Source of the DNA: an uncultured Gammaproteobacteria bacterium
GTDB taxonomy: Bacteria > Patescibacteriota > Microgenomatia > Levybacterales > GWA1-39-11
Reading direction: 5' to 3'
Assembly: GCA_964537315.1 (NCBI GenBank)
Contig: CAZIAP010000003.1
Span: 75,919 to 139,918, forward strand
Length of the DNA: 64,000 nt
Both the position numbers and the translations under genes were made by a program. Positions within the stretch are counted from its first letter, which is position 1, and each line of letters begins with the position of its first letter. The notes beneath the pieces were generated by a model, which made no database searches, was not told where the DNA came from, and worked only from the letters and a program-made list of their open reading frames with translations. Below, piece after piece: positions 1 to 64,000 of this stretch.

Positions 1-156
1 GGTAAGCGTAGGGGGGAGATTTCTGTAGATAAGGATAAAATAGATGATCGGACAGTTGTTGAAAAGATGGCAAAAGAAGAAGTATTTAAATATCTTAATT
101 CTCCTGTAAAAAAAGTCATATACGTACCTGGAAAGATTCTCAACTTTGTTATTTAA
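1..156 (+). CDS. 3' end of a CDS that starts upstream of the window (C-terminal 51 aa ...VEKMAKEEVFKYLNSPVKKVIYVPGKILNFVI*)
   Basis: Frame 1 is open from base 1 to TAA at 154-156. No motif recognised. Confidence 0.35.
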   Translation, partial: GKRRGEISVDKDKIDDRTVVEKMAKEEVFKYLNSPVKKVIYVPGKILNFVI

Positions 157-368
157 GTTTTTTCATAGCTTGTGTTACAGGCTTTCCAGGTATATTTTAG
201 ATCTTTCTATTTTGTGATATACTTCCACTCATTAATTCAATATCTTGATATTGTTTGAGATAGTTGAGTTCGTTCATTAAAATACAATGAGTAGCATGCT
301 GAAGCTCTTGTTCAGGGTTTGAGCGTGCTGCTCATGCGGGCAGGCATAAAATTAGAAAGGAAAAGAAT

Positions 369-1184
369 GTGATTGCGGACCTACTGCCTCGCTATTATGA
401 GGCATTTGGAAATGATGTCACTTATAACACTATTCACTCCTTTATCATTCAAGGACATGAAGTAGCTTGGATGGAAATGAGTGGGTATAATTACACTTTC
501 AGAAGCCTTCACTGTGAATGCTATTTCACAGAAGAAGTCGGCTGGAGAATTGACAACGGACGAATTAATCTTGAAGGCGAGAAGATATGTCTGTATAGAC
601 AGGCGATCATCCATCTGAGGCATCTCGAGCTTCGTCAAGAGTATCAGAAACGTTACCAATCAGACAGGATAGTAAGTCATTTACTTGGAAGTCTGAACCT
701 TAATACAGTTATTCTTGACTTAATGCAAAAAGTGAGAGATGGTGAGTTTATAGGAGAGGATGGAAGTGGAGCTGCTTTCTATGGAGGGTACTTTTACCTT
801 CAAACCGTAATGGCAATATCTGACATGCATCCAAAGCAGGTTTGGGAGGCTGCCAAACAGTTGGTTGAGGAGGGAAAGATCTCTCTTGAAGGATCAATTA
901 TCCAAGATTATCGCGAACCCCCTGCTCCTGAATGGACAGAAGAGTTCAGAATAGAAGAAGATGGTTGGGTAGGAATTGCACACTTACCGGCTCATTCAAA
1001 AATGACACAGGTGTGGAAGCTTGATGTAATGAGTGCAGATGGCTTAGAAGCCTCTGAGCCAAACTATGATTTACATCTTTCCCATCGTCCAGATTTTGGA
1101 CCTGATGTCGACGATGTCACAGAAGCTGAAATAAAACTTCAGCAACTAATTAGCCATGTGAAAATTGGCAACAAAGCACCGTAA
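369..1184 (+). CDS. hypothetical protein (271 aa)
   Basis: Long ORF with a GTG start and AAAGGAAAAG 5 nt upstream as RBS. No recognisable motif. Confidence 0.6.
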   Translation: MIADLLPRYYEAFGNDVTYNTIHSFIIQGHEVAWMEMSGYNYTFRSLHCECYFTEEVGWRIDNGRINLEGEKICLYRQAIIHLRHLELRQEYQKRYQSDRIVSHLLGSLNLNTVILDLMQKVRDGEFIGEDGSGAAFYGGYFYLQTVMAISDMHPKQVWEAAKQLVEEGKISLEGSIIQDYREPPAPEWTEEFRIEEDGWVGIAHLPAHSKMTQVWKLDVMSADGLEASEPNYDLHLSHRPDFGPDVDDVTEAEIKLQQLISHVKIGNKAP

Positions 1185-1336
1185 GGTAGCAAGGGAGACT
1201 AAGACACTCAGCTGCATATGCAGCCGAAAAGAGTAACTTAGGGTTTTTTCTTAAATACCCCAAGGTGCTTTTTTCGTGGAGATTTTCTCTCTTGCAGTAC
1301 TCTTTTTTTCCTGATACTCTGAATTTGAGAACAATT

Positions 1337-1912
1337 ATGGATGAGCAGACGACTGCTTTCCTTAAAAATTACGGCCTCATTATTCTCCTTGCTGTGGCAG
1401 GCATCGCTTTTTTTGGCTTCGGTATACTTCAACTTCAACAACCTGACACACCTGTTATAGTTGCCGATGATCAGGACTCAACTGAGTCTGGAGAAATAGT
1501 GATTGATGTTGGTGGAGCTGTCTTAGAGCCTGGTGTATATAGCCTACCTGCCTCCTCGCGGATAGCAGACGCACTCACTCGAGCTGGAGGAATAACCGAT
1601 GAAGCAGATACAGTGTATATTTCCAAGACAATAAATAGGGCACAGCCTCTTCAGGATGGCCAGAAAGTATATATTCCTCGAAAATCAGAAGTCGTTAGCT
1701 CTACCCAGTTAAAGCCGGAACAAACTTCCGGGCTGATTAATATCAATACGGCGAGTTCATCAGAGTTAGATACCCTTCCCGGTGTAGGGCCTGTAACCTC
1801 AGAAAAAATAATTACTAATAGGCCATATACAAAAGTAGAAGATCTAGTTGATAAAAAAGTCGTATCTGAGTCAGTTTTTGAAAAGCTGCGTGAACAGATA
1901 ACGGTATACTAA
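1337..1912 (+). CDS. comEA: competence protein ComEA (membrane-anchored helix-hairpin-helix DNA-binding protein)
   Basis: N-terminal TM segment (LIILLAVAGIAFFGFGI). C-terminal tandem HhH motif INTASSSELDTLPGVGPVTSEKII. Start taken at the internal ATG at 1337; the track ORF starts at 1265. Confidence 0.8.
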   Translation: MDEQTTAFLKNYGLIILLAVAGIAFFGFGILQLQQPDTPVIVADDQDSTESGEIVIDVGGAVLEPGVYSLPASSRIADALTRAGGITDEADTVYISKTINRAQPLQDGQKVYIPRKSEVVSSTQLKPEQTSGLININTASSSELDTLPGVGPVTSEKIITNRPYTKVEDLVDKKVVSESVFEKLREQITVY

Positions 1913-1913
1913 G

Positions 1914-3140
1914 ATGAAACAACTTCTTGCTGTTGGATTTTTTTTAGTCCTGATTTTAGGTATCAGATTATATCTCCACTCAGTTCATCCTGCTAAATAT
2001 CAGCCCAATACTCATGTTGAAATTACTGGAATTATCTGGAATGAGCCACAAAGATATGGTCAGATACAGAAGGTGAAAGTGGATGATGTAGTGTTCGTCT
2101 TGCCTGAATACCCAAGGTATGAGTATGGACAAAAACTTAGTTTATCAGGAATTTTAGAAGAAAATACTTTTACTAGCAAAAGTGGAGAAGAGGTCACAGA
2201 GTTAGTTGTTAATAATCCTGAGATTCGTAAGGTTTCTACACCAATCATAATTGGACAAGCTGCATGGATGAGATCTCGCATTATCACAGTATTAACACGA
2301 GTGCTGCCTGTGGATGAAGCCGCTCTTTTACTAGGTGTGACCCTTGGTGTGCGAACTGAGTTCAGCGATGAGTTGCTCGATACCTTTACTCAGACGGGCA
2401 TCTTGCATGTAGTCGCAGCCTCAGGAAGTAACGTGGCTATAGTTGCAGGAGTCATGCTTTTTAGCCTTGAGAGAGTAACAAAGCGTAAGATCTCGATCCT
2501 GAGTACAGGGGCTGCTATCCTATGGTATGCCTTACTTGCTGGATTTGATCCTGCAATTATTCGAGCAAGCTTAATGGCGGTTATTGCCTTGACAGCACAG
2601 TTACTTGGTCGTCAGCGTATCTCTTATTTTATTTTACTACTTACTATATGGATAATGGTCATGGTAAGTCCAGATATCTGGAAAAATGTAGGATTTTTAC
2701 TTTCTGTATCTGCAACAGGTGGAATTATTACGTTAAAACCTTACTTTGATCATTTGTTCAGACGAGCAGGGTTTATTAAAGATGATTTGGGTACAACAAT
2801 CGCCGCTCAGTGGGGAAGTCTTCCGATTCTCGTTGGGACTTTTGGAAACTTTGCTCCTTTGTCCTTAATAGTAAACCTAGCGGTCTTATGGGTTGTGCCA
2901 TTAATTATGATACTTGGTTTATTATCTTCATTTGGAGCAATCATCTACCCAAGCCTCGCAATGCCATTTGCTTATATGGCATATCCTTTTTTATTTTTCT
3001 TTCTAGCAGTAGTCAAGGCGTCGTCCTATTTTGTTGAATCAATTTCAATCATAAAATTATCGCCACTGATATCTATATCATACTATTTCATTTCTATATC
3101 AATTATTCTATATCTAAAGCTAAATCATGTCAAAAGTTAA
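1914..3140 (+). CDS. comEC: ComEC/Rec2 N-terminal part (DUF4131-like OB region plus polytopic competence domain)
   Basis: Competence-domain signature GILHVVAASGSNVAIVAGVMLF and many TM helices. The ORF ends 14 nt inside the next ORF. Confidence 0.8.
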   Translation: MKQLLAVGFFLVLILGIRLYLHSVHPAKYQPNTHVEITGIIWNEPQRYGQIQKVKVDDVVFVLPEYPRYEYGQKLSLSGILEENTFTSKSGEEVTELVVNNPEIRKVSTPIIIGQAAWMRSRIITVLTRVLPVDEAALLLGVTLGVRTEFSDELLDTFTQTGILHVVAASGSNVAIVAGVMLFSLERVTKRKISILSTGAAILWYALLAGFDPAIIRASLMAVIALTAQLLGRQRISYFILLLTIWIMVMVSPDIWKNVGFLLSVSATGGIITLKPYFDHLFRRAGFIKDDLGTTIAAQWGSLPILVGTFGNFAPLSLIVNLAVLWVVPLIMILGLLSSFGAIIYPSLAMPFAYMAYPFLFFFLAVVKASSYFVESISIIKLSPLISISYYFISISIILYLKLNHVKS

Positions 3141-4032
3141 GCTGTGTATAGTATTAGGGTTTTTGTTGTTATTAATCCTTGCCACGTCACAATTACAGAA
3201 AAGTTTTGATGGCAAGCTGCACGTAGTGATATGCGATGTTGGCCAAGGAGATGCTATTTTTATTAGAACACCAGCCGGAAAGGAAATGATCATTGATGGA
3301 GGACCTGATGAATCTGTTTTAAGCTGTTTAGATGAATATAGACCTTTCTGGGATCGATCGTTAGATGTGATGGTGCTCACTCATCCTCATTATGATCATT
3401 TCAGAGGACTAATTGATGTATTGGATCGGTATGCTGTTAGATTGATACTCCAGGAACCAATAGATAATACTTCTGAGGCATATAAAGTGTTTACTCAAGC
3501 AGCTGAGAATGAGAAGTCTAACCTAAAGACCTCCACAAAAGGAACAACTATTATATTTGCTGATGGAGTAGAATTAAAAGTACTCGGACCTGATCAGGCA
3601 TTTCTCAGTAAGGAGAACCCAAGAGGCATTATAGGCAATGATAATCCGCCGTCACTCATTATGCATCTTTCATATAACTCATTTGATTTGTTACTAACTG
3701 GTGACAGTGATGGTCAAGATCTAGAAAGGTTTGTGCCTGCAGGACTATCAATAGATGCGTTAGTACTTCCTCATCATGGATCTAAAAATGGATATACACC
3801 TGCTGCTTCTAAGTATATTATACCAATAATTGGTATAATTTCTGCGGGTAAAGATAATTCATATGGTCACCCTCATCAGTCAGTACTCACAGAGTTACAA
3901 AAACATAACTCAGTTGTGCTGCGCACAGATTTGCAAGGCAATATCCATTTAATTATAGATAAAAACGGCAATATTTTTATCTCACCGGAGTCTAAGAGTT
4001 ATTCACCTATTGCAATTTTTCAATCTCAGTGA
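3127..4032 (+). CDS. comEC: ComEC C-terminal metallo-beta-lactamase domain protein (separate ORF)
   Basis: MBL motifs HVVICDVGQGDAIFI, VLTHPHYDHFRGL and LPHHGS. Own N-terminal hydrophobic anchor (LCIVLGFLLLLILATS). Overlaps the upstream ORF by 14 nt in a different frame. Confidence 0.8.
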   Translation: MSKVKLCIVLGFLLLLILATSQLQKSFDGKLHVVICDVGQGDAIFIRTPAGKEMIIDGGPDESVLSCLDEYRPFWDRSLDVMVLTHPHYDHFRGLIDVLDRYAVRLILQEPIDNTSEAYKVFTQAAENEKSNLKTSTKGTTIIFADGVELKVLGPDQAFLSKENPRGIIGNDNPPSLIMHLSYNSFDLLLTGDSDGQDLERFVPAGLSIDALVLPHHGSKNGYTPAASKYIIPIIGIISAGKDNSYGHPHQSVLTELQKHNSVVLRTDLQGNIHLIIDKNGNIFISPESKSYSPIAIFQSQ

Positions 4033-4067
4033 TAGTCTAAAGTTAGTTATCAATAAAACTAACAGAT

Positions 4068-4430
4068 ATGAAAATTCTTATAGTAGATGATGAAGTAGAG
4101 CTTGCGCAAGTTTTTGACGCTGCTCTCCGTGGCGCTGGTTATGAAGTTAAAATAGCCACTAATGGTAAAAGCGCGCTAGATATGGCAAAAGCAGAGCAGT
4201 TTGATCTGATAATGCTAGATCAGATGATGCCTGACATGTCAGGAAATGAAGTATTAAAAGCCTTGAAGGCAGATCCTGCTACTGCTACTTTTAAAGTTGC
4301 AATGCTTACAAACTTTGGTCACGATGAGATGGTGAAAGAGGCTCTCTTTGCCGGTGCAGTAGATTATATTCTCAAATATCAGGTATCAGGCGATGACATT
4401 GTTACAAAAGTAAAAAGTCTTATTGGCTAG
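4068..4430 (+). CDS. response regulator, receiver domain only (CheY-like)
   Basis: MKILIVDDE...D...LIMLDQMMPDMSG...K receiver motifs. No output domain (120 aa). Confidence 0.8.
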   Translation: MKILIVDDEVELAQVFDAALRGAGYEVKIATNGKSALDMAKAEQFDLIMLDQMMPDMSGNEVLKALKADPATATFKVAMLTNFGHDEMVKEALFAGAVDYILKYQVSGDDIVTKVKSLIG

Positions 4431-4725
4431 CATGCTTCAAACATCACAAACTGATTATAAAAGTATCCTCTCCGAATTTTTACAGCATCAGATTACTATT
4501 TTTGGTCCACAAGCTGTGAGTAACAAGATATCAGACGTCAAGGGTTTAGTCTTTGACAAGGATGGAGTAGTGAAAGATATCTTGGGAGATCCGCATACGG
4601 TCTTGCAAGAGGTTGCAGCTAAACTTGAATCTCTCTCAGAGTATGCAGTAAAGACTTCATTTGATCGTATACTTGCTGCACACTCTGCTGAAAATCCTCC
4701 GCCAGTATCAAACGTCTCACTCTAG
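4423..4725 (+). CDS. hypothetical protein (100 aa) between response regulator and kinase
   Basis: ORF overlaps the stop of the receiver gene by 8 nt (translational coupling). No motif recognised. Confidence 0.5.
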   Translation: MASMLQTSQTDYKSILSEFLQHQITIFGPQAVSNKISDVKGLVFDKDGVVKDILGDPHTVLQEVAAKLESLSEYAVKTSFDRILAAHSAENPPPVSNVSL

Positions 4726-4783
4726 AACAGTCTGGATCAAAAACTTGACACACGTCAGGATTTAAGGTTGCATATAAGTAGGT

Positions 4784-6523
4784 ATGGAAATTACCATAAT
4801 CGTTTTAGGCTTACTATTCTTCTCAAGCATCATCCTCTCTGGTGTGGTTATTCATCTATTACGCCGTGATGATCAAAAGAAAGCAGAGTTGGGTCTTCAA
4901 AAAAGAGAAGCGACTCGTAAGTTTTACGAAGCCAAAGTACTACAGGAAATTTCAGAACAAATAGGATATTCCTTGACAGGGAAGTCGGTCGCAGAAACTA
5001 TCATACGTTCCTTTGAAAATTTGTATGGTGTCTCTTGTGTTACATATGTGCTGATCGAAAATCATTCGATAATTCAAAAATCAGTCTTAAAAGAAGCTAT
5101 TGGTCAAAAGTATGTCGACAAGATACATCAAGTATCACTTAACTCGCTGTATGCTTTGGAAGAACCAGTTAAAGGATATCATGTTGCTGTACAAGTTCAA
5201 CAGAGCAAAGAGATAAAAAGCTATATTGCTTTACATTTTGATCCACTTCCTCAGTCATACTTTACAGTACCTTTAGTTATAAATAATACTTGTGTAGGGG
5301 TAATTACTGTTTCTTCTCGACTGCGGGATGCATTTTCTAAAGAGGACATGGATATGGTATACAAAGTAGTTAAACAAGCAGTAAAAGCGACAGAGCGAAT
5401 GGAGAGTCTTATTCAGGCTGAAAACAGCAGAATGATTAACCTAGTTTCCAGTATTCCTACCCCTGCAATTTTATTTGTAAAAGAAGGCAATAGGCTTAAA
5501 ATATCTGCCGCAAACCCAATTGCGACAGAGATCCTCAAGCTCCCTGCAAATCCATCTATTGATGATATCGTATGGAGTGTTGAGGGGAACTTAGATCTGC
5601 ATAAGCTGATCGAAGAAGTATATGAAGGGGGTAAGAGCGTCTTTTTGAAAGAGGTAGCTTTGAAAAACCGTTACTACAAAGTTTATATCAATCCAGTGTA
5701 TACGATTACCCAGGACTCAGTTGTAGGGGCAACACTGTCCCTACTTGACGTAACGTTAGAAATGGAGTCAGAGAAGCTAAGGGAGAAGTTTACCAATATG
5801 GTAGTACACGAACTGAGAGCTCCAATGACCTCTATAAAGGGAGGTGCAGGACTGTTATTAAAGGGTACGTTGTCTAAAGAGGATACTGAAAAAATGCTTC
5901 ATATTATCTCTGATTCCTCAGAGCGTATGTTGACACAGATTAATGATCTCCTTGATGCTGCAAAACTTGAAGCTGGTAAATTTGCTATCGCACCTGCGCG
6001 GGCAAATATTAATGAAATAGTTCAGACAAAAGTGGATAGCTTTTCATACCTCGCGTCCACTAAGCAGATTACTCTTACATGTGAACTAGATAAGTCAATT
6101 GAAGAGTTTAATTTTGATAAGATGCGAATTGATCAGGTAATCACCAATTTGATATCAAACAGTCTGAAGTTCACTCAAACTAACGGTCACATTACGATCA
6201 AAACTGAGAATAAAAACAATGAAGTGGTAGTATCTGTAGTGGATGATGGAATGGGAGTTCCTGCAGGAAAACAAAATCTGTTATTTGTACCTTTCAGTCA
6301 GATGCAGAGCGCGTTTAGAAGAGATGGTTCAGGACTTGGATTATATATCTCAAGAGGAATTATAGAGTCACACGGAGGTAAAATTTGGATGAATTCCCAA
6401 GAAGGTAAAGGTACAACTGTAAGCTTTTCTATTCCTACAAACATAAAACCTGACTCAGAATCACTGACTCCACCGCACGTTCCTTCACAGCCCATTATGC
6501 CACGGGAAAAAGTAGTGAACTGA
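4784..6523 (+). CDS. sensor histidine kinase (one TM helix, sensor region, HisKA + HATPase_c)
   Basis: H-box HELRAPMTSIKGG. N/G boxes DDGMGVPAGK and GSGLGLYISRGIIESHGGKIWMNSQEGKGTTVSF. Confidence 0.85.
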   Translation: MEITIIVLGLLFFSSIILSGVVIHLLRRDDQKKAELGLQKREATRKFYEAKVLQEISEQIGYSLTGKSVAETIIRSFENLYGVSCVTYVLIENHSIIQKSVLKEAIGQKYVDKIHQVSLNSLYALEEPVKGYHVAVQVQQSKEIKSYIALHFDPLPQSYFTVPLVINNTCVGVITVSSRLRDAFSKEDMDMVYKVVKQAVKATERMESLIQAENSRMINLVSSIPTPAILFVKEGNRLKISAANPIATEILKLPANPSIDDIVWSVEGNLDLHKLIEEVYEGGKSVFLKEVALKNRYYKVYINPVYTITQDSVVGATLSLLDVTLEMESEKLREKFTNMVVHELRAPMTSIKGGAGLLLKGTLSKEDTEKMLHIISDSSERMLTQINDLLDAAKLEAGKFAIAPARANINEIVQTKVDSFSYLASTKQITLTCELDKSIEEFNFDKMRIDQVITNLISNSLKFTQTNGHITIKTENKNNEVVVSVVDDGMGVPAGKQNLLFVPFSQMQSAFRRDGSGLGLYISRGIIESHGGKIWMNSQEGKGTTVSFSIPTNIKPDSESLTPPHVPSQPIMPREKVVN

Positions 6524-6530
6524 TCTCTGT

Positions 6531-8051
6531 TTATTGTATAAATTTTTCAAGCAGTACCTGTTTGAGCTCTTGATTTAACCCATCATACCCAAGAGCCCAG
6601 ATCGCTACGCCTTGTAGACCTTTATTAAGTACAAAATCATATTTGAGTCCTAGTGACCGTGCGTTGTCAAAATGCGCCGTAAATTTACGGTCTGTATCGG
6701 GATCTTTATAAGAAAAGTAAGGGGTCTGACTAGTGCTGTTCCATTGTAGAGTGACATTTTTGCTCATATCTGATAGCTGGGCATAAGAGATCGCTTTCCC
6801 GGGCTCACCAGTGTCTGGCCAGGCATATCCGTAATAAGGTACAGCAAGTATTAGCTTATCAGCTGAAACTCTTTCAAGATAGCTTTGTATAAATCCTGCA
6901 ATTCCCATAGGCCCTTCAAGAGGTGCTACAGGCCCTGCAGAACCCTTTGGCGTATGAATATCGTATCCCATGATAATAAATGCGTCTAAGTGGTCTTCTA
7001 GAAGCGATATCTCAAAGAAATCATTACGTGCCCCTGCAGTTACGTAGGTATCGACAGTCAGTAGTGCATCCGGTACTTGTCTCTTAAGTTCCTCGTTAAG
7101 ATTCGCGATTAGACGAATAAACCCTTGTTTGGTTTTTTCTGGCGCTACACCGATATACTCAAAATCTATATTTATTCCATCGAGGGATTTACTTTGAACA
7201 AGCTGCACAGCATTTGAAATAAATCTTTCTTGAGCTTGGTCAGACGTGGTTACACTCTCTATATTTGTATTATCAAACGCTTTAATAGTAACTAACACCT
7301 TAATTTTACGCTTCTTGACCCGTGCGAGAAATGAGTTTAATTTTTTATCATTCCACATCTTCCAACCTAGGTCAGGATTTTCTCCTCGGCTTATCATAAT
7401 ATTTCCCTTCCCGTCTGTTTCAAGGCCGAACAAATTTATTGACGTAAGCCCTTGAATATCTATTTGCTCCTCTCGTTCAAGCATCCAATAAGGGAAAAAG
7501 CCAACAACTTCCTTAGTTGGCTCTCCAGCGTATTTCAGAGTAATATTTGTAGCAGGGAAGGAAAAAACAGTATCCGGATTAAGCGGAGTCTGATTAGCAT
7601 ATACCACGTCTGGAGCAAGGACATCAAAAGGCTGATTTATGCTTGCAACTTCAACTATCTGATCTGAAAGAGGTAAGGACTTGTCAGTGAATGATACTCT
7701 GTGAAGTGTAAGTAGACTACCTACTGAAAAGATCACAATTATTGACGCTACTGTAGCTGTTCTTTTGTTAATTTTTGCTTTTAACTTTTGCTTAATCGAA
7801 GGCTCTTCTGGTTGGATTTCTTGAGTTTTTGGAGTTGAAGGAGTGAACTGGATTAAATTATCACTTTCAATCTCGGACAGAGCTTGGTGGAACTCGTCTT
7901 CAGTCACACCGATTTCCCTAGCATAGTCAACTGCTTGTTCGAACGAACTAGAAGGGTGGGAAATAATCCACTCTTTTATAAGTCTTATGCGGACAGGGTT
8001 ATTCATATGATTAAACGCATAAACTATATGCTGTAATTTCAGTATGCACAA
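6531..8051 (-). CDS. membrane-anchored glycoside hydrolase family 18-like protein
   Basis: GH18 catalytic-type motif LDGINIDFEY (DxxNxDxE). Cytoplasmic N-terminus, one TM helix (VASIIVIFSVGSLLTL), then the extracellular domain. The true start may be an internal Met. Confidence 0.7.
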   Translation of the reverse strand: MCILKLQHIVYAFNHMNNPVRIRLIKEWIISHPSSSFEQAVDYAREIGVTEDEFHQALSEIESDNLIQFTPSTPKTQEIQPEEPSIKQKLKAKINKRTATVASIIVIFSVGSLLTLHRVSFTDKSLPLSDQIVEVASINQPFDVLAPDVVYANQTPLNPDTVFSFPATNITLKYAGEPTKEVVGFFPYWMLEREEQIDIQGLTSINLFGLETDGKGNIMISRGENPDLGWKMWNDKKLNSFLARVKKRKIKVLVTIKAFDNTNIESVTTSDQAQERFISNAVQLVQSKSLDGINIDFEYIGVAPEKTKQGFIRLIANLNEELKRQVPDALLTVDTYVTAGARNDFFEISLLEDHLDAFIIMGYDIHTPKGSAGPVAPLEGPMGIAGFIQSYLERVSADKLILAVPYYGYAWPDTGEPGKAISYAQLSDMSKNVTLQWNSTSQTPYFSYKDPDTDRKFTAHFDNARSLGLKYDFVLNKGLQGVAIWALGYDGLNQELKQVLLEKFIQ

Positions 8052-8126
8052 AATGAAATAAAAAAGTCAAAGCGCAAAAGGCATTAATATTAAATAAAAT
8101 ATTCTACTGATAAATCTTGAACAGGC

Positions 8127-9332
8127 TTATTTCAGGCTGACTTTATAGAGGTTATATGGGGCACCTGGGATATTTAAATTAGTTAGTATGACTAGGTTAG
8201 ATCCATCCGGCCACACTGTGACAAAGTCTTCTAGGAAGGGTCCTGCATAGACTGTTGTATTATTTTGTCCATCAAATTCCATAATATTTACCTTTCCCTC
8301 ATCTACATAAAACAGGTGTCGTGAACTAGGGTGCCAGGAGAACTTAGGTACGGCACTCGAAGTTGAGTCATCATTTTTTTCCCACAGTAAGTAATTTCTG
8401 TCTTCTTTTATGTCGTAGCTGTATATATTACCGTCTTTTATTTCCCGGACTTCAGGAGTAGAGTTAGTTCCTTTTAAGCGTGGTGAGATAATTATAGGAA
8501 GGGTTGCGCTTCCGCTTGCCGTATAAAGTATTCGATCGTTTTCAGGAGCAATCTGCGCGTTCTTGAAGTGCTGAGTGTAAAAAGGTCGAAGTTTGCTATG
8601 TAGGGTTCTGGCTTGGCGTTCTTGCTCAGCAATGCGCTCTTGTTCCCACTGAGCTTGAATCTGAAAAATGGTTTGTGTAACATCTTGAGGAGTTTCTGAA
8701 AAGGAACTTGTATTCATGATGTAGTAAGCATTACCAAACTCGCCTGAAACCGATGCGAGTAGTTGATCTCCATCAGGTGAGAAAGTAAGTGTGGCATTAG
8801 AGAAGTCAGCTATTGTGTTATCTGTAAGCTGGGTTGATAGTCCTCCGATAGGTAGAATAGGGCGTGAGCTCATATTCATTAGATATATTCCATTCCGTCG
8901 TGCAAGAGATCCGTTCACTACGTAAGATATAAGTGAGTTAGTCTCATCGGAGGCTGCGTTCAAAGCTCCTGTTGTAGTTAGAGGATCGAGTTTTGGCGTA
9001 CTAGGGAAAAGCAGAGCATTTGCCTGACTTACCTCACCCTGTTTGACATTGATCTTTTTGTGCCAAGAGAAGTATCCGTCTTTTTCAATTCTTATATCAT
9101 ACTCACCAGGTTGAAGGTTTATTGTATTATCAGTAGCTGTTGTAAGATGGTTATTCACATATACTCGCGCTCCGTCTGGTCTACTTGTGAATACAATTAC
9201 TCCAGTACCTTCAACAAAAGTTTTTCCGTCTTCACGTGTAAGGCGATATCCGGAGGCAAAAAAGATTGCTACAGTCGTAATAATAATGAGTAGTGAGATT
9301 AGAGCAACAGAGCCGATAACTACTTTACGCAT
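8127..9332 (-). CDS. membrane-anchored protein with PEGA-like domain and TolB-like beta-propeller repeats
   Basis: N-terminal TM helix. PEGA-like stretch RVYVNN...LQPGEYDIRIEKDGY. Repeated (F/W)SPDG(D/S) segments. Confidence 0.55.
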   Translation of the reverse strand: MRKVVIGSVALISLLIIITTVAIFFASGYRLTREDGKTFVEGTGVIVFTSRPDGARVYVNNHLTTATDNTINLQPGEYDIRIEKDGYFSWHKKINVKQGEVSQANALLFPSTPKLDPLTTTGALNAASDETNSLISYVVNGSLARRNGIYLMNMSSRPILPIGGLSTQLTDNTIADFSNATLTFSPDGDQLLASVSGEFGNAYYIMNTSSFSETPQDVTQTIFQIQAQWEQERIAEQERQARTLHSKLRPFYTQHFKNAQIAPENDRILYTASGSATLPIIISPRLKGTNSTPEVREIKDGNIYSYDIKEDRNYLLWEKNDDSTSSAVPKFSWHPSSRHLFYVDEGKVNIMEFDGQNNTTVYAGPFLEDFVTVWPDGSNLVILTNLNIPGAPYNLYKVSLK

Positions 9333-9459
9333 ATACCTTAATTATAGTTTGTTACTGCATTTAGTGCAATGTTTCTTCCTTGTCTTGCACAACATTTGCT
9401 CTGAGACTATAATATATGAAGAATCCCGTATAAATGATATATTTGAGTAATAGTTAGAT

Positions 9460-10467
9460 ATGTTTTCAAAAAGAATTGGAATTGATCTTGGTACAGCAAA
9501 TACGCTCGTATATGTAGCAGGTGAAGGTGTAATTTTAAATGAGCCTTCAGTTGTTGCAGTTAGAGCAGAAGACAATAAAGTCGTTGCGGTTGGACAAGAC
9601 GCCAAAGAAATGCTTGGACGTACACCCGGAAATATTGTAGCTACACGACCCCTTCGTGATGGGGTAATTGCTGACTACGCAATTACTCAGGCTATGCTAG
9701 GTTATTTTATTGACAAAGTAGCAGGCAGGTCGCGCTTCGTAAAGCCTGAAGTCATGGTGTGTATTCCGTCAGATATTACACAGGTAGAAAAAAGAGCTGT
9801 GCTTGATGCTACTATGGCTGCTGGAGCACGCGCTGTATATCTTATTGAAGAGCCTCTTGCTGCGGCAATTGGTGCAAAAGTACCCATAGCTCAGGCTGCA
9901 GGTCACATGATTTTGGATAGTGGAGGAGGAACTACAGATGTAGCAGTTATTTCACTAGGCGGAGTCGTAGTTCACACATCTGCACGGGTGGCAGGAAACA
10001 AACACGAAGAGTCAATATCGAATTATGCCCGTAAACGCTTCGGGTTGCTTATTGGCGAGCGTACGGCAGAAGAAATTAAGATAGAGATTGGAAATGCTTT
10101 ACCTGATCCTAAAAAACCGTTGAAAATGGAAGTAAGAGGCAGAGACAGTGTTACAGGGTTACCTCGCTCAATTGAGATGTCTGATATGGAGGTAGAGGAA
10201 GCACTTCAACCTGTCTTAAAGGCATTGGTTGGTGCAATCAAGGAAACATTTGAAAAAACTCCCCCTGAGCTTGCCTCAGATATCATTGATAAAGGGATCG
10301 TGCTAACAGGTGGAACGTCATTATTAAGAAACTTTGACAAATATGTTGCACGTGAAACAGGTGTCCCTGCATACGTAGCTGAGGACCCTCTTTACTGCGT
10401 CGTTCGCGGTACGGGAGTAGCTCTGGAAAATTTGGAGTTGTATAAGCGTTCAATTAGTAAAAGCTAG
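9460..10467 (+). CDS. mreB: rod shape-determining protein MreB
   Basis: MFSKRIGIDLGTANTLVYV... actin-fold phosphate motifs, conserved throughout. Confidence 0.95.
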   Translation: MFSKRIGIDLGTANTLVYVAGEGVILNEPSVVAVRAEDNKVVAVGQDAKEMLGRTPGNIVATRPLRDGVIADYAITQAMLGYFIDKVAGRSRFVKPEVMVCIPSDITQVEKRAVLDATMAAGARAVYLIEEPLAAAIGAKVPIAQAAGHMILDSGGGTTDVAVISLGGVVVHTSARVAGNKHEESISNYARKRFGLLIGERTAEEIKIEIGNALPDPKKPLKMEVRGRDSVTGLPRSIEMSDMEVEEALQPVLKALVGAIKETFEKTPPELASDIIDKGIVLTGGTSLLRNFDKYVARETGVPAYVAEDPLYCVVRGTGVALENLELYKRSISKS

Positions 10468-10578
10468 AGGATTATTTTATTAACTAATTTTACCGCTTGT
10501 GTAATGTTGAAACGGACAAGGTTTTTCACAACTTTCCACGAATTGTAAGAGGTGTCAGGTTTAAGAATAATCCTCTAG
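10464..10578. repeat. 13-bp perfect inverted repeat (CTAGAGGATTATT / AATAATCCTCTAG) enclosing 89 nt, immediately 3' of mreB
   Basis: Arms at 10464-10476 and 10566-10578 are exact reverse complements. The first arm includes the mreB stop codon. Confidence 0.6.
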
Positions 10579-10724
10579 CAAATAGGGGTAAAATTTTAAA
10601 TTTAAATTGATAAATTCGATATTAGGTTGATTTACCAATATAAATATCAGGGTAAATTAAGTATACATAATGCTTATATTTAAATTAGTATTACAATTAT
10701 AAAGCGCAAATAGTAATTAGCAAT

Positions 10725-11456
10725 ATGCTTAGTAACACAGAAATTCTAGGAGTAAATATAACTACTTCTTCAAAAGAAGAAGTTTTAGACTATATTATTA
10801 CAGGACTATCTAATAACTCTAAAAAAACTGTAATTGTTACCCCAAACCCTGAGCTTATCATGCTCTCCCAAAAGTCCAGCAAGTATAAAAACATACTAAA
10901 TCAGGCACAAGTTAGCCTCCCGGACGGAACAGGAGTAGTTTTAGCATCTAAGTTGCTTGATAAAGGAATACAAGTTAGGATTACGGGGGTAGATTTCATG
11001 AAAAGTATATGTGAAAATGTTTCAAAAGAGCTTGTAAACATAGGCCTTTTTGGAGCACAGCCAGGAGTAGCAGAGAAGGCAGCTGACTGCTTGCGTAAAA
11101 TGTACCCCGGAATTAAGATAGTTTATGCCTCTGATCTACCACCTTCTTCTCGTAACCACCTTCCTAAAATTCATATTCTATTTGTAGCTTTAGGTTCTCC
11201 AAAACAAGAACAGTGGATAAGTGATCATATTGATGAAATACCCGCTAAAGTAATTATGGGAGTAGGTGGTGCGTTTGACATGATAAGTGGAAAAGTGAGA
11301 AGAGCACCAGGCATTTTTCAAAGACTCGGACTCGAGTGGCTATGGAGACTAGTGATTCAACCATGGCGTCTGAAGAGACAGTTAAGATTATTAGGGTTTG
11401 TTTGGCTGGTTTGCAAAGAAAAATTTAGTCGGAGCAATCCTACAGGTATAAAATAA
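10725..11456 (+). CDS. WecB/TagA/CpsF family glycosyltransferase
   Basis: ILGVNI...VTPNPELIM...LPDGTGVV...GAFD family-typical motifs. Confidence 0.85.
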   Translation: MLSNTEILGVNITTSSKEEVLDYIITGLSNNSKKTVIVTPNPELIMLSQKSSKYKNILNQAQVSLPDGTGVVLASKLLDKGIQVRITGVDFMKSICENVSKELVNIGLFGAQPGVAEKAADCLRKMYPGIKIVYASDLPPSSRNHLPKIHILFVALGSPKQEQWISDHIDEIPAKVIMGVGGAFDMISGKVRRAPGIFQRLGLEWLWRLVIQPWRLKRQLRLLGFVWLVCKEKFSRSNPTGIK

Positions 11457-11617
11457 TAATTTTTCTCACTACAGTATTTCAGTTCATCTCTACGTACTTT
11501 CTATACTAGATATTACAATTAATCTTAATTAAATTGTTTTCTTACAAACTAGTGCTTGACAAGTATAGATGGACTTTGCTACGCTGGTATATAGTTAAGT
11601 CATACTTAATATCCTTT

Positions 11618-11830
11618 ATGTCTAATCAAAAAGTATCAATTGAAGACTTACCCGATCTTCTCACAGTTAGAGAAGTAGCTGACCTTCTCCGGGTTTCTCC
11701 TCTGACGATAAAGCGATGGGGCAAAAGAGGAAAACTTCCAGCTATTCGTATTAACTCTCGCGGTGATCGTCGATATAAAAAAGAAGCAGTTCTTTACCTC
11801 CTAGGTATCCAGCAGAAAAGCGATATCTAA
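11618..11830 (+). CDS. helix-turn-helix DNA-binding protein, excisionase/MerR-like family (about 70 aa)
   Basis: LLTVREVADLLRVSPLTIKRWGKRGKLPAIRINSRGDRRYKKEAV matches the excisionase-family HTH. The start is uncertain; the track ORF begins at a TTG at 11534. Confidence 0.6.
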   Translation: MSNQKVSIEDLPDLLTVREVADLLRVSPLTIKRWGKRGKLPAIRINSRGDRRYKKEAVLYLLGIQQKSDI

Positions 11831-11946
11831 AATTTCTGATTTCTCGTTAAAGTGTATTAATTTTGTCAGGATATTGACAAGCTATATCTTAATTTACATA
11901 TTAAACTTCTTGATTAGGTATTGTTTTATAAGAAGGGAGTAGCGCG

Positions 11947-12267
11947 GTGACGTGCGCTTTCATATCTCAAACGAGGAAAGAGGAGTTAAACCAGCTCCAA
12001 CTTTTTTTTGAGATCGACCCTGATCGAGAGTTTGCAACCTATGAAGTCGGATGTGTCACCATGTCGTGGTATCGATTTAGGACTGCCTATTTTATCAAGC
12101 TTAAAATAGAGCTAGGAGAAAAAACAGAGCACGAACTGGTTAATCCGTTATTATTGCGTCTTGTGAGGTATGATCCATACAGTGAGTTAGATGCAGTAGT
12201 TCCTGAAAGCGGAGCAATTTGCTTTGTAGCTGACTCACCTGGGCAGTATGGGTTTCGACTTCTTTAA
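11947..12267 (+). CDS. hypothetical protein (106 aa)
   Basis: ORF followed 11 nt downstream by a strong intrinsic terminator. Confidence 0.5.
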   Translation: MTCAFISQTRKEELNQLQLFFEIDPDREFATYEVGCVTMSWYRFRTAYFIKLKIELGEKTEHELVNPLLLRLVRYDPYSELDAVVPESGAICFVADSPGQYGFRLL

Positions 12268-12278
12268 GAACAATTATT

Positions 12279-12308
12279 CCCCTGCCAATAAAGGCAGGGG
12301 ATTTTTCT
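12279..12308 (+). terminator. Rho-independent terminator
   Basis: CCCCTGCC-AATAAA-GGCAGGGG hairpin followed by ATTTTTCT. Confidence 0.75.
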
Positions 12309-12386
12309 ATCAAGATTTGACTTAATTAATAATACTAATGTGCCTATAAGTAATAGTATGATTGGGTAAAAATAAACCCATAGCAA

Positions 12387-12415
12387 TTGAGATATACGAT
12401 CAAATTTGCTATAAT
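12387..12415 (+). promoter_or_regulatory. sigma70-type promoter (TTGAGA-17-TATAAT with TGc extended -10)
   Basis: TTGAGA at 12387-12392, 17-nt spacer, TATAAT at 12410-12415 preceded by TGC. Confidence 0.5.
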
Positions 12416-12510
12416 CCCAAGCATATCTATAATGCTAGCGTGCTTTTATTTTGAGCATGGTTGAGCGTTTAGGTACTTTAAAAAGCGGTAGCTCTGGGAA
12501 GGAGCAGTCG

Positions 12511-12954
12511 ATGCAGATCTTGGAATCACCCAAACCCGACACACTGCTTGCGTGGTTAATTCCCATTAGTATCGGATTAACAATGGTCGTACTGGCATTC
12601 ATTTTTGAATACCTGACTCCTCGATTGATTCCGGCATTAGCTAGTGCGAGGAAGGGAAAGACTGTGCTTGCTTTTTCAACCAGTCACGCCAATGGAGGAT
12701 CAGCTATTGAGACTCTTGCTTATGATCTGGTCAAGCGTCTTGTAAACCGTTATCCTCAGGATATTGTGAAAGTTCCGATAGGAGATGTTCTTACTCAGGG
12801 AGAATTGGGATTAATCTGTTCGAACAGGTTAGGTTTTGCGAGGGCAGTAGATCGGTATGCTTATGAAGTAGGCCGAAAAGCCTACTTTGAGGAAACTGGT
12901 TTAGGAACGACAGAGTCTATATATTGGATAAGGCTTGGTCTACCACTAGACTAA
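12511..12954 (+). CDS. hypothetical membrane protein
   Basis: Start placed at the ATG at 12511, preceded by GGAAGGAG RBS 7 nt upstream. The track ORF starts at 12451. One TM helix near the N-terminus. Confidence 0.6.
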   Translation: MQILESPKPDTLLAWLIPISIGLTMVVLAFIFEYLTPRLIPALASARKGKTVLAFSTSHANGGSAIETLAYDLVKRLVNRYPQDIVKVPIGDVLTQGELGLICSNRLGFARAVDRYAYEVGRKAYFEETGLGTTESIYWIRLGLPLD

Positions 12955-13181
12955 CCGCATATTTCATTTCCCGGTTGTCCAAAATGGAGAGCCGGGAAAA
13001 TATCTCATAACATCCATTATTCTTTTTTTAGTTATCTATACTTCAATCCAGCTAACAAAAATATAAGTCGCATTTTCTTCCAAAATCTCATAATCAATTT
13101 ATAAGATATGAGTTACCTTTTATTAATTAAGTAAACTTGAGTGGCAAATACTGCACAAGTCACGCACAGGTAGCAAATTAA

Positions 13182-13222
13182 AAAGTCAAAATTCAGAAGT
13201 CAAAACTACAAGTCAGAGATCA
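13182..13222. repeat. three tandem about 13-bp direct repeats AAGTCA(A/G)A..
   Basis: AAGTCAAAATTCAG / AAGTCAAAACTAC / AAGTCAGAGATCA, just 3' of uppP. Confidence 0.4.
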
Positions 13223-13238
13223 AAAATGAAATTACAAT

Positions 13239-14012
13239 TTATAGAAGGATGAAGAGAAAAAAGAGAATAGAAAGAACAATCCTATAGATACCGAATGGAA
13301 TAAATGTATTCGTCTGAATAAATTTAAGTAGCCATCGCATTGTCACTAATGCAACACCAAATGAGAGGACTACGCCTAGTCCTAAATGCATCAAATTTTG
13401 CTGTGTCAGTACGTGCGTTGATTGGAGCATGTCGTAACCGCTAGCTGCAATCATTGTAGGTATGGCAAGCATAAAAGAGAATTCTACTGCTGAGCGACGA
13501 TTTAGTCCAAGCAAAAGTCCTCCCATGATGGTAGCCGCAGCTCGTGATACTCCGGGGATAACTGATATGGACTGGAAGAGTCCTATGAAAAATGCTTCAC
13601 GTACAGTTATTGTTTTGAGTGTTAGCTTGGTGCCTTTTTCCTCACCGATCTTTTTTTCAAGTAGAATCAGAGCGATACCTCCGATAAATAACGCTGCCAC
13701 CGTTATATACTCATTACCTATTAGTATATTTTTTATGATGCTGTATCCGGCAAACCCCACAATTGCAGCAGGAACAAAAGCTACCACTAACTTATTCAGT
13801 AGGCCTCGATTTTGAATAATCATTTTACCGTACAAAAATACGGCAGCAAGTATGGCTCCAAGCTGTATTACTACTACAAATGTTTTTACGAAATCAGTTT
13901 GTTCAACGCCTAGAAGTTTAGTAGTTAATACTAAGTGTCCTGTAGACGAGATAGGCAAGAACTCGGTGACTCCTTCAACGATTGAAAGAATTATAACGTC
14001 TAATAAGTCCAT
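13239..14012 (-). CDS. uppP: undecaprenyl-diphosphatase UppP (BacA)
   Basis: MDLLDVIILSIVEGVTEFLPISSTGHL signature; polytopic membrane protein. Confidence 0.9.
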   Translation of the reverse strand: MDLLDVIILSIVEGVTEFLPISSTGHLVLTTKLLGVEQTDFVKTFVVVIQLGAILAAVFLYGKMIIQNRGLLNKLVVAFVPAAIVGFAGYSIIKNILIGNEYITVAALFIGGIALILLEKKIGEEKGTKLTLKTITVREAFFIGLFQSISVIPGVSRAAATIMGGLLLGLNRRSAVEFSFMLAIPTMIAASGYDMLQSTHVLTQQNLMHLGLGVVLSFGVALVTMRWLLKFIQTNTFIPFGIYRIVLSILFFLFILL

Positions 14013-14132
14013 GAGATTATTGTAGCAGAAAGCGTTAAATTGACCTAATTAACCTAAGTACTCTAATTGACCTAAATAAGCACAAATACGTAAATTTTGT
14101 TATTAGATAATTGGGATTTGTTTAGAAATTAG

Positions 14133-14148
14133 TCCGCCAGCTGGCGGA
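14133..14148. repeat. 16-bp perfect palindrome TCCGCCAGCTGGCGGA (copy 1 of 3)
   Basis: Exact reverse-complement symmetry. GC-rich island in AT-rich intergenic DNA. Confidence 0.7.
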
Positions 14149-14608
14149 TTAGGAATTAGAAATTTATAATGTAATAGCTCGGTAAGACCAACTAAATGAT
14201 TCATTAATTAACGTTGATACATATTTTGATATGGATGATGATTCTTGACAGAAATGACCTACAAGCCTATACTGGAGACGCTCTTAAGTGGTGTGAGGAG
14301 ACATGGTATGTTTTCCTCTACATATTTCTCTGAGCTTGGGGTATTTCTCGGTTTTTTCGGGAGAGACGAGATGATTTGTGTATCACCCCGTGGGGTAATG
14401 CCAGCATCTTCCCGATTAAAGTACAGGGGAATCTCCATGAATCTGACCCTCTTAGGAGCGGGATTTATTCATTACGTAAGCTGCCTTAACTAATATTAAA
14501 CCGCAAAAGCCGCAAGCTTCTCTCTTTTTATTGATTTTTGATACAATACAGTAATTCGCCGACCTTGCTCATTTATAAGCTAGGTAAGCGTGTAAATTAA
14601 AATTATGC

Positions 14609-14683
14609 GCCGATGTAACTCAGGGGTAGAGTAGCTCTTTCGTAAAGAGCAAGTCGTGGGTTCGAATCCCACCATCGGCTCCA
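14609..14683 (+). tRNA. tRNA-Thr(CGT): tRNA-Thr (anticodon CGT)
   Basis: Cloverleaf: acceptor GCCGATG/CATCGGC, anticodon arm GCTCT-TTCGTAA-AGAGC, T-arm GTGGG-TTCGAAT-CCCAC, 3' CCA encoded. Confidence 0.85.
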
Positions 14684-14703
14684 CTCGTAATAGTCCTATA
14701 ATA

Positions 14704-14732
14704 TAGATATTTTGCCTACTTTATGCTATAAT
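14704..14732 (+). promoter_or_regulatory. candidate promoter (TAGATA-17-TATAAT, TGc extended -10)
   Basis: Perfect -10 with TGC immediately upstream. Drives a transcript towards the small ORF at 14873. Confidence 0.45.
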
Positions 14733-14872
14733 TTATCCTATGTTTGAGCTGTAGTGAGCATTCAGATGCTTAAACCAGCTGAACACCGTTCATTGACTTA
14801 AAGCTAAGGAAGGAGTTACTGACTGTATCTGTGGTCTAGATCGTCCCTTGAAGTTCAGACTAGGAGAATTAC

Positions 14873-15052
14873 ATGTTGAAAAACTTCATTAGAGTGTTGG
14901 GAAACGTACTGGAAGTAGTTTTTTCCATTCTTTTCTTTATCATTGCGGTTATCGTGGGACTATTTATTTTCGTGATTGTTGATCCTCTCAAAGGTGGGAA
15001 GATCAGCTTTTGGTACGAGGAGAAAATATTCTACGGCAGCTCAGGTTATTAA
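14873..15052 (+). CDS. small membrane protein (59 aa), below the track ORF cutoff
   Basis: ATG preceded by AGGAGAATTAC RBS. Hydrophobic core. Followed immediately by a strong terminator. Confidence 0.5.
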   Translation: MLKNFIRVLGNVLEVVFSILFFIIAVIVGLFIFVIVDPLKGGKISFWYEEKIFYGSSGY

Positions 15053-15058
15053 TATACA

Positions 15059-15107
15059 CCCCGTCTTCAGTGGAAACCCCACTGGAGGCGGGGTTTTCTT
15101 TTTTACT
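15059..15107 (+). terminator. Rho-independent terminator (15-bp stem then TTTTCTTTTTTACT)
   Basis: CCCCGTCTTCAGTGG / CCACTGGAGGCGGGG pair with two G-U wobbles, followed by a T-run. Confidence 0.8.
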
Positions 15108-15913
15108 CATCTAATACTATAACAATATCGCTTTCCACGACGGTGTTAGCGCTTCATTCATTTCACAAACTTAAACTATTGTCATTTTCACACCTGTTCT
15201 ACTTTTTTTCGTAATTTGGTAAGGATTTTGATTGATTTGCAGAAACTCTTACATTTAGCATGATCAAGCTTAAATTAGCCTCAAAAATCGTCAAAATATA
15301 TGTATACAAAAATAGTACAAAATGGCATTTGACCCCTTGACAAGCCTAGTGGCATATGGTTAATTATCTATACGAGGCTAACTTTTCACAAAGTCCTCTA
15401 AAAGTACTTAACTAGAAATATGAAAAAACTAAACGTACTGTTCACAAATTTTCTAAAACGGCGTGTCGCAGACGTTTCAGGCTTTTTCCAGTTGTGGATC
15501 ATTGTTCCATAATTGATAAGAGCGGGAAATGTCAGGTTAGTATATCGCGTGGCAGGAATTACGATATACAAATTAATAACAAAACGCTTTTGAAATAGGA
15601 TATGGCTGTTTGGGGAGAAGTTCGGGCTCCCCAAGCGGCAATTTTCTCGCCAAGGTGAGAATATCCGGTGATAAATAATACCCGTTGCACCTTGTACCTA
15701 CCGCCGTGTAGGGGCCCTGCAGAGCAGGGCATGTAAAATAATCCTCCTCTGGAGGACTTCGCTTATCTAAAAACAAGATAAGCTTCTTCAGATATGTCCT
15801 GATTTTTTTCAGGATCCGCTAAATAATATAAAAAATGACGCATGGAATTTGCGGAGGTTTTTTGCTACAATCATGCAGCATAACCCTTCGCGTATTTGTG
15901 TTGCTGAAATCAA

Positions 15914-15985
15914 GCCGAGATAGCTCAGCGGTAGAGCAGCTGTTTTGTAAACAGCAGGCCCGGGGTTCGATACCCCGTCTCGGCT
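15914..15985 (+). tRNA. tRNA-Thr(TGT): tRNA-Thr (anticodon TGT)
   Basis: Acceptor GCCGAGA/TCTCGGC, anticodon arm GCTGT-TTTGTAA-ACAGC, T-arm CGGGG-TTCGATA-CCCCG. Preceded by a TGcTACAAT extended -10. Confidence 0.85.
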
Positions 15986-16045
15986 CCCAAAAAAACATAT
16001 TATTCCATTGAATAGACTTTTAATGTGTGATAGTATGACAGTGGA

Positions 16046-17095
16046 ATGGAAATTAGGACGGGAATAACATTTGATGATGTCCTGCTTGTTCCTCAAGAAA
16101 CCTCTCTTCGCTCAAGAAGCGAAGTAGACTTATCCACTCAACTCACCAAAAAAATAACACTCAAAACACCAATCATATCCGCGAATATGGATACGGTTAC
16201 CGAAAGCAGAATGGCTATTGCTATGGCTCAGTTAGGAGGTATAGGGTTTATTCATCGTTTTATGACTGTCACGAGTCAGGTAAAAGAGGTCATGAAAGTA
16301 AAAAAAGAAAATCTTCCTGTAGGAGCTGCTATCGGGGTTAAGGGAGATTACGTTGAACGCGCAGATGCGCTTCTTAATGCAGGCTGCGATGTTTTGGTAA
16401 TAGATATAGCGCATGGTCACAGCATTCAGTTAATAGAGGCATTATCGTTGCTTAAATCAAAGTTTAAGGACTCCCAGATTGTGGCAGGAAATATTGCGAC
16501 CGGAAAAGCTGCTGAAGACTTAATCTCTGCAGGAGCTGATTGTTTAAAGGTTGGTATCGGTCCGGGCGCTTTTTGTACTACACGAATAGTAACTGGCGCA
16601 GGTATGCCTCAGTTGACGGCAATCATGGATATTGCTGAAGTTTCGCGTAAACATAATATTCCAATTATTGCTGATGGTGGTATCAGATACAGTGGAGATA
16701 TTGTTAAAGCGTTGGCTGCGGGAGCTTCGACGGTAATGATGGGAAGCAGACTTGTAGGGTGCGAAGAGAGCCCGGCTCCTTTAATTGAAATAGAGGGAGT
16801 AATATATAAACACGGAAGAGGTATGGCTTCTACTGCTGCAAATCAAGCAAGGTCTGAAAAAGACGAGTCTATCTCTATCGATATTGAGAGCTACACTCCT
16901 GAGGGAGTAGAAGGTAGCGTTGCTTACATCGGTCCTGTCAAGCAGTTACTTGAAAAGTATCTAGGAGGAATAAAATCGGGGTTTTCTTATTGTGGTGCAA
17001 GAAACTTTGACGAGCTATGGAGTAGAGCCGAGTTTGTGCAGATTACCGCGAACGCTCTTGTGGAATCTCACCCTCATGATGTGCTCGTAAAATAA
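16046..17095 (+). CDS. IMP dehydrogenase/GMP reductase family enzyme without CBS domains (GuaC-like)
   Basis: [17 protein letters not shown] and catalytic-loop [17 protein letters not shown] motifs. 349 aa is typical of GMP reductase or CBS-less IMPDH. Confidence 0.8.
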
Positions 17096-17099
17096 TAAA

Positions 17100-17142
17100 G
17101 CGCCGCAGGTATACTACGGCGCGGTGTTGCACTATTTTTTAT
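17100..17142 (+). terminator. possible terminator after the IMPDH-family gene
   Basis: GCGCCGCAG-GTATA-CTACGGCGC hairpin; the T-run starts 12 nt downstream (weak). Confidence 0.4.
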
Positions 17143-17322
17143 CTGTGGCTTCTGATTCCTCAGCAATTTTTTCTGTCTCAGCTAGTAACTGATCCTGACT
17201 TTTTTCGTACTCTGGCATCTGCCAGTCCTTCTCGTTGAAAGGATCCTTCGGCTCGTGGTTTTTGAATGCCTCATCAAAAATTTCATTGAGCCTATTTGGC
17301 ATTTCTTTGTCCTTTCTGTAAT

Positions 17323-17703
17323 CTAATCACAATATAGATCACGCAATACATCTTTAGCTGCTACATAGCAACTAGACGAGACCAGGAGACGGTAGAAGTC
17401 CCATGTTTGGCGCAAAATTCTTTCACTTTCCTCTGATTCCTCAGCGATAACCTTAATCGTTTGCTTAATAATAGACTCACTTTCATTCAGGTTGTTGCGC
17501 GTTTTAGCGCTTATCCCTTTGAAGTCCTTAGAATAAAGTAGCAAAATGGCAGCCAATTCAAGTGTGGATATTGAACCTCCTACTTTTCTATATAGATAGT
17601 TACGAAAGTCTAGAGACATTCCCATTATGTTTGTTAGTTTTTTAGGAGTCTCATCTGTAATCACAACTTCTTCAAGATTAGTGATCATAGTTAGAAGATG
17701 CAT
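17323..17703 (-). CDS. hypothetical protein (126 aa)
   Basis: ORF only. Confidence 0.45.
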   Translation of the reverse strand: MHLLTMITNLEEVVITDETPKKLTNIMGMSLDFRNYLYRKVGGSISTLELAAILLLYSKDFKGISAKTRNNLNESESIIKQTIKVIAEESEESERILRQTWDFYRLLVSSSCYVAAKDVLRDLYCD

Positions 17704-18056
17704 TTGGTTTCCTTCCTACTAAGTCAAAGTGCAATGGGTGAATTATAGCAGATAAGTAAAATTTGTGGTTAATATACACAACTAAGCCTAGAGCAAATTA
17801 TAAAATCCTATAATAAAAACTTGTCCACATGCAATTCACAGTCCTGGAGTAAATACGTGAATTGAGGCTAAAATAGTACTATGAGATTTATTAAAGTGGG
17901 TTTCGTTGTAAAAAACATACATTTACTTCACTTTGAAGGCTAAATTTAGTAGAATACATAATTAGTATTTTTATCTAGTATTAATTGTCATGACAAAATT
18001 AATAGAAGATTTTCCTCTATTTACCCAATAACATATACTAGTAGGTACTGATCTTT

Positions 18057-18141
18057 GCCTGGATGGCGGAGTAGTCAATCGCACCAGACTGTAAATCTGG
18101 CACCCGTTTGGGTTACCTAGGTGCAAATCCTAGTCCAGGCA
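18057..18141 (+). tRNA. tRNA-Tyr(GTA): tRNA-Tyr (anticodon GTA), long variable arm
   Basis: Acceptor GCCTGGA/TCCAGGC, anticodon arm CCAGA-CTGTAAA-TCTGG, type-II variable arm. The T-loop reads TGCAAAT (non-canonical position 55). Confidence 0.75.
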
Positions 18142-18158
18142 CATTATTATGTTGTACT

Positions 18159-18230
18159 GCCCTGATGGCTCAGTGGTAGAGCGCGTTCTTGGTAAGAACG
18201 AGGTCGCGGGTCCGATTCCCGCTCGGGGCT
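18159..18230 (+). tRNA. tRNA-Thr(GGT): tRNA-Thr (anticodon GGT)
   Basis: Acceptor GCCCTGA/TCGGGGC (one G-U), anticodon arm CGTTC-TTGGTAA-GAACG. The T-loop reads TCCGATT (non-canonical position 55). Confidence 0.75.
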
Positions 18231-18369
18231 CATATATAACAAACAGCCATTAATGTTTGAATTCTGAAGCTGATTCAGATATAATACTGAAAGTGATTTT
18301 TCATTTTCAATATTCGATTATTCAAATAGAAAATTGTAAAAAAGAATATTCATTCGAAGAAAGGAAATT

Positions 18370-18546
18370 ATGGCAAAAAAAGGTGGAGCACGCATTACAG
18401 TAGGATTAGATTGCAGAGTTTGTAAACGACGCAACTATGTTACTACGCGAAATAAACTAAATACGAATGAAAAACTTGCTTTGTCCAAGTTCTGCAACCA
18501 GTGCAGAAAAATTACAGAACACAAGGAAGTAGAGAAGCTAAAGTAG
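18370..18546 (+). CDS. rpmG: 50S ribosomal protein L33 (58 aa, below the track ORF cutoff)
   Basis: Hand-translated MAKKGGARITVGLDCRVCKRRNYVTTRNKLNTNEKLALSKFCNQCRKITEHKEVEKLK* with the L33 Zn-ribbon CxxC...CxxC. AAGGAA RBS upstream. Confidence 0.85.
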   Translation: MAKKGGARITVGLDCRVCKRRNYVTTRNKLNTNEKLALSKFCNQCRKITEHKEVEKLK

Positions 18547-18552
18547 TTTCTA

Positions 18553-19275
18553 CTATGAGGAGTGTTCTAAGTTAACTGCATCAAAGTACGTTTTATAAAA
18601 TTCATAAGTATCTACAAGACCGTAATTAAACGACCCGCTTATAATCTCGTCCCTTCCTTCACTTATCTCTTTTGCTGTTACATATGCTAGACCAGGTTCA
18701 TTGATACATAAATTGTTTAACCTTCGGGAAGTTTCATCTTTAAATGCAAAGTTAAAAAATTTCGCAAGCAGGCGTGGATCAGATTTAAGGTTAGTGGTGT
18801 TTTCTAATCCAGTATAAACTTCTCCTTCTCGCATTTTTGTAACAAATTCTGGCATGACTTCATCATTTGAAGTAGCTACAGACAAGCTATCTTTCCATCC
18901 TTGCATAAACTGTGATTTGGTAAATCTCATTTGCTCAGGTGTTATTTCAGGTATATTATTTGATCCCATCTGTCCCATGATTATTCCTCTACCGAATACT
19001 GCACCTAATATATATCCACCTTTATCTAAATTTCCATACACGTTCTCTCTAATATTACTGAGTTCCTGGAGACTTTCCATTAGAGGAAACTCGAAATCAC
19101 TATAATAACGAAATTCGCTCCAGGGAGCATTTCTTGCAGGATTATCTAGTTCACGTTTAATAAATGGAATAATGTCATAATTATCACGCTTAATGGGAAA
19201 AGGAGAAAGAGTTTGTCTTTTTTCCTGAATAATATCTTGTTCAGATGGGGAGTATAGTTTTATTTCTGCACTCAT
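18553..19275 (-). CDS. hypothetical protein (240 aa)
   Basis: ORF only; non-repetitive cytoplasmic-looking sequence. Confidence 0.55.
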   Translation of the reverse strand: MSAEIKLYSPSEQDIIQEKRQTLSPFPIKRDNYDIIPFIKRELDNPARNAPWSEFRYYSDFEFPLMESLQELSNIRENVYGNLDKGGYILGAVFGRGIIMGQMGSNNIPEITPEQMRFTKSQFMQGWKDSLSVATSNDEVMPEFVTKMREGEVYTGLENTTNLKSDPRLLAKFFNFAFKDETSRRLNNLCINEPGLAYVTAKEISEGRDEIISGSFNYGLVDTYEFYKTYFDAVNLEHSS

Positions 19276-19353
19276 AATTAATTATATATCAACTAGCTTG
19301 TTTTACAATAGGCATAAGTTTTATCATTTACTCAATCCGTGATATTATGGTAG

Positions 19354-20592
19354 GTGCGCATGAAGCTTCCTTTTCTTGGACCAGTTAAGTCTTTTTTTAG
19401 TTCCCGGTTCACATCTCCTCAGCAAAAATTTGTTGTATTCGTGGGTATGCTGGCGTTATTAATACCTGTTTTATTAGTAACCGTTGCAGAAGTGAGCAAG
19501 CGGCAAGACCAACAATCAGGTGCAAACGTTTCTATTAGTTCGGCTACCAACTGTAGTGTAAGTGATACTGAGGTAAGTCTAAGTTCTCAGGAGCAAAGTA
19601 TGCTGCAACAAGTTAACCAATACCGCCAGCAGAATGGTCTAAGTCCCCTTAATCAACAGACAGACTTGAATAGAGCTGCTGCTTGGTTTAGCAAAGATTT
19701 ATATACACATGATGCACGTGGACATATAGATTCGTTAGGTCGTGATCCGGCAAAAAGGACTAGTGACTGTGGTTATGCTTATCCAAACAGTGTAGGAGAG
19801 AATACTGGGGGCTCAAATTCAGTAACAGGAATGCTTGACTGGTGGAAAGGTTCAGATGGGCATAACCAGCAATTGCTTAAACCTACCTATAAAACAATTG
19901 GTGTGGGAAATACAGGTGATCGTTGGGTACTCGTATTTAGCCTTCAGGATGGATCAACTTCTCCAACTTCTACAAAAGCACCAACTTCACCGACTAAGTC
20001 TCAACCTACTGCAACTCGTACTCCAACACGCCCTCCAGGAACAAGTATTACTCCAACTTCTCGTCCATCACAGCCCTCAGTATCTCCAACACCTATGGGA
20101 CCGACCCCGACAACTATACCTGTTGGGAGTACAACAGTGCTTAACATTTCAGTATCCGTAACAAAAATTGTATCTCCTGCTGCAATTCCTGTAACTGTAA
20201 GAATATTTAATACACAGAATCAGGAAGTTGCGTTAAAAAATACACATTTATATTACGCTCAAGGAAATATATTCCGAGGTCAGGTGGATGCAGGAGTAAG
20301 TCTACCTACGGGGTACTACACAATGAAAATTAAAGGAATAAACACACTTCAGAAAAATATTGAACCGTATATTCAGCACGTAGAGAATAAAAAAACACAC
20401 CAGATTCCGCTTTTGGTGCTAGTCCAGGGAGATTTAAATAATGATAACTTGCTATCTGCTGCAGATATTGAGTCTTTTTTCTCGTACTTAAGCAGTCAAA
20501 ACTCAGTTGCTGATCTTAATTATGATGGGATGGTTGATGTAAGAGACTACAGCATCCTGATCAGCAGTTTTGCTCAAGTTATCGGCGACTAG
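19354..20592 (+). CDS. secreted CAP/SCP (PR-1-like) domain protein with Pro/Thr/Ser-rich linker and dockerin-like Ca-binding repeats
   Basis: N-terminal TM/signal, CAP region QQVNQYRQQNGLSPL...GHNQQLL...IGVG, about 60-aa PT-rich linker, then DLNNDNLLSAADIESF...DLNYDGMVDVRDYSILI resembling the dockerin duplicated DxNxDGxxxxxD motif. Confidence 0.7.
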   Translation: MRMKLPFLGPVKSFFSSRFTSPQQKFVVFVGMLALLIPVLLVTVAEVSKRQDQQSGANVSISSATNCSVSDTEVSLSSQEQSMLQQVNQYRQQNGLSPLNQQTDLNRAAAWFSKDLYTHDARGHIDSLGRDPAKRTSDCGYAYPNSVGENTGGSNSVTGMLDWWKGSDGHNQQLLKPTYKTIGVGNTGDRWVLVFSLQDGSTSPTSTKAPTSPTKSQPTATRTPTRPPGTSITPTSRPSQPSVSPTPMGPTPTTIPVGSTTVLNISVSVTKIVSPAAIPVTVRIFNTQNQEVALKNTHLYYAQGNIFRGQVDAGVSLPTGYYTMKIKGINTLQKNIEPYIQHVENKKTHQIPLLVLVQGDLNNDNLLSAADIESFFSYLSSQNSVADLNYDGMVDVRDYSILISSFAQVIGD

Positions 20593-21235
20593 GTTTATAA
20601 AGAAGTGCCATTGAGAAAAATGCAATTGCAATTCCCAGAAGACTGCCTCCTATAACGTCTGTAGTCCAGTGTTCACCCAGCGATACACGAGAATATAGCA
20701 TTAAGCTTACAAGTATTGATATTCCAGCTGTCAGTGCAAATTTTAGGAACAGATGTAATCTTTTAGACTGCCAGATAAAGAAAATTAATAGTAGCCCTAG
20801 AAATATACTGCGCATTGAGTGTCCGGATGGGTAAGACGCGTCTGTATATACATGTAGCCCCGGAAAGTCCGAATACTGTGAGCGCAAAAACATATTAGGA
20901 GGACCAGGATGATTGAGAATAGTTTTTCCGATAAGTTCTATAACATGAGCAAATCCAAATATTCCAAACACAAATAATCCCCAGATTTTCCTTCTCCAAA
21001 TTAATAGTAGTACGAGAAAAATTAGAGTGTACTCAAATCTTCCTATCACACTTAATGCAGAGAAAAAAGCATCCAGTCTCAATGGAGTAATATTTTGAAG
21101 TCGATGGGTGGTGTCAAAATCAAGTGAAGTAAATATATTTTCTCGTACTAAAAGAGTGAAAAACAAAAAGAGAAGGAAAAAAAATGAACCTGAGAGCACA
21201 AAAAAGATATGTCGTTTAGTGATTTTAGACAGCAT
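20579..21235 (-). CDS. PAP2-family membrane phosphatase (phosphatidate or undecaprenyl-diphosphate phosphatase type)
   Basis: PAP2 motifs SYPSGHSMRS and SLGEHWTTDVIGG; several TM helices. Confidence 0.8.
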   Translation of the reverse strand: MLSKITKRHIFFVLSGSFFFLLFLFFTLLVRENIFTSLDFDTTHRLQNITPLRLDAFFSALSVIGRFEYTLIFLVLLLIWRRKIWGLFVFGIFGFAHVIELIGKTILNHPGPPNMFLRSQYSDFPGLHVYTDASYPSGHSMRSIFLGLLLIFFIWQSKRLHLFLKFALTAGISILVSLMLYSRVSLGEHWTTDVIGGSLLGIAIAFFSMALLYKPSRR

Positions 21236-21243
21236 GCTATTTA

Positions 21244-21594
21244 TTATACAGAAGAAGGAGTTGGATGTGGAGTTCTATTATGCGTAACGTGATTTATGAT
21301 CAAGCCTGCTGTAACAATAGTTGCTGCTCCTATTACCGTCATTACTTTGTGACTGTTGGCTGAATCAACTGCGAGTTTGACTACTTGTTTAAAAGATTCT
21401 GATGCTGTATGAGCAAGGTTATAAACTGTGTTCTCCCTCATGGCAGTCTCAGCTGGATAATAGTGTTCAGTCTCTGTTTCTATTACTTGATCTTGAATCC
21501 CATTGTGAAAAATAGAGTAGTCAATATAGGATGTTTCATTTCCTGATAAATGATTGTTACGCACAGAAGGATGAGCAAGTAGCTCAGTTTTCAT
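21244..21594 (-). CDS. hypothetical protein with C-terminal TM helix (tail-anchored)
   Basis: ORF with C-terminal VMTVIGAATIVTAGLIINHV. Confidence 0.45.
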   Translation of the reverse strand: MKTELLAHPSVRNNHLSGNETSYIDYSIFHNGIQDQVIETETEHYYPAETAMRENTVYNLAHTASESFKQVVKLAVDSANSHKVMTVIGAATIVTAGLIINHVTHNRTPHPTPSSV

Positions 21595-21670
21595 ATCCTG
21601 AGATTAGTGTATGATTTTCAATTACAAATTACAAGCAGTATTATTGGCTTTTTAAGTGCTAACTTTTCTG

Positions 21671-22321
21671 CTATAGATATCTTTTTATATATAATGTGCG
21701 GTGTTGATTACAGGAACCATGTGTTTGGATTGCTATTCTGTGATCTAAGGTCCCGTATCCCTTATTACGGTCCCAGCTATAATGGGGGTATTCATTTGCC
21801 AGTTCTGACATATAAGAGTCACGGGTTACTTTTGCGATAATAGATGCGGCAGCAATTGAAAGCGAGATGGAATCGCCTCTAATGATGTTCTTATAAGAAA
21901 TGTTTATTGACGTATCTTTGTATGGATCATGTGTCCCATCCAATAAGACAAAAACCTTTTGTTGAGGGATTTTTTCTCTCAATTCTTGAGTAACCTGGAG
22001 TATGGCAGAGTTAAGTGCATACATGATTCCATGATGATTTATAGTATCACAATCAGTGCTTGCAGTTGCATGGAGAAGGTTTTCGTTAAGCAATCTATTT
22101 TTTAGCAACTCCCGTTTTATCGGAGATAGTTTTTTTGAATCATTTATACCAAGCGCACAGAGTCTTGTTATCTCTTCCAGATCAGAGGTGGGAGTAAAAG
22201 CAACAGCAGAAACGTGTACTGGTCCTGCAAATGCACCTCGTCCTACTTCATCTATGCCTATTACGGTATATCCTTTATTCCATAAATCTATTTCTTCATT
22301 GAGGCTAGGAAGCATCTTCAT
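21671..22321 (-). CDS. rnhB: ribonuclease HII
   Basis: VIGIDEVGRGAFAGPVHVSAVAF active-site region. TGcTACAAT extended -10 upstream. Confidence 0.9.
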   Translation of the reverse strand: MKMLPSLNEEIDLWNKGYTVIGIDEVGRGAFAGPVHVSAVAFTPTSDLEEITRLCALGINDSKKLSPIKRELLKNRLLNENLLHATASTDCDTINHHGIMYALNSAILQVTQELREKIPQQKVFVLLDGTHDPYKDTSINISYKNIIRGDSISLSIAAASIIAKVTRDSYMSELANEYPHYSWDRNKGYGTLDHRIAIQTHGSCNQHRTLYIKRYL

Positions 22322-22390
22322 GCGTCTATTGTAGCAAAATAGTTAAGGGCGGACCTAAAGTGATCCGCCCGATTATTATTCGCCGTTTGG

Positions 22391-22618
22391 CTATTTGATA
22401 GGCAGGTTCACCTGCCGAATCTTCTCTGTCCTTATGCCTGGATTGAGGTACTCATCAGGAAGATCAATATAAGGAGAGCAGTACTGCTCCTGGTCTGGAG
22501 TAAGGTCCATCATCCTTGTGAGCTTTTTGCAAGTCTTGCAGAACCCAAAACGATCGATTTTCGTTCCCTGGCAATGAACGCAACTCATGCTTATTTTTCT
22601 CCCCTTCGAAGAAAACAC
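22391..22618 (-). CDS. small Cys-rich (Zn-ribbon-like) hypothetical protein
   Basis: CVHCQGTK...FCKTCKK pattern. Start uncertain. Confidence 0.35.
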   Translation of the reverse strand: MFSSKGRKISMSCVHCQGTKIDRFGFCKTCKKLTRMMDLTPDQEQYCSPYIDLPDEYLNPGIRTEKIRQVNLPIK

Positions 22619-22791
22619 GACTACACGAATTTGTTAAGTGCCTATAGGCATCATCCTTTCTGATAAACGGCAGAATAAAACTAGTAATGAGCAAATTAAT
22701 ACAAATTTACTTTCCTAGGCAAAAATAAGGAGTAAATTTGTATGTTTATGTATTTTATGAAATATATTCTAGGAATACAACTTTTCAAGGG

Positions 22792-23541
22792 TTACCTACA
22801 AAGTGAGTTACAAGCTATGCCGTCATTATTACCATCAAGATTTTTGCATCCACACTGGTTTAACTGGAATGTTGCTTCTGCGCACGTTGTAATGACTGAG
22901 CATGTTTTGCTGCAATCACATGTAAACGAAGAAGGGGAAGAAGGAGAGGATGAAGAAGATGTTTGACACGATCCCCACAGGCCAATATTTTTTTCTCTTG
23001 CTTGTTGCTCAAGTGTATCAAGTTGATCCTGGTATTTGATGTCAGGAGGATAAGCAGAGGAGTGAGCATAACCTTCACGAACGAGCATTTCATTTACCAT
23101 TTCTCCGCTTTGAAGATACACATATCGTAATAACCTGCCGTATCTATCCGTATCTGAAACATCTTTTTCCAAATATACTGTTTTTCCGGTCACTAGAATT
23201 TTATTATAATCGCTTGCCTCTTTCCCAAAGCACTGTACAGGTCGCCTGGGATCTACAGTTTCAGGTGTGTCTATACCTATATATCTGAGTGTTCTACCAT
23301 CTGTGAGTTTTATTGTGTCTCCATCTACGACTGAGGCTATGGACACTTCTTCAAGATTCTTTTCTCCCAGTACTGTTTGTGATAGGTCGTTATTAGCTTG
23401 AGTGGGTTTAGAGGAACTTGTAGGTGTAGGTAGGGCGTTCGTAAGTAATTCTGGATTTGTCTGTAGCTTATTATGGGTAAGAGTACTGATAGTGATCAGT
23501 AGGCTTGCAATAATCAGCAAAAAAGGTAGTTTTTTTATCAT
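22792..23541 (-). CDS. secreted thermonuclease (SNase-like) with C-terminal Cys-rich Excalibur-like Ca-binding domain
   Basis: Signal/TM at N-terminus. SNase motifs VVDGDTIKLTDGRTLRYIGIDTPE...RYGRLLRYVY...EMLVREGYA. Tail ...CGCKNLDGNNDGIACNSLC resembles the Excalibur DxDxDGxxCE motif. Confidence 0.8.
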   Translation of the reverse strand: MIKKLPFLLIIASLLITISTLTHNKLQTNPELLTNALPTPTSSSKPTQANNDLSQTVLGEKNLEEVSIASVVDGDTIKLTDGRTLRYIGIDTPETVDPRRPVQCFGKEASDYNKILVTGKTVYLEKDVSDTDRYGRLLRYVYLQSGEMVNEMLVREGYAHSSAYPPDIKYQDQLDTLEQQAREKNIGLWGSCQTSSSSSPSSPSSFTCDCSKTCSVITTCAEATFQLNQCGCKNLDGNNDGIACNSLCR

Positions 23542-23626
23542 ACCTTACCATAGCATAGGGAAGATGAATGTTGCAAAGTAGTTAAAAAGACAAGGCATAC
23601 AAAAAATTTAATGCAGTATGTAAGGA

Positions 23627-23646
23627 GGCGGGGGAATTCCCCCGCC
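23627..23646 (-). terminator. GC hairpin GGCGGGGG-AATT-CCCCCGCC, probable terminator of the minus-strand genes 23646..24371
   Basis: Perfect 8-bp GC stem. On the minus strand it is followed by an A/T-rich tract with TTTTTTG about 20 nt later. Confidence 0.45.
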
Positions 23647-23855
23647 TAACTATCTTCAGTTTTGACAATACTTAGTGTACCTGCCTCAAGCATTTGATCA
23701 AAAATGCCCTTAGAATAATCGGATTCCTTTTCGTAGTCGGACCACTTGATTAGAATGAACTTAGGATTAAGTTCGTTTGGAAGAATCCAGGTTACTTTTC
23801 CATAGCATTTAAAGATACGATCGTAAATAAGGGTGCCAATTGTATAATCATGCAC
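23646..23855 (-). CDS. hypothetical protein (69 aa)
   Basis: ORF only. Confidence 0.4.
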   Translation of the reverse strand: MHDYTIGTLIYDRIFKCYGKVTWILPNELNPKFILIKWSDYEKESDYSKGIFDQMLEAGTLSIVKTEDS

Positions 23856-23867
23856 TTAGATCTCCTT

Positions 23868-24371
23868 TTACTTTAAGCTATAACGGCGTATTCTCTCATC
23901 AATTTTTCTAGATAAAAATACTGCCCCTCCATAGGATAAAATCCAACAGAAAGAAAGAAGAATTCCCAATTTTAGTTCATCATCTTTTATTCCGATTAAT
24001 AGTATTGAGACCGCATAATAAACTCCAGACAAGATCAAAAAGAAGGTGATGAAGTTTCTCTGATTAGTCTTTATGCTAGGATTCCTTTGAATCTCCTTAC
24101 TAAAAATGAAGTACTGAATCAAAATTCCCAAATAGTCTGGAAGTTCTTCATCTGACAAATCTCTTTCCTTTAATGGTGGGCGGGTCTTTGTCAGAAAAAC
24201 ATTAACTATGGCGATACTCCCCTCTAAAATTAAGGCTAACAGTAAACCAAATATTAGTCCTAGGTACAAAATTAAGGTAACCTCGTCTGCTGAACCAAGA
24301 AGCCTGTGCAAAACAACAATTGCACAAATGATTACAGCGCTGAAAACAACTCTGTACAACCAATACTTCAC
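23868..24371 (-). CDS. hypothetical polytopic membrane protein (167 aa)
   Basis: Four predicted hydrophobic helices. Confidence 0.55.
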   Translation of the reverse strand: MKYWLYRVVFSAVIICAIVVLHRLLGSADEVTLILYLGLIFGLLLALILEGSIAIVNVFLTKTRPPLKERDLSDEELPDYLGILIQYFIFSKEIQRNPSIKTNQRNFITFFLILSGVYYAVSILLIGIKDDELKLGILLSFCWILSYGGAVFLSRKIDERIRRYSLK

Positions 24372-24932
24372 GATAGTTCCTTTCTACTAAAACGTATGCC
24401 TTGTCAATGTGCGGAACATACCTATTATCTGCACAGATGCAGAGCAGGCAATTAGAAGTGAATTATAGCATGAAAGTGGGTGAGAAGCACATTTACAAGC
24501 TAGGTCTCATGAGAATCGCAGAAGTAATTATCTGAATTACCATAATAAGCAAAAATATGAAAAGTTTAGGTGGTACAGTTCGAGCAATCATAGTTAAATT
24601 ATCAGTGTGAAATAAATCATCAGCTCCGCAAGCACAATACTTGCAAGCGTCAGTCCCTTAATTGGATTAATATGTAATTTTTTTAGTATTTTTACTATCA
24701 TGCAAGCTTAATAATACGCGTGAAAAGTAAAATAAAGTTAGTATTTTTTGTAAGAAAGATGAAACAGATTGCTGTGTCAGTCTAAAATGTTTTATCACGT
24801 GAAAATTTGCTGTCTTTATTTTAGATTTAATATCTAGAACAATTTAATTGCTTAGGTGTATAATACTTTAAATAGCTAAGTTTGGTGCCAGAGCGCCTCT
24901 GGTAACAGGTTAAGTAGTGATAGGAGGACACC

Positions 24933-25130
24933 GTGCAAACGTCTCTTAGTACAACGGTACCCACCATTTTCACGCTGATGCAGATGGGTTTCACTGAATC
25001 GGAGATTGATGGTTTACTCAAGCTTCGTAAGCATTATCCGTTTATAGAGTTTACGGATTCAGGCAAACAGTGGAATCGACTTAAGTTCGTTAAGTGGCGG
25101 TATACTAACGGCGATTTAGCTAGAAGATAG
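24933..25130 (+). CDS. small hypothetical protein (65 aa, GTG start)
   Basis: Strong AGGAGG RBS 7 nt upstream of GTG. Preceded by a 6-bp hairpin CCAGAG-CGC-CTCTGG. Confidence 0.45.
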   Translation: MQTSLSTTVPTIFTLMQMGFTESEIDGLLKLRKHYPFIEFTDSGKQWNRLKFVKWRYTNGDLARR

Positions 25131-25157
25131 GGAGAATTTCATCCTTATATTTAACTG

Positions 25158-25268
25158 GGAGAGAAAGGAAAGTCCTTAGGACAGTCTGAATACTACGTTT
25201 GTATTTGATGTACATGCGCACTGCATGACTACAGCAATCAAACGGAGAACTCAGATTCCTTTCTCTCC
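25158..25268. repeat. 13-bp perfect inverted repeat (GGAGAGAAAGGAA / TTCCTTTCTCTCC) enclosing 85 nt
   Basis: Arms at 25158-25170 and 25256-25268 are exact reverse complements, in convergent intergenic DNA. Confidence 0.6.
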
Positions 25269-25426
25269 TCACGCTTTAGGATAGAATTATAAACCCAAAC
25301 CAAGCAATTGCCAGTCCAATAGATAATATAGAGAGACTTATACCTATCACCCTCCAGTCTCTAGAAGAAATTCCCCAGAAATTTTTTTCGTTCATGTAAC
25401 CTATTATATAACGTATAGAGTAAGAG

Positions 25427-26197
25427 CTAGCCTTCGTCTATCTCAATTCGTATAACGTCGCCTTTGCGTGCGAATACCTTAATTTCTGATTCAGGATGTT
25501 GTTTTTTTTCCGATTCGTCAGTACTAGATTCTCCTCCTTTTGCGCCCGACATATACATGTTAGGTCTCAGATAATCCTCAACCTCTTTTCGCTCCTCTGA
25601 GTGTGTAATCTCAGGCTTTTCTTCATTTTCAGTTATAGAAGGTGATGGCTGGTCAATGACTTTAATATCAAATGCACCATAATCCTCAAAAATATGCTTT
25701 ACAAAAGACTCATCTTCACTTCGAGTGGGTACAGCAAGTAATATTGCACCTGTTTTTACTTGTTTTTCATAATGTTGGGCATCCTTTTTACTGAGACCCA
25801 GTGAGGTAAGTGCTCCGATGAGTCCACCTGCTATAGCACCGGTTGTGGCTCCTGCAAAGCTTGCTGCTGCAGCACCTGTAAGGCCGAGCGCAGTAGCAAT
25901 GGGACCTCCAATAAGAAATGCACCTATTCCTGGTATTGCAATAGCACCTACTAACCCGGCAATACCGCCTATGATAGCGCCTGTTGCTGCTCCTCCTGCT
26001 AAATCTTTACTTGTGTCTCCATCTTCTTCTCTTGCATTTTCATCTTTCATGATTATAGAAAAATCCTGAGCATTGAATTTCTCTGCTTTGAATTTGTCGA
26101 TTGCTTTTTCTACGTTTTCACGTGTATTAAATAAACCAATCAATGTTTTCACATATATCACCTCCCTGTGATTTTTTCCACAATATAGTAATGTCAT
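25427..26197 (-). CDS. membrane protein with glycine-zipper TM region (general-stress-protein-like N-domain)
   Basis: Long GxxxG-rich hydrophobic segment GGAATGAIIGGIAGLVGAIAIPGIGAFLIGGPIATALGL... Confidence 0.55.
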   Translation of the reverse strand: MTLLYCGKNHREVIYVKTLIGLFNTRENVEKAIDKFKAEKFNAQDFSIIMKDENAREEDGDTSKDLAGGAATGAIIGGIAGLVGAIAIPGIGAFLIGGPIATALGLTGAAAASFAGATTGAIAGGLIGALTSLGLSKKDAQHYEKQVKTGAILLAVPTRSEDESFVKHIFEDYGAFDIKVIDQPSPSITENEEKPEITHSEERKEVEDYLRPNMYMSGAKGGESSTDESEKKQHPESEIKVFARKGDVIRIEIDEG

Positions 26198-26246
26198 TAA
26201 CTCCTAACTAAAAGGTGGTAAGAGTTGCGTGAGAATAAGGGATCTA

Positions 26247-27293
26247 CTAGCGTTTGAATACGAAAGATCTTGCAGCTATAAGGCGATTGTATAAAATGGT
26301 GATTGCAAGGATAATAAAAATTGCTGTTACAGTATATATAGGAGCCAGATAGGTATTACGAATAGCATCAATAGTTTCTGAGTTAATCACCATTCTGAGG
26401 TAGTGAGTAAAGTATGTGAAGACAATTATATGCCATATAAAAAGCTCTAAAGATTTTTGACCTATGAATTCAAGTACTCTGTTACTCCCGATAATGTAAC
26501 TAATCATAAGTGTGGCACCTATTCCGCTAAGTGCTGACAGATAAAACAGGAAGAAATTGCTGTATCTGTTAAGGCGCATATCAATCTGATATCCGTACCA
26601 ATCAAAGTTTATTGACGCAAAGATAATGCTTATAGCTACTAATCCAAAGAAGGTTGGCCAAGCGATTTTTTTGACTGTCTCCATTATCTGCTTCTCATTT
26701 ATCTTCCATAAATAGCCGAAACCGAAAAACACTGTTGCAGTCATGGCAGTTTCTATTCCAAAAGGTAGTTTTATACCTGGATAAACTAATGAAAATATAT
26801 ATGCCACTACTGACAATACGGCTAGTGCAGGAAGAATATATTTTTGACGTAGAGAGATCTTGGTAAGTAACCAAAAGCTTATTTTAGTCACGAAAAGACA
26901 TGGTAAAAACCATAGAACGACATTGAAAAACAGACCATTACTGTTACCATAAATAACTCCAATAAAATGTTGGTACACGCTCTCTACCGCAGGCAATGAC
27001 GAACGGTTTGCAAGCCAAATAAGATAGCTTAAAAATGCAAATAATAAGTAGGGAATAATGATCGTTTTAAAATTTTTCCTGAGGAACGGTAAAAAATCTG
27101 AATTTTTTCTAGGTGAGAAAACTATGCCTGAAAGGAAGAAAAATAATGGCATATGAAATGCGTAGATCAGATGTCTATAGCTGTCACCAGATACTGCATG
27201 ACCGTAAAGAACGGCAATGATTCCGATACCTCTGGCAATATCTACCCATGAAACCCGCCTCGATTGCATCGAATCAGTATTCCATGAATGCAA
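26247..27293 (-). CDS. acyltransferase family 3 (OafA-like) membrane protein
   Basis: VDIARGIGIIAVLYGHA... start and about 10 TM helices typical of Acyl_transf_3. Confidence 0.8.
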   Translation of the reverse strand: MHSWNTDSMQSRRVSWVDIARGIGIIAVLYGHAVSGDSYRHLIYAFHMPLFFFLSGIVFSPRKNSDFLPFLRKNFKTIIIPYLLFAFLSYLIWLANRSSLPAVESVYQHFIGVIYGNSNGLFFNVVLWFLPCLFVTKISFWLLTKISLRQKYILPALAVLSVVAYIFSLVYPGIKLPFGIETAMTATVFFGFGYLWKINEKQIMETVKKIAWPTFFGLVAISIIFASINFDWYGYQIDMRLNRYSNFFLFYLSALSGIGATLMISYIIGSNRVLEFIGQKSLELFIWHIIVFTYFTHYLRMVINSETIDAIRNTYLAPIYTVTAIFIILAITILYNRLIAARSFVFKR

Positions 27294-27359
27294 AAAGATG
27301 TCAAGCGTATCTATTGGTTTTTTTATAGCGATGTGAGTATATTAATATAAGGAGCCATT

Positions 27360-28145
27360 GTGCAATCAGTCGAACTTCTACATTCTCATGAGTTCGTCCA
27401 TTTTTCTCCCTCAGGTGGAGAGAATAAAACTCGTCAAAAAGGAACTGTAGTGTTAATTGGGGGAAGAGCAAGAGAAGAATCTTTGGAAGCTGTCGTAAGG
27501 TATCTGCCTAATAATAAAACATTAACGATTGCGACTATTGCCTCAGAAGAACAAGAAGATGAAAATTATGCCTATTACAGTGATTTTTTCAATACGCGAG
27601 GTATACCTACAACGCATCTAGGTTCTAAAATGCTCGAAAGTATTTCTGATTTTGGTATCTCATCTGAAACGTCCGGTATATTTTATTCTGGTGGTAATCA
27701 AGAGCGTATTATGAAATTGATGAAGCAAGGCGATTATAAAAAGCTTCATGAGTTTTATAATAACGGTGGATTCATAGGTGGTACCTCAGCCGGAGCATCT
27801 GTAATGGGAGAAATTATGCCAGTAGGACAAAAGCATACTCAAGGTTTAAGAATTGTTCCATATATTATTGATCAGCACGTTCAAAGACTTGATAGACAAG
27901 GTAGGGCAGAGAGGTTAGTAGAACAATATCCTGATTTAGTGGGAGTAAAAATAGATGAGAATACAGCCTGGATATATAATAACGGTCAGATGAATGTAGA
28001 GGGAGAGGGATCAGTAAGTTTGATAATTGCTAGCAAGGAAGATAATACAATAAACTCTACTTTGTTAGAACATGTGGTTATGCGAGATGGAGAAAGTTAT
28101 GACCTATCTCAGTTCGAGAATCAAAAAGAATTTGGTTTCAAATAA
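27360..28145 (+). CDS. peptidase S51 family (cyanophycinase/dipeptidase E-like)
   Basis: GGNQERIM...GGTSAGASVMGE nucleophile-elbow region. Confidence 0.75.
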   Translation: MQSVELLHSHEFVHFSPSGGENKTRQKGTVVLIGGRAREESLEAVVRYLPNNKTLTIATIASEEQEDENYAYYSDFFNTRGIPTTHLGSKMLESISDFGISSETSGIFYSGGNQERIMKLMKQGDYKKLHEFYNNGGFIGGTSAGASVMGEIMPVGQKHTQGLRIVPYIIDQHVQRLDRQGRAERLVEQYPDLVGVKIDENTAWIYNNGQMNVEGEGSVSLIIASKEDNTINSTLLEHVVMRDGESYDLSQFENQKEFGFK

Positions 28146-28163
28146 TACGTTTATCCTAATGAA

Positions 28164-28880
28164 ATGATGAAGAGAAAGAAAGTAATAGTTATTTTTTTAA
28201 TAGTTATCTTGGTATTACTATTTGCGTGTTATAGCCTATTTCAAATAAGCAAATCACGAACATATCAATTTTTTGGTGAAATTGTTCATCGTGTAGATAC
28301 TGATGAAAAAGTAGTAGCGTTAACGTTTGATGATGGTCCTACAGAATACACAGCAGATGTTTTAAATACTCTTAAAGAAAAGGATGTTAAAGCCACATTT
28401 TTTGTCATGGGAAGAGATTTAGAAGACAATCTTCAGGTTGGTAAAGATATTGTTTCACAAGGTCATGAGTTGGGTAACCACACATATTCACATCAGAGAA
28501 TGTATTTAAAATCACCAGCCTTTATAGCAAGCGAGATTGAAAATACAAACAAGCTTATTAGAGATACTGGGTATAAAGAAGAGATACATTTCCGTCCACC
28601 GTACGGTAAAAAGTTGTTTGGACTTCCATGGTATTTGAGTAAAAACAATATCAAAACAATCATGTGGGACGTAGAGCCTGATTCATATGGAAACTCTGCA
28701 AATTTTATTGTTAATTACGCTATAGAAAACGTTAAACCAGGTTCAATCATCCTGCTTCACCCGTTTTGTAAATCGTGTAATGGACAAAGAGAAGCTATAA
28801 GCGAGATTATTGAAAGATTGCATACTGAAGGATATAAATTCGTAACAGTATCAGAACTCTTGACTTTGGAAGAGAAGTAG
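28164..28880 (+). CDS. polysaccharide deacetylase (NodB homology, CE4)
   Basis: VALTFDDGP and GHELGNHTYSH metal-binding motifs. N-terminal TM. Confidence 0.85.
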   Translation: MMKRKKVIVIFLIVILVLLFACYSLFQISKSRTYQFFGEIVHRVDTDEKVVALTFDDGPTEYTADVLNTLKEKDVKATFFVMGRDLEDNLQVGKDIVSQGHELGNHTYSHQRMYLKSPAFIASEIENTNKLIRDTGYKEEIHFRPPYGKKLFGLPWYLSKNNIKTIMWDVEPDSYGNSANFIVNYAIENVKPGSIILLHPFCKSCNGQREAISEIIERLHTEGYKFVTVSELLTLEEK

Positions 28881-28897
28881 AACGCAATTGTTTATTG

Positions 28898-28968
28898 CAG
28901 GGTCGCCGGGACTCGAACCCAGAAGAGGGGTTTTGGAGACCCCCATGATACCATTTCATCACGACCCT
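28898..28968 (-). tRNA. tRNA-Trp(CCA): tRNA-Trp (anticodon CCA)
   Basis: Reverse complement folds: acceptor AGGGTCG/CGACCCT, D-stem ATGA/TCAT, anticodon arm GGGGT-CTCCAAA-ACCCC, T-arm CTGGG-TTCGAGT-CCCGG. Confidence 0.8.
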
Positions 28969-28972
28969 TCGG

Positions 28973-28988
28973 TCCGCCAGCTGGCGGA
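28973..28988. repeat. 16-bp perfect palindrome TCCGCCAGCTGGCGGA (copy 2 of 3)
   Basis: Identical to the copy at 14133. Lies 4 nt from the 5' end of tRNA-Trp. Confidence 0.7.
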
Positions 28989-29047
28989 TTCAGAGTTGTA
29001 CCCTAAGTAGGTAAAGGTATTATAAGGAAATTACAGTTGGCTTGCAA

Positions 29048-29977
29048 TTAATCAGCAGCGGCAGAGTAGTGTTCGTTACGTCTTTTTTGAGGGTGAGAGT
29101 CAAAGTATGCTGGTGAATTATTCAACTCATTTACGATACTCATCGATGCGTACCAGATTTCATTTGAAGAAATTGGAACCCTGACTAACTCACATTTTTC
29201 ATTACTAAACGGCGTGTCATGCTCTGTAGTAGTTACTAAAATTGCTTTAAAAGCTCCTGAATCGTAGGCAAGCTTTGGAGGTAGTTCAGGTCGCATTGAG
29301 TGAATCGCATTTGCTACTTTTTCCTGGATATTGGGTGGCTGTCTTGTAAAGAGATCATAGACTACTTTTCCAGAAGTGTGAAGTTTAAGTTGCTTTCTTT
29401 TATCCTTATTCATAATTCTGTATGGCATTTCCATATCTCCTAGGTTCGTCCTTATTGTGTATTCGCAGCTTCCCACAATGTATGATTTATTTTTTACCGG
29501 TTGGAGTACTAAACCATCAGGAACAGTTCTAAATCGTTCTTTGATATTTTCTTGGATGCCAGTAATATTACTAAGTTGGCGCGTCTCTTGTGGGGTGAGT
29601 AGGATTGAGTTGTCTTGAATCCCTTCTGCTAAGTACCGATGAGCAACTTCTTCAAATATAAATCCAGATAGTGCATTTTCTAGCCCCATTCTGCTATTAT
29701 CTGGAATCTCAGAACGGTGTAGTTTTCGTTGTAACTTTACTAAGTTTTGCTGAAAAAATGTATCTTCAAAAACCGGTAGGAGCAAATCTCTCACCTGAAG
29801 ATCACGTGTACTGAGAAAATCGTATGTTTCAGGTAACGGAATACCTGGGTGTTCTTTTGTATATGATGGAATCGGAAATTCGTGATGGGGAGGTGTGACG
29901 CCAGTTTCTTCAGTCGCCAAAAAAGATATCTCAGGTGAACTTACTTGACCATGATATGCAGCAAACTCTTTAGCCAA
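29048..29977 (-). CDS. hypothetical protein (309 aa)
   Basis: ORF only. Confidence 0.55.
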   Translation of the reverse strand: MAKEFAAYHGQVSSPEISFLATEETGVTPPHHEFPIPSYTKEHPGIPLPETYDFLSTRDLQVRDLLLPVFEDTFFQQNLVKLQRKLHRSEIPDNSRMGLENALSGFIFEEVAHRYLAEGIQDNSILLTPQETRQLSNITGIQENIKERFRTVPDGLVLQPVKNKSYIVGSCEYTIRTNLGDMEMPYRIMNKDKRKQLKLHTSGKVVYDLFTRQPPNIQEKVANAIHSMRPELPPKLAYDSGAFKAILVTTTEHDTPFSNEKCELVRVPISSNEIWYASMSIVNELNNSPAYFDSHPQKRRNEHYSAAAD

Positions 29978-30199
29978 CTTAATTTATGTTACAAAAGTTT
30001 TGCGAAGCAATCAATTAGATCTTTTTAAGTAAAACTGTATCCAGGCTTTTTCTATATCCTGTGGTAAAATACGAAGGTATGTCCTCCTTCGCATACAGCT
30101 TCGGACGGGCAAACAGTAGCAATTATGAGTGAATCTAGAAAAAATAAAATGAAGGTTGGTTCTGCAAAGCAGAATTCTGTAAGTAGACAATAAAACTAT

Positions 30200-31057
30200 A
30201 TGAAAGTAGGAACAGTTGCATTAATCGGACGTCCAAATACGGGTAAAAGTACACTAGTAAATAATCTGGTGGGGCATAAAGTGGCAATAACTTCACCTAA
30301 ACCTCAGACAACGCAATTCCCGATTTACGCCGTATTTGAAGACCTTTCGGCAGGCTCAGGGCAAGGTTTGCAGATTATATTTGTAGATACTCCAGGGATT
30401 TTTGCCAAAACAAAAGATGCTAAATCAAAAGAAGTAAATCTGGAAGCTGAAAAAGTGTTGCACGAAGAGGTGGATGCGATACTTTACCTGGTAGATCACA
30501 CAAGACAAAGAGGGAGTGAAGAAAACAGAGTGCTTGGCGTGCTTCGAAAAATTAATGTGCCAAAGATACTTGTAGTTAATAAAACAGATTTAAAGGAACC
30601 AGATTATAGTGCACAGTACAAATTCATGGAAGAGGAGTTCGATACTGTGCTACACGTCTCAGCTTTAAAGGCACACAATCTGGGTTCGATTACGTCGGCA
30701 CTTTTTAAAGTGCTTCCAGAGGGTGAGCCAATTATTGATAAAGCTGATCTTGCAATTCCTGCGCTTAATCTTACATCTCAGATGCATATGGAGGAGTTAA
30801 TACGGGAAAAAGCATTTTTGACACTGCGAAAAGAAGTGCCTTATCACGTAAAAATAGCCGTAGACGAAATTTCTGAGAGAAAAAATAAGCTTATTTACGT
30901 AAAAGCACGTGTATTGACTGAAAACAGATATAAAAAAATGATCATAGGTTCAGGAGGGCAGACTATTAAAAAAATTGGCGCAATGACCAGAAAAGAGCTT
31001 GAAGTTTCGACAGGGAAAAAGTTTTATTTAGATTTAACAGTAGAGGTAGAGAAATAA
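30200..31057 (+). CDS. era: GTPase Era
   Basis: G1 GRPNTGKST and G2 T motifs plus C-terminal KH domain. Confidence 0.9.
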   Translation: MKVGTVALIGRPNTGKSTLVNNLVGHKVAITSPKPQTTQFPIYAVFEDLSAGSGQGLQIIFVDTPGIFAKTKDAKSKEVNLEAEKVLHEEVDAILYLVDHTRQRGSEENRVLGVLRKINVPKILVVNKTDLKEPDYSAQYKFMEEEFDTVLHVSALKAHNLGSITSALFKVLPEGEPIIDKADLAIPALNLTSQMHMEELIREKAFLTLRKEVPYHVKIAVDEISERKNKLIYVKARVLTENRYKKMIIGSGGQTIKKIGAMTRKELEVSTGKKFYLDLTVEVEK

Positions 31058-31059
31058 TT

Positions 31060-31509
31060 ATGAAGCTTGTTATTCAAAGAGTAAGTAGTGCAACTGTTAC
31101 TTCTGACCCCGCAAACGGTGAAAGACATCACGAAGAAATCAAAAAGGGTCTTTTTGTGCTGTTTGGGGCTGGCATCAATGATACTACCGAGCAGGCTCAA
31201 AAGCTGGCACAAAAGTTATTCAAAATACGTCTAATGGCTGATGAAAACGGGAAAATGAATAAATCAGTTCAGGATGTAAACGGAGAGTATTTAGTCGTTT
31301 CACAGTTTACTTTGTATGGCGATACAAGCGGCGGTAACAGACCAAGTTTTATTAACGCAATGCAGCCTGAAGAGGCAAAAAAGCTTTATGAATACTTCGT
31401 TGAAGAGTTAAGAAAACAAGGGGCTACAGTTAAAACAGGAAGTTTTGGAAACTATATGAATATTAAGGCTGAGCTTGACGGCCCTGTTACAATTTTGGTT
31501 GAAAGTTAA
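31060..31509 (+). CDS. dtd: D-aminoacyl-tRNA deacylase
   Basis: MKLVIQRV... and SQFTLYGD...GNRPSF motifs. Confidence 0.9.
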   Translation: MKLVIQRVSSATVTSDPANGERHHEEIKKGLFVLFGAGINDTTEQAQKLAQKLFKIRLMADENGKMNKSVQDVNGEYLVVSQFTLYGDTSGGNRPSFINAMQPEEAKKLYEYFVEELRKQGATVKTGSFGNYMNIKAELDGPVTILVES

Positions 31510-31617
31510 TATTTATGAGTAAATAGACTTAAATTTTCCCTTATTTTAGGCTTTAACCTTATAATACGCACTAGTTCCTTACCCTTATCTTACATATGCT
31601 GGGTATACTTCCAAGAT

Positions 31618-31857
31618 ATGACACTTGAAAATGTATTCTATACGTTGGCAATTATTTACATGGTGCTGGGTTTTATAGTCTCTCTTGTACTACTTTTTGC
31701 GGTAATATATATCAAGAAAAAGATTGACGATATTCATCAAAATATCGAAGTCCAAATTGAACGAATCAAAGAAAAGCCAGGTGATTTCGCCATGGATATA
31801 GGATCGGCAATTGCAGCTACAGCCATAAAACAAGTAAAGAAGAAATTTATCAGGTAG
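31618..31857 (+). CDS. small membrane protein (79 aa)
   Basis: ORF with one TM helix. Confidence 0.4.
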   Translation: MTLENVFYTLAIIYMVLGFIVSLVLLFAVIYIKKKIDDIHQNIEVQIERIKEKPGDFAMDIGSAIAATAIKQVKKKFIR

Positions 31858-31899
31858 TTTAAGATATAAAATTTTTATAATGTTGCGATCAGTTCACTT

Positions 31900-32937
31900 A
31901 TGAACTTGTTTTTTTACCTCAAGCAGTCTTTTTCTGAATTTTCAAATGACAGAGTGACTATGCTCGCGGCTGCTTTGTCGTATTACACTGTTTTTTCAAT
32001 TGGTCCACTATTGCTGATTGTAATTAGTATTTTGGGATTTTTCTTTGGCTCCACCGCTGTAGAAGGTGAAATAATTCGGCAAATTTCAGGATTATTAGGT
32101 ACAGAAGCTGCATTAACAATTGAGTCAATAATCGAAGGGACACAAAATACTTCAAGTGGAATTATCTCATTAATAATAGGAGTACTATTATTAGTACTCG
32201 GAGCGACAGGAGTATTCGGACAGTTAAAAACAGCTTTAAATCAGATTTGGCATATAGAGCCTAAACCAGGTAGAGGAGTAATAAATCTATTGCGAGAGCG
32301 TATTCTATCATTTGGAATGGTCGTTGTAATAGCATTTTTACTCGGAGTTTCTTTGGTTGCTTCTTCTGCTATTTCTATACTAGGTAACTATTTCACACAG
32401 ATTCTGCCTGCTCCTGCTTGGATGATTGAAGGGATAAATATTTTTATCTCTTTTTGGATAATACTTGTCTTATTTGCTCTTGTATATCGAGTACTTCCTG
32501 ATGTAAAGCCGAGTTGGAAATTAGTTTGGGGTGGTGCAACTGTTGCCTCACTTTTATTTACGATAGGCAGATCTATAATAGGTATATACATAGGCAATAG
32601 CGCAGTAGCTTCCACGTACGGAGCTGCATCTTCTTTAGTAATAATTTTGTTGTGGGTATACTATTCTTCATTAATACTTTTATTTGGAGCAGAGTATGTA
32701 AAGGTTTCAGCAGCAGAAAAAGGAATCGGAGTACCGGTAGAAGACTATGCTTATAAAACACGAGAGGTAAAAGTAGAAGACTCTCCAGAAAGTGAAGAGT
32801 TCTCAGAAATTGAGAGAGAAATTATTTCGATATTCGGAAACATCTTTAAAGCAATTGTTTTATCTATAGACAGTAGGTTTATTCATAAAAAAAAGTCGTT
32901 CTGGGAGAGGGTACAGGAAAAATTAAAAGAAGATTAA
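31900..32937 (+). CDS. YihY/BrkB family inner-membrane protein
   Basis: YYTVFSIGPLLLIVISILGFFFG start and six TM helices typical of the family. Confidence 0.8.
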   Translation: MNLFFYLKQSFSEFSNDRVTMLAAALSYYTVFSIGPLLLIVISILGFFFGSTAVEGEIIRQISGLLGTEAALTIESIIEGTQNTSSGIISLIIGVLLLVLGATGVFGQLKTALNQIWHIEPKPGRGVINLLRERILSFGMVVVIAFLLGVSLVASSAISILGNYFTQILPAPAWMIEGINIFISFWIILVLFALVYRVLPDVKPSWKLVWGGATVASLLFTIGRSIIGIYIGNSAVASTYGAASSLVIILLWVYYSSLILLFGAEYVKVSAAEKGIGVPVEDYAYKTREVKVEDSPESEEFSEIEREIISIFGNIFKAIVLSIDSRFIHKKKSFWERVQEKLKED

Positions 32938-32943
32938 TATATT

Positions 32944-33624
32944 CTATAAATTTTCTTTCTTACGTACTAAAAAGTATTCCTCTTTTGGAAAAGTATCGGC
33001 GCTCTTTAGAATATTTTGCATATCTTTCACTTGCGACTTATGTTCATGCATTGCCCGAACTTTAACGTCCCATACATCTGATATATCTACAATCAGATCA
33101 AATTCAGATCGGTCGTACCCAGGCGGGAAGTAAATAAAATAGTCTTTGCGAAGTTCTGCTCTCTCTTTTACGTTTCCGTAGTACATCAGCTTATCTACAA
33201 ATGGGAGATCTCGAACTACAAATGTAGTAATCATAGACATTGCAATGTGATCAATATGTCCTGACACACCATTTGGTTCAAATGTTATGACAATCTCAGG
33301 CTTTAGTTCTTTAAGTTTACTCTCAACTGCATCTGCGATGGCGTGGTATTGGTTATTATTGAGTGTGCCATCTTTAAATCCAAGAAAAAAGACATCTTTT
33401 ACACCAAGTATACGAGATGCGTTTTGTAATTCCTTTCGACGAATATCAGAAATAGAGTGGTCGTGATCGTCAGAATTATTTTCTCCAGCTTCTCCTCCAG
33501 TTGCACAGATAGTGTAGACAGTGTTTTTTTGAGAGAGTATATGAAGTGTGCCACCAGGCCCAAATGTTTCATCATCGGGATGGGCAAAGACCGCGACAAT
33601 TGTTTTTCCTGAAATGTTTTCCAT
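32944..33624 (-). CDS. PIG-L/LmbE family N-acetylglucosaminyl deacetylase
   Basis: VAVFAHPDDETFGPGGTL and HIDHIAMS metal-binding motifs. Confidence 0.8.
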   Translation of the reverse strand: MENISGKTIVAVFAHPDDETFGPGGTLHILSQKNTVYTICATGGEAGENNSDDHDHSISDIRRKELQNASRILGVKDVFFLGFKDGTLNNNQYHAIADAVESKLKELKPEIVITFEPNGVSGHIDHIAMSMITTFVVRDLPFVDKLMYYGNVKERAELRKDYFIYFPPGYDRSEFDLIVDISDVWDVKVRAMHEHKSQVKDMQNILKSADTFPKEEYFLVRKKENL

Positions 33625-33707
33625 CAGATTATTATACGCTTAGCACAGGCTCAAATCAAGGAAATACGGAGTGTTAGGCGAACTCTTACTAAGGACTAAG
33701 AAAATAA

Positions 33708-34490
33708 TTACTTTACAGCAATTTTAATGCCAGGAGACATGGTTGATTTCAGAACTGCTTGATTGATTTTAGATACTCCAACTGAGTTAAGTACAGTTTT
33801 TACATTTTCTTCAATTTTGCTATCTTCAAATGATACTTTACCTACTGCTAAATGGATGATAGGACTTTGCGCTTCGGTTTTGTAGCTAATTTGACCAGCT
33901 GACAATTTCTCGATTACTTCATCTGGATTTGGAGTAACGGTTCCATTTTTTGGGTTTGGCATGAGTCCTCGAGGACCAAGGATTCTAGCAACTTTTGCCA
34001 GCTTAGGCATCATTTCTGGTTTCGCCACTAGCACATCAAAGTTAATTTTTCCATTCTCAATTTCTTCGATTACTGCGTCATCAGCCACAACGATTTTGAG
34101 TTTCTTGCCAGTTCCGTGTGGTAGAGATAATTGTCCGCTTACACCTTTTTCAGTCACATTCAAATGAAGCTCTACTGTTTCATCGAAATTGCTCTTTTTT
34201 AGATTCTTAAGCAAGTTTACTGCATCTCCAAGGGGGTATTTTTTATTTTTTTCAATCTGCTTTTCATTTGACTGATGTCTTTTAGAATTTGAGTGACTTA
34301 CTGTCTGTTTTACGGTAACTGACTGTTTTTTAGAAGCTTCAACATCAGCAGACTGAGAAACTTCAGTAACCTGTTCTTTAGTTTTCTCAGCAACTTTGGC
34401 AGCTTTTTTAGCTTCATACTTTGCTTTCTTCTTAGCATCCTCTTGAAGCTCGCCTGATTCATCAAATGTTTTTACTCTAATTTTTCCCAT
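33708..34490 (-). CDS. rplA: 50S ribosomal protein L1 with about 65-aa Lys/Glu-rich N-terminal extension
   Basis: GQLSLPHGTGKKLKIVV and ILGPRGLMPNPKNGTVT L1 motifs. L1 homology begins near residue 85. The ORF starts 6 nt after the rplK stop. Confidence 0.85.
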   Translation of the reverse strand: MGKIRVKTFDESGELQEDAKKKAKYEAKKAAKVAEKTKEQVTEVSQSADVEASKKQSVTVKQTVSHSNSKRHQSNEKQIEKNKKYPLGDAVNLLKNLKKSNFDETVELHLNVTEKGVSGQLSLPHGTGKKLKIVVADDAVIEEIENGKINFDVLVAKPEMMPKLAKVARILGPRGLMPNPKNGTVTPNPDEVIEKLSAGQISYKTEAQSPIIHLAVGKVSFEDSKIEENVKTVLNSVGVSKINQAVLKSTMSPGIKIAVK

Positions 34491-34496
34491 AATACG

Positions 34497-34919
34497 TTAT
34501 TCTACTTGTATTCCCATTGATCGTGCTGTTCCTTCAACTATTTTTGAAGCTGCAGCAACATCATTGGTATTTAAATCATCCATTTTTTGTTTTGCTATTT
34601 CCTCAATTTGAGCAGAAGTGAGCTTGCCTGCAGACTCTCTCCCTGGTTTTTGTGAACCTGATTTAATCTTTAGTGCCATTTTGATAAGTTCAGACATCGG
34701 TGGTTTCTTAACGATGAAAGAGAACGTTCTATCTTCATAAACAGATATAACTACAGGTAGTAGAGTGCCTTTTTGATCCGCTGTCTTATCATTAAAAGCC
34801 TTAACAAAGTCCATGATAGGCAGACCGTGCTGTCCTAGAGCAGGTCCGACAGGAGGTGCAGGGTTTGCCTCTCCACCTTTAATTGCTAGTTTTATAAATG
34901 TTTTAACTTTTTTAGCCAT
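34497..34919 (-). CDS. rplK: 50S ribosomal protein L11
   Basis: MAKKV...[18 protein letters not shown] signature. Confidence 0.95.
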
Positions 34920-34967
34920 AGGTTAATAAATTTAAAATTAATATTCAAAAGTCAAATTAACTTTGAG

Positions 34968-35552
34968 TTAGATCTTGCTTACTTGCAAGAAATCTAATTC
35001 TACAGGTGTCTCACGTCCAAAAATTGATACAAGTACTTTGACTTTTCCTTTTGCTTCGTCAATAGATTCGATAGTTCCCAAGAAATCAGAAAACGGACCA
35101 TCAGTGATTTTAACTGCCTCACCGACTGTAAACGTAGCTTTGTAGGTAGGTTCTTTTTGCTCAACAAAGTTAATAATTGCTTTTACCTCATCTTCACGTA
35201 TAGGAGTTGGTTTGTTCTGCGCGCCTACAAACGAGGTTACACCTGGAGTAGTGCGGACCAAAATCCATGCTTCATCGTCGAGAACCATGTTCACTAGAAT
35301 ATATCCTGGAAAGATTTTTTCTTTGATAGTTTCTTTTTTTCCACTACGTACTTTTATGGTTTCTTTGGTTGGAACCAATACATCATTAATTCTTCCCTCA
35401 AAACCCATGGTTTCTACTCTTTGCATAAGAGTTTTTGCCACCTTATTTTCGTGACCGGAGTAAGTATGCACGATATACCACCGAGCTGTGGTGTCGGTAT
35501 ACATTTTTTCAATCTTTGTTTCGTTGTCTTGTGTTTTTACGTTGTCAGCCAT
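34968..35552 (-). CDS. nusG: transcription termination/antitermination factor NusG
   Basis: WYIVHTYSGHENKV NGN domain and C-terminal KOW. Confidence 0.9.
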   Translation of the reverse strand: MADNVKTQDNETKIEKMYTDTTARWYIVHTYSGHENKVAKTLMQRVETMGFEGRINDVLVPTKETIKVRSGKKETIKEKIFPGYILVNMVLDDEAWILVRTTPGVTSFVGAQNKPTPIREDEVKAIINFVEQKEPTYKATFTVGEAVKITDGPFSDFLGTIESIDEAKGKVKVLVSIFGRETPVELDFLQVSKI

Positions 35553-35560
35553 AATTTATC

Positions 35561-35737
35561 TCATCCTCCAATTAAGAATTCGAGTCCTTTTAGAAATACA
35601 AAATCAAGTGCCCCCAGATAAAGTCCTACGATAACGCTGATAATTATTACTAGTACGGTAAGTCTTATAACTTCTTCTCTTGATGGAAAAGTAACCTTTG
35701 TTAATTCGCCACTAACCTGCCGTAGGAAACCTATCAT
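35561..35737 (-). CDS. secE: preprotein translocase subunit SecE (58 aa, below the track ORF cutoff)
   Basis: Hand-translated MIGFLRQVSGELTKVTFPSREEVIRLTVLVIIISVIVGLYLGALDFVFLKGLEFLIGG*. Conserved position immediately upstream of nusG. Confidence 0.75.
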   Translation of the reverse strand: MIGFLRQVSGELTKVTFPSREEVIRLTVLVIIISVIVGLYLGALDFVFLKGLEFLIGG

Positions 35738-35821
35738 CAGGAGATTTTATCACAACCTGGGTTCGAATGTAAAGCAGAGAGGGTGTATTATTAAATAAAA
35801 TCCTAAAATAATCCTATATTA

Positions 35822-35850
35822 TTGCATAAATGTTGACTTTCAGATATAAT
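35822..35850 (+). promoter_or_regulatory. candidate promoter TTGCAT-17-TATAAT
   Basis: Consensus-like hexamers with ideal spacing, upstream of the ORF at 35952. Confidence 0.45.
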
Positions 35851-35951
35851 ACGCTCAAATGTATTAAGCTTGCAGTATCTTCGGGTTTCTTATGGAAATC
35901 GGAAGATGCTCGCAAGTTGCGCGCACGAAGGTTTAAGTAGAAGGAGCGGTA

Positions 35952-36248
35952 ATGCCTCTCACCAAGACTCGGTATCACGATGACTTTACTTCTTTTATTA
36001 AGGAAGTAAAGAGTAGGAAAGAGGAGGAAAATTTTTTCCTTTATGGACACTGCTCGGATCCTGACTGTCCGTTTGAGGAAGTAATTGGGTACCAGTATTT
36101 TCATCAAGTAGAGGATGCAGATGCTGAGTTAGAAGATCTCTTCAAAAGAGATCATTATCCTGATTGTAATGGAAAGTTAGTTACCGGTCAGGAACCATAC
36201 ACAAACGAGGAAATAGATACACGGATGAGAGCACGTTACTCAGCTTGA
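35952..36248 (+). CDS. hypothetical protein (98 aa)
   Basis: AAGGAG RBS, then ORF, then a strong terminator. Confidence 0.55.
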   Translation: MPLTKTRYHDDFTSFIKEVKSRKEEENFFLYGHCSDPDCPFEEVIGYQYFHQVEDADAELEDLFKRDHYPDCNGKLVTGQEPYTNEEIDTRMRARYSA

Positions 36249-36254
36249 CCTTAA

Positions 36255-36289
36255 CCCGCCCCGGTATATCCGAGGGCGGGACTTTTTTT
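36255..36289 (+). terminator. Rho-independent terminator
   Basis: CCCGCCC...GGGCGGG hairpin followed by ACTTTTTTTA. Confidence 0.8.
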
Positions 36290-36417
36290 ACCCTATATTA
36301 TTGTCAATAAGCGAAGCAAGAAGTATAATTACGGTTGCTATTCAGACAACTCAGGTATTTAGTGCCTGAAGTTGTTTGTTGCAATTTATAGGCGCACTAT
36401 CAGAAAGGCGATGAAAG

Positions 36418-36759
36418 ATGGATCGTCGGAAAATGTTGGCATCTACAACCGAACTGTCTGCGGGACAAAAAGAAATAATTGGAGTAGCAATTGGTTGTAA
36501 GCCTTTAACAGCAGACGAGTCCAAGTTGTTTGAAGAAGTAGTCAAAGAGTGGCATGAAGAGTTTGGGAGAGATTTTCCTCACTTGACTCTTCAATTGCGA
36601 ACTATCGATCACTTTCAGGTGATCTTTCTAGATGGGTATATTACCCAACATACTTTTTCGGTAATAGTCAATCGATTAGAAAGTAAGCTTAGAGGTAGAT
36701 TTCCTGAAAGAGTCTTATCTCTGATGACTGAACGAATCTTTGTTGAAGATTGGTATTGA
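36418..36759 (+). CDS. hypothetical protein (113 aa)
   Basis: ORF only. Confidence 0.5.
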   Translation: MDRRKMLASTTELSAGQKEIIGVAIGCKPLTADESKLFEEVVKEWHEEFGRDFPHLTLQLRTIDHFQVIFLDGYITQHTFSVIVNRLESKLRGRFPERVLSLMTERIFVEDWY

Positions 36760-36877
36760 TAGAGAGGAAACCAGATGGATTGTTTCCTGTTTATGAATCT
36801 CTTAAAAGTAGATTCAATCATACCTCTTAGAATGGAATAGCCCGGTGCGCTTTTGTTCTGTATTGCAGAACAATTAA

Positions 36878-36909
36878 CCCAGCTCTAAATAAAGAGCTGG
36901 GTTTTTTTA
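36878..36909 (+). terminator. Rho-independent terminator
   Basis: CCCAGCTCT-AAATAA-AGAGCTGGG followed by TTTTTTTA. Confidence 0.8.
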
Positions 36910-36961
36910 TAACTTAATGAAGTTATATAGATCACCAGAGATGAATTAGGTTTGATCGGGA

Positions 36962-36990
36962 TTGACAATTTAATTTTTCATGTTTACAAT
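36962..36990 (+). promoter_or_regulatory. sigma70-type promoter TTGACA-17-TACAAT for galU
   Basis: Perfect -35 and good -10 with a 17-nt spacer, 28 nt upstream of the galU ATG. AGGAG RBS follows. Confidence 0.55.
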
Positions 36991-37018
36991 CAAAATTACG
37001 CGATAAATTAGGAGATTT

Positions 37019-37903
37019 ATGCAGAAAAAAATCCGCAAAGCCGTTATTCCAGCCGCAGGGTTTGGTACAAGATTTCTTCCCCAGACAAAGGCAATGCCTA
37101 AAGAGATGCTTCCCATTGTAGACAAGCCAGTTATTCAGTATGTTGTAGAAGAAGCAGTTGATTCAGGTATAAAAGATATTGTGTTGGTGACCGGAGCCTT
37201 GAAGCGTGCGATAGAGGACCATTTTGACGTACCAAATCAAGATCTGATTAAAAATCTTAAAGATGGTGGAAAAGAGGAATTGCTTGAGCAAACTAAAAAA
37301 GTAGCAAATCTTGCTAACTTTATCTACGTGAGGCAAAAAGGTCCATATGGTAACGGGACTCCAGTTCTAGCAGCAGAACCTATCATTGAAGATGAACCTT
37401 TTGCAGTACTGTGGGGAGATGAGTTTATTTATGCAAAACCTCCTCGTCTTGCTCAGATGATGTCTGTGCATGAGGAACTTGGGGGAATGGTAATTTCAGG
37501 AATGGAAATAAAGAAAAAAGAAGATTTAAAGCGTTATGGAATCGGAGATTTAGAGCATGTAAAGGGAAACGTCTATAAAATAAAAAATATCGTTGAGAAA
37601 CCTGATCCTGATAGTGCTCCATCAAATATTATGACTGGAGGAGCGTATATATTTCCTCCTGAAATATTTCAAGCCCTCAAAGAGATTGAACCAGGTAAAG
37701 GGGGAGAGCTTTGGTTGGTAGATGCTATCAATCATCTTAAAGATAATGGTACCCCTCTTTATGCGGTTGTAATAGAAAATGGTAAATATTATGATACAGG
37801 GAACAAGCTGGAGTATATGAAAACAGTCGTCGATCTTGCGCTTGAACATCCGGATATCAACGGTGAGTTTAAAGAATATCTTAAGAGCTTAGATCTAAGT
37901 TAG
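37019..37903 (+). CDS. galU: UTP--glucose-1-phosphate uridylyltransferase
   Basis: KAVIPAAGFGTRFLPQTKAMPKEMLPIVDKP nucleotidyltransferase signature. Confidence 0.9.
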   Translation: MQKKIRKAVIPAAGFGTRFLPQTKAMPKEMLPIVDKPVIQYVVEEAVDSGIKDIVLVTGALKRAIEDHFDVPNQDLIKNLKDGGKEELLEQTKKVANLANFIYVRQKGPYGNGTPVLAAEPIIEDEPFAVLWGDEFIYAKPPRLAQMMSVHEELGGMVISGMEIKKKEDLKRYGIGDLEHVKGNVYKIKNIVEKPDPDSAPSNIMTGGAYIFPPEIFQALKEIEPGKGGELWLVDAINHLKDNGTPLYAVVIENGKYYDTGNKLEYMKTVVDLALEHPDINGEFKEYLKSLDLS

Positions 37904-37915
37904 TTATTGGTTCAT

Positions 37916-37931
37916 TCCGCCAGTTGGCGGA
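37916..37931. repeat. 16-bp palindrome variant TCCGCCAGTTGGCGGA (copy 3 of 3, one central mismatch)
   Basis: Differs from the other two copies only by C to T at the centre. Sits between galU and the cupin gene. Confidence 0.65.
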
Positions 37932-37948
37932 TCACGGTTCTTAGTGTT

Positions 37949-38338
37949 ATGAAAATAGTCCGCAGTTCAGAACTCCAATTTATTCCTTCCTCTCATGAAG
38001 ATCCGAATAAACCAAATGTAATAAAGAAAGTTCTGCTTGAAAAAACAGGTCTTCTCCCTGGACGTGTACAAATGGTTAACTGGGCACAGTTACAACCGAA
38101 TTCTACGTTTGAGGCTCATTATCACGAAGATATGACTGAGGTTTTCCTCATAATCGAGGGCGAAGTTACTATGAACATCGCAGGTGAGGAAGTAAGTGTT
38201 AAAAAAGGAGATGCAGTAGTAGTGGAGCCAAACGAGGTCCATACTATGACCAACCATACGGATCAACCGCTTGAGTATATAGTTTTTGGGGTTAGCCAAG
38301 AAAAAGACGGAAAAACAGTGTTAGTTACTAGTTCATAG
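37949..38338 (+). CDS. cupin domain protein
   Basis: HYHEDMTEVFLIIEGE...GDAVVVEPNEVH two-motif cupin pattern. Start moved to the ATG at 37949, downstream of the palindrome. Confidence 0.7.
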   Translation: MKIVRSSELQFIPSSHEDPNKPNVIKKVLLEKTGLLPGRVQMVNWAQLQPNSTFEAHYHEDMTEVFLIIEGEVTMNIAGEEVSVKKGDAVVVEPNEVHTMTNHTDQPLEYIVFGVSQEKDGKTVLVTSS

Positions 38339-38424
38339 CTTACACATATCTATTAGTAATCAATTTCTCCAATCTGTGATCGATTATTGTTATCATGTAT
38401 AATCTAGGTTAGAAATTAGAAGAT

Positions 38425-40173
38425 ATGAATATTCAATCACAAATAAGATCAGTATTGGAGGAGATTGTGAGCAGGCTTACAGATCAGGAAATAATTTTTT
38501 CGGTATCTGTGCCTGAGATCGCTGAGCATGGAGATTACTCTACAAATATAGCATTATTGCTTGCTAAACCTCTTGGAAAATCACCTCATGAAATAGCAGA
38601 GGTTATAAAACACCAATTAGAAACTGAGAATCAGAAATTAGGAATTATCGATAGAGTCGAGATTGCAGGTCCTGGCTTTGTGAATATATTTATTGCAACT
38701 GAAAAACTAATTGATACTTTAATCCAAGTTGAGCAACAAAAAGATACATTCGGATACAGTAATACACTTTCTGACATCAAAGTGATCACTGAATTTACTG
38801 ATCCGAACCCATTCAAGGAGTTTCATATCGGACACTTGTATAGCAATATTGTAGGCGAGTCTATTTCCCGGCTTACTGAATCACAGGGAGCTGAAGTCAG
38901 AAGAGTCTGTTATCAGGGAGATGTAGGACTGCATGTTGCAAAAGCTTTGTATGGAATCATGAATAATGAGTCACAAATTACGGATATTGAAGATAAATCG
39001 ATTGAAGAAAAAGCAAAGTATTTAGGACAAGCATATGCAAAGGGGGCAAATGCATACGAAGAAAGCGAGGAAGTCAAAAAAGAGATAATAAATCTGAATA
39101 AAAAAATTTTTGAAAAAGACCCACAAGTAGCTGATATTTATGAGAAAGGTAAGAGTTGGAGTCTTCAGTATTTTGAAACCATATATGAAAGGCTGGGAAC
39201 AAAGTTCGATAAATACTTTTTTGAGAGTGAGGTAGGAGAAGACGGACGTAAACTTGTATTAGGATATCTTGAGAAAGGAGTATTTGTAGAAAGTGATGGT
39301 GCAGTAATATTTCCTGGAGAAGAGTATGGTTTACATAACAGAGTATTTATCAACTCTTTAGGTCTTCCAACTTATGAAGCAAAAGAGTTAGGACTTGCGC
39401 CAGCAAAGTATGAATATTACCCATATGATCGGTCAATTGTAATTACAGGAAATGAAATAAATGAATATTTTAAAGTATTGTTAAAAGCACTTTCGCTTAT
39501 CAGACCTGAGCTAGCAGAAAAGACATTGCATATTGGGCATGGCATGGTGCGACTACCTGAGGGTAAGATGTCATCCAGAACCGGAAATGTACTTACTGGG
39601 GAATGGCTACTTGATGAAGCGAAGAAGAGGGTATTGAAAAAGATTGAAGAATCTGAAGATATTCGCAGCTCAAGGTTCACGGTTCAGAGTTCAGAAGGAG
39701 AAGAAGTGGCAGAAAAAGTTGGGTTGGGTGCTATTAAATATGCGCTGCTTAAAAACGGAATAGGGGGAGATATAGCATTTTCATTTGATGAATCTATTAA
39801 TTTTGAAGGAAACTCTGGTCCGTATTTGCAGTACACATATGTCAGGACACAGAGTGTACTGAGCAAGGCGAACCATTCGACTAAATTGGGTCAAGTAAGT
39901 CAAAAATCGAAACTAGAGATTGAGGAGGAGCTAATTTTGCGTCATCTTATTCATTTTCCTGAGATAGTGTCACATGCCGCTACAGTTTATTCTCCTAATC
40001 TAGTTGCCGAGTATTTATACCAACTAGCTCAAAAATTCAACCTTTTCTATGCGAAGCATAAAGTGATGGGAAGTGAAAATGAGGATTTCCGTCTTGCATT
40101 AACCAATTCTGTTGGACAAGTACTTAAAAATGGTCTTGCCTTGCTAGGCATACAGACAGTAGAAAAAATGTAA
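38425..40173 (+). CDS. argS: arginine--tRNA ligase
   Basis: N-terminal Arg_tRNA_synt_N-like region (GDYSTNIALLLAK), class-I HIGH region FHIGHLYSN, and C-terminal DALR-type anticodon-binding region. Confidence 0.9.
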   Translation: MNIQSQIRSVLEEIVSRLTDQEIIFSVSVPEIAEHGDYSTNIALLLAKPLGKSPHEIAEVIKHQLETENQKLGIIDRVEIAGPGFVNIFIATEKLIDTLIQVEQQKDTFGYSNTLSDIKVITEFTDPNPFKEFHIGHLYSNIVGESISRLTESQGAEVRRVCYQGDVGLHVAKALYGIMNNESQITDIEDKSIEEKAKYLGQAYAKGANAYEESEEVKKEIINLNKKIFEKDPQVADIYEKGKSWSLQYFETIYERLGTKFDKYFFESEVGEDGRKLVLGYLEKGVFVESDGAVIFPGEEYGLHNRVFINSLGLPTYEAKELGLAPAKYEYYPYDRSIVITGNEINEYFKVLLKALSLIRPELAEKTLHIGHGMVRLPEGKMSSRTGNVLTGEWLLDEAKKRVLKKIEESEDIRSSRFTVQSSEGEEVAEKVGLGAIKYALLKNGIGGDIAFSFDESINFEGNSGPYLQYTYVRTQSVLSKANHSTKLGQVSQKSKLEIEEELILRHLIHFPEIVSHAATVYSPNLVAEYLYQLAQKFNLFYAKHKVMGSENEDFRLALTNSVGQVLKNGLALLGIQTVEKM

Positions 40174-40234
40174 TTTTCTTACCTCTTTTTAATTGATTCA
40201 TATCCTGGGATATGATATTCTATTTTCCACGTTT

Positions 40235-41506
40235 ATGAAGTATCAATATACTGTTCTTCCCAATCAACTTCGTCTTATTACTATTCCTATTGAAGAAGTT
40301 CAAAGCGCCACCACTCTTGTGTTAGTTGGTGCGGGTAGTAGATACGAGAATAAAAAAAATAACGGTATTTCTCACTTTCTTGAACACATGGCGTTTAAAG
40401 GTACTGCTAAACGTCCTTCAGCGATTGAGATAGCATCCATTATTGATGGCATGGGTGCGGAAAGTAACGCATTTACAGGTAAAGAATATACTGGATACTA
40501 CATAAAGTCTGCTGCTGATAAAGTTGATGTTTCATTGGACTTATTATCCGACATGCTGACTAATCTTCAACTTGACCCTAAAGAAATTGAAAAAGAGCGT
40601 GGAGTAATAATTGAAGAAATAAATATGTATGAAGATACTCCTGCGCGTAAAATCGGAGACTTGATAGAAGAGCTATTATATGGAGATGTTCCGCTCGGGT
40701 GGGATATCGCAGGTACAAAAAAAGTAATTCGTAGTGTGCAGCGTGAGGACTTTTTAGATTACATGAAAAGCCTATATAGTACTGATAATATGGTACTGGT
40801 AGTTGCAGGAAAAATTGATCCTAAGGATATCGAGAAAAAAGCTGAAAAATATTTTGCAGGTTTAAATCAGTTTCCAATTGCTTCATTTGAAAAAGTAATT
40901 GAGAATCAGACTAAACCTGCTATTAAACTTCATCACAAAAAAACTGAACAAGCTCATTTTGCTTTGGCGGTCAGAGCTGCTGGATTGGCAAATGAAACGG
41001 ATAGGTACCCACTGGCAATTCTTGGCTCAATTCTAGGTGGCGGTATGTCTTCTCGATTGTTTTCTGAGGTACGTGAGAAGCGAGGACTTGCTTATTATGT
41101 TCGAGCGTATGCAGATAGGTATATTGATGTAGGATATTTTGCTGCTTTTGCAGGAGTGGACAAAACCCGAATTGATGAAGCTATTGAGGTAGTTAAAAAT
41201 GAGTTTTTAAAAGTTGCTAAAGACGGAGAAATAACCGATGAAGAAGTTACAAAAGCCAAAGAATATAATAAAGGACACTTTGTATTAGGCCTTGAGGACA
41301 CACAAAGTGTGGCAACATTTTTCGGTATGAACCAGATACTGGAGAAAGAGATTAAAACTCCAGAAGGAATGTTGGAAAAAATTGATGCAGTAACCCGAGA
41401 TGATGTACAAAGAGTTGCACAAAAATATCTGGATACGAAAGCATATAATCTGGCTATCATAGGTGATTTTCAAGATGAAGAGAGATTTGCTAAAATTATC
41501 AGGTAA
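40235..41506 (+). CDS. M16 family zinc peptidase (insulinase-like)
   Basis: HFLEHMAFKGT inverted zinc-binding motif HxxEH. An alternative start at 40193 is possible. Confidence 0.8.
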   Translation: MKYQYTVLPNQLRLITIPIEEVQSATTLVLVGAGSRYENKKNNGISHFLEHMAFKGTAKRPSAIEIASIIDGMGAESNAFTGKEYTGYYIKSAADKVDVSLDLLSDMLTNLQLDPKEIEKERGVIIEEINMYEDTPARKIGDLIEELLYGDVPLGWDIAGTKKVIRSVQREDFLDYMKSLYSTDNMVLVVAGKIDPKDIEKKAEKYFAGLNQFPIASFEKVIENQTKPAIKLHHKKTEQAHFALAVRAAGLANETDRYPLAILGSILGGGMSSRLFSEVREKRGLAYYVRAYADRYIDVGYFAAFAGVDKTRIDEAIEVVKNEFLKVAKDGEITDEEVTKAKEYNKGHFVLGLEDTQSVATFFGMNQILEKEIKTPEGMLEKIDAVTRDDVQRVAQKYLDTKAYNLAIIGDFQDEERFAKIIR

Positions 41507-43074
41507 TGACAAAAGAAGGATTATTTCCCCATCCTGCCTCATCTCCTACTACAGAACAAGAAATCCATACAGAAAATCAAGAACATGAAATTACCCATAA
41601 TTGCGGTATAGTCGGGTTTTATTATAACGAGCCTACGACAGTGGATCAGGCTATTTATTCGCTCTCAAAGCTGCAACATCGTGGGCAAGAAGGAAGTGGT
41701 GCGCTTGTTATCCCTCAAAACGAACAGCCGATATTTTGGGAAACAAAAGAACTACTCATAAATTCGCGGAAGAACGGTGAGTTCGGAAAGTTTCGGGATA
41801 ATGTCGCAAACAGCGCAAGAATAATAGTAGGTCATAACAGGTATTCGACATCAGGAAGTCTGAGTGCGGGTCAGCCATTTTACGATATTGATCTTATAAC
41901 TGCTCATAATGGTAACTTAGTAAATCCGAAAATGCTTGATGCATATACCCAGTCATCAGAATCAGACACACGTGTTCTTCATGACTCTATTCGTCAATCT
42001 GAAGGTGAATCTTTGGATGAAAAAATACAGGCAACACTTCCTCAAGTTGACGGTGCTTATAGTTTGGTATTAGCAGATCCACGAGAGAGGGCATTGTACG
42101 GTATTAGAGATCCATGGGGTATGAGACCCCTACATCTTGGTAGGTTACGTGATAATGCAGGGTATGTTATTGCTTCAGAGACTGTCGCCATAAAAGATAT
42201 CGTTGATGATCTATATGAAATTCAGCCAGGTGAAGGGATAAAGGTACAGAACGGTCATGTTGAAAGATTTTTTCAGGATCCAAGAGAAGTAACACAGAAA
42301 TCATGTGTATTCGAAGCAGTGTACTTTGCTCGCCCTGAAAGCAATCAATTCGGACTTAATGTTGGCGAATTTCGTCGTGCGTGTGGGGAAGAATTAGCAC
42401 ATATGGATTACCAGGAAGGAGTAGTACCAGATATTATAGTACCAATTAGAAATTCAGGCACCGTCGGTGCAGAGGGGTATTCGCAAGGAATGATAGATAA
42501 TAAAATTCAAGAGTTGGTAGACAAAGTGCGAAAAGACACCTCTTTAGATGTTCGAGAACAATCACAGAAAATCGCAGAGCTTGTCCTTGCTTCGGGGGTA
42601 AGCACAAACCAGTATGGGAGAGTGTTTATAGAACATGGAGATAGGGCTATAAAAGCAGATGAGAAATATACAGCCAATCCTGAGGTAGTTGGTGGAAAGT
42701 CTGTGATGTTAATAGATGACTCACTGGTGAGAGGAACTACCTCAAAAGTAATTACGCGCAAATTGCGTGAAGCAGGTGCAAAAAGTGTTATGTGGAGATT
42801 TGTATCACCAAAAGTGATTGACGCCTGCTATTGGGGTGTTGATTTTGCTGAAAAAGAGGATCTCATTGCAGTACATAAATCTGAAAATGAAATTGCAGAT
42901 GAAATAGGAGCGGATTCAGTGAGGTTTTTACCGCTAGATCGAATGAAAGACATCGCAGAACGACTGTCTGGCCACGATGGATATTGTACTCATTGCTTCT
43001 CTGGGGAGAAGCCGATGCAAGTGAATAGGGAACATATGATTATGAAGAGTGATATACGAGTGAAAGCTACTTAG
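41506..43074 (+). CDS. purF: amidophosphoribosyltransferase-like (Ntn glutamine amidotransferase class II plus PRTase, PurF-like) with N-terminal propeptide
   Basis: CGIVGF catalytic Cys after a 33-aa leader. VGHNRYSTSG. PRPP-binding VMLIDDSLVRGTTS. C-terminal CTHCF Fe-S type CxxC. Start overlaps the upstream stop (TAATG). Confidence 0.8.
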   Translation: MTKEGLFPHPASSPTTEQEIHTENQEHEITHNCGIVGFYYNEPTTVDQAIYSLSKLQHRGQEGSGALVIPQNEQPIFWETKELLINSRKNGEFGKFRDNVANSARIIVGHNRYSTSGSLSAGQPFYDIDLITAHNGNLVNPKMLDAYTQSSESDTRVLHDSIRQSEGESLDEKIQATLPQVDGAYSLVLADPRERALYGIRDPWGMRPLHLGRLRDNAGYVIASETVAIKDIVDDLYEIQPGEGIKVQNGHVERFFQDPREVTQKSCVFEAVYFARPESNQFGLNVGEFRRACGEELAHMDYQEGVVPDIIVPIRNSGTVGAEGYSQGMIDNKIQELVDKVRKDTSLDVREQSQKIAELVLASGVSTNQYGRVFIEHGDRAIKADEKYTANPEVVGGKSVMLIDDSLVRGTTSKVITRKLREAGAKSVMWRFVSPKVIDACYWGVDFAEKEDLIAVHKSENEIADEIGADSVRFLPLDRMKDIAERLSGHDGYCTHCFSGEKPMQVNREHMIMKSDIRVKAT

Positions 43075-43116
43075 TAGCTTCTTGACTTTAGAATTTTCAG
43101 ATCGTATCATATACAA

Positions 43117-43629
43117 ATGACGACAGAGCGAACACTTATCATTCTCAAGCCTGATGCATTACAGCGTGGTATCGCAGGTGAAATTATCACTCGGTTCGAA
43201 CGTGTAGGGCTCAAACTTATTGGAGCCAAAATGGTTGCCCCAGATAAAGAGCATTATCATCATCATTATGAAAATATTGGAAAAATGATCTCGCGACGTG
43301 GTCAAAAGGCATTTGATGTGACTGTCAATATGATGCAAACAGGACCTGTTTTGGCGATTGTACTTGAAGGAGTAGAAGCTGTATCCTTAGTTCGAAAAAT
43401 GGTTGGAACAACAGAGCCAAAAAGTGCTCCTCCCGGTACTATTCGTGGTGACTACTCCCACATGAGTTTTGTTTATGCTGATGATCAAGGTGTAGGTATA
43501 CCTAACTTAATACACGCATCAGGAGATCCTGAAGAAGCAATAGAGGAAATCAATCACTGGTTCAGTGAAAAAGAGTTATATGACTATACAGCTGCACACG
43601 AACACTTCACACAGTCAAAGAAAAAATAG
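43117..43629 (+). CDS. ndk: nucleoside diphosphate kinase
   Basis: TLIILKPDALQRGIAGEIITRFE...NLIHASG (active-site His) motifs. Confidence 0.9.
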   Translation: MTTERTLIILKPDALQRGIAGEIITRFERVGLKLIGAKMVAPDKEHYHHHYENIGKMISRRGQKAFDVTVNMMQTGPVLAIVLEGVEAVSLVRKMVGTTEPKSAPPGTIRGDYSHMSFVYADDQGVGIPNLIHASGDPEEAIEEINHWFSEKELYDYTAAHEHFTQSKKK

Positions 43630-43690
43630 TTTCCTCAAATTTTACTCTATCTCAACTTTTTGATATACTGCGCCCACTTCATAAATCTTG

Positions 43691-43712
43691 TTCAAAGATA
43701 AATATCTTTGAA
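43691..43712. promoter_or_regulatory. 22-bp perfect palindrome TTCAAAGATA-AA-TATCTTTGAA, candidate operator, with a third half-site ATCTTTGAA at 43730-43738
   Basis: Exact inverted repeat in AT-rich DNA, about 110 nt upstream of the ORF at 43819. No T-run follows, so it is not terminator-like. Confidence 0.4.
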
Positions 43713-43818
43713 TTTTAGGTTTTAAAGTGATCTTTGAAAAGTGAGAGAGGAGTAGCAGTGGACAAAGCACCGATCGATTGGGAATTCATTCTCTAAAAAA
43801 ATAGTTAACCGATTTATC

Positions 43819-44265
43819 ATGAGTGGAAGTGAGTGCGTGATGTCTGGATCGGATAAAGTTACTTATTTGAAACAGTTGAGAAGTGAAGCAGAATTTACAC
43901 GAAAAATGATTGATAATTGGTTAATTGAAAAGGAGTTGATTAATTTCTACACGTTTGGCAGTGACTCCAAACAGTACCACGAGCATGAAATAGATATGCA
44001 TAAGGTGTTAGTAGAAATAAAAAGTCGATATGATGACGTTTTTTCAAAGCTGCTGGAAAATACAAATCGAAGTCTCAACAGTCTAAACCTACCAGCAGGT
44101 TGCTTAAACCCTTTGCTTGCAGCCAATGTGGTAACAGTTGGTGATGTGTTTCGGGTAGGAAGAAAGAAACTGCTTGTGATTCGAAATTTTGGTCCGAAGA
44201 AGCTGGAAGTTCTGGAAAGGACATTACAGGAACACGGATATACAGTCCCTTGGTTAGATGAATAG
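43819..44265 (+). CDS. hypothetical protein with C-terminal RNA polymerase alpha-CTD-like helix-hairpin-helix domain
   Basis: LNLPAGCLNPLLAANVVTVGDVFRVGRKKLLVIRNFGPKKLEVLERTL resembles the alpha-CTD fold motif. Confidence 0.5.
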   Translation: MSGSECVMSGSDKVTYLKQLRSEAEFTRKMIDNWLIEKELINFYTFGSDSKQYHEHEIDMHKVLVEIKSRYDDVFSKLLENTNRSLNSLNLPAGCLNPLLAANVVTVGDVFRVGRKKLLVIRNFGPKKLEVLERTLQEHGYTVPWLDE

Positions 44266-44338
44266 TTTAATTCATACTTGGGTGAGTATTTTCTTTTCTA
44301 TTTCCTCTCTCACTCAAGTTTTTTAGCCCGCCATAGTT

Positions 44339-45007
44339 TTAACTAAGGAGGGTTTCTTCATTACACTTATTTTCAAATTCATCTAATGTTATTGCATCTT
44401 CGATAGAAAAATCAGCAACTTTTGTTCGTTGTAGTCCACTTAAGTAGCCACCTGTTTTAAGCATTTCTCCGATGTCTCTTGCGAGTGAGCGTATATATAC
44501 ACCGGGGCCTGTTGTGACTTTTAACTTTAATATGGGGTAGTGGTAGGATATGATTTCAATAGCGTAGATTTTAACCGGACGAGGTTTTAATTCAATGTTT
44601 TCACGGCGACGCATTCTGCGATGCGCAGGAACCCCAGAAATTTTAATCGAGCTGTATTTCGGAGGGGTTTGTAGTATGTCTCCTATGAGTGATTTAATAA
44701 CATTTTTTATAGACAATGTATCAGGAATTTGTTCATTCAAAACCTGTGTTTTTTCTCCTTCAGAATCATCTGTGGTGCTGTGAAAACCTAGGGTGATTTC
44801 AGCAGTATACTCCTTTTTTCCTTTCACAAACTGGTCTAACTGTTTTGTATACTCTCGGCCAATGGCTACAACTAACACACCAGTTGCTAACGGATCAAGT
44901 GTTCCGCCATGCCCAACACGCTTAATACCCGTTATGCGTCTTACTCGGTTTACTACATCGTGAGATGTCATTCCAGCAGGTTTGTGTATTGCAATTATTT
45001 TATTCAT
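44339..45007 (-). CDS. truB: tRNA pseudouridine(55) synthase
   Basis: Internal start MNKIIAIHKPAGMTSHDVV...GHGGTLDPLATGVL with catalytic Asp. The track ORF extends to 45139 from an upstream TTG-type start. Confidence 0.9.
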   Translation of the reverse strand: MNKIIAIHKPAGMTSHDVVNRVRRITGIKRVGHGGTLDPLATGVLVVAIGREYTKQLDQFVKGKKEYTAEITLGFHSTTDDSEGEKTQVLNEQIPDTLSIKNVIKSLIGDILQTPPKYSSIKISGVPAHRRMRRRENIELKPRPVKIYAIEIISYHYPILKLKVTTGPGVYIRSLARDIGEMLKTGGYLSGLQRTKVADFSIEDAITLDEFENKCNEETLLS

Positions 45008-45236
45008 ATTGATATTATATCGCATAAATTTGACAGAATATCCGATATGTGTTTTAAAATAAACTATGAGCGAGTCAGATTTTTCTCCTGAAGAATATAG
45101 ATATTCAGCAGAGCCGGAACGCCTTCCCTCTGATCCCACAGAAGCATCAAATCAGTATCTGGATATGATATTGGCAGAACCAGCAAGTGAATGGTATGCT
45201 TCCATGCTTCAGAAAACTAAGCGAAATCGTTAATCC

Positions 45237-45596
45237 ATGAAAGATGTCTTGATTGAAATTCTCACAATAATCGGTTACTCCGATGATAAGGAAGCATACG
45301 CCGACCAATTTGTTGAGCTAGTGCACCTCAAAACAATGCAGAATAGTCTCCTAACTCTACCTGAAGATAAACAAAAAGAGATTGAAAGATTGTTGGTTAA
45401 TGCGGATAGTCAAGAAGCGGTAGAAAAGATAATTAACGATAATTTTCATGTTGATCTTTACGCAACAATGCTCAAGGATATGTTTTCAGAGATGATAAAA
45501 AACTATATGGAAACCCTTTATCCAACCTTATCACAAACTCAAGTTGCAGAACTAGAAAAGTTATTAAAATTCAACTTTCCTCAGAAGAAAGAGTAA
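45237..45596 (+). CDS. hypothetical protein (119 aa)
   Basis: ORF only. Confidence 0.5.
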   Translation: MKDVLIEILTIIGYSDDKEAYADQFVELVHLKTMQNSLLTLPEDKQKEIERLLVNADSQEAVEKIINDNFHVDLYATMLKDMFSEMIKNYMETLYPTLSQTQVAELEKLLKFNFPQKKE

Positions 45597-45659
45597 GCTT
45601 TTACTTTTGCGGGTATAGAAAATGCCTGCACTGTGTTTTACAGCGCAGGCTGTAATAGA

Positions 45660-46136
45660 TTATCGGTGTTCATCGCTTACAAAGGAGAATTGATGCTTAG
45701 CTTGGACTTTTCGTCCGCTGATGCCTCCGGCAAACTTAGAATTTCTGTATCTCTTACGGATATCCGAAAATTCTTTACTGGCTTCACGCCCGAGTTTATA
45801 GTAGCGTCTTTTTTCCTGACGTACTTCAAGATCTCCTTCCTCATCAGGGATCACAGCCCATGCCTTTCGGACAGAAAGCTGTACTCCATTAATGGTCATC
45901 TTGACCGGATTTTGAGATGGGTCCCGTACTGTTATCCAGTCAGGAAGGTTATCCCAGGAATATTCACTGAAATCTTCCTTCGTCCAGCTCACAACAATCC
46001 GCGAGTCAAGTACAACCACCTGTTTGAAGTCAATCTGCTCACTCACAGACTTGATCCTCTTTCCCGATAAAAATCGTTGGCATCGGCAAGTTCCGATACC
46101 ACCCAAAATACTTTTCAATTTCAGATGGTATAGCAA
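45660..46136 (-). CDS. hypothetical protein (up to 158 aa; start uncertain)
   Basis: Chosen over the fully overlapping plus-strand ORF 45633..46070 because its sequence is less skewed and it is co-oriented with the tRNA/ABC-F genes. Confidence 0.4.
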   Translation of the reverse strand: MLYHLKLKSILGGIGTCRCQRFLSGKRIKSVSEQIDFKQVVVLDSRIVVSWTKEDFSEYSWDNLPDWITVRDPSQNPVKMTINGVQLSVRKAWAVIPDEEGDLEVRQEKRRYYKLGREASKEFSDIRKRYRNSKFAGGISGRKVQAKHQFSFVSDEHR

Positions 46137-46199
46137 CTATGTGGGATTGTATCAAATACTCAAAGAGAGGACAAGCAAAAGTGAGGTGATAATTGTATG

Positions 46200-46272
46200 T
46201 ACCGATGGAGAGAGTCGAACTCTCAGTCTTACCCTTAGGACGGGTCTGCTTTATCCATTAAGCTATAACAGC
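46200..46272 (-). tRNA. tRNA-Arg(CCT)-like gene with a weak acceptor stem (divergent copy or pseudogene)
   Basis: Reverse complement: D-arm GCTT-AATGGATA-AAGC, anticodon arm GACCC-GTCCTAA-GGGTA, T-arm GAGAG-TTCGACT-CTCTC. Only 5 of 7 acceptor pairs (GCTGTTA vs CATCGGT), two of them G-U. Confidence 0.5.
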
Positions 46273-46312
46273 TAGTATTTTCAGCTAATTGCAATTATTT
46301 GTTTCATGATTT

Positions 46313-47794
46313 TTATATTGCTGTGACAGTATCGATCAGCTCAGGAATCCAGAATTGAATTCTGTTTTCCGGAAGTAAAAGTGCTCGATTAGGTTGTAGC
46401 TCTTCTACAAACTCGGGGGTGTGGCTCACAAAAAGCATAGCGCCAGTATAGCTTTTTAAGGCATCTAAAATAATACGTTGTGAGAGTACATCAAGATAAG
46501 TTGTTGGTTCATCTAATATGAGCAAGTTAAAATTTTGTAGCATAAGCATTGCTATGGAAAGTCTTGTTTTTTCACCACCAGATAATGTGCCTACTTTTTG
46601 ATAAATGCGAGGTCCGGGAAAGTTGAACTTTGTCATAACAGGGCGGATTGCCTGCTCAGGGAGGTCTGAGACCTTCTGTACATTCTCGACAATAGTTTTA
46701 TCGAAATCAAAGGTTTCAAACTCTTGTGAATAGTATCCAATTTTTAGATTCTCATCACGTTTAACCTCTCCTGCATCGGGTGATAGTCTGCCCATAAGAA
46801 TTTTGATAAACGTGCTTTTTCCGGCACCGTTAGGCCCAATTAAAGCTATACGTTCTCCTCGGACAATCGAAAGAGAAATATCAGCAAGCACCATATCGTA
46901 GTCGTACATTTTAACAATGTTGGAAGCCTTGATCGGTATTTCTCCTACGGGGTGTGGGGTAGGTAAGATAATTTTTGTACGTTTAATTTCTTTTGGTAGT
47001 TCCGGAAGTGACTCTTTGAGATTTTCTATTCTCTTGCGTAACATTGTGCGTTGTCTGACGCCTTTTTTTGATTTATTGCGAGACATTTTTCGTAGACCTT
47101 CTTCCATGTGCTTAATGTGCTTTTGCTCATTGATGATTTTACGTTTTTCCAGCGCATCTTTTTCAGCCTTTAATGCAAGATATTTTGTGTAGTTTCCGGT
47201 GTATTCTTCAAGTTTATGCGTGATTGGATTGAGAGCGAGCACTTTGTTGATGCGAGCGTCTAGTAACGGGAGATCATGTGAAATTACAATCAATGTTTTC
47301 GGATATTGTCCGAGAAAGTCCATTACCCATCTTTTTCCTGCAGTATCAAGAAAGTTGGTTGGTTCATCAAGCATCAGAATATCCGGTTCTTCTAACAAAG
47401 CACGCAGTAGAGCAAGTTTAGTCTTTTCTCCACCACTGCAGCTCTTGGGAATTGTTTGCAGATCAATATCGGTCATTTCAAGTTCACGGATCATCTCCAT
47501 TAACTCAAAATCGCTTACTTTTTTATGAGGGTCTACAAACTCTCTAACGGATGTGCATTTTTCTAAAACTGGATCGTGTTTGATTTCCTGAGGGACATAT
47601 CCAATTGTTCCAGTTACTTCAATCTTTCCGGCTGATGGAGCATCGATTCCTTGGAGGAGCTTAAGTAATGTTGATTTACCTGCTCCGTTTGGTCCTACGA
47701 GACCAATCTTTCGCTTATTACCAACAGTAAAACTGATATCGTCAAAAACAGGACCAAAGCCATATGAATATGATAAATTTTTAACGTGAATCAT
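46313..47794 (-). CDS. ABC-F family ATPase (two ABC domains joined by a charged linker; EttA/Uup/ARE-type)
   Basis: Two Walker A motifs (GPNGAGKST twice), two LSGGE signatures, and an inter-domain linker rich in K/R/E. Start taken at the internal ATG (MIHVKNLSYSYG). Confidence 0.85.
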   Translation of the reverse strand: MIHVKNLSYSYGFGPVFDDISFTVGNKRKIGLVGPNGAGKSTLLKLLQGIDAPSAGKIEVTGTIGYVPQEIKHDPVLEKCTSVREFVDPHKKVSDFELMEMIRELEMTDIDLQTIPKSCSGGEKTKLALLRALLEEPDILMLDEPTNFLDTAGKRWVMDFLGQYPKTLIVISHDLPLLDARINKVLALNPITHKLEEYTGNYTKYLALKAEKDALEKRKIINEQKHIKHMEEGLRKMSRNKSKKGVRQRTMLRKRIENLKESLPELPKEIKRTKIILPTPHPVGEIPIKASNIVKMYDYDMVLADISLSIVRGERIALIGPNGAGKSTFIKILMGRLSPDAGEVKRDENLKIGYYSQEFETFDFDKTIVENVQKVSDLPEQAIRPVMTKFNFPGPRIYQKVGTLSGGEKTRLSIAMLMLQNFNLLILDEPTTYLDVLSQRIILDALKSYTGAMLFVSHTPEFVEELQPNRALLLPENRIQFWIPELIDTVTAI

Positions 47795-47846
47795 GAGGTT
47801 GATTATCTCGAATTTAGGCGTAAATTGCAAAAAACAAGCAAGTGGG

Positions 47847-47919
47847 TAGCCCCGAGAGGAGTCGAACCTCCAACCTTTCCCTTAGGACGGGACTGCTCTA
47901 TCCATTGAGCTACGGGGCC
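47847..47919 (-). tRNA. tRNA-Arg(CCT): tRNA-Arg (anticodon CCT)
   Basis: Reverse complement: acceptor GGCCCCG/CGGGGCT (G1-U72), D-arm GCTC-AATGGATA-GAGC, anticodon arm GTCCC-GTCCTAA-GGGAA, T-arm GGAGG-TTCGACT-CCTCT. Confidence 0.8.
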
Positions 47920-48029
47920 ATATCTAGCCACAAGTATAGCATGAATGTAGTTTATAGTTAATGGTTATTGGTATGTGTTATATAAGATTTAACCATGATC
48001 TATGAACTAAAAACTATCAACTAACATTG

Positions 48030-48058
48030 TTGACTTCCTGTGAAGGATAAATTATCAT
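48030..48058 (+). promoter_or_regulatory. candidate promoter TTGACT-17-TATCAT upstream of the DsbA-like gene
   Basis: Hexamers with 17-nt spacing. This implies the real start of the next gene is the ATG at 48067. Confidence 0.4.
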
Positions 48059-48066
48059 ATTTGAGT

Positions 48067-48837
48067 ATGGCTGCAAAACAAACAAAAAAAGAGCTTAAGG
48101 AACTTCGTAAGATGGAAAAAGAACAGCAGACAAGAAGATCTGCTCTTGATAACTCTCCCCGAACTTCAGAAGATATGATGAAATGGATCACCTTAGGTGT
48201 AGTTGCTGTTATCGTAGTGGGCTTATTCGGATTTATTATTTATAATGCTCAGCAGAGAAAGTCAGAGCAGCAACAGGTTGCTAATACTCGTGTAGAGATT
48301 TCAGATACTGGCTGGTCTAAAGGTGCTACAGAGTCAGCTGAAGTAACATTGGTTGAATTTGCTGACTTTCAATGTCCGGGTTGTAAAGCAAATGTTCCTC
48401 TTATAGAACAGGCTCTTGAGGAGTATGGCGATCAACTTCGCATGGTATACAAACATTTTCCTTTGACATCTATACATCAGAATGCAAAACCAGCAGCACT
48501 TGCGGCCGAAGCAGCAGGGCGTCAGGAGATGTTCTGGGAGATGCATGATGTGTTATTTGATCGTCAGGCTGAATGGTCAGTACTGGGTGTAGGAGAAGCC
48601 CGGAATAAGTTTAGCGAATATGCACAGGAATTGGGCTTGAATGTGCAACAGTTTACTGCCGATATAAATAATCCAGAGCTTGAGCAAACAGTAAATGATC
48701 AGATGAACGAAGGTACGCAACTTGGCGTTATGGGAACTCCTACATTTTTCGTAAATGGAAAAAGAGTAGAGTCAGGCAGTTATTCTTTTCTACAGAGCGC
48801 GATTGAAGCAGAGCTTCAAGATGTAAACCAGGAGTAA
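48067..48837 (+). CDS. membrane-anchored thioredoxin-fold thiol:disulfide oxidoreductase (DsbA/BdbD-like)
   Basis: One TM helix, then FADFQCPGCKA CxxC active site and a DsbA-like fold. Confidence 0.8.
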   Translation: MAAKQTKKELKELRKMEKEQQTRRSALDNSPRTSEDMMKWITLGVVAVIVVGLFGFIIYNAQQRKSEQQQVANTRVEISDTGWSKGATESAEVTLVEFADFQCPGCKANVPLIEQALEEYGDQLRMVYKHFPLTSIHQNAKPAALAAEAAGRQEMFWEMHDVLFDRQAEWSVLGVGEARNKFSEYAQELGLNVQQFTADINNPELEQTVNDQMNEGTQLGVMGTPTFFVNGKRVESGSYSFLQSAIEAELQDVNQE

Positions 48838-48854
48838 AGAAGTAAAACAAAGAC

Positions 48855-49298
48855 ATGAAGAAGAAGTCTTCTAGTAACCCTCTCATAGATTTCATCGCTA
48901 AAAATTATCTTTCTTTCGGGTTTTTAATAACTGCAGTTGCGTCAATTGGAAGCTTTTTCTTTTCTGAAGTATTGAAACTTCCACCTTGTGATCTTTGTTG
49001 GTATCAGCGCGCATTGATGTATTCATTGGCTATTCTTTTTGGTATCGCGTTGTGGAAGAATGACAAAACAGTAGTACAGTACGTATTGCCGATATCAGTA
49101 ATCGGATTTTTAATTGCCATTTATCACAATATTTTGCAGTGGAGTCCGACACCGTTGCCTTGCACCACGGGTAGTGCTGTGAGTTGCGCAACAAAGCAGA
49201 TTGAAATTATGGGCTTTGATGCAATTCCTGTAATGTCAGGATTGGCATTTTTGACTATAATTTTGCTTTGTCTTGTCTACAGAAAGTACAGTAAGTAG
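48855..49298 (+). CDS. disulfide bond formation protein B (DsbB/BdbC-like)
   Basis: Four TM helices with a CDLCWYQR first-loop Cys pair and a second Cys pair (CTTGSAVSC). Confidence 0.75.
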   Translation: MKKKSSSNPLIDFIAKNYLSFGFLITAVASIGSFFFSEVLKLPPCDLCWYQRALMYSLAILFGIALWKNDKTVVQYVLPISVIGFLIAIYHNILQWSPTPLPCTTGSAVSCATKQIEIMGFDAIPVMSGLAFLTIILLCLVYRKYSK

Positions 49299-49304
49299 TA
49301 AGAA

Positions 49305-50039
49305 TTACTGTTGAGGGCGGTTAGGAATAGTAGCCACGTTTACTTCTACAGGGGCAGGTTTCCAATATGCACCTTGTTCAAGAATCTGAATCGAGTCTCC
49401 AACTTCTTGTGCAGATATAAATCCTCCTCCATTTGGAGCCTCTGGGTTTGGTTCTCCTGTAACAAATCCTTCTGTTTGAGGACTAAAGTTAACATAAGCT
49501 ACAACTTTATCATCTCGTCCAAAAGTGTCATCTACTACTAGATTTATTCGTAGCCATCTATCTCCATCTCCGTTAGCACGTTCGACATCTTCTCCTTTTA
49601 CCAAGACAGGGTTAGTAATGTCTACCCATTCAGAACCCTGAAGGTCAACTCCATTAATGGACTTGATTTTATCCGTGGGTATAGTTTCTCCGACCACTCT
49701 TCGGTTATCAATAAGCCGATCAGTTGTAGTGGGACGTTTTCTGATGTTTAGCTTGTTTTTTTGTAGAGTCTTTTCATCTTGTAGCTCGCCTAAATACAAT
49801 GTTACATTTCCTAGAAATATTTCAGATACAGGAGGATGATCTTCTATGCTTTCTCGTGCTTCAGCGCTAGATATAGGAGTTGAATCAGTATCTATTCTTT
49901 TTGATACTTCTTGCGTTCCTTTAAAACCTAATGCTACAGCTGCTGCTCCACCTAATCCCTTTAAAAATGTACGGCGGCTAATTTGTTTAGATTCTTGTTT
50001 TGGTTTCTCTTGCGAGGGGCCTTCGCCAAATTCTGACAT
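49305..50039 (-). CDS. secreted hypothetical protein with twin-arginine (Tat) signal peptide
   Basis: SRRTFLKGLGGAAAVALGF matches the S/T-RRxFLK Tat motif. Start set at the ATG at 50039; the track ORF begins at a TTG at 50108. Confidence 0.55.
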   Translation of the reverse strand: MSEFGEGPSQEKPKQESKQISRRTFLKGLGGAAAVALGFKGTQEVSKRIDTDSTPISSAEARESIEDHPPVSEIFLGNVTLYLGELQDEKTLQKNKLNIRKRPTTTDRLIDNRRVVGETIPTDKIKSINGVDLQGSEWVDITNPVLVKGEDVERANGDGDRWLRINLVVDDTFGRDDKVVAYVNFSPQTEGFVTGEPNPEAPNGGGFISAQEVGDSIQILEQGAYWKPAPVEVNVATIPNRPQQ

Positions 50040-50115
50040 AAAGCTATTGTGTATTAATGAAACAAGAATGTCAAGAATATTTGTAGTAAGGATCGGAAAT
50101 CCGTACAATATAACT

Positions 50116-50850
50116 ATGCATCGTCGTGAAATTATTAGGTTTTTAGCGTTCAGAACGCTTGGAAATTTTTTTATTTTGCTTACTCTTTATGGATTTTTTG
50201 CCACATTTGGTCCTGCAGTATATTACGAGGCAGTCTTTAAAATATCCAAGTTTAGGGGAGTAGAGTATGCAGTTGCGGAAACGACGGGAACCCGCACATT
50301 CGCAGATGTATTGGAGGAAAACAGAGGGTCTGTTCACCACGTTTCAGACTCCAGCCAAGGTCTTGCTAGTTCTGTTCTGAACGGGAATAAAAATCAGTTT
50401 CTAATGCCGAAGGATAAGAGATTTTCTTTACTGATCCCTAAAATCGGTGCAAGTGAGAAAGTGCATGAAAATGTAGATCCTTCAGATCAAGTTGCCTATA
50501 GCTCTGTCTTGAGAAATGGTGTGGCACATGCACAAGGAACGTCGTTCCCAGGCTATGGTGGGAACACGTATATCTTCGCCCACAGTACGGACAACTTTTG
50601 GAATGTAGGCAGGTATAATGCAGTTTTTTATCTATTAAAAGAGCTACAGCCGGGCGATGACATTACAGTAATTTTCATGGACGAAAGATTTGATTATGTA
50701 GTAACAGAGACTAAAGTTGTTGATGCAGATAATCTAGATTATTTAAGAGCAGATATAGGTCAAGGGGAGGTTTTGACACTTCAAACCTGTTGGCCACCAG
50801 GTACGACGTGGAAAAGGCTTTTAGTTTTAGCAAAACCAAAAGAGTTATAA
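50116..50850 (+). CDS. sortase family transpeptidase
   Basis: N-terminal TM anchor, catalytic His region (YIFAHS) and TLQTCWP active-site Cys motif. Start set at the ATG at 50116 to avoid the antisense overlap with the upstream gene. Confidence 0.75.
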   Translation: MHRREIIRFLAFRTLGNFFILLTLYGFFATFGPAVYYEAVFKISKFRGVEYAVAETTGTRTFADVLEENRGSVHHVSDSSQGLASSVLNGNKNQFLMPKDKRFSLLIPKIGASEKVHENVDPSDQVAYSSVLRNGVAHAQGTSFPGYGGNTYIFAHSTDNFWNVGRYNAVFYLLKELQPGDDITVIFMDERFDYVVTETKVVDADNLDYLRADIGQGEVLTLQTCWPPGTTWKRLLVLAKPKEL

Positions 50851-50911
50851 ACTCGAGTTAACAAGTTATTTTACTCTTGACGAGGTAGGTAATTCTGTGT
50901 AAGCTGAATTT

Positions 50912-51646
50912 ATGGACTCAAAGAAATCATTTTCAACAGATAAAGCGCTTTCGTTTGGCTGGAATAGTGTTAAGAAAAATCCCATTATTATTCTATACTT
51001 TATGGTTGGAGTTGCTCTTCCGGCAATATCTAGCAGGATCCTATCGTTAGTCGCAGGCGATGATACAGTGATCAATCTTGCGATTCAAATCCTAGTACAA
51101 AGCTTATCTATAATATTTTCAATAGGATTAATTAGGGTAGCATTGAATGTGTACGATAACGTACCATTGAAAATTGAAAATCTGTATCAGGATTATAGAA
51201 GGGTTTTTGGATATTTTATAGCCAGTATGCTAGTTGGTTTGGGTGTTTTGGCAGTGTTTTTCCCATTTTTTATTATTCTTGGTATAGTTTTCTTCTCATT
51301 CCAGGATTATTTTTGGATTTTGATACTACCTGGATTACTTTCAGTTGTGGCAGCAGCCTATGTTGGTACGCGATGGAGCCTATGGTCATATGTTTTCCTT
51401 GATAAAGGAGTAGGTCCAATTGCTTCTGTGCAGGCGAGCTGGGAAATGACCAAAGGTAATGTGCTACGTCTGTTTCTCCTGTACATAGTACAGGGTCTAA
51501 TAATTATTTTGGGACTAATTGCATTGATTGTGGGTGTACTGGTTGCTATTCCCGTTGCATCACTCATGCTTGTATATGCTTATAAAATGCTTGATGGTAA
51601 AAAACCTGAGTCAGTATCTACACCACCTGCACCCGCAGTATCGTAG
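50912..51646 (+). CDS. polytopic membrane protein (244 aa), unknown function
   Basis: Six hydrophobic helices. Pro/Ala-rich C-terminal tail. Confidence 0.55.
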   Translation: MDSKKSFSTDKALSFGWNSVKKNPIIILYFMVGVALPAISSRILSLVAGDDTVINLAIQILVQSLSIIFSIGLIRVALNVYDNVPLKIENLYQDYRRVFGYFIASMLVGLGVLAVFFPFFIILGIVFFSFQDYFWILILPGLLSVVAAAYVGTRWSLWSYVFLDKGVGPIASVQASWEMTKGNVLRLFLLYIVQGLIIILGLIALIVGVLVAIPVASLMLVYAYKMLDGKKPESVSTPPAPAVS

Positions 51647-51794
51647 AGCACATAGGCTTTCTCATGTAATTGGAATTTTTGTGCCTATATTAAGATAAAA
51701 ATTTTTCTTGCTTTTACTTTTTTATTATTCATTTCATTTTCATCTTTGATTATTACCCGATAATATCTTCCAATCTCTTTGCGCAAGAGGAATC

Positions 51795-53243
51795 TTGGAC
51801 AAAGAGGAGGTGAGACAAGGGATGTTTAAAAAATATGCAGTCATAACTGTGATGTTTGTTGCAGGACTATTCGTAACAAACGGAGCATACGCAGATACAA
51901 CCGTAGATACAGGAGACGCTGACGCAGACATTAATGTAATAACTGAAGCCGGTATCAATAAGCTTGATCTGAGCGGGTTTAACTTTGGTAAAACAGATGT
52001 TGAAATCTCAGATAACGGCGCATTCTCGGATAATTTCGTTTTTGTTAACAACAATAACAATATAACGGTAAATCAAACAAATGATACTACCGTTAATAAT
52101 GATATTTCCGTAAATGCTAATACCGGAGGTAATACAGTATTTGGCAATAGACGAGGGGATGTAGATATTCGCACTGGTGATGCCACTGCTGATGTAAACG
52201 TAGAAACCAAAGCCGGGTATAACGAACTGAAGTTGGGTTGTGATAATTGTAACAACTCCACATCAGTAGAAGTATCCGACAATGGAAGGTTTTCTGATAA
52301 TCAAGTCAGGATCAATAATGACAATGATCTTGATATAAATCAAGACAATGATACTGATGTAGACAACGATGTTGATGTTAATCTCAACACCGGAGGAGTA
52401 TCTGTATTCGGAGGATTTGGTCATGGAGGCTATGATCGAGATTGGAAAGACTTTGACTACGACAAGGACAAGTACGATCGAGACTGGAAAGACTTTGATT
52501 ATGACAAAGACAAGTACAGTCGAGACTACAAAGATCATAGAAAATCTTATGACTATGATAAAAAATATGATCACTACCGAAAAGATTATGATCACAACAA
52601 AAGTAAAAAGTACTATTATGATGATAAAAAAGATAACCGATATTGGCCGTATAGGCTAAATAAATTTGACGGTTATGATCATCGGGACTATGACTTTGAC
52701 AAAAAATATGATCATGATCGAAAAGACGATCATAGAAAGTACAAAGACTCAGATGACAAACGCTACTATAAAAAGCGGGCATATGACTTTGATCATCATA
52801 GGTATGCAAAATATCATGATTATCCAAAATTTAGAAAAGATACAAAATACAAGCCGTATAGGTATAACTTCGTAAAGTATCACGATTTTGATAAGAAAGA
52901 TCATGATAAAAAAGATGATGACAAGTATAAAAAGTCAAGACACGACTTCACAAAATTTAGTGATAAGAACTACAAACCGTATAGGTTTGCAAAAAATTAC
53001 TATCACAAGAATGTGAAGAAGTATAGCAAGTACGACCATGATTGGGACAAATATCGTTTTACCAAAAATGATAAAAAGTCCAACTATTACACAAAGGACA
53101 AACACAAAAAGTACTACTACCCGGTACGTTTTGTGAAAAAATTTGATTATGGTCGAAAAGATAATTGCTATCAGTCATCGAGCTTTAAGCATGGGAACTT
53201 CCGATTTCCCGGACAGAGAGGGTATAGTGTTCTGCACATTTAA
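51795..53243 (+). CDS. secreted repeat protein: signal peptide, two about 95-aa Asp/Asn-rich modules, about 300-aa Tyr/Asp/Lys/His/Arg-rich tandem-repeat tail
   Basis: MFKKYAVITVMFVAGLFVTNGAYA signal. Duplicated TGDA(D/T)AD(I/V)NV...NTGG..VFG modules. Tail made of units like RDWKDFDYDKDKYD, with the DNA repeated at 52430-52520. Confidence 0.7.
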   Translation: MDKEEVRQGMFKKYAVITVMFVAGLFVTNGAYADTTVDTGDADADINVITEAGINKLDLSGFNFGKTDVEISDNGAFSDNFVFVNNNNNITVNQTNDTTVNNDISVNANTGGNTVFGNRRGDVDIRTGDATADVNVETKAGYNELKLGCDNCNNSTSVEVSDNGRFSDNQVRINNDNDLDINQDNDTDVDNDVDVNLNTGGVSVFGGFGHGGYDRDWKDFDYDKDKYDRDWKDFDYDKDKYSRDYKDHRKSYDYDKKYDHYRKDYDHNKSKKYYYDDKKDNRYWPYRLNKFDGYDHRDYDFDKKYDHDRKDDHRKYKDSDDKRYYKKRAYDFDHHRYAKYHDYPKFRKDTKYKPYRYNFVKYHDFDKKDHDKKDDDKYKKSRHDFTKFSDKNYKPYRFAKNYYHKNVKKYSKYDHDWDKYRFTKNDKKSNYYTKDKHKKYYYPVRFVKKFDYGRKDNCYQSSSFKHGNFRFPGQRGYSVLHI

Positions 53244-53275
53244 TTAGTCAGGGTGTAGAACATAATTTCTAGTTG

Positions 53276-53305
53276 AACCCCGCAGACGTGCGGGGTTCAT
53301 CATTT
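53276..53305 (+). terminator. probable terminator after the repeat-protein gene
   Basis: AACCCCGCA-GACG-TGCGGGGTT hairpin followed by CATCATTTTCTT (interrupted T-run). Confidence 0.5.
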
Positions 53306-53321
53306 TCTTACCTAAACCTTA

Positions 53322-53783
53322 GTGAAGATATATAGAATGGTTAGTATGAAAACAAGTGTGTTCTTTGGTGTCATGACAATACTTTTAACTCTACTTACCC
53401 CACTTAGCGAGGCCAGTGCAGAGTCAGTATCCACGAGCACTACCACTTCTAAATCTCACACTCGTGTGCAAATTACTACAAATGGGGAGACAAAAGTATT
53501 TGAGAGCAACGGAGAAAGTATTGATTATAAATCTGAAGACGGAAAGACCAGAGTAAGGATAAACTCAAATGGTCAGAATGTACAAAGTAACGCGCAAGAC
53601 ACATTTGATTCGGTCAAGCAAGAAGTGCAGGGAGTAGTAGAAGAAAACAAAAAAGAGCTTGAAAAAAAGGTGGAAGAACGTAAGCGAGAAACTCAGAATA
53701 AGGTAACTAACGAAGTTGAAAAACAAAGCATAGGGATTATTGAGGTAATTAAAAATTTCTTCGCAGGCTTATTCAATTTCTAA
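53322..53783 (+). CDS. secreted hypothetical protein with C-terminal charged coiled-coil
   Basis: Signal peptide VFFGVMTILLTLLTPLSEASA. Lys/Glu heptad-like tail. Confidence 0.55.
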   Translation: MKIYRMVSMKTSVFFGVMTILLTLLTPLSEASAESVSTSTTTSKSHTRVQITTNGETKVFESNGESIDYKSEDGKTRVRINSNGQNVQSNAQDTFDSVKQEVQGVVEENKKELEKKVEERKRETQNKVTNEVEKQSIGIIEVIKNFFAGLFNF

Positions 53784-53822
53784 CTTTGAAAACTTGTAAC
53801 TAACTCATGGTACAATAATTGC

Positions 53823-54590
53823 ATGCGCAAAAAACTTCTTATTGGACTTGCAATTAGCGTACTCATCTCACTTATATTAGTAGTCACTCGTAATACGTCA
53901 GCCTCATTATATTTTCAAGGAATTGTCCAGCAGTTGTTTCACTCACCTAAAGCCTCACTTTATCATTTTTCAGTCTCATCTGATCCAGAAAAAGAGTCTG
54001 ATCGTTTACGCGAAGAAAATGCGCAGTTAAGAGCAAAGCTTTCAGAAATGCAAAATCTAAAAAGAGATAATGATGCATTGAGGTCACAGTTTGAAGGAGA
54101 GTCAGTTGAGCTTAATTCGTTACTCCCAGCACAAGTTTTAGGTTTTCAAGGATCTATAACAAATCCTGAAGCTCTAATCATAGACAGAGGAGCAAATGAC
54201 AATGTCAGAAAAGGACAAGCAGTTGTGATTGGAAAAAATATAGTCGGTATTATTGATACGGTAAGTGAACGGTATAGTTCTATAGTAGTCGTAACTAGCG
54301 CATCTTTTTCTACAGTGGCAAAAACTTCAGAAAACTCAGTGTTAGGTGTAATTAGAGGCGCTGGGGACTTTTTACTGTTTAATCAAGTCGCAATCACCGA
54401 TACACTTGAAGAAGGAGATACGGTTCTTACCAGAGGAACTATATCAACATCAGGAACTGGTGTGCCTCCGGATTTAATAATAGGAAAGGTCGAAACTGTG
54501 CGAAAAGTTGAGTCAGAGCCATTTCAAAGTGCAAAGGTTGAAAGTTTGTTAGATATTTCCCGTCTCACTAGAGTTTTTGTTGTACGCTGA
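53823..54590 (+). CDS. mreC: rod shape-determining protein MreC
   Basis: N-terminal TM, coiled coil (LRAKLSEMQNLKRDNDALRSQ), then MreC beta-domain motifs (VVIGKNIVGIIDTV...). Confidence 0.85.
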   Translation: MRKKLLIGLAISVLISLILVVTRNTSASLYFQGIVQQLFHSPKASLYHFSVSSDPEKESDRLREENAQLRAKLSEMQNLKRDNDALRSQFEGESVELNSLLPAQVLGFQGSITNPEALIIDRGANDNVRKGQAVVIGKNIVGIIDTVSERYSSIVVVTSASFSTVAKTSENSVLGVIRGAGDFLLFNQVAITDTLEEGDTVLTRGTISTSGTGVPPDLIIGKVETVRKVESEPFQSAKVESLLDISRLTRVFVVR

Positions 54591-55032
54591 TAATATGCTT
54601 GTACCATTTTTCTTTTTTGTAATTCTAATATTGCTATTAGTAATTGAATCTACAATAATATCCTATCCATTTGTATTTATATTATTGTTTCTGATGTTTA
54701 TGAGATATCAAACAATCGGAACTTTGATAGTTGTTATGATAGTGGGAAGTATCTTAGATAGTCTAAGGGTTGTCTCGGTCGGAATCACTCCATTATTTTC
54801 CTTCACTTTGTTTTTCGTGCTGTTTCTTTATACTCGAAAGCTTGATCTGAGACAAACAATTTTGGTGATTACTGCCTGTTTTTTTGCTACGCTTGTCTAT
54901 AGCCACGTCACGCATTATCCGATTAATTTACTCTTGCATTTTGTTGTATTTTTCGCACTATTTGTGATAGCCTACATTGTACATCGCAAGAGAAGTAAAG
55001 AAAGCTCTCCATTTGTTCTATTTGGAAAATAA
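54577..55032 (+). CDS. mreD: rod shape-determining protein MreD (polytopic membrane protein)
   Basis: Highly hydrophobic 151-aa ORF overlapping the mreC stop and followed directly by mrdA. Assignment is by position. Confidence 0.6.
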   Translation: MLYADNMLVPFFFFVILILLLVIESTIISYPFVFILLFLMFMRYQTIGTLIVVMIVGSILDSLRVVSVGITPLFSFTLFFVLFLYTRKLDLRQTILVITACFFATLVYSHVTHYPINLLLHFVVFFALFVIAYIVHRKRSKESSPFVLFGK

Positions 55033-55036
55033 AGAT

Positions 55037-56836
55037 ATGCGTAAAAAAGTACGAATAGGTCCTGCATTTTCAGACTCAATCTCAACAGGTAAAGTACAGA
55101 GAAGAAAGGAGTCAAAAAGTATTTTGAGTCCTGAAGTCCTTTCATTACTTCCTCTTATATGTCTTGTACTAGTTTCAGGATTTTTTTTAGTACGACTCTT
55201 TTATCTGCAAGTCATACGAAGTGATTACTACCGAGCTTTGTCTGATGAAAATAGACTCAGAACATTAATAATTCCTGCGCCTCGCGGTATTTTGTTTGAT
55301 CGTAATGGGGAACCGCTTGTAAATAACACACCTGCGTTCAAGGTGCTTGATAATGAACAAAAAGTGCAGTTTCTTGGTCAAGAAGATGCCTTAGAGCGTA
55401 TTGCCAAGGGAGAAGAAATTATCAGTGATATTCAGAGAAAATATATTCATGGTGATGTTTTCGCACATGCATTGGGATATATCGGACAGATTTCAGAAGA
55501 TGAGATTGCACAGCACAAGTTTCAAGGATATGCATTAACTGATTTTGTCGGTAAGTTTGGGCTTGAGGCGCAATATGAGTCGGTTCTTCATGGGAAAAAT
55601 GGAAGAGAGCTTTATGAAGTTGATGCTGTGGGTGAGAAAGTGAGATTTTTGGGAAAAGATGCGCCTGTTGCAGGAAAAAATATACATACTACTTTGGATA
55701 TTGAATTGCAAAAGGCGGTACACGAAGCAATGAAGGAAGCATCTAAAGGTGCAGTTGTAGTATCAGACCCTCGTGATGGAGGAATACTGGCAATATATTC
55801 AAAGCCAAGTTTTGATCCCAACTTATTTACACATAACAAGGAGTATGAACCTGTTGGCGATTACAAAAGTGTAGAAGAAATACTTACTGATGGAGAGAAT
55901 CAGCCACTATTGAACCGTGCAATTGGGGGTGTGTATCCGCCTGGATCAACATATAAGTTGGTTAGTGCGATTGCAGCTCTTGAAACAGGAGCAATGAAGA
56001 GAGATACCATTGTCGAAGACACAGGTATTTTAAGAGTAGGTGCGTTTTCATTTGGAAATTGGTATTACTTGCAGCATGGAAGAAAAGATGGTGATGTAGA
56101 TGTAGTAAAGGCAATAGAGCGGTCAAATGATATTTATTTTTATAAAGCAGCAGAAGCAACGGGTATAAAAAGTCTTGCCGACTGGTCAAAAAAGTTTGGA
56201 CTTGGACAAAAACTATCTATTGATTTATCAGGAGAGCAAGCGGGAACAGTACCTGACGAGGCATGGAAACAAAAAGTAATTGGAGAACCGTGGTATCTGG
56301 GCGACAACTATAATACAGGAATCGGACAGGGATACTTACTAGCTACACCACTGCAGGTTAATATGTTTACAGTGCCTTTTGCCAACGGAGGGACGCTTTA
56401 TCAGCCTCATTTAGTAAAAGATCAAAAAAAAGAGATCAGGTCTGACTTTATGAAACAGGATCATATTGACGCAATTAGAGAGGGTATGCGGCGCAGCTGT
56501 CATCCTGATGGCGGAGTAGCTTTCCCATTTTTTGACTTTAAGGTAACCAACGAGATGCTGTCAATCGATGGTAGGAACTTTACTGAGGTGGCTGCAACCT
56601 CGCTGAGCGGGGCAAGCCAAAGCGCACAGATGACTAAAGTGACTGTAGGGTGTAAAACAGGTACATCCGAGTCAGGAGGAGGAAGGTTACCACATGCGTG
56701 GATTACCGTGATTGCACCATACTATGATCCTGAAGTAGTAGTAACAGTACTTGTCGAAACAGCGGGCGAAGGATCGGCAGTAGCAGCTCCTATCGCCAAA
56801 GAAATTTTAGAGGCGTATTTTGAGGGGAAGGATTAG
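55037..56836 (+). CDS. mrdA: penicillin-binding protein 2 (class B transpeptidase)
   Basis: STYK (SxxK), SND (SxN) and KTGTS (KTG) motifs, N-terminal TM and dimerisation domain. Start at the ATG at 55037 just after the mreD stop. Confidence 0.9.
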   Translation: MRKKVRIGPAFSDSISTGKVQRRKESKSILSPEVLSLLPLICLVLVSGFFLVRLFYLQVIRSDYYRALSDENRLRTLIIPAPRGILFDRNGEPLVNNTPAFKVLDNEQKVQFLGQEDALERIAKGEEIISDIQRKYIHGDVFAHALGYIGQISEDEIAQHKFQGYALTDFVGKFGLEAQYESVLHGKNGRELYEVDAVGEKVRFLGKDAPVAGKNIHTTLDIELQKAVHEAMKEASKGAVVVSDPRDGGILAIYSKPSFDPNLFTHNKEYEPVGDYKSVEEILTDGENQPLLNRAIGGVYPPGSTYKLVSAIAALETGAMKRDTIVEDTGILRVGAFSFGNWYYLQHGRKDGDVDVVKAIERSNDIYFYKAAEATGIKSLADWSKKFGLGQKLSIDLSGEQAGTVPDEAWKQKVIGEPWYLGDNYNTGIGQGYLLATPLQVNMFTVPFANGGTLYQPHLVKDQKKEIRSDFMKQDHIDAIREGMRRSCHPDGGVAFPFFDFKVTNEMLSIDGRNFTEVAATSLSGASQSAQMTKVTVGCKTGTSESGGGRLPHAWITVIAPYYDPEVVVTVLVETAGEGSAVAAPIAKEILEAYFEGKD

Positions 56837-58005
56837 TTTGTAAATGAAAATTCTGAGGTTGTAAGCGTAGAGACTATAGCATTAACTTTAGCATAATATA
56901 TACTTGCATTGTTACCAACGCTAATATTATATATATCTTGAGTATCTAGAATAAAAACTTCTAAAGAATCTCCTGATTGACTTCCACCATGTGTAACTGT
57001 ATAAATCGACTTACCATTTTTTTCTACCCGTTGAACATTGGGACCAAGGCCTTCATACAGTTTATATAGTGATGTTTCAGTAAAAATATTTAGTGGGATA
57101 TTCACAAATTTGGAGATTGACAAAGTTTCAGCAAAGTAAGGATCTACTTTGTAACCAACAGGATCGATAGTTTGTAAATGACCTAACTGAACCATGTATT
57201 CAGGATTAGCTTGAATAGGAAAAGGTGATTTTTTAATTACAGGATTTTTAGCTTCTTGAACAATCCAGTCTGGATCGTATTTAAAACTTATTTCGTATTC
57301 CTGGTTTGAGTATGATTTCCAGTTTGATACATCTATTTGTTGTTTTTCGAACGAAATTACTGGAGGGTTAAATAAATTAAAACTTAATAGTATTTTATTA
57401 AAAATTTCATCAGTAATATTGCCGCTTCCGGTTGGAGTAACATCAGCATGCCATACATGTAAATATGTTCCATAAAGTATTCTGGTAAATATATCTTTAG
57501 TGTTTTTTTCCCTAGAAGTAACACTTGTTTTCAGAGCTGTATATCCTCCTAATTCTGTATATGTAAACTCATGATCTTGGGATACTTGTAAATGGTGTAT
57601 GCCATAATCTTGAAGTGTCATATCTTCATCTGAATGTGTTTCAATAACTATGTAATCACCATCAGGTACTTGTTTTCGCAAGATTATTAAGTTTGTTTTT
57701 TCTTCTAATGAAAAATCAGATGGGTATTTAAACTCAAAACCAAATTCTTTATTCCTATACGTTTTCCAGTCTGCAGTAGGATCACCTACTGTAGTTGTTG
57801 TTTTCGACATTGCAGGTGTGGAAGAGGAGACTTTTCTCTCTTTGCCTAAATAAATAGCTACTGATGATACTAACGCGATGGTAAGTAGAGCAATGAACAA
57901 AACAAACGCAAGTTTAGGGATGTTATGGTGAGGTTCTGAAGTTTGAGTGGGCGCATTGAAGCTATCTAAATCTGTCGATGGTTTTATTTGATTATAATCT
58001 TCCAT
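56833..58005 (-). CDS. N-terminally anchored extracellular protein with internal tandem duplication
   Basis: Signal-anchor HHNIPKLAFVLFIALLTIAL. Two related modules begin DWKTYRNKEFGFEFKYP and NWKSYSNQEYEISFKYD. Confidence 0.6.
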   Translation of the reverse strand: MEDYNQIKPSTDLDSFNAPTQTSEPHHNIPKLAFVLFIALLTIALVSSVAIYLGKERKVSSSTPAMSKTTTTVGDPTADWKTYRNKEFGFEFKYPSDFSLEEKTNLIILRKQVPDGDYIVIETHSDEDMTLQDYGIHHLQVSQDHEFTYTELGGYTALKTSVTSREKNTKDIFTRILYGTYLHVWHADVTPTGSGNITDEIFNKILLSFNLFNPPVISFEKQQIDVSNWKSYSNQEYEISFKYDPDWIVQEAKNPVIKKSPFPIQANPEYMVQLGHLQTIDPVGYKVDPYFAETLSISKFVNIPLNIFTETSLYKLYEGLGPNVQRVEKNGKSIYTVTHGGSQSGDSLEVFILDTQDIYNISVGNNASIYYAKVNAIVSTLTTSEFSFTN

Positions 58006-58013
58006 AAAATCAA

Positions 58014-59792
58014 TTATTCACACTTGGTACTTCCTTCTGAGTTTTCACATTTCATGAGTATTTCTTTCTCTTTGTCTTTAACGATCTTCTGAATTTCAAA
58101 CTCAGAATATCCCCCATCACCCATTCCGCAATAAAAATAATACTCATCATTTCTAGATACTTGCATAACACTACATCCGGAGTAAATTTGTATTCCACCG
58201 TGGTTGATTGGGCCTATATGATAAGGGTCTGATTCAGTATCAGTAAATAGGAATAAATGAAGAACATAATGTTCTGATTCAAAATATGATCTCGTAACTA
58301 TTGCCCTACCGTCCTCAAGTTTACATGCTAGCGAATCTGGAGAAAACTGCTTATCTCTTTGTTCATGTAAATTGAGTCCAGAAGTATATTCAATCATAGC
58401 TATAATTTCATTGTCGGTAAATGAATGATTTCTATATGCACTTCCGTCTGAATACGTGGATGTGTACGAATATTCTGGAGGTTGAGTATCAGAAATTTTA
58501 ATATTCTGGCATGTTAATCCTACTAGACTAGAATTAAACTCATCAGTAAGTTCATGGGGAATATTTATGAATTCTTTATAGTCTGAAAGATCAAATAATC
58601 TTTTTTCAGGTTGTTGTGGGAAAGGAGAAGTATTTACAATTTCATAAGCAGATTTTGGTAATAGAGAATTTATTTTTACTTCCTCCTTTGTATCCACATT
58701 TAGAATAAAGAATTCATGAAATTGCTCATCCCTGGTATCTTTAATCATTACAATGTTTTTGGAATCGACCCACCATTTAGATCTATTAGTGGTAGATATT
58801 TGGGAAGTAGTTTTTGAGTTAGTGTCATAGATTGAAAGACCATTGAGCTCTAATGAAATATAATTACCATCAGGAGATATACGTGGCCAAGAGTTATCTC
58901 CCCAGTTTTTACTACTATATATTATTTCACTTTCACCAGTAGGAAAATCTGAATATCTAACATGAGAATATTCAAACCCTCCACTATTTCCAGTTTCTCC
59001 TGCGGCATACACCCATTTATTTCCGTCTATAGATATATCTAATTGATACCCAAATCCTAAACTATGTACGTCACTTAAAGGATCAAAATGCAAAGTGTTT
59101 TCTGAAACATTTTGGATATCAAAGAGATAATAGTTATTTTCTCTCTCATAAAAAATGCCTGTGGGGGTAAACTCGATAATCCTATTAATATCGGGCAGTT
59201 CCTGTGTTTTTCCACTTGTGATATCAAATGCGAAGTATTTGACTTTAGGAAAAAGGTAATCTTGATTATCAGGACCAAGGGGTAGTTCAACCGAATAAAT
59301 TAAGTATTTACTATTCTTTGACCACCCATTGATTTTATAGACTTTTTCGTTGGTGTCTATCCGTTTGGTTTTATTGCTCTCATGAGAAATTAAAAAAATT
59401 TCTTGTGACTTCTCATCAATAACCGCACTATAATACATATCAAAAGATGGAATTACACTATCTAGTCGAGAGGCTCGAACTTCTTGAATTTCAGATTGAT
59501 TCATCTTTTTTTTAGTATAATTATATATGTAGATTTTCCCATTCTTGTTGTTTACGAGTGGTATGCCTATGTTCGTAGAAGAGAAGTCATCCCAGATAGT
59601 TTTTTGGGGTAGGGTTATCGCTTTCTTTTCTGACAATTGAAAGTAGGCAAATATTATAGAAGCCAAAAGAAGAAGTAGAATGAATAAAATAAATACAAAT
59701 TTAGGGATGTTATTGTGAGATTTTGGGATTTGAGGAGATGGATTAGGGACAGGATTCGGAGAAGATATTGGTGATTGTTGATCTTCTTCCAT
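58014..59792 (-). CDS. N-terminally anchored extracellular protein with TolB/PD40-like beta-propeller repeats
   Basis: Signal-anchor HNNIPKFVFILFILLLLLASIIF, paralogous to the downstream gene. Repeated WPRISPDGNYISLE-type blades. Confidence 0.6.
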   Translation of the reverse strand: MEEDQQSPISSPNPVPNPSPQIPKSHNNIPKFVFILFILLLLLASIIFAYFQLSEKKAITLPQKTIWDDFSSTNIGIPLVNNKNGKIYIYNYTKKKMNQSEIQEVRASRLDSVIPSFDMYYSAVIDEKSQEIFLISHESNKTKRIDTNEKVYKINGWSKNSKYLIYSVELPLGPDNQDYLFPKVKYFAFDITSGKTQELPDINRIIEFTPTGIFYERENNYYLFDIQNVSENTLHFDPLSDVHSLGFGYQLDISIDGNKWVYAAGETGNSGGFEYSHVRYSDFPTGESEIIYSSKNWGDNSWPRISPDGNYISLELNGLSIYDTNSKTTSQISTTNRSKWWVDSKNIVMIKDTRDEQFHEFFILNVDTKEEVKINSLLPKSAYEIVNTSPFPQQPEKRLFDLSDYKEFINIPHELTDEFNSSLVGLTCQNIKISDTQPPEYSYTSTYSDGSAYRNHSFTDNEIIAMIEYTSGLNLHEQRDKQFSPDSLACKLEDGRAIVTRSYFESEHYVLHLFLFTDTESDPYHIGPINHGGIQIYSGCSVMQVSRNDEYYFYCGMGDGGYSEFEIQKIVKDKEKEILMKCENSEGSTKCE

Positions 59793-59830
59793 ATATTAAT
59801 CTAATCAGATAGATTATCTTTGGTCAATTA

Positions 59831-60250
59831 CTATTCCCCTGGACACGCGGCGAACTCACAATTGGGTCCTTCTCGTCCGACAGATGTGCCGTCAGGACAT
59901 ATTTTCGCATCCATAGTACATACTACTTGCTCTTCATCAGTTGCTTCGTGGGGAGGAAACACTTGCTCTTCAGGAGGAGCTACTTCATCGTTTATGTTTT
60001 CTGTTTGACCAGGCGTAAGCGGAACATTGTTGCTTGAGTTGTCAACAGATAGGTATGCGAAAGAAGCTACAGATAGGAGTATAAGAATGCCGAAAATTAT
60101 TAAAGCTACCTTCAGTATACTGCTTTTTCTTTTAACACCTGAATGTTCAGTTAATAGCTTTTCTTCTTCTGGGGGTTGGATTAATTTTTCTTCAGGAGGA
60201 GCTTCAAGCAGTTTCTCTTCTTCGTTTAGGTCTTGGTTATTTTTATCCAT
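59831..60250 (-). CDS. N-terminally anchored small extracellular protein with Pro/Glu repeats and Cys-rich C-terminus
   Basis: TM ILKVALIIFGILILLSVASFAYL. PPEEKL repeats. Tail CTMDAKICPDGTSVGREGPNCEFAACPGE. Confidence 0.5.
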   Translation of the reverse strand: MDKNNQDLNEEEKLLEAPPEEKLIQPPEEEKLLTEHSGVKRKSSILKVALIIFGILILLSVASFAYLSVDNSSNNVPLTPGQTENINDEVAPPEEQVFPPHEATDEEQVVCTMDAKICPDGTSVGREGPNCEFAACPGE

Positions 60251-60326
60251 ACATATATAAAATCAAAGTATCAAAGGAAAGTCAATTTATATTATATCTT
60301 AGCTTATAAAGTGATAATCTATAAAT

Positions 60327-61421
60327 ATGTCCGAGTCTGAATACTATCTCAGATTTTCATACGCTCCAGGAATCGGCCCTAAACGTTTTCTATTACTTTT
60401 AAGTTATTTTAAGACCGCTGAAAAAGCTTGGAAAGGGACTGCGACCGAGTATAAAAGTATTGGCATAACAGGTAAAACTTATGAAGCATTTGATATATTC
60501 CGTCAACACTTTGATTACTCGAAAATTCAAAGTGCATTGAAAGTGAAAGGCATAAAATATATTTCCCAACATGATGAAATATACCCTAAAAGTCTTTTAA
60601 AGCTTTCGAATCCTCCTATTGGACTTTTTGCTAAAGGAGAGATAACTTTACTGAAAGAAGAGCTTATTGTTGCAGTTGTAGGTAGTAGAAAAATGACCTC
60701 ATATGGAAACCAAGTTTCACAATTATTTGTGGAAGAGCTGGTAAGAGCTGGAGCAGTAATTATTTCAGGGTTAGCAATGGGAATTGATGCGGCAGCGCAT
60801 AGTGCTGCACTTGAGAGCAATGGAAAGACGATTGCTGTACTAGGAAACGGAGTAAACGTGCCATACCCACAAGAGAACTTTTCGCTTTATGAAAAAATAT
60901 TAAGCTCAAATAACCTTATAATTTCCGAGTACCCTCCAGATATATCACCTACAAAAGGAAGTTTCCCGGCTCGCAACCGAATTATTGCGGCTTTGAGCCG
61001 TGCAGTTCTGATTCCTGAGGCTGTAAAAGACAGTGGATCATTAATCACTGCAACCAATGCAATTGAGCTGGGTATACCTATATTTGCAGTTCCCGGCCAG
61101 ATCACATCTCAGCAATCACAAGGAACATCGTACTTGATTCAGAATGGTGCAAAGTTAGTTATTGAACCCGAAGATATATTGAAGAGTTTTGATTTGTCTG
61201 GAAAGTCTACATCTAGAAGAAAATTGTTATTAGAGAAGCTGAGTATTTCACAAGATGCAAAGAAGGTGCTGGAATTATTACTTCAAGAACCGATGAGCGT
61301 GGATACATTGAGTAAAAAAAACATGATGGAAGTTACTGAGGTATCAAGGATTATAACGTTGCTTGAATTGCAAGGATATGTAAAGGATAGTGGTAATGGA
61401 AAATTCGTCGCAGATATATAG
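60327..61421 (+). CDS. dprA: DNA-processing protein DprA (Smf)
   Basis: Rossmann-like core VAVVGSRKMTSYG...ISGLAMGIDAAAH...AVLGNGV and a C-terminal winged-helix-like tail. Confidence 0.85.
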   Translation: MSESEYYLRFSYAPGIGPKRFLLLLSYFKTAEKAWKGTATEYKSIGITGKTYEAFDIFRQHFDYSKIQSALKVKGIKYISQHDEIYPKSLLKLSNPPIGLFAKGEITLLKEELIVAVVGSRKMTSYGNQVSQLFVEELVRAGAVIISGLAMGIDAAAHSAALESNGKTIAVLGNGVNVPYPQENFSLYEKILSSNNLIISEYPPDISPTKGSFPARNRIIAALSRAVLIPEAVKDSGSLITATNAIELGIPIFAVPGQITSQQSQGTSYLIQNGAKLVIEPEDILKSFDLSGKSTSRRKLLLEKLSISQDAKKVLELLLQEPMSVDTLSKKNMMEVTEVSRIITLLELQGYVKDSGNGKFVADI

Positions 61422-61572
61422 TAATATTAAAAAATTTACATAATCTCATAGTATAGAAAAGGCTACGCTAAATTGCTATAATTGACTTGTGCAAGGATGA
61501 AAACCTGATTTACTCAGGTATGTTTTGTCTTTTAGCGCACTTGAAAATTGACTGAATCTCAAGGAGGTTGCC

Positions 61573-61737
61573 ATGTTGGTAGTTATTATTTTTATGGCAG
61601 TGGCAATGTTTTTTGTACCTGTCCTTGTAGTGGCGTATCTTTTTGATCAAGGAAAGGGAGGAATTGCTTTTAGCGTTGCATTCGCGACACTTTTTCTAAA
61701 TATTCCACTTTGGGTTCTGATTGGACAACTTCAATAG
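61573..61737 (+). CDS. small membrane protein (54 aa, below the track ORF cutoff)
   Basis: AAGGAGG RBS 6 nt upstream of ATG. Two hydrophobic segments. Confidence 0.35.
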   Translation: MLVVIIFMAVAMFFVPVLVVAYLFDQGKGGIAFSVAFATLFLNIPLWVLIGQLQ

Positions 61738-61750
61738 CGAGGAGACTTAA

Positions 61751-61969
61751 ATGATTTGGTTATGGACTATTAGTGGCGCGTTGTTGTGTGGTCTATGCAT
61801 ATTCCTCAATGGAAGGATTAATACACATGCGTATAAGAACCCTGACCTTGATCACGTTCAAATACTTCGAACAAAGTATTCGCATCAGCGCCTATGCGCA
61901 GTATCTATGATAGGGTTTATGGTGTTCGCACTTGCAACTGTAACCCTCTTTTACTTTTTGATTAGCTAG
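61751..61969 (+). CDS. small membrane protein (72 aa)
   Basis: ORF starting 13 nt after the previous small ORF. Two hydrophobic segments. Confidence 0.35.
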   Translation: MIWLWTISGALLCGLCIFLNGRINTHAYKNPDLDHVQILRTKYSHQRLCAVSMIGFMVFALATVTLFYFLIS

Positions 61970-62053
61970 GTAACATGAATTATCTCAGAGACAGTAAAAT
62001 ATATCTTGTCAGTCAATAACTTGCTCCCTGTCTATACCTGATAGGGAGCATAA

Positions 62054-62773
62054 CTACACTGTCCCAATATGATCTGCACGAGGATTTGCTGGATCATATA
62101 GATTTACCTCAAATATAGGTAAATCTTTAGCAATTATTTGTAATGTTATACTTAACTGCATAGTGGCAATTCTTTGAAAGTCTTCGTACACAACGTTGTC
62201 CATATTTAACTCTTCAATCAGCTGTTTCATAAATAAATCATCACGTTTTTTATCGTATATAAAGTACATTTGACTATCATCTTTGGAGTTTAGTGTGTGT
62301 TCCTTATCATTTATTATTAGGAAGCCTGCTTCATCATGTGGTCCGTCTAAAGTTTCCACTTCAGTAGGGTTATCCGGATTATTTCTCAATTGCTTAACCG
62401 CTTCTTGTACATCTTGAGGACTAACTCCGTATCTTGAAGCATTTTCTTCGATTGCTGAATTCAGAACGTGACTACAACCTATTGAGAATGCGGCATTTGG
62501 ATCTTCGTTTTTGTCGGTATGCAAGTAAAAATTTCCACCTATCTTAATAATAGCCTTGTATATCGAGTCAACGCATTCTTGAACTGACATACCTAACTTC
62601 TGTTCATAGTTATATCCAAGCATAGCTATAACGTAACCTAAATCTGCGCCTGGACGGGCAATCATGCCACTAGAAGTCTCTTTGTTGTTATATCTTCCTG
62701 AAATACATCTTCTACCTGGTTTTGCGGGAATGAGGTTATCCTGAATGAAAGTATTAACAGCGGAGAAATCCAT
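62054..62773 (-). CDS. hypothetical protein (239 aa)
   Basis: ORF 26 nt downstream of the preceding minus-strand gene. No recognised motif. Confidence 0.55.
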   Translation of the reverse strand: MDFSAVNTFIQDNLIPAKPGRRCISGRYNNKETSSGMIARPGADLGYVIAMLGYNYEQKLGMSVQECVDSIYKAIIKIGGNFYLHTDKNEDPNAAFSIGCSHVLNSAIEENASRYGVSPQDVQEAVKQLRNNPDNPTEVETLDGPHDEAGFLIINDKEHTLNSKDDSQMYFIYDKKRDDLFMKQLIEELNMDNVVYEDFQRIATMQLSITLQIIAKDLPIFEVNLYDPANPRADHIGTV

Positions 62774-62799
62774 GTATATTATTATGAGAATATACCAGA

Positions 62800-64000
62800 T
62801 TAAATTGCAAGTTCTTTTGCTACATCACGGATCTCTCTTGTCTTACTATCGATCAAAACAGGGACTGGTACGAGTTTTCCTGTTTTGATCCAATTCATAA
62901 TATCTGGATCACTTTTTATTTCTCTGAATAGCACTCGTAATTGTCCACGCGCACGTTCTAAGATCTCAGGAGTAGCACCGTTTGAAATTGAGTTTGATAG
63001 GAAGATGATATATGGAGGCTCAGTTGCCTTAATCGATTCCATAAGTCCAGTTTGGATTTTAATATGATCTATTGCTTCTGGATAAGAGGAAACCATCGCT
63101 CCGAATACTTGGACTTCAGGATCAAATTCTCCTACGATTGCACCATCCATAGAAATTGATTGATATCCCTCTCCGTGATGAACAAAAGGGTGTGTGTGTT
63201 CGTGTGATTCTTGGCGTTCATAAACTCCCGAGGTTCGTTGGAAGGCGATATTTCGGGATAGGGTATAAAAAAGTGCATTTTTTTGTTCTTCTGTATAGTC
63301 TTGGAGATAAGTATTGCTGTATCTTTCAAAAGAATTTTTAAATGATTCATTATTCATTAGATACTCAGTCGTGCTCATTACTTTTGTTTCAAGTTCTATG
63401 ATTTTATCTACATTTGTAAACTCATCTTTCATTGATCCAGCCTCACCTGCGATCTCAGTGAGTTCAGAGTTGATGGTTTGGTCATCTACAATATTTCGGG
63501 TAATATCAGTTGTAAATAATTCATTATCTGTGCCATATCCTAGAAGAATCCCCATAGTATCTGTATCATAGACAGCACTCATCGCTACTTTCTTCAATGG
63601 TGTAACTTTATTTGCTTCAGCTGCCCGGTTGTAAAGATCTGTAAATGCTGTTGCACTTTTGTCATGTATTTCAAGGTTTGCTGCTATTAAATCACGGTTT
63701 GTAACCTCACCGTCTAAATACATTTTCTTCATTTTTCCACATCCATGATCAGGTAACTCTTTGAAATTGTCTTCGGAAAGACGTCTGTGCTCAGAAAGAC
63801 TGGTGTGTGAAACAAGTATTTGGAGCATTTGAGGATTTTCTTTTTCAGTTCTTTCGATTATGGCTTCAGTAAGACGAGAACTTTCTAGTTCCAGTGTACC
63901 ATCAAGAGGCGACTCCCTTAGTTCGATGATTCCAGCTGCTGTCTCCCAGGTATTACCTGTTAGACCTAATAGATGAATGTCAGGAATTCGTCCATCAATG
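62800..64000 (-). CDS. hypothetical protein, 5'-partial (at least 400 aa; N-terminus lies beyond the window edge)
   Basis: The reading frame upstream of the track start (63828) stays open to base 64000 (…IDGRIPDIHLLGLTGNTWETAAGIIELRES…QMLQILVSH…). Contains DHG and HEHTHPFVHHGEG His-rich stretches. Confidence 0.6.
   Translation of the reverse strand, partial: IDGRIPDIHLLGLTGNTWETAAGIIELRESPLDGTLELESSRLTEAIIERTEKENPQMLQILVSHTSLSEHRRLSEDNFKELPDHGCGKMKKMYLDGEVTNRDLIAANLEIHDKSATAFTDLYNRAAEANKVTPLKKVAMSAVYDTDTMGILLGYGTDNELFTTDITRNIVDDQTINSELTEIAGEAGSMKDEFTNVDKIIELETKVMSTTEYLMNNESFKNSFERYSNTYLQDYTEEQKNALFYTLSRNIAFQRTSGVYERQESHEHTHPFVHHGEGYQSISMDGAIVGEFDPEVQVFGAMVSSYPEAIDHIKIQTGLMESIKATEPPYIIFLSNSISNGATPEILERARGQLRVLFREIKSDPDIMNWIKTGKLVPVPVLIDSKTREIRDVAKELAI

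Follow-up and report, generated by a model that had tools for sequence, protein, structure and literature searches.

The window, a 64,000-nt stretch of DNA, carries two overlapping genes on the forward strand whose products match the two halves of ComEC. They lie directly downstream of comEA, and the following features were assigned:

1337..1912, + strand: comEA (DNA receptor), with PF10531 (SLBB), PF12836 (HHH_3) and TIGR01259 (comE)
1914..3140, + strand: ORF1, ComEC channel half, 408 aa, ATG start, TAA stop at 3138-3140
1917..1985, + strand: single N-terminal transmembrane helix of ORF1, residues 2-24 (helix in the AF2 model)
2013..2234, + strand: OB-like beta-barrel of ORF1, residues 34-107, predicted extracytoplasmic (strands in the AF2 model)
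2340..3119, + strand: Competence (channel) domain, PF03772, residues 143-402 of ORF1, aligning to 30bt_A residues 200-490
3063..3134, + strand: last ORF1 helix, residues 384-407, equivalent to TM10 (AF2 and 30bt alignment; topology from PMC13539106)
3127..3140, + strand: 14-nt overlap ATGTCAAAAGTTAA, holding the ORF2 start codon (3127-3129) and the ORF1 stop codon (3138-3140); presumed termination-reinitiation coupling site
3127..4032, + strand: ORF2, ComEC nuclease half (signal-anchor helix plus metallo-beta-lactamase domain), 301 aa, ATG start
3130..3204, + strand: N-terminal transmembrane anchor of ORF2, residues 2-26 (MSKVK followed by LCIVLGFLLLLILATSQL), equivalent to TM11 (AF2 helix, pLDDT about 95; 30bt alignment)
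3217..3984, + strand: metallo-beta-lactamase (MBL) nuclease domain, ORF2 residues 31-286 (AF2 pLDDT 93)
3382..3399, + strand: HxHxDH metal-binding motif, H86-P-H-Y-D90-H91 (read off the sequence)

The coordinates, the +1 frame of ORF2 relative to ORF1 and the overlap of exactly 14 nt all bear out the preliminary description of this DNA, in which ComEC was encoded as two overlapping ORFs in different frames. The ORF2 frame is closed by a stop at 3121-3123. Therefore, ATG 3127 is the sole start 5' of the hydrophobic helix, in agreement with the proposal that ORF2 has its own ATG and N-terminal hydrophobic segment, which AlphaFold models as the helix of residues 2-26. Any hypothetical frameshift joining the two ORFs would be confined to positions 3124-3137. 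The neighbouring genes are likewise as described before: comEA contains the SLBB and HHH_3 domains and ends 1 nt before the ATG of ORF1, dprA is located at 60327-61421, and the secreted nuclease, an SNase-type protein with an N-terminal hydrophobic segment, is encoded at 22792-23541. While the mechanical ORF of comEA begins with GTG 1265, the true start is likely ATG 1337, judging from the resulting length of 191 aa (orthologs, 189-196 aa).

ORF1 matches the Competence family PF03772 with residues 143-402 (E 4.7e-45; 154.5 bits at a cut-off of 23 bits) and TIGR00361 at positions 106-363. Its AF2 model consists of a TM helix, a beta-barrel and a helical bundle, and the last helix is followed by the basic tail KLNHVKS. 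The modelled barrel is likely an OB fold, and an ORF1 ortholog profile, when aligned to the solved ComEC 30bt, matches its OB region (30bt residue 143 on) with residue 69 onward. We keep this assignment at 'likely' because ORF1 gave no Pfam match to DUF4131 (PF13567) at E<=0.01 and Foldseek returned only weak matches of the barrel to SSB OB folds (E about 1e-2, TMt about 0.5). That the model matched only SSB proteins is explained by the Foldseek PDB library, which is older than the full-length ComEC entries. Of the earlier label 'DUF4131-like', the OB-like barrel is retained, but the missing Pfam match and the presence of one preceding TM helix instead of three do not agree with it.

[quoted passage not shown] Judged by these scores, the domain matches of both ORFs are far beyond chance. 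Residues H86, D90, H91, D193, H216, H217 and H248 are invariant across 46 standalone MBL homologs, at least 90% of which also keep H88. ORF2 also contains two invariant cysteines. The sequence of the TM anchor is poorly conserved among homologs; this is compatible with a simple anchor and equally with a specific docking helix.

We then compared the two halves with full-length ComEC, using a virtual fusion in which ORF1 and ORF2 were joined by deleting one A in silico. This results in a seamless in-frame protein of 705 aa, residues 111-679 of which align in one HMMER stretch to residues 200-784 of 30bt_A (E 4.7e-59). The junction faces an Arg-rich segment between two hydrophobic helices, and this alignment places the break in the cytoplasmic loop that connects TM10 to TM11, the last transmembrane helix. 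According to the cryo-EM structure determined for canonical ComEC, a cytoplasmic helix is located between TM10 and TM11, while TM11 itself is peripheral and mobile and is connected to the MBL domain by a flexible linker (PMC13539106). Since the loop precedes such a helix and linker, cutting the chain at this position should cost little structurally. ComEC/Rec2 as described by TIGR00361 is a single polypeptide of ~700-800 aa; here, there are two ORFs in different frames, which score 65.0 bits (ORF1) and 85.9 bits (ORF2), both below the equivalog cut-off of 190.05 bits.

The split is not restricted to the window. Our survey included 80 species-representative loci of Levybacteria-type Patescibacteria (candidate phyla radiation, CPR). 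The gene is split with an MBL gene downstream in 69 of them, and fused ComEC is found in only three, the most distant ones. No MBL gene is present within 3 kb of the Competence gene in 10 of the 80 loci. The gene order at syntenic loci is comEA, Competence, MBL, and the split is shared even by relatives with only about 30% identity. Among ORF1 homologs, the 12 nearest (37-100% identity) have 397-418 aa and are without exception Competence-only, and the best 120 ORF2 homologs all comprise 186-335 aa (282-335 aa except for one fragment). In every one of the 69 split loci, ORF2 begins with M-[KR][KR] followed by a hydrophobic helix. The dN/dS values of 0.07-0.26 determined for both genes (10 pairs) indicate that both halves are under purifying selection. 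In a crude neighbour-joining tree of the MBL domains, the window nuclease falls into a pure standalone clade of 95 representatives; the remaining 44 standalone and 37 fused domains are interleaved, and this tree is too coarse for counting fission events. The comparison with related genomes therefore favors the genuinely split ComEC that had been proposed as one option: 69 of 80 species-level relatives are split, starts, stops and N-terminal helices are intact, selection is purifying, and there is no close ortholog with an uninterrupted ComEC.

The junctions themselves are diverse. A 4-nt overlap (ATGA/TTGA/GTGA) was found in 40 of the 69 split loci, a 14-nt overlap and a 1-nt gap in five each, and the others have overlaps of 8-26 nt or gaps of 2-36 nt; overlaps of 4-26 nt are thus seen in 55 loci and gaps of 1-2 nt in six. 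All three frame relations occur (44/22/3), so that the majority of relatives would need a -1 shift and some a +1 shift for fusion, while three are in frame behind a stop. An ORF of 247 aa is inserted between the Competence and MBL genes in one locus (L023), and another (L036) has an extra interruption inside ORF1 and a gap of 64 nt to ORF2. The closest relative (L093, junction ATGCACAGCGTTAA) and L007 (junction ATGAACAAGGGTAA) lack an A-run; as in the window, the overlaps of L001 and L004 contain A-runs. Of the overlap sequence, nothing but the ATG and the TAA is invariant within the subclade with 14-nt overlaps. In the window, no SD-like motif precedes ORF2, and among relatives such a motif was found in 18 of 63 loci, compared to a background of 18%. 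The downstream start overlaps or abuts the upstream stop, as is typical for coupled gene pairs, and this layout is conserved among orthologs. Because the window lacks an SD-like motif and most relatives show ATGA-type overlaps, translation of ORF2 is probably coupled to that of ORF1.

Taken together, these comparisons suggest, with a probability of roughly 0.8, a genuine gene fission of old evolutionary origin, by which comEC became two neighbouring genes and which is characteristic of Levybacteria-like Patescibacteria. ORF1 and ORF2 are probably coupled in translation, and their products probably come together again in the membrane. ORF1 would be the DNA channel: its single TM helix would be followed by an OB-like barrel that binds DNA outside the cytoplasm and by the Competence domain up to the TM10-equivalent helix, and its chain would end in a short basic cytoplasmic tail. 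Ribosomes terminating at TAA 3138-3140 could re-initiate at ATG 3127 to produce ORF2, in which the TM11-equivalent helix would serve as an N-in signal anchor for an extracytoplasmic metallo-beta-lactamase nuclease. The two polypeptides would then form a ComEC-like unit in the membrane, which together with ComEA, DprA and pili could bind dsDNA; its MBL nuclease would degrade one strand and the channel thread the other. Since 10 of the 80 loci lack an MBL gene within 3 kb of the Competence gene and another gene is inserted in one locus, a tight link, be it physical or translational, is not obligatory. In some lineages, the nuclease may thus not be required or may function on its own.

The latter loci could also be read as a sign of functional uncoupling, in which ORF1 is an MBL-less channel resembling H. 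pylori ComEC and ORF2 an independent membrane-anchored surface DNase that serves mainly in nucleotide scavenging, outside any ComEC complex. The weakly conserved anchor helix of ORF2 would be in line with this explanation. Moreover, nucleotide scavenging from DNA is assumed for CPR bacteria (PMC6744442), and S. pneumoniae degrades the strand with a separate nuclease, EndA (PMC8579336). But the MBL gene is adjacent to, and usually overlaps, the channel gene in 69 of 80 loci across deep divergence, the break point is the exact TM10/TM11 boundary of the fused protein, and the MBL fold kept by ORF2 is specific to ComEC and not generic. We therefore regard uncoupling as rather unlikely. An equally tentative idea is that the ComEC nuclease, once released by fission, could work on its own as a DNase anchored in the membrane at the cell surface. 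In nucleotide-auxotrophic CPR cells, it would serve mainly to degrade bulk DNA for nucleotide scavenging, with channel association being optional. If so, amount and presence of the nuclease could evolve independently of the channel, as hinted at by the 10 of 80 genomes in which the MBL gene is absent or lies apart from the channel gene.

Programmed +1 ribosomal frameshifting on C-AAA-AGT, which would produce a full-length fused ComEC alone or beside the separate products, is very improbable. tRNA-Lys could re-pair from AAA 3132-3134 to AAA 3133-3135, and the A-runs in the overlaps of L001 and L004 would be compatible with such a mechanism. However, no slippery motif is conserved even inside the 14-nt subclade, relatives need different shifts or have both genes in one frame with a stop between them, their two genes can be up to 36 nt apart or separated by an inserted gene, and the ORF2 frame of the window is open for just one codon 5' of its ATG. 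A gene of the prfB/dnaX type with a programmed frameshift was also considered and rejected, as the junction sequences differ and the frame relations are 44/22/3.

A recent frameshift mutation that inactivated comEC in this genome is hardly credible. Disrupted comEC is common in other bacteria, for example in P. salmonis, and the additional interruption inside ORF1 of L036 could point in the same direction; against this, the split extends to relatives of about 30% identity, both halves show the low dN/dS values given above with invariant catalytic residues, and the start codon and the basic/hydrophobic N-terminus are kept in every ORF2. Equally far-fetched is an erroneous additional A in the run AAAA (3132-3135), by which a single comEC of 705 aa would be split, since, although homopolymers are error-prone and removal of one A restores a seamless fusion, a four-base run is short for such an error, 69 independently assembled species-level genomes share this break point together with an ATG and a stop of its own, L093 and L007 have no A-run at all, and both exact proteins are in the database from two sources, NCBI and Logan. 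A layout conserved across dozens of Levybacteria-type genomes is therefore neither a sequencing error nor a dead gene. None of the frameshift alternatives named in the preliminary description (error, pseudogenisation or slippage at CAAAAGT) could be maintained, given the lack of a close uninterrupted ortholog and the A-run missing from these two relatives: the break is not private to one genome, and the fragments show no relaxed selection. Among relatives, neither half evolves neutrally (dN/dS about 1) or carries scattered stops.

Comparative studies score ComEC by the domain content of single proteins and have arrived at the conclusion that the nuclease domain is 'lacking' in CPR bacteria and in about half of the ComECs overall. 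Judged from gene neighbourhoods, the nuclease of the Levybacteria-like lineage is not lost but is the next gene. Annotation that takes gene neighbourhoods into account is needed to infer how these organisms process incoming DNA. The position of the natural break is also relevant to structural models in which a fixed domain topology of ComEC ensures degradation of only one strand; a conserved two-chain ComEC would imply that covalent tethering is not essential. In addition, it offers a ready design for split-ComEC experiments with separate expression of nuclease and channel. The practical impact is modest. What varies is the architecture of a machine already known, and no new mechanism is involved.

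Literature searches for split comEC, ComEC in Levybacteria and ComEC gene fission did not retrieve a description of this arrangement, and term searches in Pimentel & Zhang 2018 and Baker 2016 turned up neither a split nor an adjacent partner gene. According to Meheust et al. [quoted passage not shown] ORF1 is exactly the unfused kind of CPR ComEC described there, whereas the nuclease here and in 69 of 80 relatives is separately encoded and not lost. Compared to the canonical single-chain ComEC/Rec2 (B. subtilis; N. carbonis cryo-EM, PDB 32ks/30bt/30bu, PMC13539106), the domain order of (here likely) OB fold, Competence channel, TM helix and MBL is the same, as are the HxHxDH nuclease site and the presence of comEA and dprA in the genome. 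In contrast, the present system has two chains (408 + 301 aa), with the break in the cytoplasmic loop between TM10 and TM11, and one TM helix precedes the OB-like barrel instead of the three before the canonical OB fold (PMC13539106). The system resembles the short ComEC of the H. pylori type (ComE3) in having one N-terminal TM helix and in lacking an MBL domain within the channel protein. H. pylori is not known to have an adjacent ComEC-type MBL partner gene, whereas the present system keeps its partner gene next to the channel gene. A single N-terminal TM helix has been predicted for H. pylori ComEC (PMC13539106). A further difference is seen to EndA of S. pneumoniae, as ORF2 corresponds to the MBL domain of ComEC itself. 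EndA has an unrelated nuclease fold, and its gene is not known to lie beside comEC. It sets a precedent for a separate membrane-associated, strand-degrading nuclease that works in trans with the channel (PMC8579336). Finally, the gene pair is similar to ATGA/TAATG termination-reinitiation pairs in that the downstream start overlaps or abuts the upstream stop, but differs from them by the 14-nt overlap of the window, which is a subclade-specific variant.

The preliminary description had placed ComEC in two ORFs that overlap by 14 nt and lie in different frames, and our analysis confirmed this arrangement. ORF1, the channel half with the Competence domain, and ORF2, the nuclease half with the metallo-beta-lactamase (MBL) domain, share the 14 nt ATGTCAAAAGTTAA, and the frame of ORF2 is +1 relative to that of ORF1. 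The following features were assigned in the window:

1914..3140, + strand: ORF1, 408 aa
3127..4032, + strand: ORF2, 301 aa
4068-4430: REC-only response regulator, directly downstream of the split comEC
4423-4725: 100-aa ORF, no Pfam match
4784-6523: HisKA/HATPase histidine kinase
22792-23541, - strand: SNase-family nuclease with N-terminal hydrophobic segment (Pfam)
49846-50850, + strand: sortase (Pfam)
53823-54590, + strand: MreC (Pfam)
60327-61421, + strand: DprA (Pfam)
14609, 15914, 18057, 18159, 28898, 46200 and 47847: seven tRNA genes (Rfam)

Since a stop codon occupies 3121-3123 in the frame of ORF2, the ATG at 3127 is the sole start before its hydrophobic helix (residues 2-26 of the AlphaFold model); the MBL ORF thus has its own start and N-terminal hydrophobic segment, as first described. 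Only the interval 3124-3137 could hold a putative frameshift. Removal of one A from the AAAA run (3132-3135) creates a seamless 705-aa fusion, and the alternative raised initially, a single gene split by sequencing error, pseudogenisation or slippage at CAAAAGT, was therefore reasonable a priori.

Orthologs with an uninterrupted ComEC and identical flanks had been named as evidence against a genuine split, but searches with the virtual fusion (ORF1 and ORF2 joined in silico) retrieved no such close homolog: the 12 closest channel-half homologs (37-100% identity) were all Competence-only proteins of 397-418 aa, and fused ComECs appeared only from ~30% identity. The best 120 matches of ORF2 (38-64% identity, several source-named Levybacteria or Patescibacteria) were likewise all short, 119 with 282-335 aa and one a 186-aa fragment. 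We then parsed 80 loci by script, taking one genome per GTDB species. A separate MBL ORF follows the Competence ORF in 69 non-redundant loci; ten Competence loci have no MBL within 3 kb, and only three, the most distant, encode a fused ComEC. Usable taxon names in the titles were mostly Levyibacteriota/Levybacteria, Microgenomates and 'Patescibacteria group', with one WWE3. In the wider ORF2 family (1845 representatives at 50% clustering, E<=1e-30), 139 of the best 150 are shorter than 400 aa, eight are of fused ComEC length (797-845 aa) and three are oddities of 508, 512 and 721 aa; a crude NJ tree places the window MBL inside a clade of 95 representatives that are all standalone. The 721-aa protein (P0255) differs in architecture: it carries a ComEC-type MBL N-terminally (residues 43-287) plus another matched stretch, suggesting either MBL duplication or fusion with something else. 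Many species-representative TPA assemblies with Levybacteria-like com loci (L010, L013-L017 and others) are titled 'uncultured Gammaproteobacteria bacterium isolate SRP..._co...', which looks like a placeholder or wrong taxonomy; L010 and L001 are one contig; the L001 locus shows 60% identity with conserved synteny.

The junction DNA is not conserved among the 69 split loci. A 4-nt overlap (ATGA/TTGA/GTGA) occurs in 40 of them, the 14-nt overlap in five, which form the subclade of the window itself, and a 1-nt gap in another five; the others have overlaps of 8, 11, 17, 19, 23 or 26 nt or gaps of 2-36 nt. Frame relations are distributed 44/22/3, so that all three occur. When a conserved overlap sequence was looked for, only the ATG and TAA proved invariant even within the 14-nt subclade, and the overlaps of the closest relative (L093, 61% identity; ATGCACAGCGTTAA) and of locus L007 (ATGAACAAGGGTAA) contain no A-run. 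In every ORF2, M-[K/R]-[K/R] leads into a hydrophobic helix. Together with the junction variety across the 69 loci, this excludes an assembly indel, a pseudogenising mutation private to one genome, and a conserved site of programmed frameshifting. At locus L023 a 247-aa ORF of unknown family (4279-5022) is inserted between the two genes, showing that the pair is separable. In the Patescibacteria MAG locus L036 (2989-4218), the channel gene is broken within the OB region into ORFs of 67 and 323 aa, and the MBL gene starts 64 nt further on; the break may reflect either genuine pseudogenisation or a misassembly of that genome. For both genes, dN/dS was 0.07-0.26 (Nei-Gojobori, ten locus pairs, dS from 0.03 up to saturation). 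The split comEC is thus a real, conserved architecture typical of a CPR lineage, as the first of the two initial readings had it.

Two conserved genes under purifying selection jointly rebuild the ComEC modules, probably including the OB fold. ORF1 contains PF03772 (Competence, E 4.7e-45) and matches positions 106-363 of TIGR00361 (ComEC/Rec2); ORF2 contains PF00753 and matches positions 419-663. The halves score 65 and 86 bits against this model, below its cut-off of 190 bits, so that formally the split ComEC does not count as a single-polypeptide ComEC. The 'DUF4131-like' label given to the first part of ORF1 held only in part: Pfam DUF4131 was not found in ORF1, but its AlphaFold model (pLDDT 76.8) has a single N-terminal TM helix (residues 2-24), then a beta-barrel (34-107) weakly resembling SSB OB folds, and a helical bundle up to helix 384-407; from residue 69 on, the ortholog profile aligns with the OB region of the solved ComEC structure. 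[quoted passage not shown] Across 46 standalone MBLs (36-62% identity to ORF2), H86, D90 and H91 of the HxHxDH motif are invariant and H88 is present in at least 90%; D193, H216, H217 and H248 are likewise invariant, as are C36 and C67 (window 3232-3234 and 3325-3327), a candidate extracytoplasmic disulfide.

The orthologous contigs share the order (leuS) - comEA - Competence ORF - MBL ORF - response regulator - unknown - histidine kinase. Three of three arbitrarily picked standalone MBLs have a Competence gene directly upstream; leuS and comEA lie upstream in L090 and L091, and the L092 contig is too short to tell. The comEA reported directly upstream in the window was found (SLBB and HHH_3), as were dprA and an SNase-type nuclease elsewhere. 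Mechanically called, comEA spans 1265-1912 (GTG start 1265, 215 aa); its orthologs have 189-196 aa, and the start is likely the ATG at 1337 (MDEQTT...). Its stop (1910-1912) lies 1 nt before the ORF1 ATG, so that comEA, channel and nuclease genes are packed end to end. Further upstream, a 271-aa ORF without Pfam family (369-1184) takes the position of leuS in the orthologous loci fetched, and local synteny differs accordingly. The downstream trio (4068-6523), perhaps a regulatory module tied to the com genes, recurs behind the MBL gene in L001, L005, L007 and L009. L093 and L094 have at least its regulator there, and L090 and L091 lack the trio.

No SD-like motif precedes ORF2 in the window, and among 63 loci only 18 carry one versus an 18% background, from which we infer that ORF2 translation is coupled to ORF1 through termination-reinitiation; the comEA-ORF1 spacing is similarly tight. 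The two membrane proteins would reassemble, and the complex would degrade one DNA strand and import the other, as canonical ComEC does. It is rather unlikely that the nuclease is instead an independent surface DNase, a reading for which the ten loci with an unlinked or absent MBL and the weakly conserved anchor helix of ORF2 leave room. The split ComEC probably works like ComEC.

ComEC orthologs without OB and/or MBL domain are on record in Pimentel & Zhang (2018) and in subsequent work on ComEC. Meheust et al. (2019; PMC6744442) detected ComEC in 86% of CPR genomes and described its MBL fusion as 'essentially absent in CPR'. Our literature searches, and term searches in these papers, returned no statement of an MBL encoded by a gene adjoining ComEC. 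In the databases each piece has its own label ('ComEC/Rec2 family competence protein' and 'MBL fold metallo-hydrolase'), with JGI sometimes naming the standalone MBL 'competence protein ComEC'. The split comEC corrects the impression that the ComEC nuclease is missing from these organisms, and its natural split point bears on current structural models.

Cryo-EM models of N. carbonis ComEC are available (30bt, 30bu, 32ks; PMC13539106). Residues 111-679 of the virtual fusion align as a single stretch with residues 200-784 of full-length ComEC (30bt_A; E 4.7e-59), and the window junction (…YLKLNHVKS-stop / MSKVKLCIVLGF…) lies opposite an Arg-rich segment separating two hydrophobic helices. In PMC13539106, ComEC is described as having 11 TM helices, with TM10 and TM11 at the periphery and a short cytoplasmic helix lying between them; TM11 is missing in the map of one protomer, and a flexible linker joins the MBL domain. 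ORF1 would accordingly extend past its counterpart of TM10 into a basic cytoplasmic tail, and ORF2 would start with a basic N-terminus and use the TM11 equivalent as signal anchor, leaving the nuclease outside the membrane. This predicted topology agrees with that of fused ComEC.

Follow-up and report, generated by a model that had tools for sequence, protein, structure and literature searches.

A 16-nt G+C-rich palindrome, TCCGCCAGCTGGCGGA, is found three times in a 64-kb stretch of DNA (hereafter the window, meaning the whole stretch that was analyzed) with a G+C content of 38.1%. The question raised by this locus is what kind of sequence such a dispersed dyad represents: the binding site of a regulator, a signal acting in RNA, or a small piece of inserted DNA. 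The initial annotation regarded the dyad as the footprint of a dimeric DNA-binding protein and listed a small REP-like element and an RNA processing signal as alternatives. The evidence presented here favors the REP-like alternative, and we propose, with modest confidence, that the 16-mer is a very small insertional hairpin element, G+C-rich in AT-rich host genomes, and not a regulator's binding site.

Three copies of the palindrome lie outside genes in the window

The palindrome is exact at 14133–14148 (copy 1) and at 28973–28988 (copy 2), while the copy at 37916–37931 (copy 3) carries a C to T change at the ninth base and therefore has the loop AGTT instead of AGCT. A pattern search of the 64-kb window with up to three mismatches returned these three matches and no more. 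In dinucleotide-preserving shuffles, the mean was 0.07 matches, and none of 100 shuffles reached three. Perfect 6-bp stems are found in just nine G+C-rich hairpins of the window, three of which are the 16-mer palindrome. The three dispersed copies reported in the initial annotation were thereby confirmed, by the search as well as by inspection of the sequence at each site.

All three copies are located outside genes, and the gene and tRNA coordinates agreed with the placement first described. Copy 1 is situated in a divergent spacer, with uppP (minus strand, 13239–14012) on one side and a candidate noncoding RNA and tRNA-Thr (plus strand) on the other. It is upstream of uppP, whose start is 120 nt away, and precedes tRNA-Thr(CGT) at 14609 by 460 nt; the direct repeat TTAG adjoins it on each side. 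Copy 2 belongs to the 5' leader of pre-tRNA-Trp. It is separated by 4 nt from the mature 5' end of tRNA-Trp(CCA) (28897–28968, minus strand, identified by tRNA search) and by 59 nt from the stop codon of the preceding minus-strand ORF (29048–29977). Copy 3 is found in the 45-nt spacer that separates the galU stop (37903) from the ATG of a cupin gene (37949), 12 nt past the former and 17 nt ahead of the latter, and is spanned by a mechanically called ORF with a TTG start (37907–38338), as had been noted. The left and right flanks are ttag/ttag at site 1, tcgg/ttca at site 2, and tcat/tcac at site 3. A conserved T had been proposed on both sides; it holds for the 3' base in three of three copies, while the 5' base is G, G, and T at sites 1, 2, and 3, respectively.

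The copy at site 1 is also present, with the same flank, in an independent assembly from another sequencing run (L181, SRR7082976), so the palindrome is not an artifact of a single assembly. This contig of the same organism ends 3 nt past the palindrome (positions 1–20 of L181), and palindromes of this kind may break short-read assemblies.

Several other features were observed in the window. A strong promoter-like site (TTGACA, 17-nt spacer, TATACT) is present at 14245–14273 on the plus strand, and a noncoding stretch of about 185 nt at 14278–14461 (plus strand) is 72% identical across three Levybacteria genomes. The 5' and 3' ends of this stretch pair with each other, its hairpins carry compensatory substitutions, and it has no Rfam match; located just upstream of tRNA-Thr(CGT), it is possibly a 6S-like candidate structured RNA. 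Four short hairpins are clustered upstream of tRNA-Thr(TGT) at 15700–15830 (plus strand), and two of them, TCCTCCtctGGAGGA at 15742 and TCCTGAttttttTCAGGA at 15797, have TCC at the beginning and GGA at the end. At 23627–23646, in the spacer between a staphylococcal-nuclease-like gene (22792–23541, minus strand) and an ORF at 23868–24371, there is a perfect G+C-rich palindrome of 20 bp, GGCGGGGGAATTCCCCCGCC, its arms having the opposite polarity to those of the 16-mer, with the G-rich arm first. In addition, hairpins built on CCTGCC/GGCAGG arms are found at 12281–12298 and 22401–22416. CTGCC and CCTGC stems (18 and 7 hairpins, e.g. cctgcctgccggcaggcagg) rank second in frequency among the G+C-rich hairpins of the AT-rich loci retrieved from other phyla, and the CCTGCC/GGCAGG-arm hairpins may constitute a sister family.

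The palindrome is absent from the orthologous regions of related genomes

Homologues of GalU and UppP place the window in Candidatus Levybacteria (CPR, Patescibacteria). We compared it with syntenic DNA from three relatives among the Levybacteria (L176 and L180; L177 and L179; L178), about 80 kb in total, which covers all three site regions and in which GalU is 86–89% and UppP 72–77% identical to the window proteins. Neither a CCGCC..GGCGG hairpin nor any other recurrent G+C-rich palindrome was found in these 80 kb. The comparison with relatives that the initial annotation had called for thus went against a conserved signal, the 16-mer being missing from all three orthologous regions.

An empty counterpart of site 3 is present in L178, which reads gttagTTCAT-AGT-TCACGGTaattATG, versus gttagttattggTTCAT-(16-mer)-TCACGGTtcttagtgttATG in the window; in short form, TTCAT-AGT-TCACGGT corresponds to TTCAT-(16-mer)-TCACGGT. 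The 16-mer therefore stands in for three bases (AGT). The galU–cupin spacer of the other relatives contains an unrelated hairpin followed by a T-run (L176) or no hairpin (L177), and neither has the 16-mer.

At site 2, the minus strand of L177 reads TTGCAA-17 nt-TATAAT-acctttagtcaat-AGGGTCGTGATG, running into tRNA-Trp, versus TTGCAA-17 nt-TATAAT-acctttacctactt-AGGGTacaactctgaa-(16-mer)-ccga-AGGGTCGTGATG in the window. Comparing the two leaders, TATAAT-acctttagtcaat-AGGGTCGTG in L177 corresponds to TATAAT-acctttacctactt-(36 nt)-AGGGTCGTG. Since the leader of L177 is without the 36-nt block (28969–29004, minus strand; AGGGT-acaactctgaa-(palindrome)-ccga), these nucleotides have been added between the conserved promoter and the mature tRNA-Trp. 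The leader measures 49 nt in the window and 13 nt in L177. The first five nucleotides of the block, AGGGT, are also the first five of tRNA-Trp, a repeat that suggests a target duplication or a residual tRNA 5' fragment. The promoter-like site itself (TTGCAA, 17-nt spacer, TATAAT; 29019–29047, minus strand) is conserved in L177 and in two contigs retrieved at the DNA level with the 5' half of tRNA-Trp as query, L187 and L188. As copy 2 is downstream of this site, it would be transcribed with tRNA-Trp, in the part of the 5' leader that is removed by RNase P. L187 and L188, in which the tRNA-Trp 5' half is identical, carry a different, AT-rich hairpin (cttttgc..gcaaaatg) between promoter and tRNA, which implies that the leader tolerates insertions; hairpins have been inserted there recurrently. 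A protein-based metagenome search for relatives of the ORF beside tRNA-Trp returned none.

At site 1, the palindrome is absent from L179 and L180, and no clean empty site is available because the surrounding spacer cannot be aligned between genomes. Overall, L177 provides an empty site 2 and L178 an empty site 3, and the palindrome is lacking at site 1 in L179 and L180. Judged from these comparisons, the three window copies appear to be lineage-specific insertions.

The same 16-mer occurs in several phyla with its pairing conserved

In a scan of one genome per species, at least 120 loci with the 16-mer were identified. Among the matches listed, about 40 are from CPR and about 32 from Bacteroidota, as counted by record titles, and further carriers belong to Cloacimonadota, Neomarinimicrobiota, Elusimicrobiota, and KSB1. 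The genome of a cultured isolate, Mucilaginibacter flavidus RT5R15, also contains copies. Several AT-rich loci have two to four copies each within 8 kb, and the density is about one per 7–20 kb. In loci with less than 50% G+C, 68 of 98 copies are intergenic. The matches in high-G+C genomes (Streptomyces and similar) are located in ORFs in 32 of 41 cases and look like chance matches inside coding sequence. As a control for enrichment, we used a viral collection and three palindromes of identical composition: 16 of the 55 matches to the 16-mer on viral contigs were in DNA below 50% G+C, versus 3 of 21, 3 of 47, and 1 of 80 for the controls. No paper containing the 16-mer sequence was found in the literature searched.

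Variation among the copies is concentrated at the center. At least 12 different loops, 3 to 5 nt long, are present, and those outside the constraint of the search pattern include TCC, CCCT, TTT, GGCT, GGTT, AACC, CACT, ATTTT, and AGT. Double mutants of the stem that keep all six pairs number 14, versus 0.6 in shuffles, and one-sided stem changes number 7, versus 1.2. It is the pairing that is conserved rather than the sequence. Because the spacing is variable and the stems are compensated, a folded single strand is favored over a duplex site with fixed spacing for a dimer. The commonest flanks are TC on the left and GA on the right. Moreover, in 28 of 124 copies the flanks pair with each other and add 5 bp or more to the stem, versus 2.9 expected from permuted flanks, and some of the extended copies resemble bidirectional terminators, such as aaaaaatcc-(16-mer)-ggatttttt in L063.

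Copies are found in RNA genes, tRNA fragments, and proteins

In the RNase P RNA gene of a Cyclobacteriaceae genome (L105 4274–4680, minus strand; 270 bits against Rfam RF00010), P3 and P12 both consist of the identical 16-mer. In four genomes, partial tRNA copies lie beside the intact gene and have a loop or arm replaced by the 16-mer (tRNA-Cys in L005, tRNA-Met in L065, tRNA-Lys in L078, and tRNA-Asn in L086). L005 has two tandem tRNA-Cys fragments, one of them with the loop CCCT. In L065 (Flavobacteriales, 180–790, minus strand), tRNA-Met fragments occur on both sides of the intact gene, and they carry up to three different hairpins, located in the D, variable, and T loops; in one of these hairpins, TCCCGAT-AGAT-ATCGGGA, the loop consists of the original D-loop bases. 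In L086 (Wolfebacteria, 2180–2545, minus strand), an 88-residue GIY-YIG ORF is bracketed by two tRNA-Asn 5' fragments, in each of which the 16-mer has replaced the D-loop. This ORF is directly upstream of the intact tRNA-Asn, and its last codons overlap a copy of the tRNA 5' end. Site 2 of the window has the same layout as these broken-tRNA loci, in miniature.

Elsewhere in the window, at 46199–47920 on the minus strand, two tRNA-Arg(CCT) genes (46199–46272 and 47843–47920) flank a 505-residue ABC-F type ATPase ORF (46313–47830), which looks like a tRNA duplicated around one gene. An enrichment of the 16-mer next to tRNA genes was considered and rejected: seven copies are within 150 nt of a tRNA, site 2 included, which by our estimate is about what intergenic placement alone would give. 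Group I tRNA introns of Patescibacteria were also rejected as an explanation, since PMC13011429 mentions no hairpin or palindrome. The 3' end of tRNA-Ser, ..TCCGCCA, which is universally conserved, equals the left arm and first loop base of the 16-mer; the likeness stops there, and the loop variants do not keep CCA. The tRNA-Ser 3' end as a template is a lead only.

Among the 18 copies in long ORFs, 15 are translated in a single frame, as xPPAGG. The proteins include CysRS as well as others that, from recognized sequence motifs, we take to be glutamate dehydrogenase, a UvrD-type helicase, and KsgA. In the CysRS of Saccharibacteria, the PPAGG segment is a net insertion of four residues that is missing in most of 60 aligned homologues. 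The 16-mer encoding it, T CCG CCA GCT GGC GGA, is nucleotide-identical in three lineages whose proteins are 66–72% identical, and the synonymous sites next to it differ between these lineages. In L009, L182, and L183 the site contains the 16-mer, and in L185 and L186 it is empty; the closest relative of one carrier (81% identical) is without the insertion. A fourth lineage (L184) has a different perfect palindrome, TCCGCTGGCCAGCGGA, at the same spot, with the peptide PPLASG; one stem pair is changed on both sides and the center is different, with the symmetry kept. The recurring unit is thus a nucleic acid and not a peptide, because the L184 palindrome encodes another peptide and the 16-mer of the carriers is identical at the nucleotide level. 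Such a pattern could arise if insertion recurs at a hot spot that tolerates it, or if the DNA sequence is maintained.

A maintained DNA signal or an RNA hairpin as alternatives

The second of these possibilities leads to the reading of the 16-mer as a DNA signal under selection, either the site of a dimeric protein (of the parS, Noc, or MatP kind, or an operator) or a DNA uptake sequence in competent CPR. Such a signal would account for the perfect 16-bp dyad, for a single sequence in many phyla, for the exact identity in CysRS despite diverged synonymous neighbors, and for the symmetry kept in the L184 variant. The moderate density of the copies and the bias of those in genes to one reading frame, as in uptake sequences, agree with it as well. 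However, not a single copy is present in the 80 kb of syntenic DNA from three relatives, and the distribution among CysRS lineages is patchy, the nearest relative having an empty site. Loops of 3, 4, and 5 nt, together with compensated stems that are far above chance, are a better fit to a folded strand, and solo half-sites are only weakly enriched. An operator would be expected to keep its position in relatives and its spacing; the 16-mer is absent from the three orthologous regions, and its spacing is variable. The copies have no gene neighborhood in common, the three window sites share no gene function, and some copies form the tips of RNA-gene hairpins or are translated into protein loops. 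The footprint of a dimeric protein, as first proposed, is therefore unsupported, and we judge a selected DNA signal to be improbable.

We consider a functional RNA hairpin, acting as a terminator or attenuator, as a stabilizer of mRNA 3' ends, or as a processing signal (for example in a tRNA precursor), to be about equally improbable. The RNA hairpins of the window copies are stable, with predicted energies between -10.8 and -15.7 kcal/mol when flanks are included (site 1: plus strand -14.7 kcal/mol, minus strand -10.8; site 2: minus strand -15.7), and about one-fifth of the copies elsewhere cap longer stems, some of them with A- and T-runs (L063, L113, and L114). Outside the window, a terminator or processing role would suit a minority of copies. 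Copy 3, 12 nt past the galU stop, is placed as a terminator could be. The window copies have no U-run, though, even though the genome possesses canonical terminators, for instance near 15060–15105. Scans for intrinsic terminators detected none at sites 2 and 3 and a marginal minus-strand one at site 1, ahead of uppP, where a lax scan flags 5 T in 8 bases; the lack of a T-run noted in the initial annotation was accordingly upheld. Site 1 lies in a divergent upstream region, which does not suit a terminator, nor do the translated copies inside long ORFs suit a signal in RNA. At the gathering threshold of Rfam, only tRNAs match in the window, and around site 1 there is no match at E-values up to 1. 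The processing signal that had been listed as an alternative is weakly compatible with the data: copy 2 falls within the leader transcript of tRNA-Trp, but relatives manage without this hairpin there, as they do at the other sites.

Target bases are replaced, and GIY-YIG genes lie beside some copies

In most pairs of empty and filled sites, 3–10 nt of the target are replaced. Direct repeats of at least 3 nt adjoin 9 of 124 copies, versus 3.1 expected, and no regular target-site duplication is consistent among the 124. Classical transposition is doubtful because 3–10 target bases are replaced and direct repeats are weakly enriched. A 10-bp direct repeat in L047 was rejected as a target duplication because its removal would break the reading frame. 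A larger element shared by the window copies was likewise rejected, as their flanks are unrelated. No long element bounded by the half-sites TCCGCCAG ... CTGGCGGA was found; solo half-sites number about 23, versus about 6 by a rough composition estimate, and are mostly decayed copies or chance.

Small GIY-YIG ORFs are located no more than 121 nt from a copy in L086, L075, and L041, which are all three loci in which such genes were detected, and two remnants were also found. With three loci and a rough p value of about 0.01, the association is suggestive. In L075 (Mucilaginibacter flavidus, 3700–4420 and 6990–7180), a GIY-YIG gene lies amid numerous copies of the motif GTCATTGCGAGGAACGAAGCAA, in which the 16-mer is embedded and tagged by CGTAG/CTACG. 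None of the window ORFs tested encodes a transposase, RAYT, or GIY-YIG protein; for RAYT, 10 unassigned ORFs were compared with Pfam and 10 with NCBIfam, with no match.

The replacement of 3–10 nt without regular duplication could also be explained by a repair scar. A short tail, ..TCCGCCAGCT, would be added to both 3' ends of a double-strand break, or be left behind by an excising element with ends of this kind, and the ends would be joined via the self-complementary AGCT, giving a perfect palindrome and a small loss of target bases. Variation that is greatest at the center, and copies at the junctions of partial tRNA duplications beside genes for homing-endonuclease-type nucleases, would be in keeping with this scheme. 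It is, however, pure inference; compensatory stem variants are unexpected from a fixed tail, and an element bounded by half-sites was searched for without success. We therefore hold a repair scar to be very doubtful. Chance or an assembly artifact is extremely improbable: although the carriers are mostly metagenome-assembled genomes and the L181 contig breaks off just past a palindrome, shuffles predict 0.07 copies, the site-1 copy is found in two independent assemblies, a cultured isolate carries copies, and control palindromes of matched composition are not enriched in AT-rich DNA.

A proposed insertional hairpin

The explanation we favor remains the insertion of a very small hairpin element. 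It is supported by the non-random occurrence of the 16-mer, its absence in relatives, two empty-site comparisons, the spread of contexts, and the conserved pairing. According to this proposal, the 16-mer would be one copy type of a tiny hairpin-forming repeat that is inserted into AT-rich genomes, often swapping out a few target bases. Copies would persist only in places where a stable hairpin (6-bp stem, 4-nt loop) is harmless, namely in intergenic spacers, at the tips of existing hairpins (terminators, RNA-gene helices, and dead tRNA arms), and in surface loops of proteins, where the insertion would read Pro-Pro-Ala-Gly-Gly. In the window, the insertions would have entered a divergent promoter spacer, the pre-tRNA-Trp leader, where the hairpin would be cut away by RNase P, and the galU–cupin spacer. 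We infer that the element spreads by mobility in trans, and the mobilizing enzyme could be a nuclease that recognizes structure, for which the small GIY-YIG proteins encoded beside some copies are candidates. For the host, the insertions are probably neutral or of slight effect. The counterpoint to insertion is that the sequence is identical across phyla, and also in CysRS genes with diverged synonymous sites, which could mean selection on the DNA.

A broader version of this proposal, which we put forward tentatively and think rather unlikely, is that the 16-nt hairpin is a cross-phylum mobile unit, the smallest known, that homes to hairpin loops in DNA and RNA genes and to surface loops of proteins. 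Its identity in CPR, Bacteroidota, Elusimicrobiota, and phages would then be due to a universal template or a conserved enzyme, with small stand-alone GIY-YIG nucleases as candidates. The window copies themselves are ordinary relics, and the interest lies in their family.

If the proposal holds, CPR and Bacteroidota genomes carry selfish or neutral hairpin insertions of which no description was found in the literature searched, and the element remodels intergenic DNA, protein loops, and RNA genes, including that of RNase P RNA. The insertions could serve as a marker of recent events in unculturable organisms and would be a possible cause of breaks in metagenome assemblies, one contig ending just past a copy. 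For annotators, it would be a caution that such dyads are not automatically operators or terminators. Since the same sequence is present in several phyla, the mechanism of its spread is a testable question, and a cultivable carrier, Mucilaginibacter flavidus, exists.

Comparison with known elements

REPs are imperfect palindromes of 20–40 bp with a GTAG or CGTC tag at one end, are specific to families or species, and reach hundreds of copies; GTAG-type REPs are linked to RAYT transposases, and intragenic REPs were surveyed by Di Nocera et al. 2013, who also mention the Rickettsia palindromic elements (RPEs) (PMC3733652). The 16-mer resembles REPs and BIMEs in being a short, dispersed, G+C-rich hairpin palindrome that is mostly extragenic with some copies in genes, is patchy between relatives, and may, as is thought of REPs, be non-autonomous mobile DNA. 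It differs from them in that the unit is a perfect palindrome of 16 bp with the same sequence in several phyla, and no RAYT gene was seen among the window ORFs tested. REPs reach tens to hundreds of extragenic copies per genome, and the 64 kb of the window contain three copies of the 16-mer. No GTAG or CGTC tag accompanies the window copies, and among about 100 copies elsewhere GTAG/CTAC is regular only in L075.

A second parallel is offered by the palindromic GC clusters of yeast mitochondria, such as GC42, which are sporadic among close relatives, have substitutions biased to the loop, and have been proposed to rely on endonuclease helpers (Wu and Hao 2015, PMC4478555). These clusters, together with related hairpin elements in the mitochondria of fungi and sponges, share with the 16-mer a G+C-rich hairpin in an AT-rich genome, a sporadic distribution, and stems that are kept while loops vary. 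Genes for rRNA and proteins are also among the insertion sites of mitochondrial GC clusters. However, they are organellar, about 30–50 nt long, and accompanied by an AG target duplication, whereas the 16-mer is bacterial, 16 nt long, and has a weak and irregular duplication.

RPEs are palindromic repeats found in frame in protein genes, the function of which is kept, as well as in noncoding DNA. They are about 100–150 bp long, restricted to one genus, and add 30–50 residues to a protein, in contrast to the net four residues and several phyla seen here. IS1397 and ISKpn1 target the loops of REPs, and the IS200/IS605 family is known for single-strand transposition. A preference for hairpin tips and a dependence on folded single-stranded DNA may be features in common with the 16-mer, and we regard these analogies as leads only; the insertion sequences are full elements with transposase genes, of which none was found here among the window ORFs tested. 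Uptake sequences, which are known for a reading-frame bias in genes, are similar in that the DUS of Neisseria and the USS of Pasteurellaceae are over-represented short motifs, also occur in genes with such a bias, and form terminator-like hairpins when paired as inverted repeats. They occur about once per kb and are shared family-wide, whereas the 16-mer is found about once per 7–20 kb, with 3 copies in 64 kb of the window, and is absent from sister species, with none in about 80 kb of three relatives.

Overall, the 16-mer has what characterizes mobile hairpins in the broad sense, presence or absence at orthologous sites and stem pairing kept with varying loops, and it differs from REPs, RPEs, and GC clusters in its 16-nt size, its perfect symmetry, and the occurrence of one sequence in several phyla.

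Follow-up and report, generated by a model that had tools for sequence, protein, structure and literature searches.

A second tRNA-Arg(CCU) gene of separate lineage, with a defective acceptor stem, inserted beside a resident ABC-F gene in a Levybacteria-like CPR bacterium

Introduction

The minor tRNA-Arg(CCU) of the E. coli argW type is normally encoded by a single-copy gene and reads the rare codon AGG through its CCU anticodon, and E. coli ArgRS identity rules call for A20, C35, U36 or G36 and a purine at position 73. The closest described arrangements to the one considered here are tRNA-targeting islands, which integrate at the 3' end of a tRNA gene and leave a partial tRNA repeat, and horizontally acquired redundant tRNAs or tRNA pseudogenes. 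Genes for tRNAs may themselves be interrupted, as in archaea and red algae, where disrupted tRNA genes carry multiple or transposed bulge-helix-bulge introns (PMC3978253, PMC3728597), and in Patescibacteria, where group I introns are found in tRNAs (PMC13011429).

We evaluated a locus in which an ABC-F ATPase gene lies between two tRNA-Arg(CCU) genes, all on the minus strand, in DNA from an uncultured Levybacteria-like CPR bacterium (the window: 64,000 nt of contig CAZIAP010000003.1, assembly GCA_964537315.1, positions 75,919 to 139,918). We refer to the upstream gene as tRNA1 (type A) and to the downstream gene as tRNA2 (type C). These tRNAs resemble argW in using CCU for AGG and in having D-loop A20, C35 and a purine at 73, but the CPR family differs in its G32 and non-Watson-Crick 27-43 pair (12 of 15 genes) and in that three unrelated-looking types, A, B and C, occur at the same locus in related genomes. 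With acquired redundant tRNAs and pseudogenes, tRNA2 shares being a second gene of the same anticodon, in one lineage, on an insertion and with a weakened helix, whereas, unlike in tRNA pseudogenes, its damage is confined to the acceptor stem and leaves a 58-nt body unchanged relative to functional relatives. The two same-identity tRNA-like sequences around a gene also recall tRNA-targeting islands, but here the repeat comprises the D and anticodon arms rather than the 3' end, no integrase domain occurs in the ORFs between DsbA and NDK, the bracketed ABC-F gene is present in relatives that have no second tRNA, and the insertion edge is a duplication of the truB start. An integrative island with att repeats was rejected, integrase and 3'-end repeat both being absent.

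Results

An ABC-F gene between two tRNA-Arg(CCU) genes

Evaluating the gene calls, we found that the original prediction of two tRNA-Arg(CCT) genes around an ABC-F gene was borne out, with ARAGORN (tRNA-Arg(cct) at 46199-46272 and 47843-47920, both minus), Rfam and the NF000355 model in agreement (Table 1). The neighbourhood is a housekeeping region, in the order sortase, DsbB, DsbA, tRNA-Arg(CCU), ABC-F, truB, NDK, PurF, M16 peptidase and ArgRS. L106 and L107, independent assemblies made from different sequencing runs, carry the same sequence, which excludes an assembly artefact. Because L107 is the same strain (its 17 mismatches are all synonymous and confined to contig positions 31-127, in the first ~126 nt), it adds zero evolutionary information. 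Scanning the region for signals, we obtained 6 terminator-like sites against 2.3 expected from shuffles, and 9 promoter consensus sites against 9.1 expected from shuffled sequence; the promoter count is not statistically informative, and statements on promoters are therefore based on conservation among relatives.

Table 1. Features of the ABC-F/tRNA-Arg(CCU) locus, in window coordinates.
Feature	Position	Strand	Basis
Promoter-like TTAACT-17-TATACT, TG-extended, just 5' of tRNA1	47933..47961	-	consensus scan
tRNA1, type A tRNA-Arg(CCU)	47847..47919	-	Rfam RF00005 58.6 bits; custom model R1 91.4 bits
Promoter-like TTGCAA-17-GATAAT, 3' of tRNA1 and 5' of the ABC-F start codon	47802..47830	-	consensus scan and conservation
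ABC-F ATPase gene, 493 aa	46313..47794	-	NF000355 387.9 bits (cutoff 380)
Truncated truB-start copy ATGAAACAAATAATTGCAAT, 5 nt past the ABC-F stop, left insertion edge	46288..46307	-	direct repeat
Organism-specific insert between ABC-F and truB (tRNA2, orf128, orf119, orf55)	45008..46287		blastn vs L108
tRNA2, type C tRNA-Arg(CCU), defective acceptor stem, discriminator A73	46200..46272	-	Rfam RF00005 45.0 bits
Terminator-like hairpin with T-run, ~100 nt 3' of tRNA2	46078..46101	-	first such site past the ABC-F stop codon
orf128, 128 aa, ORFan, in the insert	45660..46046	-	protein and Pfam searches
Terminator-like hairpin in the insert	45608-45650	both	terminator scan
orf119, small ORF in the insert	45237-45596	+	no Pfam match
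orf55, small ORF in the insert	45066-45233	+	no Pfam match
truB, tRNA pseudouridine-55 synthase	44339..45007	-	Pfam TruB_N 1.7e-43

tRNA1 and the ABC-F gene are resident

The cloverleaf of tRNA1 has all pairs formed except G27.A43, which is typical of the family, and lies at -29.5 kcal/mol against a minimum of -30.1 kcal/mol, the minimum-energy fold deviating only at the T stem ends; predicted acceptor pair probabilities are 0.9-1.0. Near-identical type A genes stand 5' of ABC-F in L108, L001 and L085, no more than 2-5 nt separate the type A genes of the entire genus-level clade, and the motif ATGCTATACTTG of the tRNA1 promoter-like site recurs 5' of the type A tRNA in L085. An upstream tRNA-Arg(CCU) with no downstream tRNA-like match was seen in L108, L081, L001, L082 and L085 (ABC-F amino acid identities of 93%, 90%, 78-79%, 78% and 75%, respectively), and the downstream tRNA is also absent in the other close relatives fetched (L002/L104, L102/L103, L101), such that no close relative searched has a tRNA-Arg-like match downstream of ABC-F. 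tRNA1 is a resident gene, retained in some close relatives only, and probably the working tRNA-Arg(CCU) that decodes the minor codon AGG.

The ABC-F protein shares with PoxtA/ARE, EttA, YbiT and Uup the architecture of two ABC domains and a helical linker without a membrane domain, its alignments to PoxtA, YbiT and EttA run from end to end, and its relatives carry PF00005 twice together with PF12848 (the ABC_tran_Xtn linker). It differs from these families in passing the generic NF000355 model while falling below every named-model cutoff, with 292 vs 599 bits for EttA, 269 vs 900 for Uup, 269 vs 762 for the YbiT-like PRK15064, and ~157-265 bits for the named resistance models (Vga, Lsa, Msr, Sal, OptrA, CplR, Car and others), whose curated NCBIfam cutoffs are 680-1450 bits. 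The best solved relative is PoxtA (283 bits), whose linker aligns at nearly equal length but whose first ABC domain is longer than that of the window's protein. Orthologues are spread through Levybacteria, Shapirobacteria and Woesebacteria at 48-93% identity; the gene is a resident, vertically conserved Microgenomates orthologue and not cargo, and its conservation throughout a whole CPR superphylum points to a housekeeping role as a standard ABC-F. Since the more distant L090, L093, L098 and others lack ABC-F in the same neighbourhood while having tRNA-Arg(CCU) and tRNA-Pro(CGG), ABC-F moved in at the root of this genus-level clade.

For transcription, we infer the pattern from conserved signals. 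The promoter-like element before ABC-F is kept in L081, L001 and L108, where the DNA 5' of it is unrelated or different, and ABC-F appears to be transcribed from its own promoter. This element, together with a terminator-like hairpin between the upstream tRNA and ABC-F in L108, makes obligatory co-transcription of tRNA1 with ABC-F, as in the co-transcribed unit that had been proposed, unlikely; co-transcription of ABC-F with tRNA2 is possible. The suggestion of a functional link between tRNA and ABC-F is not supported by comparison, a tRNA-Arg(CCT) adjoining ABC-F in only 1 of 80 orthologous loci, and the position of ABC-F between two tRNA-Arg(CCU) genes is an accident of gene turnover rather than a functional unit.

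tRNA2 lies on a 1.28-kb insert at the start of truB

Close relatives that have ABC-F with its promoter-like element and upstream tRNA, but no downstream tRNA, contradict an insertion of ABC-F between the tRNAs; the inserted part is tRNA2 with three small ORFs, unique to this organism. In the closest relative, L108, ABC-F directly abuts truB, whose real start lies 5 nt after the ABC-F stop. Aligning the two by blastn, L108 322-1866 corresponds to window 47832-46288 and L108 1856-2487 to window 44998-44367, such that homology runs past the ABC-F stop into a truncated truB start and resumes 1.28 kb away at the real start (44988-45007; start codon set by alignment with L108, L081 and L104). The truncated and real starts form a 20-nt direct repeat (18/20 identical), and this duplication, with parsimony, argues for an insertion here rather than a deletion in L108. 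The insertion junction reads TAGCTGAAAATAC-TAGCTGTTA-TAGCTT; its three TAGCT starts may be an outer D-arm relic or a slipped duplication.

Among the small ORFs, orf119 has a homologue (49.6% identical) upstream of truB in L002/L104, whereas a search of 5.8 billion proteins with orf128 returned orf128 alone. As an ORFan with no Pfam match, orf128 gave no lead towards a mobile element.

tRNA2 belongs to a separate lineage and has a defective acceptor stem

The likenesses and differences first reported between the two tRNAs were all seen again: they share the D-loop AATGGATA and anticodon arm CCCGTCCTAAGGG, within a 54-nt repeat of 83% identity (positions ~8-61), they differ in the T-arm, and the tRNA2 acceptor stem is paired at 5 of 7 positions. 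Covariance scoring of both copies with Rfam RF00005 gave 45.0 bits for tRNA2 against 58.6 for tRNA1 and 53-60 for type C relatives, tRNA2 thus being the weaker copy yet, like tRNA1, above the gathering score of 29. Comparing tRNA2 with tRNA1 helix by helix revealed two-sided changes in one pair of the D stem, one of the anticodon stem, three of the T stem (compensatory) and three of the acceptor stem. Scanning metagenomes with a pattern of the tRNA2 anticodon arm and T arm, we found 15 type C tRNA-Arg(CCU) loci, every one with a fully paired acceptor stem and 14 of them adjoined by tRNA-Pro(CGG); positions 8-65 of tRNA2 are identical to those of L090/L091 and 1 nt from those of L100. Given the two-sided changes and the identity of its body to type C genes elsewhere, tRNA2 is not a duplicate of tRNA1 but a separate tRNA-Arg(CCU) lineage, type C, seen in other CPR metagenomes. 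Thus, of the proposed duplication with decay of one copy, the degeneracy stands and the duplication does not, compensatory changes being spread over four stems. A scan of viral contigs with the type C pattern returned zero matches, leaving a phage origin of tRNA2 unsupported.

In a 15-gene alignment, pairing holds in 95.6% of cells and two-sided changes occur in 15 of the 21 pairs; selection acts on the structure of the tRNA-Arg(CCU) family, tRNA2 being the exception. Just two acceptor cells in the alignment are unpaired, and both are in tRNA2, at positions where the 14 others have an invariant G7-C66 and are all paired at 5-68. Its acceptor stem reads G1.U72, C2-G71, U3.G70, G4-C69, U5.U68, U6-A67, A7.C66, and with U5.U68, A7.C66 and two G.U pairs it falls short of a full seven-pair helix. 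Fold prediction places its cloverleaf at -14.0 kcal/mol, 3.5 above a non-cloverleaf minimum of -17.5 kcal/mol, and gives its acceptor pairs probabilities of <=0.08, where those of relatives are about 1.0. The conserved tertiary nucleotides are all present (U8, A14, G18-G19, U33, T-loop GTTCGA), and the 58-nt body carries no change, a pattern that long neutral decay would not give; damage confined to the acceptor stem suggests instead that it arose at the insertion junction or that the copy arrived very recently. Since the body matches that of functional relatives, the copy may be recent or still used. The acceptor defect is directly visible in the gene, and from it we infer a loss of function: tRNA2 is probably a redundant copy, predicted to be non-functional or badly impaired.

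AGG encodes arginine

Both tRNAs carry the arginine identity set (D-loop AATGGATA with A20, anticodon CCT, A73), and the ArgRS gene, with an N-terminal D-loop-binding domain, lies at 38425-40173. The AGG codon is used 81 times in 57 ORFs (4.9 per 1000 codons), and AGG residues 112 (in the GHxRY motif) and 213 of PurF, the one protein checked, align with arginine in solved PurF structures. Reassignment of AGG, an idea raised by the two unlike CCU tRNAs, was rejected on the normal use of this minor codon and the conserved PurF arginines; AGG means arginine here.

Type C tRNA genes nested within tRNA-Arg genes

As a separate observation, a type A-like tRNA-Arg gene precisely encloses the type C tRNA at several related metagenome loci, and this outer gene is usually damaged in its anticodon arm. 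The main insert, only about 105 nt long, amounts to a complete tRNA with the same anticodon, and nesting reaches up to four layers (e.g., L096). Like disrupted tRNA genes and tRNA introns, these loci have precise insertions at several positions of one gene (D-loop, 37/38, T-loop) and related inserts at differing positions, but they differ in having bacterial hosts, an insert that is a whole same-anticodon tRNA, and an outer gene that is usually damaged. Rfam searches of the nested loci found no group I intron or other family at E up to 0.1, inspection of L100 by eye showed no bulge-helix-bulge motif, and we found no report of a 'tRNA-in-tRNA' arrangement in bacteria in the literature.

Discussion

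We consider it likely that tRNA1 and ABC-F are both resident, and that tRNA2 is a foreign-lineage, redundant copy inserted beside them that is probably non-functional or badly impaired. By this account a 1.28-kb DNA segment would have brought the type C tRNA2 and three small ORFs into the organism's line, the direction of transfer presumably being from another CPR lineage; the segment would have inserted into the first truB codons, right after the ABC-F stop, duplicating ~20 nt of the truB start; and two acceptor pairs would have been lost at insertion or afterwards.

An alternative to which we give a small but real weight is that tRNA2 works as a second tRNA-Arg(CCU) isodecoder, carried in the 3' part of the ABC-F transcript, excised by RNase P and RNase Z, and tolerant of its acceptor mismatches, as some tRNAs are. 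Its Rfam score lies well over the gathering score (45 > 29 bits), its three other arms are intact and its body is that of functional relatives, the arginine identity nucleotides are in place, and no terminator-like site separates the ABC-F stop from tRNA2 while one follows it. Yet the two pairs it has lost are kept in all 14 other genes, its acceptor stem is predicted not to form, an intact tRNA1 lies 1.6 kb off and makes it redundant, and every close relative does without it. Far less probable is a decaying local duplicate of tRNA1, which the common anticodon, D-loop and anticodon arm of the 54-nt repeat would otherwise commend: most differences are two-sided with pairing kept, which neutral decay does not yield, positions 8-65 match type C tRNAs of distant CPR organisms exactly, and type A genes vary by no more than a few nucleotides over a genus-level clade. 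We give still less credence to ABC-F as cargo inserted at a tRNA gene with a tRNA copy left on each side. Neighbourhoods that have the tRNAs but not ABC-F (L090, L093, L098 and others) would fit such an event, but relatives carry ABC-F and the upstream tRNA with no downstream copy, the repeat spans the middle of the tRNA rather than its 3' end and so is not att-type, an integrase is missing, the insertion junctions enclose tRNA2 and small ORFs instead of ABC-F, and ABC-F itself is a vertically conserved orthologue.

One further reading would refine our preferred account of an inserted, redundant tRNA2 rather than exclude it, namely that tRNA2 is a stranded copy of a small tRNA-Arg(CCU) cassette that, in related CPR genomes, would insert precisely within the resident tRNA-Arg(CCU) gene and take its place, and that here came to lie beside the resident gene, was unneeded and degenerated; we regard this as possible, though doubtful. 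The nearest relatives of tRNA2 (L090/L091 and L100) are cassette-borne and nested in type A-like tRNA genes, 5 of 9 distinct loci show partial matches to a tRNA-Arg model on either side of the inner tRNA, L100 regains a valid tRNA-Arg(cct) once its 106-nt insert is excised in silico, homologous flanks recur in L088, L090 and L100 at different insertion sites (21/22, 20/21 and 37/38), and nested sequences are identical in independent metagenomes. However, neither the flanks (CCCGCC...GGCGGGCAGG) nor outer tRNA fragments were found around tRNA2 with a custom covariance model and motif search, and the loci, 15 in number and all picked by the type C pattern, have no enzyme associated with them. 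Only tentatively, then, do we propose an apparently undescribed class of ~105-nt cassettes carrying tRNA-Arg(CCU), of which tRNA2 would be a stranded member, that might insert precisely and without target duplication into the D-loop or at 37/38 of resident CPR tRNA-Arg(CCU) genes and supply a same-anticodon tRNA in their stead, the outer gene then decaying and repeated rounds producing nesting.

The ABC-F gene and the tRNA-Arg genes on its two sides make up neither a regulatory unit nor a mobile one, and their arrangement does not count as evidence of a functional link or a resistance island. The locus is instead a clean example of minor-codon tRNA gene turnover in a reduced genome, in which three tRNA-Arg(CCU) sequence types replace one another at one locus among close relatives. 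We find the tRNA-in-tRNA loci more interesting than the ABC-F/tRNA arrangement itself. [quoted passage not shown]

The locus and its two tRNA-Arg(CCU) genes

Seven tRNAs were identified in the window by ARAGORN, two of them tRNA-Arg(cct), and both were also recovered by the Rfam tRNA model (gathering score 29 bits). The original prediction had placed an ABC-F gene between them, and ARAGORN, Rfam and the ORF agree with it to the base (see table), as they do with its description of a common D-loop and anticodon arm, differing T arms, and a second copy whose acceptor stem pairs at only 5 of 7 positions; two of these pairs are G.U. We interpret the locus as probably combining a resident tRNA-Arg(CCU) (tRNA1), the conserved ABC-F of the lineage and, on a 1.28-kb insertion, a redundant tRNA-Arg(CCU) of foreign lineage with a defective acceptor stem (tRNA2); it is neither a duplication of tRNA1, nor an ABC-F insertion, nor a functional module. 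An assembly artefact was ruled out, as L106 and L107, contigs from other sequencing runs, show the same region (L107 is the same strain, hence evolutionarily uninformative), and so was AGG reassignment, with AGG falling at conserved arginines in PurF and used 81 times in 57 ORFs. A weak match to a custom tRNA-Arg model elsewhere in the window (14.2 bits, E 0.09) overlaps an ORF start, is reported as a tRNA by neither Rfam nor ARAGORN, and is probably chance.

Coordinates of features in the window (W) and in contigs of relatives (L handles)
Feature	Location	Strand	Remarks
tRNA-Arg(cct)	W 46199-46272	-	ARAGORN
tRNA-Arg(cct)	W 47843-47920	-	ARAGORN
tRNA1	W 47847-47919	-	Rfam, 58.6 bits
tRNA2	W 46200-46272	-	Rfam, 45.0 bits
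ABC-F ORF, 493 aa	W ATG at 47794, stop codon 46313-46315	-	ORF, NCBIfam profile
Terminator-like hairpin	W 46101-46078	-	About 100 nt downstream of tRNA2
Predicted insertion	W 45008-46287		tRNA2 and small ORFs orf128, orf119, orf55
truB-start copy ATGAAACAAATAATTGCAAT	W 46307-46288		5 nt past ABC-F stop codon
True truB start ATGAATAAAATAATTGCAAT	W 44988-45007 (45007-44988)
Arginyl-tRNA synthetase	W 38425-40173	+
Weak tRNA-Arg model match	W 11956-12032	+
Upstream tRNA-Arg(CCU), type A	L108 106-178		ABC-F 93% identical to window
Upstream tRNA-Arg(CCU), type B	L081 135-206		ABC-F 90%
Upstream tRNA-Arg(CCU), type A	L001 1340-1412		ABC-F 78-79%
Upstream tRNA-Arg(CCU), type B	L082 5826-5897		ABC-F 78%
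Upstream tRNA-Arg(CCU), type A	L085 2514-2586		ABC-F 75%
Nested tRNA	L100 2142-2320	-	Insertion site 37/38
Nested tRNA	L090 1330-1570 (= L091)	-	Insertion site 20/21
Nested tRNA	L088 440-690 (= L094, L097, L099)	-	Insertion site 21/22
Nested tRNA	L095 850-1110	-
Nested tRNA	L096 950-1330	-	Four layers
CCACGAAGTGGTCGCAG(G/A)ATGC motif	L089, downstream of 635-708		T-loop insert of outer tRNA fragment
CCACGAAGTGGTCGCAG(G/A)ATGC motif	L096, about 1330-1400
ORF upstream of nested tRNA	L100, about 2330-2580	-	3' end reads ...LNRQIKALEEKFIKEGGFSENLFKRRL...
ABC-F frame disruption	L101 190-200

tRNA2 belongs to a separate lineage

The tRNA-Arg(CCU) genes of related CPR genomes fall into three sequence types (A, B and C), with tRNA1 being type A and tRNA2 type C. 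Most differences between the two are two-sided changes that preserve pairing (three pairs each in the T and acceptor stems, and a single pair each in the D and anticodon stems), which is not how a decaying duplicate of tRNA1 would look; of the proposed duplication with decay, only the degenerate state of one copy is borne out. Scanning metagenomes with the anticodon and T arms of tRNA2 matched 15 loci, all holding type C genes that carry G73 and whose acceptor stems pair throughout, with tRNA-Pro(CGG) adjoining in 14; positions 8-65 of tRNA2 recur identically in L090/L091 and with one base different in L100. In an alignment of 15 genes, 95.6% of cells are paired, with two-sided changes at 15 of 21 pairs, and for the acceptor helix the paired share is 98.1%. 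The two acceptor cells that fail to pair (U5.U68 and A7.C66) both lie in tRNA2, whereas the remaining 14 genes all have G7-C66. Rfam scores are 53-60 bits for type C relatives versus 45 for tRNA2. ViennaRNA folding placed the minima of tRNA1 and of three type C relatives at the cloverleaf or at a fold that departs from it in the T stem only (-25 to -30 kcal/mol, acceptor pair probabilities about 1), whereas the tRNA2 cloverleaf (-14.0 kcal/mol) lies above a non-cloverleaf minimum (-17.5), with acceptor pair probabilities of at most 0.08. Alignment, scores and folding thus assign tRNA2 to a tRNA-Arg(CCU) lineage that is separate and normally functional, the acceptor stem of tRNA2 being defective in this genome.

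Changes in the 5' acceptor strand (GCTGTTA, where relatives with the 3' strand CATCGGT or CAGCGGC have GCCGATG or GCCGTTG) can account for all of the damage, and the 58-nt body is intact, a distribution that would not be expected under uniform neutral decay. This leaves room for tRNA2 being a recent arrival, which is possible, or a gene that still functions, which we consider less probable. Given that this strand lies only 15 nt from the insertion junction (TAGCTGAAAATAC-TAGCTGTTA-TAGCTTAATGG), it may have been damaged or rebuilt during insertion.

An insertion between ABC-F and truB

In the closest relative, L108, the truB start codon follows the ABC-F stop codon by 5 nt. In the window a truB-start copy stands at that spacing, after which homology to L108 ends, and the true start lies further on, the two copies being identical at 18 of 20 positions; by blastn, L108 322-1866 matches window 47832-46288 and L108 1856-2487 matches 44998-44367. 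This broken and resumed homology, with the two truB starts, points to an insertion in the first truB codons that duplicated the truB start. Of its ORFs, orf128 is an ORFan whose sole database match is itself, and for orf119 L104 carries a homologue, which there lies upstream of truB. The interval is hypervariable among relatives: empty in L108, it holds a beta-helix protein gene in L081; a 220-aa ORF, EamA and YkuD in L082; a 221-aa ORF, EamA, the orf119 homologue, a 127-aa ORF and YkuD in L104 (these last two ORFs between EamA and YkuD); and an MFS transporter, tRNA-Pro(CGG), two NUDIX genes and YkuD in L083. In relatives further removed, this wider neighbourhood (sortase, DsbB, DsbA, tRNA-Arg/tRNA-Pro, truB, NDK, M16 peptidase) holds type C tRNA-Arg(CCU) with ABC-F absent and, given this shared placement, a related CPR genome would be a plausible donor of tRNA2. 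An integrative island was rejected, with no integrase among the ORFs between DsbA and NDK and no att-type repeat, as was a viral origin of tRNA2, with nothing in a viral-contig scan for the type C pattern.

The ABC-F gene and its linkage to tRNA-Arg

The ABC-F protein narrowly passes NCBIfam NF000355 "ribosomal protection-like ABC-F" (387.9 bits, cutoff 380) and scores far under the cutoffs of EttA, Uup, YbiT-like and every named resistance family. Its nearest named counterparts belong to Levybacteria and other Patescibacteria, and scanning a single genome for each species found 80 orthologous loci (48-80% identity) in Levybacteria, Shapirobacteria, Woesebacteria and other Microgenomates. Among solved structures the closest is PoxtA (283 bits, versus about 222 for YbiT and EttA), whose inter-domain linker aligns at almost equal length, although the first ABC domain is shorter in the window protein. 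As the conserved ABC-F of a whole superphylum, the protein is most economically read as having a housekeeping role in translation. In L101, a relative at 81-86% ABC-F identity, the signature motif carries a frame disruption (CSG*QKT versus CSGGEKT), which is an assembly error unless the gene is a pseudogene.

A functional tRNA/ABC-F unit had been proposed, and the relatives speak against it: tRNA-Arg(CCT) adjoins ABC-F in only 1 of the 80 genome loci (L001, 79% identity), other tRNAs within 4 kb being of mixed identities, and ABC-F probably has its own promoter. Fetching the contigs of the closest ABC-F proteins and typing their upstream tRNA-Arg(CCU) revealed both A and B types (see table), with no upstream tRNA in L002/L104 (80%) or L102 (79%). 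None of these relatives has a tRNA downstream of ABC-F, nor a second tRNA-Arg(CCU) match to a custom covariance model of 15 tRNA-Arg(CCU) genes with filters off. Relatives thus keep ABC-F without the downstream tRNA, and the inserted segment is that of tRNA2, which disposes of a tRNA-primed insertion of ABC-F. As ABC-F occupies the DsbA...truB neighbourhood only in a clade of relatives at ≥74% identity, the upstream linkage is a variable, genus-level feature; the downstream tRNA is found in this organism alone, and there is no general functional coupling of tRNA-Arg and ABC-F. Types A and B are very dissimilar and both occur upstream of ABC-F among near relatives (L081 has type B despite 90% ABC-F identity); the upstream gene is swapped in place among them. 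About 6 kb away from both tRNA-Arg(CCU) genes is a gene for arginyl-tRNA synthetase (Pfam tRNA-synt_1d, DALR_1, Arg_tRNA_synt_N), and one distant relative, L089, has a 26%-identical homologue of this protein in the same neighbourhood.

Because promoter scan hits were no more numerous than in shuffled sequence, our statements on transcription lean mainly on conservation between relatives. A promoter-like TTGCAA-17-GATAAT element, downstream of tRNA1 and ahead of the ABC-F start codon, is kept in L081, L001 and L108; in L081 the tRNA and all DNA upstream of the element are non-homologous to the window, homology resuming only at the element, and in L108 a strong hairpin separates tRNA and element, so that ABC-F is probably expressed from this predicted promoter. 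tRNA2 begins 40 nt past the ABC-F stop codon, the scan found no promoter-like site of its own, and it would be transcribed, if at all, on the ABC-F transcript.

tRNA genes nested within tRNA genes

The nearest relatives of tRNA2 are nested, cassette-borne tRNAs: at 5 of 9 distinct type C loci, a complete inner type C tRNA-Arg(CCU), bordered by short inverted repeats, sits precisely within a fragmented tRNA-Arg(CCU) gene of type A-like sequence, the outer fragments being picked up objectively by the custom covariance model. In L100 the outer gene is broken at 37/38 by 106 nt (GCTCTCGTAGCTCAATGGATAGAGCAGTCCCGTCCTA, insert, AGGGAAAGATTGGAGGTTCGACTCCTCTCGGGAGC) comprising a complete type C tRNA and short flanks, and removing the insert in silico yields a valid tRNA-Arg(cct). 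L088 and L090 carry, at their differing sites, a cassette with flanks (CCCGCC...GGCGGGCAGG) homologous to those in L100, and each of the four layers in L096 has its own 8-9-bp inverted repeat. Outer genes contain further small hairpin inserts, with the anticodon arm damaged in 4 of the 5 nested loci. Nested sequences are identical across independent metagenomes, Rfam detected no group I intron in them, and our literature searches turned up no bacterial example of this arrangement. A mobile, self-compensating tRNA cassette is a tentative and rather doubtful reading; custom-model and motif searches found no cassette flanks around tRNA2.

The motif CCACGAAGTGGTCGCAG(G/A)ATGC recurs in small inserts of two genomes (L089 and L096), suggesting a family of miniature hairpin elements landing in tRNA-Arg gene remnants. 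Just upstream of the L100 nested tRNA, the 3' end of a neighbouring ORF resembles, by eye, a four-helix-bundle '23S rRNA intervening sequence' protein, a family frequently associated with rRNA gene insertions.

The bracketed ABC-F arrangement is real yet ordinary, and the nested tRNA genes are a side observation worth a dedicated survey.
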